From NCBI GenBank assembly GCA_048941265.1, contig JBHLNT010000047.1, positions 1 through 26,528 of the forward strand: a stretch of 26,528 bases of DNA, read 5' to 3'. Below, piece by piece: positions 1 through 26,528 of the stretch (position 1 is its first letter; every line of letters starts with the position of its first letter). The translations under genes and the position numbers were made by a program. The notes under the pieces were generated by a model, which worked only from the letters and a program-made list of their open reading frames with translations, searched no databases and had not been told where the DNA came from. The DNA is from Promethearchaeota archaeon. Its GTDB lineage: Archaea; Asgardarchaeota; Lokiarchaeia; Sigyniarchaeales; SOKP01.

Positions 1-423
1 TGCTTGATCAGAATCACTTATAACTTCTCCAAAAATAGTATGTGCATTATTAAGCCAATCTGTAATTATGTGAGTAATAAAAAATTGAGATCCATTCGTA
101 TTCGGTCCAGCATTAGCCATAGCCAAAAGCCCTGGTTTATCAAAAACTCTTCCACTCTGAAATTCATCCGCAAATGGATAACTTATCTGTTGCCCTTTAT
201 ATGGAAAAGAAGTAATCCCTTTCTGTTTAGGTCCACCTCGTCCAGTTCCAGTAGGGTCTCCTCCCTGTATCATAAAATTATCTATAACCCTATGAAAGAT
301 AATTCCATTATAAAATCCTTGGTTTGCTAAAAATAAAAAGCTCGCAACCGTCATTGGTGCATCTTCATCAAATAAATTAAGATTAATATTACCTCGATTG
401 GTAACAATAACAATTTTAGTCAT
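1..423 (-). CDS. Cyclophilin-type peptidyl-prolyl cis-trans isomerase (3' end runs off the window)
   Basis: Not in the ORF track. Manual translation from ATG at 423 gives MTKIVIVTNRGNINLNLFDEDAPMTV...FYNGIIFHRVIDNFMIQGGDPTGTGRGG...GLLAMANAGPNTNGSQFFITH...WLNNAHTIFGEV, which contains the canonical cyclophilin motifs. The frame stays open to base 1. Confidence 0.96.
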   Translation of the reverse strand, partial: MTKIVIVTNRGNINLNLFDEDAPMTVASFLFLANQGFYNGIIFHRVIDNFMIQGGDPTGTGRGGPKQKGITSFPYKGQQISYPFADEFQSGRVFDKPGLLAMANAGPNTNGSQFFITHIITDWLNNAHTIFGEVISDSDQA

Positions 424-580
424 AGTTTAGGATAATCATGTTTTTACTTAAAATCTTTATCATTCAATATTGATAAATCAGAACTTTTATCTTACATAAA
501 ATTAGTGCAAACTTTAAAAATAATTGCAATAATTCCATTATATAATATTTATAAAAATCTACTTAAATACAGATTAAAAC

Positions 581-2761
581 ATGATAGTTAATCATGATCT
601 CGATTATTTCTTTAATCCTAAATCATTGGCGATTATAGGCGCTAGTGAGAGTGAAGGAAAAGTTGGTCATACGGTTTTAAATAATATTATTACATCAGGT
701 TATCAAGGAAAAATTTATCCTATCAATCCTAAAGGAGGCACTATTTTAGGGTTAAATGTATATGAATCTGTATTAAGTGTACCAAATCCGATTGATGTAG
801 CGATCTTTGTTATTCCTAGTAAATTTGTGACTTACATGGCAGAAGAATGCGGTAAAAAAGGTGTCAAAGGATTAATTATTATTTCTGCTGGTTTTAAAGA
901 AATTGGAGGAGAAGGTATTAAGCGGGAAGAAGAGTTAATTGAAATTGCTAGGAAATATAACATGAGGATTCTTGGTCCTAACTGTTTAGGCATTATTTGC
1001 CTGAATTACAACGGATCTTTTGCCGTTGAAACCCCTAAGAAAGGTAATATCGCCATGATCTCGCAATCAGGAGCAATGCTTACTGGAATGATGGATTATT
1101 CTATGGATCAAGCATTTGGATTTTCTGTTAATGTGAGTCTAGGGAATAAAGCTGATTTTGGCGCAGTTGATTTTATTGAATATTTAGCAAATGATGATAA
1201 TACAAAAGTTATATTATGTTATTTAGAAAGTATAAAGGATGGAGAAAGATTTTTAGAAGTAGTATCTAAAGCCACGAGAAAAAAGCCCGTTATAATTATT
1301 AAATCTGGAATAAGTGAAGCAGGTGCAAGAGCGGCTTCAAGCCATACTGGAGCATTGGCGGGCGCAGATATAGCCTACGAATTGGCATTTGAAAAGACCA
1401 GTGTCATACGAGCTAAAACGATAGAAGATTTATTTGATTTTGGTGAGATGTTCCTTTACCAACCCATTCCTAAAGAAAATTCATTCGCAATAATAACAAA
1501 CGCAGGAGGACCAGGGATCGTGGCAACGGATGCCTTTGAACGGGAAAATCTAAAATTTGCTCAATTTAATGAAAGAATGCTTCATGCATTAAGAGATAAT
1601 TTACCAGTTGAGGCATCAATTTTTAATCCTGTTGATATTGTTGGTGATGCAACACCAAAAAGATATGAATTTACTATAAAAACTGTTTTCGGTTTGAATT
1701 CCTCTAATTCAGATGCACATATTGAAGAAAATCAAATAAATACCCAAGGAGCTTTAATAATAGTCACTCCACAAGCTCAAACTAAACCAACAGAAGTTGC
1801 CAAGTTAATATGTAGAATTTCCTCAGAAAGTTTAGTTGATAAACCAGTTGTATGTTCGTTTATTGGAGGAAAATCCATTGCAGAGGGAAGAAAGTATTTA
1901 AAAGATAATCATATTCCTTGCTATGATTTTCCAGACAGGGCAGCACATTGTCTTAAAACTCTGATTCAATACCGTGAATTTTTACAAAAAGAACCATTAG
2001 AGGATATAAAAATTCCTGTATTTAGTGTGAATTCAGAAAGAGTAAGAGAGATATTTCAAATTGCGAAGGAAGATGGCAGAACAGTTCTTTTGAGTTATGA
2101 GACAAGTGAGATTTTTAATTGTTATGGCATAAATTCTCCAAAATCAAGATTAGCCCGAACTCCAAGAGAGGCAATGATGTTACAAGAAGAAATTGCACAA
2201 AAAACAGGGAAAACAGTTATGAAAATAGTTAGCCCTCAAATCATTCACAAAACTGATGTCGGAGGAATAATTTTAAATATTATTACACCACAAGATGCCT
2301 TTGAAGCTTATATTCAAATTATAGATAGTGTTAAAAAATTTGGCAGCGGTCTTGCTAAAATCTATGGAGTAGAGATTCAAGAAATGATTGATTTTAAAGC
2401 TGAAGTGAAAGTTAATGAATTAATTGTAGGAGTATCGAGAGATCCTCAATTTGGTCCCATGTTAATGATAGGAAGTGGAGGTATTTATGCTAACTTCTTA
2501 AAATATGTATCTTTTGCGTTGGCATATAAATTTACTAAGGAAAATTCAAAAGAGATGCTCAAGAACACTAAAATATATAGTTTACTTGAAGGAGTTAGAG
2601 GAGAAAGCAGATCAGATATCGAGGCAATTATAGATGTATTATTAAGGCTTTCTCAATTAGTCAACGATTTTCCTGAGATCGTTGAGCTTGATATTAATCC
2701 GCTCTTATCATTTATCAAAGGATATAGTGCGGTAGATATAAAAATTACAATTGCACGTTGA
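581..2761 (+). CDS. ADP-forming acetate/acyl-CoA ligase, fused alpha (CoA-binding) and beta (ATP-grasp) subunits
   Basis: FFNPKSLAIIGAS, GPNCLG, SQSGA, SLGNKAD, catalytic His in SSHTGALAG, TNAGGPG, NPVDIVGDA; beta-part HKTDVGG, DPQFGP, ELDINP. Confidence 0.93.
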   Translation: MIVNHDLDYFFNPKSLAIIGASESEGKVGHTVLNNIITSGYQGKIYPINPKGGTILGLNVYESVLSVPNPIDVAIFVIPSKFVTYMAEECGKKGVKGLIIISAGFKEIGGEGIKREEELIEIARKYNMRILGPNCLGIICLNYNGSFAVETPKKGNIAMISQSGAMLTGMMDYSMDQAFGFSVNVSLGNKADFGAVDFIEYLANDDNTKVILCYLESIKDGERFLEVVSKATRKKPVIIIKSGISEAGARAASSHTGALAGADIAYELAFEKTSVIRAKTIEDLFDFGEMFLYQPIPKENSFAIITNAGGPGIVATDAFERENLKFAQFNERMLHALRDNLPVEASIFNPVDIVGDATPKRYEFTIKTVFGLNSSNSDAHIEENQINTQGALIIVTPQAQTKPTEVAKLICRISSESLVDKPVVCSFIGGKSIAEGRKYLKDNHIPCYDFPDRAAHCLKTLIQYREFLQKEPLEDIKIPVFSVNSERVREIFQIAKEDGRTVLLSYETSEIFNCYGINSPKSRLARTPREAMMLQEEIAQKTGKTVMKIVSPQIIHKTDVGGIILNIITPQDAFEAYIQIIDSVKKFGSGLAKIYGVEIQEMIDFKAEVKVNELIVGVSRDPQFGPMLMIGSGGIYANFLKYVSFALAYKFTKENSKEMLKNTKIYSLLEGVRGESRSDIEAIIDVLLRLSQLVNDFPEIVELDINPLLSFIKGYSAVDIKITIAR

Positions 2762-2841
2762 TAAACATAAAAAAAAATAAAATTAAAAAATAAACAAATA
2801 AAATTAAATTTGAAAGATATAAACAAATAAATGATGAAAAT

Positions 2842-3906
2842 ATGGTTAAACCAATATATTTATGTTCTTTAAGAGAAAGGGTTGGAAAAAGCCTCATCTC
2901 TTTAGGAATAATGCAAAAATTGCAAAACGATGGTAAAAATGTCGCTTATTTCAAACCAATTGGGATTTCGAAAAGTGCCTTTTCTCAAAAAGCAGACCCG
3001 GATGTAGGCTTTATCTTAAATACAATCTTTACGACTTCAAAACCATATGATGTTATCTCGCCGGTATCGATACCAGACTGTTATTATGTTGACTTAATTG
3101 ATGCAATAAAAAAAGATGAATATTTGGTTAAAATAAAATCAGCTTATGAAAATATTTCGAAAGACATGGAATATATAATAATAGAAGGCTCTCCAAGTAT
3201 AAGAAAATTCATTAGAGTCGGTTTGGATGATCTTAGTATTGCCCAAGCTATCGGAATCAGTGAATTAATATACATAGAAAAGGAATCGTCCGATAAATGC
3301 ATAGATAATTTATTCTTTACCAAAAAATATTTTGATTTCAGAGGGGTCAATTTTAAAGGAGTTATATTCAATAGTATAGATTATGATTATGTCGCAAGAA
3401 TCAAAGAACTGGAAGAAAACCATATTAAAAGATATAACATCCCTGTTGCTGGTATTATTGAAAAAAGTATAGAATTATTTTCACCTAGAGTTTCTGAAGT
3501 ATTGGAAGCAATAGGGGGCGAATTAATCAATGAGAGCTCATCATCTGGTTTAAACAATCGAGTAGAAACATATATTATAGGAGCTATGAGCGCTCAAGCT
3601 GCTTTGAAATATTTACGGCAGATTAAACGTGGAGCCGTAATAACCGGTGGGGATCGAACTGACTTAGCTTTAGCGGCATTAAATGAGGATGTGTCTTGTT
3701 TAATTCTAACGGGATTTATTCAGCCTGATATTAAGCTTATAACAGCAGCCAATGAGAGAAATATCCCTTTAATCTTAAGTCCCTCAGACACCTACACAAC
3801 AATGAGAAATATGATGAGGATAAAGCCAGGAATTCAAAAAGACGAAATAAATTTAGTTCAAAAGATAGTAGAAGAAGGAATTGATTGGGAAATTTTATTG
3901 AAGTAA
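2842..3906 (+). CDS. Phosphotransacetylase N-terminal-like protein (BioD-like P-loop + DRTGG domain), no Pta catalytic domain
   Basis: VGKSLISLG, YFKPIG, IIIEG, IIGAM, VITGGDRTD, LILTG and DTYTT motifs. Directly follows the acyl-CoA ligase on the same strand. Confidence 0.88.
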   Translation: MVKPIYLCSLRERVGKSLISLGIMQKLQNDGKNVAYFKPIGISKSAFSQKADPDVGFILNTIFTTSKPYDVISPVSIPDCYYVDLIDAIKKDEYLVKIKSAYENISKDMEYIIIEGSPSIRKFIRVGLDDLSIAQAIGISELIYIEKESSDKCIDNLFFTKKYFDFRGVNFKGVIFNSIDYDYVARIKELEENHIKRYNIPVAGIIEKSIELFSPRVSEVLEAIGGELINESSSSGLNNRVETYIIGAMSAQAALKYLRQIKRGAVITGGDRTDLALAALNEDVSCLILTGFIQPDIKLITAANERNIPLILSPSDTYTTMRNMMRIKPGIQKDEINLVQKIVEEGIDWEILLK

Positions 3907-3968
3907 TATTATTTTTAATGAACTAGTTTCAGATTGAGAATATTATAAAAAATGGAAAAATATCTTTA

Positions 3969-4721
3969 TTATTTTTGAAATGACGCTTTAAATTCTTTAA
4001 ATTCTTGCAATAATGTATCCAATTTAATTTCCATTTTCTCAATTCGTTTCAATATATTTTTTATTATTTCATTGGTATTCGAACCAACTTCCTTTACTTG
4101 TTCTTCAAATAAAAATTCTGGTTTTTTAATTGGTCTGGTAGGTTTTGATACTTGTTTTGTTTTAGCTGGAGATGGTTTGATTTCTGGTTCTGGCGTCGTA
4201 TCTGAAATAACTGATTCAGCTTTAGGTTTTTGTGTTTTTTGAGATACTTTCTCAGCCTTAAATTCTGCTGTTACTTTAGATGCTTGCTCTGAGATAGTTT
4301 CAGGAACTGCTGTGGGGGCCAATTTTAATTCTCCGACCTCATCTTCATCCATTTGAAGATCTACAATAATATCATCAATAAGATTGAACTCTTTGTGTAA
4401 AATTTCTTGAAATTCTTGATTAATTGCATCGGTTTCAGCGTCTTTTCCAACTTTCCTCTGGTCTATTTCTTTTATAATTCTTGTCCTACTCCCTATAATT
4501 GTGTCTCTTGCTTTATAACCATAACCTTTAAGATTCTCTGCCTGTCTACTGGCAATTCTACGATCAACCAAACTTCTTTTATCACCATGCCATAACCATA
4601 CAGCGGGTGTTAATTCCTCTAATATTATTATCGAACGATCAGGTAGAAAAACTTCTCTATTCCATTTAATTGGCTCAATCTCACCATCCTTTAATACGTT
4701 GAACATTAATGCGTATTTCAT
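3969..4721 (-). CDS. Gelsolin-like domain protein with a P/K/E-rich linker and C-terminal coiled coil
   Basis: FLPDRSIIILEELTPAVWLWHGDKRSLVDRRIASRQAENL resembles the gelsolin-repeat core. ATG at 4721 is preferred over the upstream TTG at 4760. The C-terminus has a heptad pattern (IIKNILKRIEKMEIKLDTLLQEFKEF). Confidence 0.6.
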   Translation of the reverse strand: MKYALMFNVLKDGEIEPIKWNREVFLPDRSIIILEELTPAVWLWHGDKRSLVDRRIASRQAENLKGYGYKARDTIIGSRTRIIKEIDQRKVGKDAETDAINQEFQEILHKEFNLIDDIIVDLQMDEDEVGELKLAPTAVPETISEQASKVTAEFKAEKVSQKTQKPKAESVISDTTPEPEIKPSPAKTKQVSKPTRPIKKPEFLFEEQVKEVGSNTNEIIKNILKRIEKMEIKLDTLLQEFKEFKASFQK

Positions 4722-5093
4722 TGTATTTTTACCACTCTCAATAGTATATAATATTTTCAAAATTTTACTTAAATTATCTATTCCATATTTAAAAATTTAT
4801 TTTTATGGATAGCATGAAAAAGATGATCAATAGATAATAACATAATATTTTGCTTCAAACCCTATTAAAATTTATTTAATTTGACTTTTTAATCAAATGT
4901 AATTTTCTTTATATTTGAAAATGAAAAATTATTATAAACAGAAAAAAAATTAGATTTTTTGTAATTTTTTATCAAATAAGTAAGGAATAAGTCAACATTT
5001 GTCAATCATTATTTCCTTTTTCGACATCTTCTTTTTACTTTTTACTAGTTAGAAAAGTTATAAAATGAGAAAAAGTAAGGATTCGGTAATTGC

Positions 5094-5141
5094 ATGACTG
5101 AAAGCGGTAATATTAAATAGTAATATTACCTATTTAGTCAT
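5094..5141. promoter_or_regulatory. Extended inverted repeat / hairpin upstream of the small-protein pair
   Basis: Perfect 10-bp arms GGTAATATTA (5106-5115) and TAATATTACC (5121-5130) around a 5-nt loop, extended by outer arms ATGACTGAA / TTTAGTCAT with one G-U pair. A TATA-like TTATAAA lies at about 5058-5064. Confidence 0.55.
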
Positions 5142-5206
5142 AGAAAAGAAAGTTTTTTCAAAAAAAAGGAAAAAAAAAAGAAAATTTTTCGAGGTTTCGT
5201 ATAAAA

Positions 5207-5485
5207 ATGATAAAAAATGAACAAAAAAATGTTGATGAGATGTTTAGTTGTTATGATAATATTAGAGAATGCATTTCTGGACTTACTGAAATTTTAAATA
5301 TAAACTTCCAGGAAAATAATATATATCGGCAAATGGGAATCGACAACTTGAAAAATTTGCACGATAATGTAATTGATCTTCTAAAAAACATATGTTCACC
5401 TCGCGAAGTGAGAATCAGGCTTCGCGAAATAGAATACGATGAAAAAGAAGCCGAGAAAGACTTTCCATTCAAGCTAATGATGTAA
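5207..5485 (+). CDS. Small helical hypothetical protein, paralogue of 5745..6041
   Basis: 92-aa ORF that aligns by eye with the downstream ORF (NIxExxxGxxEIxxIN...IY...DNLxxLxxNxxDL). Confidence 0.82.
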   Translation: MIKNEQKNVDEMFSCYDNIRECISGLTEILNINFQENNIYRQMGIDNLKNLHDNVIDLLKNICSPREVRIRLREIEYDEKEAEKDFPFKLMM

Positions 5486-5744
5486 TATAACTTCTTCTTT
5501 TATATTTTATATAAGAATCATATATATACTTATAATCGAATCATGTTTTTTTTAATACAAATTTCTGTAGGTATAACTTGAGATTTTAAATCTGTGATTT
5601 TCAATCTTTTGAAATTTAAGTTTTTATTTTTTTATTCACTTACTTTTTTTCGTTATGCCAATACAAAATAGAAATTTTTAATCCAAATTTATAAACTCCA
5701 ACTTTTTTTCATTAATTGAATATAAAAAAGGTGATTAAAGGTAT

Positions 5745-6041
5745 ATGATAAAACCGAACACAACGATGGACTCAACGGATCAAGCAGTACAGAACTTTGA
5801 GAATATCAAAGAATCCTTAAAAGGAATTTATGAGATTATAAGCATAAATATCTCTCAAAATGATATTTATTTTAAGTTAGCTTCAGATAATCTTATAGGA
5901 CTTTATCATAATTTCTTAGATTTGATGTTAAATGAGAATGGAGCAAAACATATTAAGAAAAAACTTAGAAATTGTGAATTAGAGGCAGATATACCTATGG
6001 GAAATATCACGATAAATGGAACTAAAAAGCTAAATTTTTAA
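5745..6041 (+). CDS. Small helical hypothetical protein, paralogue of 5207..5485
   Basis: 98-aa ORF with a GGTGA SD-like site at about 5730 and TTTATAAA at about 5688 upstream. Shares its motif pattern with the upstream ORF. Confidence 0.82.
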   Translation: MIKPNTTMDSTDQAVQNFENIKESLKGIYEIISINISQNDIYFKLASDNLIGLYHNFLDLMLNENGAKHIKKKLRNCELEADIPMGNITINGTKKLNF

Positions 6042-6120
6042 TAAGAGAGAATTTCTAAAAAAAGAACTTTATTATAATTTTCTAACTTTTCAAGCATTTT
6101 TGAATTATAGCTAATTGGAA

Positions 6121-6747
6121 TTATTTCAATATCTTTCCTGTTTCTAAATACCATAAATACAAATCTAATTCTGCCATATTGAGATTAAGAGTATCTCCGA
6201 TATTTTTTAAAACAATTTCAATTTCTAAATATCTCTTTTTTGTCATGGTTTTTGGTTTTTTAATAAAATTATTTTTTGTTAAAATGTTTATAATATGAAA
6301 GTCTATGATCGCATAATTTTTATAGCCAATATTTCTTAAAAAATGACTAGTTTCCTTATAGCCAAGACCTTTTACATTTTTAACGATCCAATCTCTCAAT
6401 CCATTGACATCATCGTTAGTTTTAATCACTTTTTCTAGATCATCTTTATATTTCCTAGCTTCAATAATATATTCTGAACGAATATTAGGGAATCTATATC
6501 CTAAAGTTTTAAATTTATCTGCCAATTTTTCTTGCGAAAGATTAAGAAACCCATTACGTATTCCTTCATGGATTTCAATACATTTTTCAGCTCCACAATT
6601 GGCCGTCATAATACAAAAACACATCTCTTTAAATATTTCTTCTATAGATTGGGCTCCAATATGCTCAAATTCATGGATTCGAGCATCGATTACTTGCTTT
6701 ATTTCACTATTTTTAAGATTTTCCAGTGTTTCCATTAATTCTTTCAT
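6121..6747 (-). CDS. ogg: 8-oxoguanine DNA glycosylase / AP lyase (archaeal Ogg2 family)
   Basis: EMCFCIMTAN, GYRFPNIR, HhH motif VKGLGYKETSHFLRNIG, AIIDFHI, and terminal LDLYLWYLETGKILK with the C-terminal Lys typical of Ogg2. Confidence 0.93.
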   Translation of the reverse strand: MKELMETLENLKNSEIKQVIDARIHEFEHIGAQSIEEIFKEMCFCIMTANCGAEKCIEIHEGIRNGFLNLSQEKLADKFKTLGYRFPNIRSEYIIEARKYKDDLEKVIKTNDDVNGLRDWIVKNVKGLGYKETSHFLRNIGYKNYAIIDFHIINILTKNNFIKKPKTMTKKRYLEIEIVLKNIGDTLNLNMAELDLYLWYLETGKILK

Positions 6748-6932
6748 TTTTACAATGTAATGAATGAAGATTTAAAATTAAGATTATTTCAAATAATAAG
6801 TAAATAATTAACAAAAACAGTGAGTCACATCTTAATGTAAAATTTTATTAATTTTCTAACTATTTTTAAAAATAAATTGAACAATTCATAACTTCAATTA
6901 TATCAAATTTTCATTAATGGGGAACTTAAAGC

Positions 6933-7934
6933 ATGAATTCTGAAAAAAATAAAGTAATTGTTCTTGGTTCCATCGCTTTTGATTATATTATGGGATTTGA
7001 TGAGAATTTTGTTAATGCCGTTTCGATAGATCATGAAAAAGGTGATTACCAAAGCACTGTCACCACTAGCAGTAGGATACAGCACTTTGGTGGTACAGCA
7101 GGAAATATCTGCTACAATTTAGGTTTATTAAACATTGGAAGAGTCCATGTATTTTGTTCAGTAGGGAAAGATTTTGAGAGTTTAGGTTATAAGGATCATA
7201 TGACTCGTTTTGAGAATATTGAACTCGGGGTTGATATTCAAGAAGATCTTTTCACAGCAGCTTGCTACATCGTTAACGATATTAAAGCTAATCAGATGAT
7301 TATTTTTCATGGAGGTGCGCTTGATAAATGCAAAGATATTGTCCTAAGGGAAAGAATTTCTGATCCTGAGAATTATATATATGCGATAAATTCAACTCAA
7401 AGCGTCGAAGCAATGGTAAATTTTCAAGATCAATTATATGATTTAAAAATTCCTATAATTTTTGATCCTGGTCAGGTAACTCCTCTCTATCCGAAAGATT
7501 TGTTGGCAGACGTTATTAAAAAAACAAGTATTTTGATTGGTAATCAATTTGAAATTAAGCAAATCGCTACTAAATTGGAATCCTCTATCGAAGAAATTAT
7601 AAAAGATTTAAAAGCAATTATCATAACTAAAGGTAAAGACGGTTCTCAACTAATCTATAAGGATGAACATAGGATTTATAAAATAGATATTCCTATTTGT
7701 AAGCCAAAACAACTAATTGAACCGACAGGTGCGGGGGATGGGTATAGAGCAGGAGTATTGACAGGATTATCTTTGAATATGACTTTAATAGATTCATGTC
7801 GCTTAGGTTCTGTAATTGCATCTTTTGTGGTTGAAACAAGCGGCCCCCAGACTCAATATTATCAAATTAAAGATGTAAAAATGCGTTTTTTTGAAAATTA
7901 TGGATATATTCCTCAAGAATTAGAAACTTTGTAA
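6933..7934 (+). CDS. PfkB/ribokinase-family kinase, nucleoside/adenosine kinase-like
   Basis: GSIAFDYIM, FGGTAGNI, FDPGQ, NxxE, TKGKDGS, PTGAGDGYRAG. Confidence 0.9.
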   Translation: MNSEKNKVIVLGSIAFDYIMGFDENFVNAVSIDHEKGDYQSTVTTSSRIQHFGGTAGNICYNLGLLNIGRVHVFCSVGKDFESLGYKDHMTRFENIELGVDIQEDLFTAACYIVNDIKANQMIIFHGGALDKCKDIVLRERISDPENYIYAINSTQSVEAMVNFQDQLYDLKIPIIFDPGQVTPLYPKDLLADVIKKTSILIGNQFEIKQIATKLESSIEEIIKDLKAIIITKGKDGSQLIYKDEHRIYKIDIPICKPKQLIEPTGAGDGYRAGVLTGLSLNMTLIDSCRLGSVIASFVVETSGPQTQYYQIKDVKMRFFENYGYIPQELETL

Positions 7935-8586
7935 ACTTTAAGGAATAATTTATTTAGATACATTCATGTAGTAAAATTGAGCGATATTAAAAATTTTTGA
8001 AATATTAAAATTTTTTACACACAAAATTTTTCTAACCTTTTAAGGATTCACCTCAAATGTAATAGGAATAACGTGAAAAACCGTTTTATTTATAAGCTAC
8101 GCAGATATATAATCATTTGGAGAGTTTTTATTAATCAAAATTTTTTAATATTCTTCAGTTGGGGTTAACTATTAGTAATAAAAACAATAGCTCAAAAAAT
8201 GATTTAATGGAATTCTTTAGCGATAGTTATAATACTAGTGGTATTGATGTAAAGGAATTGGCTAAAAATGAAAAAAGAAAATTAATCTCAATATTAAAAG
8301 ACGAGTTTTTAATAAGTTTACCCTAAAATTAAAAAGTATTATAGCTTATTTCTCATTGTAAATGTTTAGATAGTGTTTAGGGGCTTTCAGTTTGTTATGT
8401 AGCATTGAAGGATTTCAATATAATTTAGAAAAACTTCAAAAATTTTAGTAATCATAACGAACTTAGAAAATTTCGGAAACTATTTAAAGATATAATTGAT
8501 TATTATACAAACTTTTTTAAATTCGCTCATATTTTTAAGTTCAGATAAGAATATCGTTTTATATTACAAAGATATTATTTAATATT

Positions 8587-8593
8587 GGGGTGA
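8587..8593 (+). promoter_or_regulatory. Shine-Dalgarno-like site GGGGTGA for the APC permease
   Basis: Lies 6 nt before an in-frame ATT at 8600, the same spacing as GGGTGA-N6-ATG at the 23758 gene. Confidence 0.6.
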
Positions 8594-8599
8594 TTAAGT

Positions 8600-9970
8600 A
8601 TTACCATCGAAGAACAAGAACCTGAGTTTCATAAGCACTTAAGTAAATTCAGTTGCTTAATGATTGGAATAGGAGGTTTAATAGGAGGAGGTATTTTCAG
8701 TGTTATAGGAGTAATATCTGCATTTACAGGACCATATTCTTATTTATCATATGTAATTACTGGAATAGTGGCTCTTATTACAGTATACTCATATCAAAAA
8801 CTTACCTTAAAATGGGGTGATCCTGGGGGAGAATATACTTGTGTTCAAAATGCATTTTATAATTCCAAACTCCAAAATCTCGGACCATTTATTGGTATAT
8901 TATTGTTTTTTGGATATATAGTAACAATGGCTTTATACGCTTATACTTTTAGTATTTATTTTATATTGATGTTCAATGTAAGATACAGCTTTTATTTAAT
9001 CGCTATAATTATCGTCGTTTTAATCTTCATTTTAATGATATTAAACTTAAAAGGAGTTAAAGAGTCAGCGAGAGTACAAGGTATTCTTGTAATAGTTTAC
9101 AGTTGTATTTTCCTTATTTTTATTATTCTTGGAATTAGTTTTACTATGCAAAACCCAGAACGTATGATAACTAATGTAGGATTAGATGGTAAATCAATTA
9201 CTAATATTAATATTATAGGAATAGTACTTGGGAGTAGCTGTATTCTTATATCCTATGAAGGTTTCCAATTAATAGCCTATGGTTCTCATGAAATGGATGA
9301 TAAAGAAGGAGGTCTAAAAATGATGAAATGGGCTGTTATATTTGCAATGATTATTTATTATTTAGTTGGTTTCACAACAATGGCTGTTTTAGGTGTATCT
9401 GAAATAATCAGTGAGGATGCACATAATGCAGAGGTTTCTATAGCTTTAGCTGCTTTAATTTCAATAGGAATATTAGGTATGTTTTTAATAATATTCGGAG
9501 CTCTTTTATCAACAACAAGTGCATTAAATGCGACTATGTTGGGTTCTTCTCGTCTTGCTTATATGATGGCTAAGGACGAAGTACTTCCACAAAAAATCTC
9601 CAAGATCAATAAAAATAAAGTTCCTTTTATTTCAATTATTACTACTGGAATTATTAGCATAATTCTCGCATTATTTACTGGGGGAGCTCTTGCAATCGCA
9701 GGTCTTGCAGGCCTAATTTTTGCTCAAATATTTTTCATTATCAACCTTACTAACTTTAAAGTTAGGAAAGTGACAGGTAGCAATGCCATTTTGCCTATAA
9801 CTGGAATGATACTGACCTCTAGCTTTTTTAGCATATTACTTTTTTATAGCTTTATTAATTTTGATCAAGAAATATATTCATTACTTTCTTTTTTTATAAT
9901 GGAAGCTGCGACCATATTTTTTGTATTTCATATAAAGAGAAGAAATGGAAATTTGAAGAATAAAAATTGA
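8600..9970 (+). CDS. APC-superfamily amino acid permease (probable ATT start at 8600; first ATG at 8660)
   Basis: TM1 motif GIGGLIGGGIF, GGEY, NLKGVKES, SYEGFQ, SSRLAYMMAKDEVLP and many hydrophobic segments. The frame is open upstream of the ATG as far as 8594. Confidence 0.92.
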   Translation: MTIEEQEPEFHKHLSKFSCLMIGIGGLIGGGIFSVIGVISAFTGPYSYLSYVITGIVALITVYSYQKLTLKWGDPGGEYTCVQNAFYNSKLQNLGPFIGILLFFGYIVTMALYAYTFSIYFILMFNVRYSFYLIAIIIVVLIFILMILNLKGVKESARVQGILVIVYSCIFLIFIILGISFTMQNPERMITNVGLDGKSITNINIIGIVLGSSCILISYEGFQLIAYGSHEMDDKEGGLKMMKWAVIFAMIIYYLVGFTTMAVLGVSEIISEDAHNAEVSIALAALISIGILGMFLIIFGALLSTTSALNATMLGSSRLAYMMAKDEVLPQKISKINKNKVPFISIITTGIISIILALFTGGALAIAGLAGLIFAQIFFIINLTNFKVRKVTGSNAILPITGMILTSSFFSILLFYSFINFDQEIYSLLSFFIMEAATIFFVFHIKRRNGNLKNKN

Positions 9971-10145
9971 CTCTTGAATGTCTTTCATTTTAAAGGGAGA
10001 TACTAACACATATAACCTATCCCCTTAAGTGGTTCTGAAAATTTAAAAATATATTTATAAAATCAAATTTTTATTATTTCAGTATACAAAATTCTACAAT
10101 TTTAAGTTAAGAGTTACGGGTTAGAATTGTATAAAGGATGCTAAA

Positions 10146-13100
10146 ATGCGTTCAATTCGAAACAAAAAAAAAATTAAAAATAAAGGAATTTTAGAAATTT
10201 CGTTTTTATCATCAATAATTGTGATTTTATTTCTAATTCAGATTAATAATATTTCCCCTTTATTATCACCTAACTGTAAAGTAAATGAGAATCAAAATCT
10301 TACTACTTTTAATGATAGTTTAAGGATTTCTGCTGATAAAGACATATTATTTCAGGGAACGGAAGAAGCCTTAAATATTACTGATTATGGTAATCTATAT
10401 AAACCGAATCAAGAAGTTTCGTTAACAAATGAAGAAGAACTAAATTTTTCTTATGATTTAGATACTGTTAATAATTGGAAGATCTCGAAGATAGAGAATT
10501 CGATTTCAAACATTCAAGATACGAGAAATTGGATAAATAATAGCGATATTTACCCAATAACTAGCTTTAGAGTGGATTATCCTCTTGTAAAAAATTATGG
10601 ATATAACGAAGACGAAAATGATAATCTAGTTACAATTGACGCACCAATTACTGCAGGTGCAACAGCCATGAGAGTACATTTTGTTAATATCTCTTTTCAA
10701 TATTATTTAGATTATATATTTATCGAAGATGAAAATTTTGTACGATATTATATAGATACAGGTTTTAAAGAAGATTTTTTCTCTCCTTGGATAGTTGGAG
10801 ATTCATTACGGGTTTACATCGAGTCTGATAATACAGGCCCAAATCCGGGTGATGGATATATTATTAACTACTATGAATTTATAAATGCTAGTTCAAATTC
10901 GCAAATAAATTTTTATTCATGGGGCTCATCGAATGATGTAGATAGTAGTGTGAGAACAACATTTGGATCAGGATTGATGAATGGTTCCACAGCCTTTTAT
11001 CTTGGAATGCATGGAAATTCATTTTTTGATGCAACATATAACACATATAGGACAACTTATTATAAGGGGGATTATATTGAGATATATCAAAATATTTCTA
11101 TTCCAAGAGGCAAATTGATTGATGCATATATTAGCTTTGACTATTATCCTCAATTTGCAATGGATGCTGGAAATAATTTCCTCTACTTTGCTATAAATAA
11201 TCAAGAAATTTATTCAAAATCCTTACTGGAGATAGTTGATTTGGGTAGAAATCAATGGCATTCTACTGGAAAATATAATCTCGAACTATGGTCAAATACG
11301 TCTAATGTTTTTGATAATATACTTAATGATCAACAACTTAATATATCATTTGGCATTAAAAGTAAAAGTTTCACAACATATAGTTACTATGTCGATAATT
11401 CTCAACAAATATTTTGGTTTGATAACATTACTTTAGGACTGACAACCATTGCTAATTCGACTCAAGAGGGAATAAATTTAACAATAAATAGTGTTAATCT
11501 ATTCGATGGTAATCAATGGGGTTATGCATCCCGAGATTTTATTGATATACCGCAAAAAGATCCTGTTATTCTAACCATAAATACAACATCTCCAAGCATT
11601 AAATTTGATTTAAACACAACTCTATATGGATATCATAAGTCAACGTCCAAAATCAATCAAGAACATGATGAGGGTATTTCATATAAGATTTTGGAAAACG
11701 GCACAATAATTTGGGAATTTTTACATAATTTTTATTGGCCTCCTCAGTATTCAGATTTTGAGTTTATAATTGAAAAACCACTAAATTGGAAATTTCATTA
11801 CGTAAAAGATCAGGGTAATAACTTAAGAACCTTTGAAGGTGGAGAAGTAGGGGATAATTACTTGAAAATTAATAAAACAGAAGCTGTTTTTTATGGGTGG
11901 TGGTCATTTAAAGCGAGCTCGCCTAACTATATCAATGTCACAAATACTAAAATGCTAAAAAACGGTCAATGGACACATAGTAGTTTTACATCTGGGGAAT
12001 CCACGAAGATTAAGACAAATATAACTTATAATAATAAAATTCCACCGCATTTGAATTATACTCTTGTAAATTTAGTAATATATGATCCACAGAATGAACT
12101 TTGGTATAATAATAGTATTACCCCGGAATTAAATGGTCAGGTAATATTTTCATTAATACCATTCACATCAAAAAATACCCTTGGAGGAGTATACATTTAT
12201 AAGCTTTTATGGAGAAATGGAACAGCATTAGGTGGTATATCTTCCAGTTTTATTATATCTCATGAAAGTAAGTTAGAACTATTAAAACCCGAAGAGGCTG
12301 AAGATGATTTAAGATTAGAAGCATTTCTCGGGGATATCATTCCCTTAAGAGTATATCTTTATGATGATGAAAATGACTTGCCAATCTCAGGTGCCGTTGT
12401 TTATTTTGAATGGGAGGATGGGAAAAAAGAATATCTTGAGGAAGCTTCTCCTGGAGTTTATGAAGCAACAATTGAGACTAATAACTTTAAATCGACAGGT
12501 TTGCATAAGATTGAGATTCACGCATCAAAAATAGGATTTTCCGATAGTGAAATAGTGTTAGAATTAGAATTGACTGAAGAAACCGATTTACTATTTTGGA
12601 TTATAATTGGGGCATTAATCATTATAGTTAGTATATTAAGTGTTTTAAGTCTAAGATCTTACGTTTTCATACCTCGAAAAGAAAGAAAAGAAGCAGAATT
12701 GATAGCAAAAACACAAAGATATAAAGATCTTCAAAATATTCAAGCAGTAGTTATTATTCACAAATCTGGAGGTGTGCCAGTTTATTTAAAGAGCTATTCA
12801 ATATTAGAGCACCAAAAAAAGGAATTATTTTCTGGATTTATTCAGGCAATAACTACAATTGGGGAAGAAATTTCGGGGAAAGGAACCATTATTGCCGATG
12901 AAAAAGAAGTAAGTAAAGAAGAAAGAATACTTGAAATTGATTTCAAGCACTTTCATTGCTTGATTGCGGACAAGGGGATTGTAAGAACAATTTTTATTCT
13001 TCGAGATAAAGCTTCTGAGAGATTAAGAAAACATGTCGCAAACTTTTCATTAGATATTTATTCTAATTTGAAGGAGAGATTTGATAGTTGGGATGGAGAT

Positions 13101-13418
13101 CTAGATGAATTTGAAAGGGATATCCCTCCTATTTTAAATGACCATTTTGAATTATATTATAAAGAGCCTTGTATATTAACAAAACCAGAAATCATAGCAA
13201 AAATTCGAAAAGATAATGAACTCAATTCCATGGAGTTGCGAATATTAAATGTTATTTACTCATTTCTAAAAGGTAGGGGGAAAAACGAATTTTATTTGGA
13301 TTATATTTTAGAAGTAGTGCATGAAGAAAACAAAGATTTGATAATAGAATCCATAGAAACTCTTCTTAATAGGAAAATTATTATTCCTAGTCAAGATGAA
13401 AAATACAACTTAATATAA
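10146..13418 (+). CDS. Large single-pass membrane protein: beta-rich ectodomain (CUB-like and Ig-like segments), TM helix, cytoplasmic longin-like domain + winged helix
   Basis: Basic then hydrophobic N-terminal signal/anchor and many NxS/T sequons. CUB-like stretch AMRVHFVNISFQYYLDYIFIED...DSLRVYIESD...GYIINYYE; TM LLFWIIIGALIIIVSILSVLSL; longin-like IQAVVIIHKSGGVPVY...LFSGFIQAITTIGEEI...; wHTH-like end. Confidence 0.8.
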   Translation: MRSIRNKKKIKNKGILEISFLSSIIVILFLIQINNISPLLSPNCKVNENQNLTTFNDSLRISADKDILFQGTEEALNITDYGNLYKPNQEVSLTNEEELNFSYDLDTVNNWKISKIENSISNIQDTRNWINNSDIYPITSFRVDYPLVKNYGYNEDENDNLVTIDAPITAGATAMRVHFVNISFQYYLDYIFIEDENFVRYYIDTGFKEDFFSPWIVGDSLRVYIESDNTGPNPGDGYIINYYEFINASSNSQINFYSWGSSNDVDSSVRTTFGSGLMNGSTAFYLGMHGNSFFDATYNTYRTTYYKGDYIEIYQNISIPRGKLIDAYISFDYYPQFAMDAGNNFLYFAINNQEIYSKSLLEIVDLGRNQWHSTGKYNLELWSNTSNVFDNILNDQQLNISFGIKSKSFTTYSYYVDNSQQIFWFDNITLGLTTIANSTQEGINLTINSVNLFDGNQWGYASRDFIDIPQKDPVILTINTTSPSIKFDLNTTLYGYHKSTSKINQEHDEGISYKILENGTIIWEFLHNFYWPPQYSDFEFIIEKPLNWKFHYVKDQGNNLRTFEGGEVGDNYLKINKTEAVFYGWWSFKASSPNYINVTNTKMLKNGQWTHSSFTSGESTKIKTNITYNNKIPPHLNYTLVNLVIYDPQNELWYNNSITPELNGQVIFSLIPFTSKNTLGGVYIYKLLWRNGTALGGISSSFIISHESKLELLKPEEAEDDLRLEAFLGDIIPLRVYLYDDENDLPISGAVVYFEWEDGKKEYLEEASPGVYEATIETNNFKSTGLHKIEIHASKIGFSDSEIVLELELTEETDLLFWIIIGALIIIVSILSVLSLRSYVFIPRKERKEAELIAKTQRYKDLQNIQAVVIIHKSGGVPVYLKSYSILEHQKKELFSGFIQAITTIGEEISGKGTIIADEKEVSKEERILEIDFKHFHCLIADKGIVRTIFILRDKASERLRKHVANFSLDIYSNLKERFDSWDGDLDEFERDIPPILNDHFELYYKEPCILTKPEIIAKIRKDNELNSMELRILNVIYSFLKGRGKNEFYLDYILEVVHEENKDLIIESIETLLNRKIIIPSQDEKYNLI

Positions 13419-13450
13419 TTTTATTATATCTCCTTTTTTTATTTTTATAT

Positions 13451-14098
13451 ATGGTACAGAAAAAAGAAGAATTTAAAGAACTTAGGTTTGTCTGTACAAG
13501 ATGCGGAAATTGTTGTATTGATAAGAATACTCTTGTAAATCTTACTTATTCTGATATTTTAAGAATTAAGAATGGTCTAAAATTAACAGTCGAGGAGATT
13601 TTAGAAATCCTCGGATTTTATATTTTTGATAAAAAACCTACTGAAGAAGAAACAAAAAAAATGGTTGTTCCTCCATTAGAAACCGAGCGAGGCTTAGCTT
13701 TTATAGGCTTAAAAAAAGATTCCTCTGGAAAATGTTACTTTTATAATGATAAGCGAAAAAAATGTTTAATATATAAAATCAGACCAATGTTTTGTCGGAC
13801 ATTTCCATTTACTTTCCGAATTTTCTTTAATAAAGAAAATCCAAATCAAGCCAAGATAAAAATGCAATATACAGAGAAGGGTATGAAATATTGCCCTGGA
13901 ATTGGTGATGATAATCCACTCATAGATGAGGATGAGTGGATTAAAGTTGGTAAAACAACTATTGAAGAAATGAGTGCTAATAATGTGCTTATTGAAAAAT
14001 GGAATGAAGTGGCTAAGAAAGGAAAAATTAAACCGACGGCTAAAAATTTTGTCTTAACTATTCTTAAATTAGAACAAAAAAACTCTAAATTGAGTTAA
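13451..14098 (+). CDS. YkgJ-family cysteine-cluster (putative Fe-S/Zn) protein
   Basis: FVCTRCGNCC, CYFY, CLIYKIRPMFCRTFPF, YCPGIG. Confidence 0.9.
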   Translation: MVQKKEEFKELRFVCTRCGNCCIDKNTLVNLTYSDILRIKNGLKLTVEEILEILGFYIFDKKPTEEETKKMVVPPLETERGLAFIGLKKDSSGKCYFYNDKRKKCLIYKIRPMFCRTFPFTFRIFFNKENPNQAKIKMQYTEKGMKYCPGIGDDNPLIDEDEWIKVGKTTIEEMSANNVLIEKWNEVAKKGKIKPTAKNFVLTILKLEQKNSKLS

Positions 14099-15624
14099 CT
14101 TAATTCTGCGTATTGTGCACCTGCTATAAGTGCCCAAAATAACATTCTTAATTCGATAGTTAATGCAGATTTTTCTATTTTCCAATTAAAATACTCATTT
14201 GAATTATCAGAGTCGAAAAAAGTAGTGCTCTCTGTTATAAAATTGAACAATTCTTTACAGAATTCGGATTCTATTCTTTTTAAATCGAGTAAGTCGAAAA
14301 TTAAGAGCATTCTGGCAGAATCCGTTATAGAGAGGTAAATTTTATCATTTTGCGTTATAATATTTTTCAATTTTATAGCATAATATCTGAATTGATTTAA
14401 ATTTATTATGTTGTCTAACAGTTGTATAATTGATAATTGTTCAAAGATATCTAATATTTGATTGATTGATTCCTTGCTTGAGAAAATATCTAAACTTAAA
14501 ATTGGATTTATCTGATGTGTTTTAATTTCTCTAATTGCATCACTTTGTTCTAGTAGTTTTAAGCAGAGGATTTTATAAAAATTTAAATGTAAATTCTCCC
14601 GTATAAAATCTTTCAATTCAGACTCGAAGTAAACTTGAATGTCAGAAACATTGATTATATCCGTATTATTTAAGATTTTTAATTCTAAAAGAATTGAAAG
14701 TCCAAAGTAATTACTAATTGGATCTGGTTTTCCATCTTTAGAAGAACAAAAAGTTTTGCTACTTACAAATCTTTTGAGGATATGAATAATTTCATCTACC
14801 TTAAAAGGGAGATTAATATTTAGCATTTGAAGTATAGAAATAAGATAAAAGAGATTTTCTAAGTCATAAAAGTCTTGATTTCTAATAATACTATTTATTA
14901 AATTATCTTTATTAATATTGAATTTTTTCAGAACTTCTTCCTTAATTGGATTGAATTTTAAGAAATAATATAAAGAAGGTTCATGAATTTCTTGGGTTAT
15001 AGAATTTGGTTGTTGAATTAGCTGCGATGTAGACTTGTAAATATTTTTTTTTTCAGCACTAATCCTTGTCAAATCAATTGAGAAATCAGAAGGATTTATA
15101 TAATTCGTGAGAACTGATATATTTTCTTTTATTATATTATTTGTCAAGGCTGATATTTCATGTTCTTGTTTAAAATTATCGAGGTTATTAATAAAATTAT
15201 TAGGTAACAAATCAAAAAGATTTAATTTCTTCATTTTTGAAGAATCTCTTTCGAATAAATATTCTAATAAAATTTCGAGAAGTTGTTGTTCAATATACTC
15301 TCTTAAATGCTTATCTAAATTATTGTAATAATTTATATTATTTTTTGAATTTTCTAAGAGATTTTCTTTGAATTGTTTAAGTACCGTGTTTAATTTTACT
15401 TTAGGGACGCCAATAGTCATTAATGCCAGGTTTGTTATTTCGATTACTCTTTCTATGATTTCTCTGCTAAATTTTTCCTTATTATTAAATTCATCTATAG
15501 GAAAATGAAGATCTCTTTCCTCTAAAATTTCTAGAGTATACCAATAGAATCTCTGATAGAAATCTAAAATTTCACTTTGAAATTCCTGATAGAATGCTGC
15601 TAATAAACTGGCTAATTCTTCCAT
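14095..15624 (-). CDS. Hypothetical all-alpha protein; C-terminal half resembles degenerate alpha/alpha-barrel (prenyltransferase-like) repeats
   Basis: 509-aa ORF with recurring helices DLENLFYLISILQML, DPISNYFGLSILLEL and SITDSARMLLIFDLL. Its stop overlaps the convergent gene's stop at TTAA 14095-14098. Confidence 0.7.
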   Translation of the reverse strand: MEELASLLAAFYQEFQSEILDFYQRFYWYTLEILEERDLHFPIDEFNNKEKFSREIIERVIEITNLALMTIGVPKVKLNTVLKQFKENLLENSKNNINYYNNLDKHLREYIEQQLLEILLEYLFERDSSKMKKLNLFDLLPNNFINNLDNFKQEHEISALTNNIIKENISVLTNYINPSDFSIDLTRISAEKKNIYKSTSQLIQQPNSITQEIHEPSLYYFLKFNPIKEEVLKKFNINKDNLINSIIRNQDFYDLENLFYLISILQMLNINLPFKVDEIIHILKRFVSSKTFCSSKDGKPDPISNYFGLSILLELKILNNTDIINVSDIQVYFESELKDFIRENLHLNFYKILCLKLLEQSDAIREIKTHQINPILSLDIFSSKESINQILDIFEQLSIIQLLDNIINLNQFRYYAIKLKNIITQNDKIYLSITDSARMLLIFDLLDLKRIESEFCKELFNFITESTTFFDSDNSNEYFNWKIEKSALTIELRMLFWALIAGAQYAELS

Positions 15625-15985
15625 TTATCGATTTTTAAATAATAAAGGATTATTATAATTGAGATAAATTATTCTAATTTATAAGGATATTATGATAGGT
15701 TTAAATCTAATTATTATGATGTGTTTTTAAAAGTAAATACAATTATCAATAGAAAATAAGAATAGTTTAAAAATTACATCCTTTTCACCTTTATAGATTT
15801 CGAAATAGATTATTTGAAATCCAATGAATACGGCTTTAATTTACAAATTTTATCTTATATCTCCATACTTGAGTAAATATTTTTTTATTTTGTAATAATA
15901 GCTCTATCGTAATGTTTTTGATGATATGACGATATTTATATTGTATATCATTAATCATTCCTTTACACAAAATAATTCTAAGATA

Positions 15986-16732
15986 ATGGAAACCTACTAT
16001 TATAATAAAATTGCTAGTGATTACAATTCGAAAAGAAACCAACCATGGATCTCTCTAGGTCAATTTTTAAATGGATTATACAAGAAAGGATATCGTTTTA
16101 ATGGATTTTGCCTCGATTTAGGTTGTGGTAATGGACGAAATTTTAAGTTATTTAAAAAGAATATGAATAATAGGTTAATTGGTATTGATAATTCTTTTGA
16201 GTTTATAAAAATCGCTCAAGATCGTATAATAAATTCTACTCTTTTTTCTAAAATCGAACAAAATAATATTCAATTAATTCTTGGAGATATAAAATACATT
16301 CCTGTTAGAGCATATTCTGTTCAAAATATTTTTTCAATTGCTACAATTCATCATATCAAATATAATTCTGAAAGAAAAAGAGTCATACATCAGATAAATA
16401 ATCTATTAACTAAAAATGGGTATTTTTTATTAACTGTATGGCGCAGATGGCAAAAAAAACTTATAAAATATTTTATTAAAGATTGGTTTAATCGAACTTT
16501 TAAAGTAAATTATAAAAGATATCAAAGAGAATTAGAGTTAACAGATTTTGGAGATAAATTTGTTCCTTGGACAGTATCAGCTGAGAATAAAACCTATAAT
16601 CGTTTTTATCATTTCTTTTCAAAGCGAGAAATAAAAAATTTGATTAACCGTTTTAAAATGAAAGAGTTTAGGATCTTGGGGGGATCTACTAATAAAGACA
16701 ATTTTTTCATTTTAACTCAAAAAACTAGGTAA
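15986..16732 (+). CDS. Class I SAM-dependent methyltransferase, Trm9/ALKBH8-like (putative tRNA methyltransferase)
   Basis: YNKIASDYNSKRNQPW, LDLGCGNGRN, IGIDNS, SIATIHHI, LLTVW, DKFVPW, RFYHFF. ATG at 15986 is preferred over 15926 because family similarity begins there. Confidence 0.85.
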   Translation: METYYYNKIASDYNSKRNQPWISLGQFLNGLYKKGYRFNGFCLDLGCGNGRNFKLFKKNMNNRLIGIDNSFEFIKIAQDRIINSTLFSKIEQNNIQLILGDIKYIPVRAYSVQNIFSIATIHHIKYNSERKRVIHQINNLLTKNGYFLLTVWRRWQKKLIKYFIKDWFNRTFKVNYKRYQRELELTDFGDKFVPWTVSAENKTYNRFYHFFSKREIKNLINRFKMKEFRILGGSTNKDNFFILTQKTR

Positions 16733-16742
16733 TAATAAAGAC

Positions 16743-17234
16743 TTAATGACAATTTATTGAATTGTAGGCTTCTAAAAGAAAGGGTTTAAAGCCTTCATAA
16801 TGGTTCCTTACTACAACTGAATGAATATCAAATTGTCTCTCACTTAACTCACAATAAAATAAGCCATGAATGTGATTTTCTTGATAATATCTTTTTCTCA
16901 TCATCTTGGTTCTATTTCCAAACCAATACGTAAACTCATGGCTGTTTAACCATGCACTTTCTTTTTTTGTAACAACCACATTAATTGCATTATATAAATT
17001 TATAGATTCTTGAACTTCCTTTGGATGATAAAAATCTAATCTTTCTTTTTTCAATATGTTGATTTCAATTTTGGCGTTGCTCCCATAAATTTCATCATAT
17101 TCGTTATATGAATTAAATAATATGGTTCCCCTCTTTTCATCTCCTTCATATGAAGTTTCTTTGAACCATATAGGTAATTTGTAAATTGTAATATTAAGTT
17201 CTGGTTTTTCATAAATATAATAATTCTTTTGCAT
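16743..17234 (-). CDS. Hypothetical protein (possible PsbP/Mog1-like fold)
   Basis: 163-aa ORF on the same strand as the eL13 and GTPase genes, with LPxW near the N-terminus, FYCELSER, and a terminal helix ending SINCH. The fold is a guess. Confidence 0.7.
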   Translation of the reverse strand: MQKNYYIYEKPELNITIYKLPIWFKETSYEGDEKRGTILFNSYNEYDEIYGSNAKIEINILKKERLDFYHPKEVQESINLYNAINVVVTKKESAWLNSHEFTYWFGNRTKMMRKRYYQENHIHGLFYCELSERQFDIHSVVVRNHYEGFKPFLLEAYNSINCH

Positions 17235-17422
17235 CTTAAGCTTTATTATACTAGTATTTACTTAATCACTCTCTTTATTGATTTATATATTTAAAAAATT
17301 TAAAATTATGGTTTTATCCTTATTTCTATAATGAAATTGTTAATTCAGTCTGAAATAGCTAAACCAATATTAAAAATTTAGAAGATTAAGTCAACGATAA
17401 TTTTAAGAGATTTAGGATAGAT

Positions 17423-18133
17423 TTATTTCTTTAATAAATCTTTCCCTTCATTAATCCATTTTTTTATTCTCTCTTCAGAAACCCCTGAAATTATCATACT
17501 TAATTCCTCTGGGATTTCTTTTATTAAATCTTCAACAGTATTAACACCTACTTCATTGAATTTCTTCACAGTCGCTTTACCCAAGCCTGATAATTCAGTT
17601 AATGGAGTTCCTATTTTTTCTTCCTTGACTATTTCTTTCTTTTTAGGTTTTTCTTTTTCATCTAGTTTTTCCTCAATAATTGGAACTAATTCTTCTTTTT
17701 CTATTGGTTTCTCTTTTATTTTGATTTTTGGGATTCTTTTTGCTTTGCTAGGTTGCTTAACTTTTTGTTTAGGAATTTTAGCCACCTTAACTGGTTTTTG
17801 AGCAGGGACTTTCACTTTTTCAACTGGTTTTGTTTTCTTCTTTACTTTCTTTGTTCTAACTCTTACTTTCTTTTCTTTTCGAATGAAGGGTGGTCTTTTT
17901 TTTTCTTTCCTAACAGGTACTTTTATTTTTTTTAATTGTTCAATATTAGATTGATGAACTGATTTTCTTTCAAAATCTATTTTTATACCTAATGTTCTAA
18001 TCATTTGGATACTTTTTGCTGCTGCCTTTATTTCACCTAAGGAAAAACCACTTCCTTTTCTTAAAAGTGCTTCCCTAGAGGGCGATTTAACAATAGCTTG
18101 GGGTTTAATGCTAGCGTCTTCAGTTTTTTCCAT
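17423..18133 (-). CDS. rpl13e: Ribosomal protein eL13 (L13e) fused through a Lys-rich linker to a C-terminal helix-hairpin-helix domain
   Basis: N-terminal PQAIVKSP...RKGSGFSLGEIKAA...LGIKIDFERKSVHQSNIEQLK matches the L13e signature. C-terminal LTELSGLGKATVKKFNEVGVNTVEDL...ISGVSEERIKKWI is a tandem HhH. Confidence 0.82.
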   Translation of the reverse strand: MEKTEDASIKPQAIVKSPSREALLRKGSGFSLGEIKAAAKSIQMIRTLGIKIDFERKSVHQSNIEQLKKIKVPVRKEKKRPPFIRKEKKVRVRTKKVKKKTKPVEKVKVPAQKPVKVAKIPKQKVKQPSKAKRIPKIKIKEKPIEKEELVPIIEEKLDEKEKPKKKEIVKEEKIGTPLTELSGLGKATVKKFNEVGVNTVEDLIKEIPEELSMIISGVSEERIKKWINEGKDLLKK

Positions 18134-18268
18134 AATTTATACCAAAAAAATCTCTTAATTAATTAATCAAGATAAAGTATGAAAATTTTTAATTTTTACG
18201 ATATTAACCATGGAAAATTAGTCAAATCTTTAAAAATTAACAATAATTTTAAATGCTGAGCAAATTCT

Positions 18269-18916
18269 TTACATTTTAATAATATCTAATTCATGTAATT
18301 TTTTAAGAACATCGTTGATTTCATTTCTGGAGGTTTCTAATAATCTTGAAATTTGGAGAGGGGAGTTTTCTCCGTTGCATTTTAGAGCGACTTTAAGTTC
18401 GAAGTCATTTATCATCCCCATACTCAAGATTTTATCAAGCACTGATTTCATAATTAAGACTTTCGGAAAGACTTCCGCAATGCGACCTCCAAGGCTTAAA
18501 TTTTCAATCTCTGTTTTAAAAGCTTTAAATCTATTTTTTTCGGTAGTTGTTCTATATATTTTAAGATCGCTCTGATGTTTCTTCCAAAATCGACCACCTA
18601 TTTTATGAAGTACCATTCTTATGGTATTAGTTTCATCATCCGCATCCGAAATTGAGCAAAAAAGGATTCTCGATAAGGGATGGTAGTAAATAATTATGGT
18701 TGATTCCTCAGATTCAACAACCCGAGTCATTTCATTTACTCTTCTTCCTTTTGCCATACCTTCCTGAACGTCATCAATCATCCGATTTATTATACTAAAA
18801 AAAACTGCCAAAATTTCATCCTGTACTGTTGAGATAGATTTTTTAAATTCTTTAAATGTGAATTCTAATAAGGACACACCATTATCAGCATCGATTAAGA
18901 ATATTTTATAGATCAA
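18269..18916 (-). CDS. Longin-like domain + C-terminal winged-helix protein
   Basis: IYKIFLIDADNGVSLL (two strands), helix, three strands (TRVVES / TIIIYY / ILFCSIS) and helix give longin topology. LKCNGENSPLQISRLLETSRNEINDVLKKLHELDII is a wHTH. TTG start. Confidence 0.75.
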   Translation of the reverse strand: MIYKIFLIDADNGVSLLEFTFKEFKKSISTVQDEILAVFFSIINRMIDDVQEGMAKGRRVNEMTRVVESEESTIIIYYHPLSRILFCSISDADDETNTIRMVLHKIGGRFWKKHQSDLKIYRTTTEKNRFKAFKTEIENLSLGGRIAEVFPKVLIMKSVLDKILSMGMINDFELKVALKCNGENSPLQISRLLETSRNEINDVLKKLHELDIIKM

Positions 18917-19053
18917 GATTCGAACTATTCAAAAATTAATTTTTACTTTTATAATAACTACTCCCTATTATAAATTTTAATAAATATACTACTTTTTATT
19001 CTGACTTTTTTGAAAGAAATCTTAGAAAGCAAAAATTAGAACTTCGGCAAAAC

Positions 19054-20457
19054 TTAAATATATGAACTTATTAATTCTGTAAGGATATTTGAAAAATTCG
19101 GTAAAAATTTTTCGATTTTCTCTATACTATTTTCTTCCATAAATAAAAGTAAATATAGAGTATATTTATTAACTTGAATTTTTTTAAAAATGATGTTTTT
19201 TGAATCAGTTTTCATACCAGAAGAAATGATATAATCTTTCTTTAAGAGCTTAAATTCTTTAAACGTTTTATATAATGTTTGGAAGTGTGGGGCTGAAATT
19301 TCAAATACTTTGGTTGGAATTTCTTCCTTAGAATAGCTAGACAAGATTATACCATTCTCATTTAGTAATAATAAAGCATCAGCATCGGTATTATCCGCAA
19401 AGATTTTCAGTCGGTTTTTAAAAAATTCTCTGTTGGGGCTCAACTGAGAAAGTCCGTAAGAATAAGCCGAGACAAGGGACCAGTAATCAAATATTGAGGT
19501 TTTAAAAATTTTAATGAAGAAGTTTTCAGCTTTTCTTTCTATTTGAGAAGTGATGATTTCCATATTTCTATTAATTTCTTCAGAACTCTTAATATCCGGG
19601 TCAAATTTATTTAAACATATAACAATCGGAGGGTATTCATCAAGTTCTTTCAATGATTCGATGATATTAGAAAAGAGTTCTAATGACTCCATCACTCTCC
19701 TAAAATCTTGTATATCAATTAAGTAAAATAATAAATCTATATTATAAAGATAAAATTTACTCTGCTCCAGATATTTTTCTCGATATCGTTTTTGACCTCC
19801 TAAATCCCATATAGTAATATGAGAATATTGTTCCTCAAAAATAGTCTCTTCAGATCTCTCCACACCCTTAGTGGGTAATGCTTTAATTATTTCAGAATAT
19901 TTTTTTTTTACTCCAAATAGAAAACTTGTCTTACCAGCTCTATCTAATCCTGCAAGTACAACTTTAATTTTTCTTTGTGAAGAAAAAGGATCTTTTAAAT
20001 CATTACAAAACGCAACTAACTCTTCTCTTAAATCATTCATAATTTTTTGGTACTGTTCGAGATTATCAGAATTTTGTATTTCTGTAGCTGTCTTATCGAT
20101 AATAACTCTTAAATATTTCATATTTTCATAAAAGAAAGTTGATTTTTCTTCGTCTATTAAGACTGTAATTGTTGCGGCCATAGCGTTTCCCCTCGCATTT
20201 TCGTCAGCAATTAGAAAGAAGTAAGTTAATCCCTTTAATCCTAAATCGGGAAAAGGAAGGACTCCAAAATAATTAATATCCTCAATAGAATTGCCATTTT
20301 GATATATAACATCGCCCATAAGTAGACTTATTGTTTTAGTAGCAATTAATAGGCGGGCCCCTTCCTCTAAAGTTTCTGGCCAATAAATTTTTGGAGTCGG
20401 CCCATTATCGTCAAAAATACTAAGTATTATTGATTTAATTATATTTTTATTTGTCAT
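19054..20457 (-). CDS. Fusion protein: FLCN/uDENN-like longin domain + Rag/Arf-like small GTPase + roadblock domain
   Basis: G1 GLDRAGKT (aa 170-177), G2 PTKG, G3 WDLGGQ, G4 NKFD and G5-like TSIFD, followed by the Rag-like segment SQLSPN...FADNTDADALLLL. N-terminal IILSIFDDNGPTP and FLIADENARG. Confidence 0.88.
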   Translation of the reverse strand: MTNKNIIKSIILSIFDDNGPTPKIYWPETLEEGARLLIATKTISLLMGDVIYQNGNSIEDINYFGVLPFPDLGLKGLTYFFLIADENARGNAMAATITVLIDEEKSTFFYENMKYLRVIIDKTATEIQNSDNLEQYQKIMNDLREELVAFCNDLKDPFSSQRKIKVVLAGLDRAGKTSFLFGVKKKYSEIIKALPTKGVERSEETIFEEQYSHITIWDLGGQKRYREKYLEQSKFYLYNIDLLFYLIDIQDFRRVMESLELFSNIIESLKELDEYPPIVICLNKFDPDIKSSEEINRNMEIITSQIERKAENFFIKIFKTSIFDYWSLVSAYSYGLSQLSPNREFFKNRLKIFADNTDADALLLLNENGIILSSYSKEEIPTKVFEISAPHFQTLYKTFKEFKLLKKDYIISSGMKTDSKNIIFKKIQVNKYTLYLLLFMEENSIEKIEKFLPNFSNILTELISSYI

Positions 20458-20637
20458 ATACTGTTGATTTTATTACAATTTTTAGTGGTCTGATATGCTA
20501 GAATTTTTTTTGATTTAGTTAAATGAAATCATTACTCAAAATATAAATAACTATAATATTCTAATATAAAGATATTAATTTTTATATAAAGACTTATGTT
20601 TGATAAAAATTGAGAAATGTCTAAAAATGATAGAGAA

Positions 20638-22440
20638 TTAGGATTTAAATCTAATACATGAGATTTTTGAACTCCCACAAATTGTTTTTATTAATTCTTG
20701 TATATTTTGTACCTCATTTAGTGAAATTTCTACGATATTAAGTCCATTTTTCATTATCTCATGAAATTCACCCTGTTGAGAGATTCTTTTCATTAAACCT
20801 ACTTTAATATTTTTCCTAAAATGAGATGAATTCGTGTAATACGCATTTACTTCTTTTAATAATGGTCTTGTGGTCTCAGGAAAGTGTTTTAAATCTAATC
20901 TTTTAAATCGGAATAATACTTTATTTGAAAGATTTTCTTGTAATACATAACTTTTCCCATCTTCATTTCCAATTACCTCACAGAACTTCTTCATTTCATG
21001 AATGATTTTCTTTCCAAATTCAAAAGCATCCGCATGTTCATGAAGCTCATAATTAGTTAAAAATTTAATTGTTTCATTTAGTCCTATAAAATTAAAAGCT
21101 AAGTTTTGATTTTCTAATTTAAATAATTGTTCATGATTTTTTATAAAACTGCTGCATAAAGGTAAGTGTTTGGACCTTAATCTTTTTTCTATTATTTCAT
21201 ATTTTTTTTTAAAAATTTGAATACAGATTTTCATCTTATCTTTTAAAATTTCGATAAATTTATCTTGGTCTTTGCTTATATAAGCATATCTGGGCAGATT
21301 TAGGCTAATATTTTGAAGGGTTCCTATATTATGAATTTTTTCTCCTTCATATTGGTTTTTTATTTCTTCTTTAACCCATTGAGCACATAAATTAACAATA
21401 TAAACATTTTTGCCCGTTTTTATCTCTTCCCAAACTTTAGAATAGGAACTATTCAATACCTCTAGCCAATCCTTGTTTATGTAGATTATATGTTTAGGAT
21501 AATTAAATTCATTTCCCTCATTATCTCCATGGGTAAATATTTTACTAATAAAATCAAATAGTTTAATATTTTCATTAATATAATCTCCATAGATACCAAA
21601 AATTTTACCATGTGGACCTATTGCGGGTACTTCTGAAAAAATATCCAAAATTCCTGGACTACATGATATTGAGGTAATTGGAGTGTCTCGTCCAATTACA
21701 GCCGCTAGTTGGTTTATTTCGTAAATTAATTCGTGCATGTTATGATTGATCTCATTTTGATTTAAACCTTTGGCGTACGGAGCTAAAAATGTCGTTACAA
21801 AATTAAATCCCTGTCCTCCACTAAATTCTCCTTGAGACATTGCTAACCATTTAACCAAATGATGGATTGCAGTTCTTAGATCCTCTGCGGGCCTAGATTT
21901 ACTGCAATATGGCCAATTTTCAACAGGAGGTAACCCATTTTTAAGAATCATACGAGGATCCCACGCTTGGCTTAAAGGTCTTAAATCAAAATATTTTAAT
22001 TTGTGGATATGAATATCTCCATATAAATGCGCTTTAGATTCCTCATCATTAAGGATTCTTAAGAGAGTATATTCTTCTGCTAATTGATTTGCAGCCCAAT
22101 GATGGATTTTTTCGGGATTAATTACTTCTCCACGTTTCGATTTTGGTCCTTTCTCAAGTATTTCTTCATAATCCATTAATGGCATTCCAATTCTAGTATA
22201 TAATTTTCTTTGTTCTTCAAAATGTTGTTCTGAGAGAATAGAACATACAATTTCCCGAATATGAGGTCCAGAAAGAAATTTTATCCCAGAACTAATAATT
22301 CTTCTTACAACTAACTCTGTAATTTTTTTTGTATCCGCTTCTGTCATACCAGTTTCCATTTGAATACTCTCAAAAATCTTAGAGGGATCAAACTCAACCC
22401 AATCTCCTTCTGTTCTAAATACTTTTGGTAATAAATCCAT
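20638..22440 (-). CDS. ATP-cone + class III ribonucleotide reductase (NrdD)-like protein lacking the catalytic Cys motifs and the glycyl-radical domain
   Basis: ATP cone (VFRTEGDWVEFDPSKIFESI...GPHIREIVCSIL), YTRIGMP, AHLYGDIHIH, FSGGQG, ISLNLPR, FIGLNE, YYTNSSH. Ends before the Zn-ribbon and RxxGY loop. ATG at 22440 is preferred over TTG at 22458. Confidence 0.85.
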   Translation of the reverse strand: MDLLPKVFRTEGDWVEFDPSKIFESIQMETGMTEADTKKITELVVRRIISSGIKFLSGPHIREIVCSILSEQHFEEQRKLYTRIGMPLMDYEEILEKGPKSKRGEVINPEKIHHWAANQLAEEYTLLRILNDEESKAHLYGDIHIHKLKYFDLRPLSQAWDPRMILKNGLPPVENWPYCSKSRPAEDLRTAIHHLVKWLAMSQGEFSGGQGFNFVTTFLAPYAKGLNQNEINHNMHELIYEINQLAAVIGRDTPITSISCSPGILDIFSEVPAIGPHGKIFGIYGDYINENIKLFDFISKIFTHGDNEGNEFNYPKHIIYINKDWLEVLNSSYSKVWEEIKTGKNVYIVNLCAQWVKEEIKNQYEGEKIHNIGTLQNISLNLPRYAYISKDQDKFIEILKDKMKICIQIFKKKYEIIEKRLRSKHLPLCSSFIKNHEQLFKLENQNLAFNFIGLNETIKFLTNYELHEHADAFEFGKKIIHEMKKFCEVIGNEDGKSYVLQENLSNKVLFRFKRLDLKHFPETTRPLLKEVNAYYTNSSHFRKNIKVGLMKRISQQGEFHEIMKNGLNIVEISLNEVQNIQELIKTICGSSKISCIRFKS

Positions 22441-22567
22441 ATTTATACCTGAATTCAAATATTTTTGTATATGTTATTGAATTCAAGAAGTTTAAAAAAA
22501 AAAATTATTAACACATTAAATTTGAATTTAATATATTAAAACGTATTAAAGAATTAGGATTCCTAAA

Positions 22568-23134
22568 ATGAATGAAAAATTCACATTAAAAGACGGTCGA
22601 TTTGTAGATATTAAACGTTTATTCAAAAGTGATTATGAACTGAATAATAATTATGAATTTGTACACAATTGGTTGCGGAAAGTAAGCAAATTCTTAGCTA
22701 AAGGTTTTAAGGAGGAAAATTTAGAAAAAGATAAAAAAGAATTATATAATATCTTTTCAAATGATAAAATGTCCATATTCATAGGAGCTTTGTTTGAAAA
22801 AAGAATTATCGCATCCGCATCTTTAAAATTAAACCCCTCTAATGAAAAGGAATCACATATTGGTACTTGGGGAATTGCTATTCATCCTAATTTTCAAAAT
22901 CAAGGATTAGGGGTAGAATTGTTAACTTTACTTGAAAAAATAGCTAAAGAAAAAGGAATTAAAAAACTTGAAGCAGAATATTATGATGGAAATAAAAGTG
23001 CGGAAATTCTCTACCTTGAAAAAATGAAGTATACAGTGGAAGGAAGAAAAAAATATACTGGTTTATTAAATGATGGGACCTATGCTGATAAAATTCTAAT
23101 TGGAAAATTTATAGACAAGACTCTTAAAGTATGA
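22568..23134 (+). CDS. GNAT-family N-acetyltransferase
   Basis: GIAIHPNFQNQGLG acetyl-CoA motif A, NKSAEILY, YTVEGRKK. Confidence 0.92.
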   Translation: MNEKFTLKDGRFVDIKRLFKSDYELNNNYEFVHNWLRKVSKFLAKGFKEENLEKDKKELYNIFSNDKMSIFIGALFEKRIIASASLKLNPSNEKESHIGTWGIAIHPNFQNQGLGVELLTLLEKIAKEKGIKKLEAEYYDGNKSAEILYLEKMKYTVEGRKKYTGLLNDGTYADKILIGKFIDKTLKV

Positions 23135-23170
23135 ATAATGTGAAATTTTTGACAATAACTCATATATAAT

Positions 23171-23758
23171 TTATCTTGCATACCCAATAGGAATTATATA
23201 TATCGGATCTAAACCCTCAGGGAGCTTTAAAAGCTGTGAAATCTGTTGATCTCGAAAAGCACCTATAGGAACCGAACCTAAACCTAAAGCAACAGCCTCT
23301 AAATGGACATTTTGGGCACAATGTCCTACTTCTATTAAAGCATACCTTTTACCTCTTTCTCCATAACCTCGAGTTATTTTTGGAAAATCAACACATATAA
23401 TTATATTTAAATAAGCTTCATAGATGAAATTTTGACCTAAGGCGTATTGTGCTAGTTGTGCAAGAAGACTCTCATTTGCTTCTTCTTCTATTTCCATTTT
23501 TAATGATGGTTTTTTAAATTGATAAAGATAAAGACCCCTCTTTTTCAAGAAAACATAAATCACTAAAGGATAAATTGCGCCTGCTGAAGGCACAGTTCTC
23601 TTAGAGATATTACTTCCTTGCGCAACCCATAATAACTGTGAGATCTTTTCAATTTCAATTTCTTTATCTGAAAAGATCCTAATACTTTTTCGTTTGAATA
23701 TGGTTTCTTCAAGGCTCATATCTCCTTCAAATTTAGGTTCTAGAAGTTGTATATCCAT
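23171..23758 (-). CDS. SagB/ThcOx-like nitroreductase-family flavoprotein
   Basis: KRKSIRIF, RTVPSAGAIYPL, YGERGKRYALIEVGHCAQN, GLGSVPIGAF. SD GGGTGA lies 6 nt upstream of the ATG. Confidence 0.92.
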   Translation of the reverse strand: MDIQLLEPKFEGDMSLEETIFKRKSIRIFSDKEIEIEKISQLLWVAQGSNISKRTVPSAGAIYPLVIYVFLKKRGLYLYQFKKPSLKMEIEEEANESLLAQLAQYALGQNFIYEAYLNIIICVDFPKITRGYGERGKRYALIEVGHCAQNVHLEAVALGLGSVPIGAFRDQQISQLLKLPEGLDPIYIIPIGYAR

Positions 23759-23850
23759 TTAATCTCACCCACTTAATATTTATTTAATAAGATTATTATG
23801 ATATATAACAATAAGTTTTTTGAATTTTAAAATTTAAAATTTCTTACGGT

Positions 23851-26142
23851 ATGAGACATTCAGATGCGGATCAGTTTTTCGATGAGGTTAAGCTCAAAAT
23901 AAAGCGAGGAATTGTAAAGAAAGATATAGACTTAGAAAAACTTGTCAAAGAAATTGTAAGTTTCAATGTGAATTTCTTAACTGAATTTCAAAGGCTTACG
24001 AAAAAAATCCAAGCTGTAAATGATTATGATCTTATAGATTTATATGGTGATATATTCAAGGTTATTTTAAGATATTTAAAAAATTATAGAGAAGATAATA
24101 ACATAAAAGAAATTTCTATAACAAACGATTTTGTTGAAAATTTTATTGATGAAATCGTAGATATATTAGTCATAGAAAAGCTTTGCTTCAATTGTAAATC
24201 TCCTAATATTTACAAATCAAAAAGTCCTTTTGATGAAACTCGAACATTATATTTCTGTAGACACTGTCAAAAAAGTGTAAAAGTATTTCAAAATATTAAA
24301 TATTTGCCGATTTTTTTAATATATCTAAATAAATGGATGTTAGACTTTAATATTAGAGATTTAAATAAAAATTTACCTAAAATTAAGAATTATAATGAAG
24401 ATTTCGTATTTTATCTCTTTTCTGATTGCCTAGATTTTTTCAAAGATAAAGGTTCTTCAGATACTTTGCTAATGCTTTATGAAATTTTGATAAAAAATGA
24501 TATAAATCACATAATTATCAATGATTCTCGTAAATTTCAAACAGTCTTAATTGAAAATTTAAAAGAGTCGTTAAATAGACAAGATTTTTATGATTTTTTC
24601 ATAGGGAAAAATTATTACAACTCAAAATACGGAGAAATACCTCAAGATATTAAGTTTATGATTGTCGATTCAATTGTCAAATCTCTAAAAACGGGTGAAA
24701 TCTCTAAGATTAAATATGCTATTGAAAATCTCAATGAAGATGAATTTTTTACAACTTTAGATTTATCATCCAATAATAAAATCAAGCAAAAAATTGAGAA
24801 AAATTTTTATTTAGGGCTTGGAAATTGTCTTAGATCGAAAAATTTTGAAAATTTTGAAATAATGGTGGATTCCTCAATTGATTTTGATATTTTTATCGAT
24901 GTCCGAAAAATTCCAAACCGTTTTGAAATAATTTCGGCCCTTGTTTTAGATTGCGTGCGAGAAGTGAGTGAGGGCTATCAGACTTCGAGTTTAGGAAAGG
25001 AAATTGATATCTTGCGTTTTTGTAATGATTACAACTTATTTGAGAGAGACTTAAAAGAGGAGGAGTTAAAAATTATAGAAAATCTTAAAAGAGATATTCT
25101 ACTAACGAGCAATTTACATGATTTATTTGGAGAAATATCTAATTGTTTTCTGTTATTCATAAGAAAAACCATCCCTCAAGACTTATATCAATTCTTTATA
25201 GGGGAACAATATTTATATTATACTGATCAAGACCAACTAGCCTTTTATATAAAAAATGTATTCTTTAACCAATATTCTATCTATGGCTTAAGCGTCAGGT
25301 ATTTAAGTTCTGCTAAGAATTTTATTAAAGAATTCAAAAAATACTTCTTAAAAAATGAAAGTAATTTGGCAAACGATTTTATGGAATTTCCAATCTCCTA
25401 TCAATATCAAGTTTATTTTTATCTTGAGTATGAACGCGACCCATATACCATAGTTAAAAAGCATTTAGTTGCTCCAAAAGTTATTTTTAAGAATATTGAT
25501 AATATATTAGCAAAAAATAATTACAAATTTTATTCTCTTTCAATGGTATTATTAGGGGGACTTGGTCCCCAAGGACATGGATTCACATATTCTACTCCTA
25601 AGGGAGAGGTAATTGAAATCTGCAGTGATGCCCGGGAGAATGAAGCTATAATTGTAAAATATAAACAATTTTTAAGACAACAATTTCTAACTAGATTGGA
25701 AAAAGAATTGCGGGATTTTCATGTAAATATTGAAGTTATAAATAAAATAACAAATTATTTGTTAGAAATTCTTGATCAAAATGAATTGATTAATTATTAC
25801 AAAAAAGGAAGAATCTTAAGGAAAATTAAGGAGTTTCTTTATCAAAATACTCATCAAGATGAGATCAAAAAGATTAATATAGATTTTAAAAACTTAATCG
25901 ATGATATTACAAATGCAATCAATAATATCCTTAGAGAAATCAAAATGGAGGATCAGTTCAAAACTCGCATGGATTTAATTTTAAAAAATGAAATGAAATC
26001 TGAGGATATAGCAAAAATGACATCCCTGAGACAAAAATCACACTATGACGTTCTTCGGGAAAGATTTTTCTTTCAATACATAGTGGATTGGTTTTATGAG
26101 GTATATTCTACCAACAAAAGCAATAGAAAGAAATTACCTTAA
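23851..26142 (+). CDS. Large hypothetical protein with a CxxC...CxxC zinc ribbon
   Basis: 763-aa ORF with CFNC...CRHC, a helical middle region and the Gly-rich motif SMVLLGGLGPQGHGFTYSTPKGEVIEICSD. Confidence 0.8.
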   Translation: MRHSDADQFFDEVKLKIKRGIVKKDIDLEKLVKEIVSFNVNFLTEFQRLTKKIQAVNDYDLIDLYGDIFKVILRYLKNYREDNNIKEISITNDFVENFIDEIVDILVIEKLCFNCKSPNIYKSKSPFDETRTLYFCRHCQKSVKVFQNIKYLPIFLIYLNKWMLDFNIRDLNKNLPKIKNYNEDFVFYLFSDCLDFFKDKGSSDTLLMLYEILIKNDINHIIINDSRKFQTVLIENLKESLNRQDFYDFFIGKNYYNSKYGEIPQDIKFMIVDSIVKSLKTGEISKIKYAIENLNEDEFFTTLDLSSNNKIKQKIEKNFYLGLGNCLRSKNFENFEIMVDSSIDFDIFIDVRKIPNRFEIISALVLDCVREVSEGYQTSSLGKEIDILRFCNDYNLFERDLKEEELKIIENLKRDILLTSNLHDLFGEISNCFLLFIRKTIPQDLYQFFIGEQYLYYTDQDQLAFYIKNVFFNQYSIYGLSVRYLSSAKNFIKEFKKYFLKNESNLANDFMEFPISYQYQVYFYLEYERDPYTIVKKHLVAPKVIFKNIDNILAKNNYKFYSLSMVLLGGLGPQGHGFTYSTPKGEVIEICSDARENEAIIVKYKQFLRQQFLTRLEKELRDFHVNIEVINKITNYLLEILDQNELINYYKKGRILRKIKEFLYQNTHQDEIKKINIDFKNLIDDITNAINNILREIKMEDQFKTRMDLILKNEMKSEDIAKMTSLRQKSHYDVLRERFFFQYIVDWFYEVYSTNKSNRKKLP

Positions 26143-26211
26143 TTTTCTACTTATTATTACTTTTCCAGAACTCTCTTTTTGTTTAATTCTATATTTTGAC
26201 CATAAATAATT

Positions 26212-26528
26212 ATGGCTAATTTATACTCATTTGCATCTTTAAATCAATTCTTTCAAGAACTTTATAGGATTTTAAGAGATACCGATAATAAAGCCACTGA
26301 AGTGTGGTTTGAAATCTCAGAGATTAGTTTTTTAAAAAATTTAGATAAATATAAGCTTACAGAATTTTTACTCAGTTTTAGTTTTATAGAAATAAAGAAA
26401 GGAAACCATAACGTTGATTATATTTCAATAGATAAAATTTTATTTGTTATAGAATCTATAAAAGTGTTAAATTTAGATATAAAATTACTAGCTGAGCTTC
26501 TGGATTATACTGGCTTTGAAATGTTAAT
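26212..26528 (+). CDS. Partial CDS, hypothetical (possibly leading into an Mrr-like endonuclease domain)
   Basis: Not in the ORF track. ATG at 26212 opens a frame with no stop to the window end: MANLYSFASLNQFFQELY...LAELLDYTGFEML. The last residues resemble the 'LxxxxFExL' start of Mrr-type domains. Confidence 0.7.
   Translation, partial: MANLYSFASLNQFFQELYRILRDTDNKATEVWFEISEISFLKNLDKYKLTEFLLSFSFIEIKKGNHNVDYISIDKILFVIESIKVLNLDIKLLAELLDYTGFEML

Follow-up and report, generated by a model that had tools for sequence, protein, structure and literature searches.

A longin and winged-helix protein encoded beside a Rag-like GTPase gene in Loki-lineage Asgard archaea is a candidate small-GTPase adaptor or regulator

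In a 26,528-nucleotide stretch of DNA from a Promethearchaeota archaeon (contig JBHLNT010000047.1; hereafter the window), a gene for a 215-amino acid protein lies downstream of a gene for a 467-amino acid Rag-like GTPase. The original prediction was that the small protein may be a longin heterodimer partner of this GTPase. The question raised by the locus is whether it is such a dedicated partner, or whether it has a looser relation, or none, to its neighbour. Rag/Arf/Rab-like GTPases number in the dozens in Asgard archaea, and so do longin and roadblock proteins. Because the genes rarely lie in operons, regulators have been assigned to almost none of these GTPases, according to the part of Tran et al. 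(2024, PMC10933270) available to us. The reading that we favor, with a probability of about 0.45, is that the small protein, here given the working name LWH215, belongs as a lineage-specific paralogue to a longin-winged-helix family found throughout the phylum and would act as a small-GTPase adaptor or regulator, with the nearby GTPase as a plausible, though dispensable, client. The genomic evidence does not show a partnership between the two proteins. The features on which the analysis is based are the following.

18269..18916, minus strand: LWH215 gene, 215 amino acids, TTG start, stop codon included (from the ORF list)
18482..18916, minus strand: longin domain, residues 1-145 (AlphaFold model, structural matches and family profile)
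18422..18481, minus strand: linker, residues 146-165, with a short strand (152-153) and a helix (157-165) (secondary structure and invariant columns)
18272..18421, minus strand: winged-helix-type helix-turn-helix (HTH), residues 166-215 (model, Pfam TrmB and profile matches)
18917..19053, minus strand: spacer of 137 nt between the GTPase gene and the LWH215 gene, where most relatives have an opposite-strand transglutaminase-like gene
19054..20457, minus strand: longin-Gtr1/RagA-roadblock GTPase, 467 amino acids, candidate client of LWH215 (Pfam Gtr1_RagA and a weak Folliculin match)

The 137-nt gap (19054-18916-1) and the common orientation described in the original prediction were confirmed, with both genes on the minus strand. 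The reading frame of LWH215 is open for just four codons upstream of the TTG (a 219-amino acid open frame). Residues 1-13 are conserved among relatives, which favors the TTG over the shorter gene-caller start (the relative P0001 has 202 amino acids). Homologues accounted for 358 of 498 candidates at E≤0.001, and all those with a named source came from Asgard archaea and were annotated as "hypothetical protein"; among the matches listed, all 120 relatives were unnamed or carried that same annotation. At 50% identity the family comprised no more than 36 clusters among 1.84 billion representatives, and no NCBIfam family covers it. The alignment of 32 orthologues had 43 invariant columns. LWH215 is a genuine protein of Asgard archaea of the Loki lineage, small and very conserved.

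All structural comparisons used a predicted rather than an experimental structure, the AlphaFold model m4c388d3bc671, which was built on 99 sequences and reached a mean pLDDT of 90.7 and a pTM of 0.82. It superseded a first model built on 32 close orthologues (pLDDT 73), in which strand 2 came out helical and the Foldseek hits had E values of only about 1e-2. In residues 1-145, DSSP assigned β1 (2-9), β2 (15-20), α1 (29-55), three strands within 63-91 (β3-β5: 63-68, 72-79 and 84-91), α2 (96-124) and α3 (128-140). This β-β-α-β-β-β-α-α topology opens with the strand at 2-9 and does not have the N-terminal helix that is the hallmark of Roadblock/LC7 (MglB-like) domains, which identifies the domain as a longin rather than a roadblock. 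With VIA-align, Sec22b (1ifq_A) superposed on residues 1-145 of the model over 127 of its 127 residues (Z 16.0, rmsd 2.5 Å), and a search independent of Foldseek returned Sec22 (Z 14.6), synbindin (13.7) and VAMP7 (13.6). Most of the longin matches were to domains on which GTPases or coat proteins dock: besides the TRAPP subunit synbindin, these were Fuzzy (Z 12.4), AP sigma (about 11), SRX (10.4), the longin of Lst4 (9.9), Mon1-Ccz1 (9.2) and C9orf72-SMCR8 (9.2). Roadblock chains scored below longins (MglB, Z 9.3; MK-D1 roadblock, 8.1-8.8).

At the sequence level, the family profile matched the longin domain of VAMP7/SYBL1 (E 1.8e-4). Pfam Longin did not match LWH215 itself at E≤1. Among 28 family members, three reached E≤0.1 (5e-4 for the best), and, outside this set, a paralogue from the same genome on contig C70 scored 20.7 bits, under the 26.2-bit cut-off. 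Taken together, the model topology, the Sec22b superposition and the VAMP7/SYBL1 match bear out the longin fold claimed originally, and we assign the predicted N-terminal domain to the longins with high confidence. In the ortholog alignment the β1-β2 loop reads D-x-D-N-G-(I/V)-S and has no GP motif. Arginine 83, in the β4-β5 turn, is nearly invariant, and hhalign found no match by which it could be equated with an arginine finger.

The best structural matches, namely SNARE longins (Sec22b, VAMP7, Ykt6) and the small subunits of AP and COPI, raise the possibility that LWH215 is a membrane-traffic or coat adaptor of SNARE-like or sigma-adaptin-like type, or that it has some other role unrelated to the GTPase and owes its position to inherited gene order only. 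LWH215, however, has neither a SNARE motif nor a transmembrane segment. To our knowledge, SNAREs and adaptor complexes have not been established in these archaea. We consider this explanation very unlikely, and return to it with the gene order below.

The longin is followed by a linker that starts with a conserved G143-G144...E148..P151 motif, and then by the HTH. In the model the HTH has helices at 171-179, 186-192 and 197-209 and strands at 181 and 213-214. Pfam TrmB matched residues 176-213 (E 0.017, 15.4 bits, under the 25.6-bit cut-off) and 17 of the 28 family members at E≤0.1 (best 2.2e-5); HTH_24 and HTH_47 matched 7 and 6 of them, respectively. The family profile matched ZitR, MarR and ArsR HTH regions at residues 171-213, and residues 149-215 of the model superposed on the C-terminal domain of 3k9t_A (Z 9.4, rmsd 2.1 Å, 64 residues). 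The β-hairpin wing was absent from the model, since the chain stops right after the two-residue strand 213-214; in the alignment most orthologues terminate at the same point. The winged helix claimed in the original prediction therefore stands as to its HTH core and not as to its wing hairpin: judged from the sequence matches and the model, the C-terminus of LWH215 is predicted to be a TrmB/MarR-like, wing-less three-helix core. Its mean net charge is about +0.8 for the whole domain and 0.0 for the recognition helix, and residues 191-200, where this helix starts, are the least conserved block of the protein. The missing wing, the near-neutral charge and this weak conservation at the beginning of the recognition helix make it less likely that the domain reads DNA.

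These observations bear on a second explanation, in which LWH215 would be a transcription factor whose HTH binds DNA as a dimer while the longin senses a ligand or the state of the GTPase, so that gene expression would be coupled to GTPase signalling. By sequence, the HTH is indeed closest to the DNA-binding TrmB, MarR, ArsR and ZitR families, and in 10 loci a perfect palindrome, ATTCA-N6-TGAAT, precedes the start codon by 59-63 nt and is closely followed by a TATA-like run; these loci are related, and hence the occurrences are not independent events. Composition predicts about 3.4 copies of the palindrome for the 689 kb of loci, which contain 16; of 64 upstream regions, 13 carry the looser ATTC-N8-GAAT, compared with 0.36 in shuffles. 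The palindrome is nevertheless absent upstream of the LWH215 gene in the window, and it is not enriched in the organism's own genome (24 found, 24.7 expected). Moreover, the promoter region that contains it is divergent and shared, and the palindrome could act for another factor or for the transglutaminase-like gene instead. Within GTPase modules, proteins can also be the targets of HTH domains, as described for MfpC in the available part of PMC11343762. With the wing, the charge and the recognition helix also counting against it, a role as transcription factor is doubtful.

In the protein encoded by the neighbouring gene, residues 165-379 match Gtr1_RagA (E 4.3e-25), and residues 77-140 match Folliculin weakly (E 1.9e-4, 21.8 bits, under the 23.3-bit cut-off). 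The closest solved relative of this protein is a Lokiarchaeota RagA-like GTPase (8yl2_A, E 1.5e-34). Across 61 orthologues, G19-P20 and R89-G90 of the N-terminal longin are invariant, as are the P-loop and the switch residues. Eukaryotic GAP longins function as heterodimers, according to the part of Tran et al. (2024, PMC10933270) at hand, and the GTPase would already carry a folliculin-type longin with an arginine finger. In the explanation that stays closest to the original prediction, LWH215 would be the dedicated non-catalytic partner, like FNIP or NPRL3, of this longin, and the predicted longin-longin heterodimer would make a minimal two-gene GAP-plus-Rag switch. The superposition on the longin of Lst4 (the yeast FNIP) and the whole-length matches to GATOR1/SEA chains presented below are in line with this proposal. 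On the other side, the profiles of LWH215 orthologues and of the GTPase showed no similarity in hhalign to each other, at either the longin or the roadblock domain (probability 0.2), and fused or longer forms were absent among 918 candidates at E≤0.001, which is weak evidence. Furthermore, the record of 8yl2 is titled a homotetramer, so that self-association of the GTPase could supply the dimer partner.

Of 66 related loci, 61 have the GTPase gene upstream of LWH215 and in the same orientation, and the remaining five lack upstream flank, so that strand and neighbourhood are shared in every locus with enough sequence. The two genes are directly adjacent in only 11 of these 61, and in the other 50 an opposite-strand ORF of 403-462 amino acids stands between them, as in locus L003, where it matches Transglut_core (E 6.3e-23). 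With this gene in between, LWH215 and the GTPase gene do not form one operon. The rarity of operons joining GTPase genes to longin or roadblock genes in MK-D1, as given in the accessible part of Tran et al. (PMC10933270), agrees with this arrangement. Unrelated genes are kept near LWH215 about as often as the GTPase gene: in the 66 loci we counted the L13e-like gene 63 times, hyp163 58 times, a methyltransferase gene 57 times, hyp509 50 times and NrdD 49 times. The whole block is syntenic. In family f4 the two genes are unlinked in all four genomes, lying about 2.27 Mb apart in G279, a single-contig genome, and no GTPase was present among the scanned neighbour genes of three f4 orthologues of LWH215. 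Conserved adjacency, on which the original prediction depends, thus holds only weakly: the same-strand upstream position stands, direct adjacency does not. The transglutaminase-like gene was also considered as a conserved partner of LWH215 and rejected; it is adjacent in G279 and not in the f4 loci L106 and L107, and genera g18 and g19 keep it in genomes that have no LWH215.

The ranges of the two genes coincide. LWH215 orthologues were detected in 114 of 134 genomes of family f1, 7 of 14 of f3 and 4 of 4 of f4, and GTPase orthologues in 125 of 134 of f1, 1 of 1 of f2, 13 of 14 of f3, 4 of 4 of f4, 1 of 3 of f5 and none of the remaining families; both are confined to the same archaeal order. 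That both are retained in f4 although unlinked argues for a connection. Against it stand the genera g18 and g19, in which all five genomes (G135-G139, of which two are single contigs; completeness 85-93%) carry an orthologue of the GTPase in syntenic position (E 1e-168 to 1e-174), with LWH215 missing at the syntenic site and, at E≤1e-3, from the genome as a whole save for one 23-bit fragment match. The GTPase thus works without LWH215. No genes of the block evolve more slowly than those of LWH215 and the GTPase (mean distances of 0.32 and 0.30), and in an exploratory comparison of 22 related loci their partial distance correlation, 0.564, was the highest of 15 gene pairs (the next was 0.463), although similar slow rates alone could inflate this value. 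Linkage within this wholly syntenic block is a confounder of the co-distribution as well as of the rate correlation.

Taking the invariant GTPase longin, the shared range and neighbourhood, the rate covariation and the structural matches together with the intervening gene, the equally conserved neighbours and the five genomes without LWH215, we regard the dedicated-subunit proposal as unlikely. The same applies to a variant in which the two longins pair in trans, where the winged helix, in the manner of the NPRL C-terminal domains, would hold the pair together or couple it to DNA, and where LWH215 would have originated jointly with its GTPase within one Asgard order, before its loss in two genera; this, too, we find improbable.

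The organism's own genome gave 23 matches to the family profile, including a 241-amino acid paralogue of the same architecture on contig C70. All seven distant representatives, which came from six further families in the phylum, had this paralogue as their best match (107-160 bits) and matched LWH215 with 74 bits or less or not at all, whereas both order-level representatives matched LWH215 best. Weaker matches in other families (E 1e-11 to 1e-23) were accordingly rejected as LWH215 orthologues; they are orthologues of the C70 paralogue. At the seven distant loci examined no GTPase was present among the scanned neighbour genes. The sister paralogue of the C70 type adjoins a conserved polytopic membrane protein in seven of seven loci from other families. 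For the traffic or coat adaptor considered above, this neighbourhood without a GTPase and the synteny of the whole block are favorable points, but that explanation leaves the coincident ranges of LWH215 and the GTPase unaccounted for.

The small-GTPase adaptor or regulator that we favor would work as follows. The LWH215 gene would stand alone and be transcribed as a unit of its own, and its product would have an NPRL2/NPRL3-like layout. Longin and roadblock domains generally act as dimers. We infer that the SNARE/TRAPP-type longin, probably dimeric, would offer a docking platform for a small GTPase, and that the compactly packed, wing-less winged helix may be an assembly or protein-contact module rather than a sequence-specific reader of DNA. 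As an order-restricted and strongly constrained paralogue within a phylum-wide family, LWH215 would have the nearby longin-RagA-roadblock GTPase as its most plausible client, in trans; this GTPase would be a dispensable client rather than an obligate subunit partner. The longin matches of GTPase-docking type, the GATOR1/SEA matches, the coinciding ranges and the rate covariation make this adaptor reading plausible. The losses in g18 and g19, the opposite-strand gene, the block synteny and a SNARE-type longin without a GP motif weigh against it, as does an HTH whose sequence is closest to DNA-binding MarR, TrmB and ArsR domains. LWH215 and the GTPase are one of few pairs with the same narrow range, a shared neighbourhood and strong constraint on both members, which makes them a cheap and well-defined pair for work in vitro. 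If they bind, they would provide a minimal model for the origin of longin GAP complexes for Rag GTPases; if the longins pair in trans, the two genes would form a self-contained switch in which the GATOR1/FLCN-FNIP-Rag logic survives in its simplest form.

Known systems resemble LWH215 in different parts. The actinobacterial conservon/Mfp systems, as far as the available part of PMC11343762 describes them, combine a roadblock protein (CvnB/MfpD), an HTH-type DUF742 protein (CvnC/MfpC) and a nearby small GTPase, and MfpC acts as a GEF. Roadblock-superfamily and HTH modules there work jointly on a GTPase, which sets a precedent for an HTH directed at a GTPase and not at DNA. LWH215 differs in having both modules in one chain, in that the first is a longin, and in having no histidine kinase. 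DUF742 matched 1 of the 28 family members (E 2.6e-4), and PF05331 had no match in the organism's own genome; we would take the resemblance as a functional analogy, not as membership.

The SNARE and TRAPP longins (Sec22b, VAMP7, Ykt6, synbindin/TRAPPC4 and sedlin) are the best match at the level of the domain (Z 16.0 to 11.9), and the match takes in the whole domain, including α2-α3. Unlike them, LWH215 has no SNARE motif, membrane anchor or nearby TRAPP partners, and carries a C-terminal HTH instead. The longin also superposes on those of FLCN-FNIP/Lst7-Lst4 and C9orf72-SMCR8, with the scores given above, whereas the DENN domain and the GP motif of these proteins are absent. A FLCN-type longin with GP motif and arginine is a feature of the neighbouring GTPase, not of LWH215.

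Closest in organism are the Asgard longin and roadblock regulators and the Rag-like L-G-R proteins, which, like LWH215, belong to an expansion of the superfamily in which longins occur around Rag/Arf-like GTPases. The 467-amino acid neighbour has the L-G-R architecture published in the part of Tran et al. (2024, PMC10933270) available to us, and families with an NPRL2-like longin and a C-terminal domain are reported from Asgard archaea in the accessible part of bioRxiv 10.1101/2020.10.19.343400. In these portions of the two sources we found no description of the longin plus TrmB-like HTH family. LWH215 adds one unannotated family to a theme already described.

The closest likeness in overall layout is to NPRL2/NPRL3 (yeast Npr2/Npr3) of GATOR1/SEACIT. 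Pfam NPR2/NPR3 did not match LWH215 (E≤1) and was absent from the families listed for the 28 members, and PF06218 (NPR2) had no match in the organism's own genome, a result of little weight, as control genomes gave none either. The top three Foldseek matches to the 99-sequence model were chains of the KICSTOR-GATOR1 and SEA complexes (about 256 alignment columns, E 2.6e-4 to 5.4e-4), and the only VIA alignments that covered residues 1-215 were to 8fw5_C, from a GATOR1 chimera (Z 9.3, 185 aligned), and to 8adl_S, from the SEA complex (Z 8.4, 187 aligned). Judged from their length, these chains are probably NPRL2/Npr2. The global superposition was poor (rmsd 13-15 Å, TM 0.35), which indicates that the domains of LWH215 are oriented differently. 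LWH215 is also less than half the size of these proteins and has no GP motif, and we know of no DEPDC5-like partner for it. The comparison with NPRL2/NPRL3 made in the original prediction is nonetheless upheld, in that GATOR1/SEA chains are the sole whole-length structural matches: in both, a longin, an intermediate segment and a C-terminal winged helix follow one another in one chain. Even if LWH215 and the GTPase do not bind, LWH215 would still be a compact example of the GATOR1 longin and winged-helix layout.

The LWH215 gene, which codes for a 215-aa longin + winged-helix protein, and its two neighbours are placed as follows.

18269..18916, minus strand: LWH215 gene (longin + winged helix, 215 aa), TTG start, from the ORF list
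19054..20457, minus strand: GTPase gene (467 aa, longin-Gtr1/RagA-roadblock), from Pfam and the ORF list
17423-18133, minus strand: L13e-like/HhH gene (236 aa), downstream of LWH215, from NCBIfam and HHH_5

The ORF list agrees with the original prediction of a co-oriented gene 137 nt downstream of the GTPase gene: a 137-nt gap separates LWH215 from the upstream GTPase ORF on the same strand. In a 5.8-billion-protein collection, 358 of 498 candidates were homologues at E <= 0.001; the best 120 were 61-100% identical and nearly full length, and wherever a source was named, it was an Asgard MAG and the label was 'hypothetical protein'. When 1.84 billion representatives were scanned exhaustively with HMMER, only 36 clusters at 50% identity emerged. 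The alignment of 32 orthologues contained 43 invariant columns, with a mean column identity of 74%. LWH215 is a genuine gene.

The P0001 entry of LWH215 is 202 aa long, from an internal start chosen by gene callers. Since residues 1-13 are conserved, we take the TTG at 18916 as the start. LWH215 orthologues almost never begin with ATG (window 18914-18916 and loci L001-L066): the codon aligned to residue 1 in 64 loci was TTG in 41 and ATT in 19, with ATG, GTG, TTA and ATA found once each. Of the 19 ATT-start genes, 18 had a Shine-Dalgarno-like tetramer rich in G at -16..-4, and in 17 the frame is closed by a stop 3-9 codons before the ATT, the intervening codons including no canonical start; such a tetramer was found at this position in none of the 41 TTG-start genes. 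This pattern suggests that the 5′ region comes in two architectures and that the start codon is deliberately weak.

A first structural model, for which 32 close orthologues were aligned, was of middling quality (pLDDT 73); a second drew on 99 sequences, distant relatives among them, and had pLDDT 90.7 and pTM 0.82. In the latter, residues 1-145 form a beta-beta-alpha-beta-beta-beta-alpha-alpha fold without an N-terminal helix, the topology of a longin and not of a roadblock. VIA-align matched the model to Sec22b (Z 16.0, rmsd 2.5 A, 127/127 residues), and further to VAMP7 (Z 14.0), Ykt6 (13.7), synbindin (13.7) and Fuzzy (12.4). A second structural search of 48,161 representative chains, independent of Foldseek, gave SNARE/TRAPP longins (Sec22 Z 14.6, synbindin 13.7, VAMP7 13.6), the Lst4 longin (9.9), C9orf72-SMCR8 (9.2) and Mon1-Ccz1 (9.2), with roadblock chains at Z 8-9. 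The family sequence profile likewise matched the VAMP7/SYBL1 longin (E 1.8e-4), as well as MarR/ZitR/ArsR HTH regions. Pfam TrmB was detected in 17 and Pfam Longin in 3 of 28 family members, all under curated cut-offs; for the window's own protein the TrmB match had E 0.017. In 3k9t_A, a domain resembling a winged helix could be superposed on model residues 149-215 (Z 9.4, rmsd 2.1 A). Together with the Sec22b match, this upholds the predicted order of a longin followed by a winged helix. The chain ends directly after the first wing strand, so that the wing hairpin is absent.

The assembly of the window (91% complete) contains 23 matches to the LWH215 family profile, hence many longin paralogues. 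One of the same architecture (241 aa, contig C70, 9965-10687), with weak Longin and HTH matches, adjoins CutA-like and RtcB-like genes, as read from the translations. LWH215 matches at E <= 1e-10 were found in 152 of 400 genomes of the phylum. Strong matches were confined to one order (114/134 genomes of family f1, 7/14 of f3, 4/4 of f4), and weak ones (1e-11 to 1e-23) occurred in families f7, f9, f19, f20, f21 and f26. We considered the weak-match families as LWH215 orthologues and rejected them: in reciprocal tblastn, seven of seven representatives matched the C70 paralogue best, with 107-160 bits vs <=74 bits or no hit for LWH215, and are orthologues of that paralogue. Both order-level representatives matched LWH215 best. 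From the reciprocal searches and the order-limited strong matches, LWH215 is a strongly constrained branch, restricted to one order, of a longin-winged-helix family that spans the phylum.

Members of the sister paralogue family (longin + HTH, 197-241 aa) were compared at L115 and L117-L122, from six other families; in 7/7 of these loci the next gene is convergent and codes for a polytopic membrane protein of 214-295 aa, which is conserved (34-44% identity, 20 invariant columns) and has no Pfam match. The homologues of this pair in the window's genome lie on separate contigs (C70:9965-10687 and C335:5657-6454). At L116:5435-6649 (-), a 404-aa family member carries fused TPR repeats and is flanked on both sides by Ser/Thr protein kinase-TPR genes (613 and 983 aa). 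A longin-like segment (12738-12980; LWH profile E 5e-5) lies inside a 1090-aa ORF of the window, 10146-13418 (+). Among 918 candidates no fused or longer form of LWH215 scored E <= 0.001, which is weak evidence.

Gene order was compared in 66 related loci, one per species and all from close relatives. In 61 of them a GTPase orthologue is encoded upstream, on the strand of LWH215; the remaining five have <=702 nt of upstream flank. The predicted adjacency is not generally conserved: the two genes are direct neighbours in only 11 of the 61 loci (gaps of 21-339 nt), and in the other 50 a gap of 1395-2110 nt contains an opposite-strand ORF of 403-462 aa, whose product in L003 is transglutaminase-like and hydrophobic at its ends. 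Other, unrelated members of the block show a similar degree of retention (L13e-like/HhH 63, hyp163 58, methyltransferase 57, hyp509 50 and NrdD 49 of 66 loci). The 236-aa L13e-like protein combines an N-terminal ribosomal L13e-like part (residues 9-77, NCBIfam E 2.8e-14), a long central region rich in lysine and, at the C-terminus, a helix-hairpin-helix domain (HHH_5, E 2.6e-10). In f3 its gene is inverted relative to LWH215, and the intervening-gene arrangement is present in 5/5 loci with enough flank. In f4, no GTPase was found within the 6 kb fetched around LWH215 in 4/4 loci; in all four genomes a full-length GTPase orthologue is encoded at another site (E 1e-138 to 1e-153), ∼2.27 Mb from LWH215 in the single-contig genome G279. 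Locus L052 (DATKTW010000091.1) holds the GTPase, LWH215, L13e-like, hyp163, methyltransferase and hyp509 genes; its contig is titled 'Candidatus Nanopelagicaceae bacterium' MAG despite this Asgard block, and is probably mis-binned.

At E <= 1e-70 in the 400 genomes, GTPase orthologues were found in 125/134 genomes of f1, 1/1 of f2, 13/14 of f3, 4/4 of f4 and 1/3 of f5, and in no other family, i.e., in the same order as LWH215. The f1 genomes missing one gene mostly miss both, or the contig ends at the site; this joint absence says little, because the two genes are linked. All five genomes of genera g18 and g19 (G135-G139; 85-93% complete, two of them single-contig) retain the GTPase orthologue at the syntenic position (E 1e-168 to 1e-174), and none has LWH215 at E <= 1e-10; at E <= 1e-3 a single 23-bit fragment match appeared in one of them. 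The G135 site carries, in this order, the GTPase, transglutaminase-like and methyltransferase genes, and the G138 site the methyltransferase, hyp163, L13e-like (147 aa only, without the HhH part), transglutaminase-like and GTPase genes, both without LWH215. Therefore, the GTPase does not need LWH215.

Pairwise-distance covariation was analyzed in 22 loci with six full-length genes (15 gene pairs). LWH215 and the GTPase, the two slowest genes of the set, gave the highest partial correlation (0.564; next 0.463), an exploratory value from related loci. Using hhalign, no similarity was detected between LWH215 and the longin and roadblock domains of the GTPase. That LWH215 is an obligate heterodimer partner of the GTPase, as this covariation and the shared order might suggest, is unlikely given the g18/g19 genomes. 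An adaptor role unrelated to GTPases appears more improbable still.

LWH215 could also be a transcription factor, in line with its HTH matches. Ten loci (L010, L014, L016, L018, L026, L028, L032, L034, L057 and L061) have the perfect palindrome ATTCA-N6-TGAAT 59-63 nt before the LWH215 start codon and immediately ahead of a TATA-like run, in a promoter region that LWH215 shares with the divergent transglutaminase-like gene; it occurs 16 times in 689 kb of loci vs about 3.4 expected, and other loci have degenerate versions (TTCTTAAGAA). Upstream of LWH215 in the window the palindrome is missing, and the genome of the window shows no enrichment. The HTH domain is almost uncharged overall (mean net charge +0.8; recognition helix 0.0), and conservation is lowest in the block of residues 191-200. 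On balance, we regard a transcription factor as doubtful. Our preferred reading, held at a probability of about 0.45, is that LWH215 may stand alone as an NPRL-like longin-winged-helix protein that serves small-GTPase signalling as an adaptor or regulator, the neighbouring GTPase being a plausible but dispensable client.

In the GTPase itself, Gtr1_RagA (E 4.3e-25, residues 165-379) and Arf were recognized, and Folliculin was matched below threshold at residues 77-140. G19-P20 and R89-G90 of the N-terminal longin, the P-loop and switch residues are invariant in 61 orthologues. In many relatives a second paralogue of ∼504 aa (E ∼1e-100 to the profile) lies 8-10 kb off. A few orthologues contain a single in-frame stop codon (L007:3068-4489; G185:C50 and G150:C154, one TAA and one TAG), which could reflect sequencing errors or pseudogenes. 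The longin-GTPase-roadblock architecture is the one that Tran et al. (PMC10933270) reported for a cultured Lokiarchaeon.

The three best Foldseek matches of the 99-sequence LWH215 model were chains of KICSTOR-GATOR1 and SEA complexes (E 2.6e-4 to 5.4e-4, ∼256 alignment columns, TM 0.35, rmsd 13 A), and the only VIA rows covering residues 1-215 were 8fw5_C (GATOR1 chimera, Z 9.3) and 8adl_S (SEA complex, Z 8.4); from their length, the matched chains are presumably NPRL2/Npr2. No Pfam NPR2/NPR3 match was found in LWH215 or the 28 family members, nor one to NPR2 in the window's genome, a search that was also blank in the control genomes. Hence the predicted likeness to NPRL2/NPRL3 holds for architecture and does not extend to sequence membership. 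NPRL2-like longin + C-terminal-domain families are known from Thor and a few Loki genomes (bioRxiv 10.1101/2020.10.19.343400). In the accessible portions of the literature on Asgard longin, Rag and NPRL2 proteins we found no description of the LWH215 family, which the asCOG supplementary tables may list. In the actinobacterial conservon (PMC11343762), roadblock-type and HTH modules act on a nearby small GTPase, and its DUF742 HTH protein, MfpC, reportedly functions as a GEF. DUF742 matched only 1 of 28 LWH215 family members, and the conservon is thus a functional precedent by analogy only.

Follow-up and report, generated by a model that had tools for sequence, protein, structure and literature searches.

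The minus-strand gene at 19054..20457 of the window (the whole 26,528-nucleotide stretch of Promethearchaeota archaeon DNA that was analysed) encodes a conserved Asgard small GTPase of the Promethearchaeota/Lokiarchaeia type, which is made up of three modules: a longin domain, a Rag-like G domain, and a roadblock domain. The best explanation overall, and one that we consider reasonably though not strongly probable, is that this is a three-module GTPase in which Arg89 of the longin domain is a predicted arginine finger that would switch off a G domain. In eukaryotes, amino-acid sensing upstream of mTORC1 centres on Rag GTPases and their longin-domain GAPs, FLCN-FNIP and GATOR1. Although the layout of its domains was already known, the protein is a simple system in which ideas on the origin of nutrient-signalling switches can be tested. 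If Arg89 is catalytic, Rag-GAP regulation could be studied in vitro with ease, in a minimal and soluble model that comprises a single gene, and the longin-GAP mechanism would date to before eukaryotes.

Domain architecture and the Rag-like G domain

The open reading frame starts with ATG, encodes 467 aa and, with its stop codon included, has exactly the bounds given in the first-pass annotation, which had been made from the DNA letters and their translations. A longin domain of the FLCN/SMCR8/NPRL2 “GAP-longin” type was identified at aa 7-153 (19999..20439; all features are on the minus strand) using AlphaFold2 (AF2), Foldseek, and Pfam. This is followed by a short linker at aa 154-162 (19972..19998), recognised by its low model confidence (pLDDT <50 for aa 155-162), by a Rag/Gtr-like G domain at aa 163-340 (19438..19971) that is defined by Pfam Gtr1_RagA and PDB matches, and by a C-terminal roadblock domain at aa 343-467 (19057..19431) that is defined by AF2 secondary structure and RagA/Gtr matches. 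In the AF2 secondary structure the longin domain has the order β-β-α-β-β-β-α at 7-153, the G domain spans 163-337, and the roadblock domain has the order α-β-β-α-β-β-β-α at 343-466. The three-part organisation proposed in the first-pass annotation is thus borne out by AF2 secondary structure, Pfam, and motif positions: a longin fold and a roadblock domain flank a G domain in which G1-G5 and Gln222 are intact. For the full-length AF2 monomer the pTM was 0.49, with low confidence for the linker and switch I, and the model therefore fixes no domain arrangement and predicts no contact between the longin and G domains. Among 8000 candidates scored, 517 homologues of the protein were found at E<=1e-3.

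All of the canonical nucleotide-binding motifs are present in the G domain, namely G1 (GLDRAGKT, aa 170-177, nt 19927-19950), G2 (PTK, nt 19867-19875), G3 (DLGGQ, aa 218-222, nt 19792-19806), G4 (NKFD, aa 283-286, nt 19600-19611), and G5 (TSI, aa 320-322, nt 19492-19500). Judged from G1-G5 and Gln222, the domain is predicted to be catalytically complete. Pfam assigned Gtr1_RagA (PF04670) to aa 165-379 with an E-value of 4.3e-25 and a score of 88.9 bits against a gathering cutoff of 22, while the Arf family scored lower on the same protein (E 1.3e-19, 70.7 bits). Sequence matches in the PDB included LokiRagO (8yl2, E 1.5e-34) and RagA (E 3.8e-12, over aa 154-446), and in a Foldseek search with the full-length model the first ~40 ranks were exclusively Rag, Gtr, and LokiRag chains. 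A RagGtr clade that unites Asgard and eukaryotic members has been described in a small-GTPase phylogeny, according to the available part of that study (Vargova et al., preprint). The earlier reading of a Rag-like G domain with intact motifs, including the switch II Gln, is well supported by the Gtr1_RagA score and by Gln222, which is found in 121 of 121 orthologues. The junction to the C-terminal domain had also been likened to that of RagA, and this parallel stands: TSIFD...LSPN aligned with TSIWD...LIPN of RagA, and the C-terminal 167 aa alone (aa 301-467) matched LokiRagO (E 6e-9), RagA (E 0.007), Gtr2 (E 0.016), and Gtr1 (E 0.046). On the basis of sequence and modelling, the C-terminal roadblock is predicted to be equivalent to the C-terminal dimerisation domain of Rag/Gtr proteins.

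Longin domain and conservation of Arg89

The isolated N-terminal domain was modelled by AF2 with high confidence (pLDDT 89.9, pTM 0.86), and both this model and the Foldseek results identify it as a longin fold, as the first-pass annotation had supposed. Of the first 20 rows in a Foldseek search of the PDB, 15 were chains of GATOR1/SEAC, Lst4, C9orf72-SMCR8, or FLCN-FNIP2 complexes, and the remainder were two rows for a Lokiarchaeal longin (8yqg, E 4.5e-9, TM 0.74), two for DENND1, and one for a LOV protein. The matches to eukaryotic longins were modest (E 1.5e-4 to about 3e-2, TM 0.45-0.59), and the best of them belonged to GAP complexes and not to TRAPP, SNARE, or adaptin longins. Pfam Folliculin (PF11704) matched aa 77-140 with an E-value of 1.9e-4 and 21.8 bits, below the gathering cutoff of 23.3; among relatives, 52 of 88 matched this family at E<=0.01, some of them above the cutoff (e.g., P0153, 27.1 bits). 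Searches of the protein atlas with the longin domain returned only leads below 0.9, including a cluster with NPR2 on 19% of its members.

Two profile searches found human SMCR8 as the best PDB match outside the Asgard structure, and although the E-values were marginal (0.27 and 0.022), both alignments had an identical register along the entire domain. Neither search reached FLCN or NPRL2. In this register Gly19-Pro20 falls on G68-P69 of SMCR8 and Ala88-Arg89-Gly90 on A146-R147-G148, and the “DLEARG” motif of SMCR8 that had been given in the first-pass annotation is indeed present in these alignments. The GP motif (20398..20403) lies in the β1-β2 turn, at the start of strand E19-26 in the AF2 model, and is part of SIFDDNGPTP (aa 13-22), where GP is aa 19-20. 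Arg89 (codon AGG, nt 20191-20193), a candidate for an arginine finger, is found in the D-E-N-A-R-G loop between β4 and β5 (aa 85-90, 20188..20205); both the GP motif and this loop are defined by conservation and the SMCR8 alignment. These motifs, as well as G1, G3, and G4, are located where the first-pass annotation had placed them. In the accessible text of a 2025 survey, the GP motif is described as specific to GAP-type longins (Traffic 2025, PMC12290439), and Arg147 of SMCR8, Arg164 of FLCN, and Arg78 of NPRL2 have been reported as the catalytic fingers of longin GAPs (in the parts available of PMC8213707 and PMC9473554). The assignment to a FLCN/SMCR8-like class can therefore be kept for the longin domain, given that Foldseek is led by longin-GAP complexes and that GP and Arg89 align with G68-P69 and Arg147 of SMCR8, but it does not extend to the whole protein. 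SMCR8 and FLCN have a DENN domain after the longin, and NPRL2 a C-terminal domain of its own, whereas neither a DENN nor an NPR2 domain was matched by Pfam at this place in the 467-aa protein, which has the GTPase and roadblock domains there instead. The protein is therefore no orthologue of FLCN, SMCR8, or NPRL2.

Conservation of Arg89 among orthologues had been named as a check on the arginine-finger idea, and our alignment showed Arg89 in all 121 sequences. Gly90 was equally invariant (121/121), Ala88 nearly so (118/121), and G19 and P20 occurred in 119 and 120 of the 121, while positions 84, 86, and 87 of the same loop region varied. Across 88 diverse relatives, R89 and G90 are among only 11 nearly invariant positions of the longin domain, and of 101 distant representatives with coverage of this column, 70 have RG. 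The longin fold also occurs with no equivalent of Arg89, both in 8yqg and in a sister paralogue family (RG in 0/120), and because these keep the domain, Arg89 is not needed for the fold. Among 117 representatives, 61 have a longin of this class and a G domain on one chain, the latter being Rag-like in 30 and Ras-like in 31; these are two independent contexts with their own clade each. Since RG is also found in 32 of the 56 representatives with no fused GTPase and is missing from 10 of the 30 Rag-fused ones, the arginine is neither exclusive to GTPase fusions nor obligatory in them.

Relation to known longin and Rag systems

As regards the novelty of the fusion, on which the first-pass annotation could not decide, the domain layout and the motifs had each been published earlier. 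Fusions of a longin to a GTPase were reported for Lokiarchaeum from 2016 onward (Klinger 2016, summarised in PMC4917890; Liu et al. 2020 preprint), longin-GTPase-roadblock proteins of Ca. Prometheoarchaeum syntrophicum MK-D1 were described as “Rag-like” in 2024 (Tran et al. 2024, PMC10933270), and in 2025 a GP motif and an arginine finger were described in Asgard proteins termed “Folliculin/SMCR8 longin domain-containing”, which were proposed as possible GAPs (PMC12290439). The MK-D1 proteins share both the three-domain layout and the lineage of the 467-aa protein and almost certainly belong to the same family. In their accessible portions, however, the MK-D1 and Lokiarchaeum reports deal with architecture only, with no FLCN/SMCR8/NPRL2-type label, GP/Arg motif, or built-in GAP. 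In the longins of the 2025 survey both motifs occur at equivalent positions of the structure, but the survey, in the text available, left the partner GTPase open, and its main text never says “fused” or “GTPase domain”. The longin described here is part of one covalent chain with a Rag-like G domain, or with a Ras-like one in relatives, although some of the 15 proteins of that survey may be fusions as well. We found no report that links the longin-GTPase-roadblock layout with the GP/Arg motifs in the literature searched, which took in the survey's main text. The survey had asked, in the same text, which GTPase the Asgard GAP-type longins act on, and the family described here suggests an answer from gene structure alone. 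What is new here is the Arg-less sister paralogue family on the same contigs and the fusion of GP- and RG-bearing longins to Ras-like GTPases as well.

The eukaryotic complexes SMCR8-C9orf72, FLCN-FNIP2, and NPRL2-NPRL3 have in common with the 467-aa protein the longin fold, a GP turn beside a loop arginine, and, on the proposed reading, a Rag/Arf-type target class. SMCR8-C9orf72 is a GAP for Arf, FLCN-FNIP2 for RagC/D, and NPRL2-NPRL3, within GATOR1, for RagA/B. Each of these GAPs is a longin heterodimer distinct from its GTPase and acts in trans, whereas the 467-aa protein unites longin and GTPase in one chain, and the GAP role of its longin is predicted. Eukaryotic Rags are themselves obligate heterodimers under external GAPs. 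RagA-D, Gtr1/2, LokiRagO (8yl2), and LokiRagM (8zla, 9m28) consist of a G domain and a C-terminal roadblock as in the 467-aa protein, share the TSI(F/W)D...(S/I)PN junction, and are its best sequence and structure matches. However, they lack the N-terminal longin, and 8yl2 aligned only from aa 155 onward. The closest solved structure to the longin itself is 8yqg, the longin domain of a Lokiarchaeota Roadblock-Longin protein (TM 0.74, profile E up to 4.3e-25), which also has the GP motif but no arginine at the position of Arg89, and in which the longin is attached to a roadblock and not to a GTPase.

A predicted built-in GAP and its alternatives

Starting from the observed domain identities, motifs, conservation, and alignment with SMCR8 Arg147, we infer a mechanism that involves dimerisation, longin-G docking, GAP catalysis, and a choice of target. 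The roadblock domain, and probably the longin domain too, would dimerise the 467-aa protein, and within this dimeric assembly the longin domains may cup a GTP-bound G domain. Arg89, beside the GP turn, would then act as an arginine finger that reaches into the nucleotide pocket and accelerates GTP hydrolysis. The off-signal would therefore be built into the switch itself, and some input could release it or hold it back. The target of Arg89 might be the G domain of the same chain, that of a second copy, or that of the Arg-less paralogue.

A less probable explanation, but one that deserves serious attention, is that the longin domain has no catalytic role and provides a platform for dimerisation, scaffolding, GEF-like action, or effector/ligand binding, with structural or binding roles for GP and RG, and with GTP hydrolysis relying on Gln222 of the G domain or on an external factor. 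It would fit the report that dimers of longin and roadblock domains are mostly GEFs or scaffolds (PMC10933270, in the part available), the crystallisation of a Lokiarchaeal longin as a dimer (according to the title of 8yqg), and the AF2 monomer with its lack of longin-G contact. The 10 Rag-fused relatives that lack the arginine, and the existence of longin-less Rag-like proteins of the LokiRagO type, some of them in the same neighbourhoods, also point this way. Yet GP and Arg, the marks that set GAP-type longins apart from GEF and scaffold longins, both occur here with hardly any variation, and they coincide with G68-P69 and Arg147 of SMCR8. The arginine is not required by the fold, which is kept without it in 8yqg and the paralogue, and the best eukaryotic structural matches are GAP complexes instead of TRAPP, SNARE, or adaptin longins.

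We consider it improbable that Arg89 is a true finger whose substrate is a separate GTPase outside its own family, with the fused Rag-like G domain regulating the GAP or acting as its sensor. Candidates for such a substrate would be an Arf- or Ras-like GTPase or the nearby longin-less Rag-like protein of most relatives, the 320-aa gene of which lies a few kb upstream in 59 of 80 related loci. This frequent neighbour speaks for a separate substrate, as do the longin GAPs of eukaryotes, which target GTPases on other chains in trans (PMC8213707 and PMC9473554, in the parts available), and the free-standing RG longins, which must act in trans if they are GAPs. On the other hand, the upstream gene is missing from the window, yet the RG longin is intact there. 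Moreover, longins have been joined to G domains in two independent settings, one Rag-like and one Ras-like, with a clade for each, and this pattern argues for the fused G domain as the functional partner. Finally, a plain Arf-like GTPase with an uninformative N-terminal extension is scarcely credible even though most database records name the relatives “ADP-ribosylation factor-like protein” and Pfam Arf does match, as Gtr1_RagA scores higher and extends into the C-terminal domain, RagA aligns across most of the chain, Rag, Gtr, and LokiRag chains fill the leading Foldseek ranks, and the chain begins with a ~150-aa longin of confident fold and ends with a roadblock, whereas an Arf protein would have an amphipathic helix or a myristoylation site immediately ahead of the G domain and no roadblock after it.

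The preferred reading, in which Arg89 is a built-in arginine finger, can be set beside the sister paralogue family. These proteins have the same longin-Rag-roadblock layout, are 34% identical, and keep the GP motif and intact GTPase motifs but have lost the arginine, and their genes are on the same contigs as those of the RG-bearing family; one pair from a single genome is P0003/P0281 of MAG LW40_45. The pair recalls, by analogy, catalytic/non-catalytic pairs of the SMCR8/C9orf72 type, with the Arg-less paralogue as a candidate for the non-catalytic partner. It is intriguing, though in our view unlikely, to consider that the window protein and the Arg-less paralogue form an asymmetric heterodimer, and that this module is a possible common ancestor of Rag heterodimers and longin GAP pairs. 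The roadblocks would pair as in RagA/RagC and the longins would form a cup as in SMCR8/C9orf72, while the single arginine finger would be able to turn off one G domain of the pair but not the other. Two chains could thereby produce the logic of opposite nucleotide states that eukaryotic Rag dimers have, and the parts of the ancestral module might later have been separated into free-standing proteins. The catalytic/Arg-less pair thus provides a concrete hypothesis for the origin of both Rag heterodimers and two-subunit longin GAPs.

Several other candidates around the gene were considered and set aside. A second GTPase in the ~1.4 kb that in most relatives separates the gene from a gene for a 215-aa protein was rejected, as this interval contains an opposite-strand membrane protein. 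An apparently broken copy of the gene in a complete chromosome (L079) was likewise rejected, the shortened match being due to a run of N. A longin or roadblock identity of the conserved 215-aa neighbour was not supported (hhalign probability of 19.8% against the longin profile), and this neighbour had no PDB, NCBIfam, or significant Pfam matches. Searches of the protein atlas with it returned only unnamed Promethearchaeota clusters.

Domain make-up of the Rag-like GTPase

The GTPase gene (19054..20457, minus strand) begins with an ATG and encodes 467 aa, in a window with a G+C content of about 28%. ORF listing and translation placed a Gly-Pro (GP) motif at residues 19-20 and DENARG at residues 85-90 of the longin, with the AGG codon of Arg89 at nt 20191-20193, followed by G1 (GLDRAGKT, from residue 170), G3 (DLGGQ, from 218), G4 (NKFD, from 283), and G5 (TSI, from 320); all of these lie where the first-pass annotation had put them. 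The top Pfam match was Gtr1_RagA (E = 4.3e-25, residues 165-379), with Arf lower (1.3e-19). A sequence search of the PDB was led by two Lokiarchaeal Rag-like proteins (8yl2, E = 1.5e-34; 8zla/9m28, E = 4.4e-25), both matching only from query residue 155, and next came Arf1 and RagA (each near 4e-12), the RagA alignment covering residues 154-446 with the C-terminal domain included. The C-terminal 167 aa searched alone matched RagA (0.007), Gtr2 (0.016), and Gtr1 (0.046), and TSIFD...LSPN paired with TSIWD...LIPN of RagA, bearing out the junction parallel drawn in the first-pass annotation.

An AlphaFold model of residues 1-155, built on a 21-sequence alignment (pLDDT 89.9, pTM 0.86), has the element order b-b-a-b-b-b-a of a longin, which is the fold that had been proposed for this domain. 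In this model GP occupies the turn from b1 to b2, and the loop joining b4 to b5 carries Arg89. In Foldseek, the first 40 or so ranks for the full-length model, which was built on 88 sequences, were all Rag-type chains (LokiRagO, RagA/C, Gtr1/2, and LokiRagM).

Both the domain layout and the Asgard family to which the protein belongs were known already. Five longins joined to Arf-like GTPases, and roadblocks joined to Rag-like GTPases, were described in Lokiarchaeum in 2016 (as summarized in PMC4917890), a folliculin N-terminal domain was reported in Lokiarchaeal proteins in 2018 (preprint 10.1101/385732), and GP and arginine-finger motifs were described in Asgard FLCN/SMCR8-type longins in 2025, with the partner GTPase left as a question (PMC12290439). 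Our literature search, which missed the source paper of PDB 8yl2/8zla/9m28/8yqg, Klinger 2016, and the sequence archive of PMC12290439, found no link between these published points. Within the literature searched, the explicit assignment of the longin, with its GP and invariant arginine, to the GAP type appears to be new, as do the recurrence of the same longin on Ras-like GTPases and a conserved sister paralogue that lacks the arginine.

A candidate arginine finger in cis

We lean slightly towards regarding the protein as a self-contained, dimeric Rag-like switch whose GAP-type longin gives Arg89 to a G-domain pocket. The roadblock and longin domains would mediate dimerisation, and Arg89 would enter a pocket within the assembly. 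The first-pass annotation had claimed a Rag-like GTPase with a FLCN/SMCR8-like longin and an apparent arginine finger in cis; we confirm what it observed, and its interpretation is supported in part, by the longin fold, the positions of the motifs, their conservation, and the alignment to the proven arginine finger of SMCR8, while dimerisation, docking, and catalysis are what we infer. The main rival, that the longin is a non-catalytic platform, seems to us less probable, and several of the results below count against the GAP reading.

Foldseek comparison of the longin model with the PDB supports the expected likeness to GAP longins. Among the first 20 rows listed, 15 were GATOR1/SEAC, Lst4, C9orf72-SMCR8, and FLCN-FNIP2 chains (E = 1.5e-4 to about 1e-2), two were the 8yqg longin, which comes from a Lokiarchaeal Roadblock-Longin protein (E = 4.5e-9, TM 0.74), two were DENND1, and one was a LOV protein; only four matches reached E ≤ 0.001. 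When two longin-only profiles were searched against PDB sequences, 8yqg ranked first and human SMCR8 second, and neither profile recovered FLCN or NPRL2. The SMCR8 statistics are marginal (E = 0.27, and 0.022 with the more divergent profile), which counts against the GAP reading. Both profiles gave the identical register across the whole domain, with GP on G68-P69 and A-R-G on A146-R147-G148. Arg147 of SMCR8 is a structurally confirmed arginine finger for ARF1, which is held by the C9orf72 longin while the SMCR8 longin puts in the arginine, and FLCN Arg164 and NPRL2 Arg78 have an equivalent role toward Rags (PMC8213707, PMC9473554). A 2025 study defined the GP motif and treats it as specific to GAP-type longins; in its account SMCR8, C9orf72, FLCN, and NPRL2 carry the motif, and FNIP2, NPRL3, and other longins are without it (PMC12290439). 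Pfam Folliculin matched residues 77-140 weakly (E = 1.9e-4), and its 21.8 bits fall under the cutoff of 23.3, which also counts against the GAP reading; 52 of 88 relatives in a diverse alignment matched this family at E ≤ 0.01 (best E = 4.3e-6).

Conservation of the arginine is complete among the close orthologs aligned, as the finger proposal had anticipated. A word-indexed search with the protein gave 517 homologs at E ≤ 1e-3 among 8000 candidates scored, the best 120 of which (445-489 aa, 66-92% identity) carry the labels Promethearchaeota, Lokiarchaeia, Hod-, Hermod-, and Thorarchaeota. Arg89, Gly90, and Gln222 are each present in 121/121 aligned sequences, Pro20 in 120, Gly19 in 119, and Ala88 in 118, with residues 84, 86, and 87 freely variable. 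Across the 88 more diverse relatives only 11 longin positions are nearly invariant (F15, G19, P20, P27, K41, G48, P68, F69, P70, R89, and G90).

The full-length model comprises a longin (9-153), a G domain (163-337), and a roadblock (343-466), each well formed. No longin-G contact is predicted in this monomer, a further point against the GAP reading, but with a pTM of only 0.49 and a low-confidence linker and switch I the model is no reliable guide to the relative placement of the domains.

Longin fusions and an arginine-less paralogue

Residues 1-155, searched exhaustively against 1.84 billion representatives, gave 118 matches at E ≤ 1e-3. We analyzed the 117 outside the query's own cluster; the Arg89 column is covered in 101 of them, and 70 of those 101 have Arg-Gly (RG) at this position. 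A Rag-like G domain is fused to 30 longins (11 with RG, 5 with the arginine only, 10 without it, and 4 not covering the column), and a Ras-like G domain to 31 (27, 2, 2, and 0, respectively). No G domain was detected in 56, many of which are short fragments (32 with RG, 2 with the arginine only, 10 without, and 12 not covering the column). The absence of the arginine from 10 of the 30 Rag-fused representatives and the occurrence of RG longins without a fused GTPase both count against the GAP reading. Pfam searches on 12 examples agreed with the fusion classes, proteins of about 345 aa matching Ras (E = 1e-44 to 1e-51) and those of about 500 aa Gtr1_RagA (1e-19 to 1e-24). The Ras-fused longins with GP and RG (P0141-P0238, e.g., P0160, P0222, and P0153) belong to proteins of about 335-357 aa with a Ras/Rab-like G domain and no roadblock.

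A maximum-likelihood tree was built from 89 longin domains, leaving out 35 rows with <110 match positions; the tree was rooted arbitrarily, and some of its long branches were flagged. The Ras-fused clade is set apart (support 97/88), and all Rag-fused longins fall in a single clade (97/96) made up of two groups, one RG-bearing and including our protein (99/97), the other RG-less (94/84).

Searching with an RG-less member (P0174, 506 aa) returned 534 proteins of about 500 aa at E ≤ 1e-30, from the same lineages as the RG-bearing family. In the 120 sequences listed (P0174 and P0239-P0357), GP is present in 119 and R-G in none; all 120 retain G1, G3, and the switch II Gln, and G4 reads SKxD in 116. 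One of them, P0281, aligns with our protein over all three domains (residues 4-503 versus 1-467, 34% identity, E = 1.3e-79). The paralogue and the RG-bearing ortholog appear to share contigs in at least ten genomes, on indirect evidence: ten paralogue members sit on contigs equal in size to ones bearing an RG ortholog, such as P0281 and P0003 (671810) or P0330 and P0018 (27118), the latter pair with locus tags EU539_02835 and EU539_02915. Two loci (L019:1-405 and L030:1-348, minus strand) include the N-terminus of the paralogue at their edge, some 5.6 kb upstream and in the opposite orientation; the window contains no copy.

Genomic neighborhood

The closest relative among the fetched loci (P0003, from a Promethearchaeota MAG) is 91% identical in protein sequence, with conserved gene order. 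Synteny was counted over 80 related loci. Downstream of the GTPase gene, after a gap of 137 nt, comes a 215-aa ORF (18269-18916, minus, TTG start) that 71 loci also have downstream on the same strand; its only family match is a weak C-terminal TrmB-type wHTH (E = 0.017), with nothing in PDB or NCBIfam and an hhalign probability of only 19.8% against the longin profile. Upstream, 180 nt away and in the same orientation, is an anaerobic ribonucleotide reductase gene, nrdD (20638-22458, minus, TTG start; Pfam NRDD E = 4.9e-71, weak ATP-cone), which is upstream in 70 loci, the match in some being only a short or opposite-strand piece. A lysine-rich 236-aa protein (17423-18133, minus), with a weak ribosomal L13e match below cutoff (E = 1.2e-4) and a C-terminal HHH_5 (E = 2.6e-10), is syntenic in 66. 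A Rag-like gene of 320 aa that lacks a longin (G domain and roadblock, LokiRagO-like; e.g., L008:826-1788) lies a few kb upstream in 59 loci, and a 317-aa zinc-ribbon protein with a C-terminus that is roadblock-like by eye (L008:2004-2957) occurs in 68; both are missing from the window. Many relatives also have an opposite-strand membrane protein of 404-436 aa between the GTPase and 215-aa genes (L003:7421-8731 and L046:7412-8626, both minus), absent here, in which a transglutaminase-like Cys/His core can be seen by eye.

Four sizeable window ORFs are without a Pfam family at E ≤ 1e-5: 10146-13418 (+, 1090 aa), 14095-15624 (-, 509 aa), 23851-26142 (+, 763 aa), and 3969-4760 (-, 263 aa). In the complete chromosome CP070805.1, the ortholog is interrupted at L079:6792-6920, where a stretch of Ns translates as X; we rejected truncation, as this is an assembly gap. 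The MAG DZ2M.348 has the gene at two different loci with different local arrangements (L020 and L080, 66% and 67% identical to our protein), so that either the genome has two copies or the bin is mixed. Finally, the nrdD, GTPase, 215-aa, and L13e-like genes also occur together under the label 'Candidatus Nanopelagicaceae bacterium' (L032, DATKTW010000091.1), which is probably a mis-binned contig.
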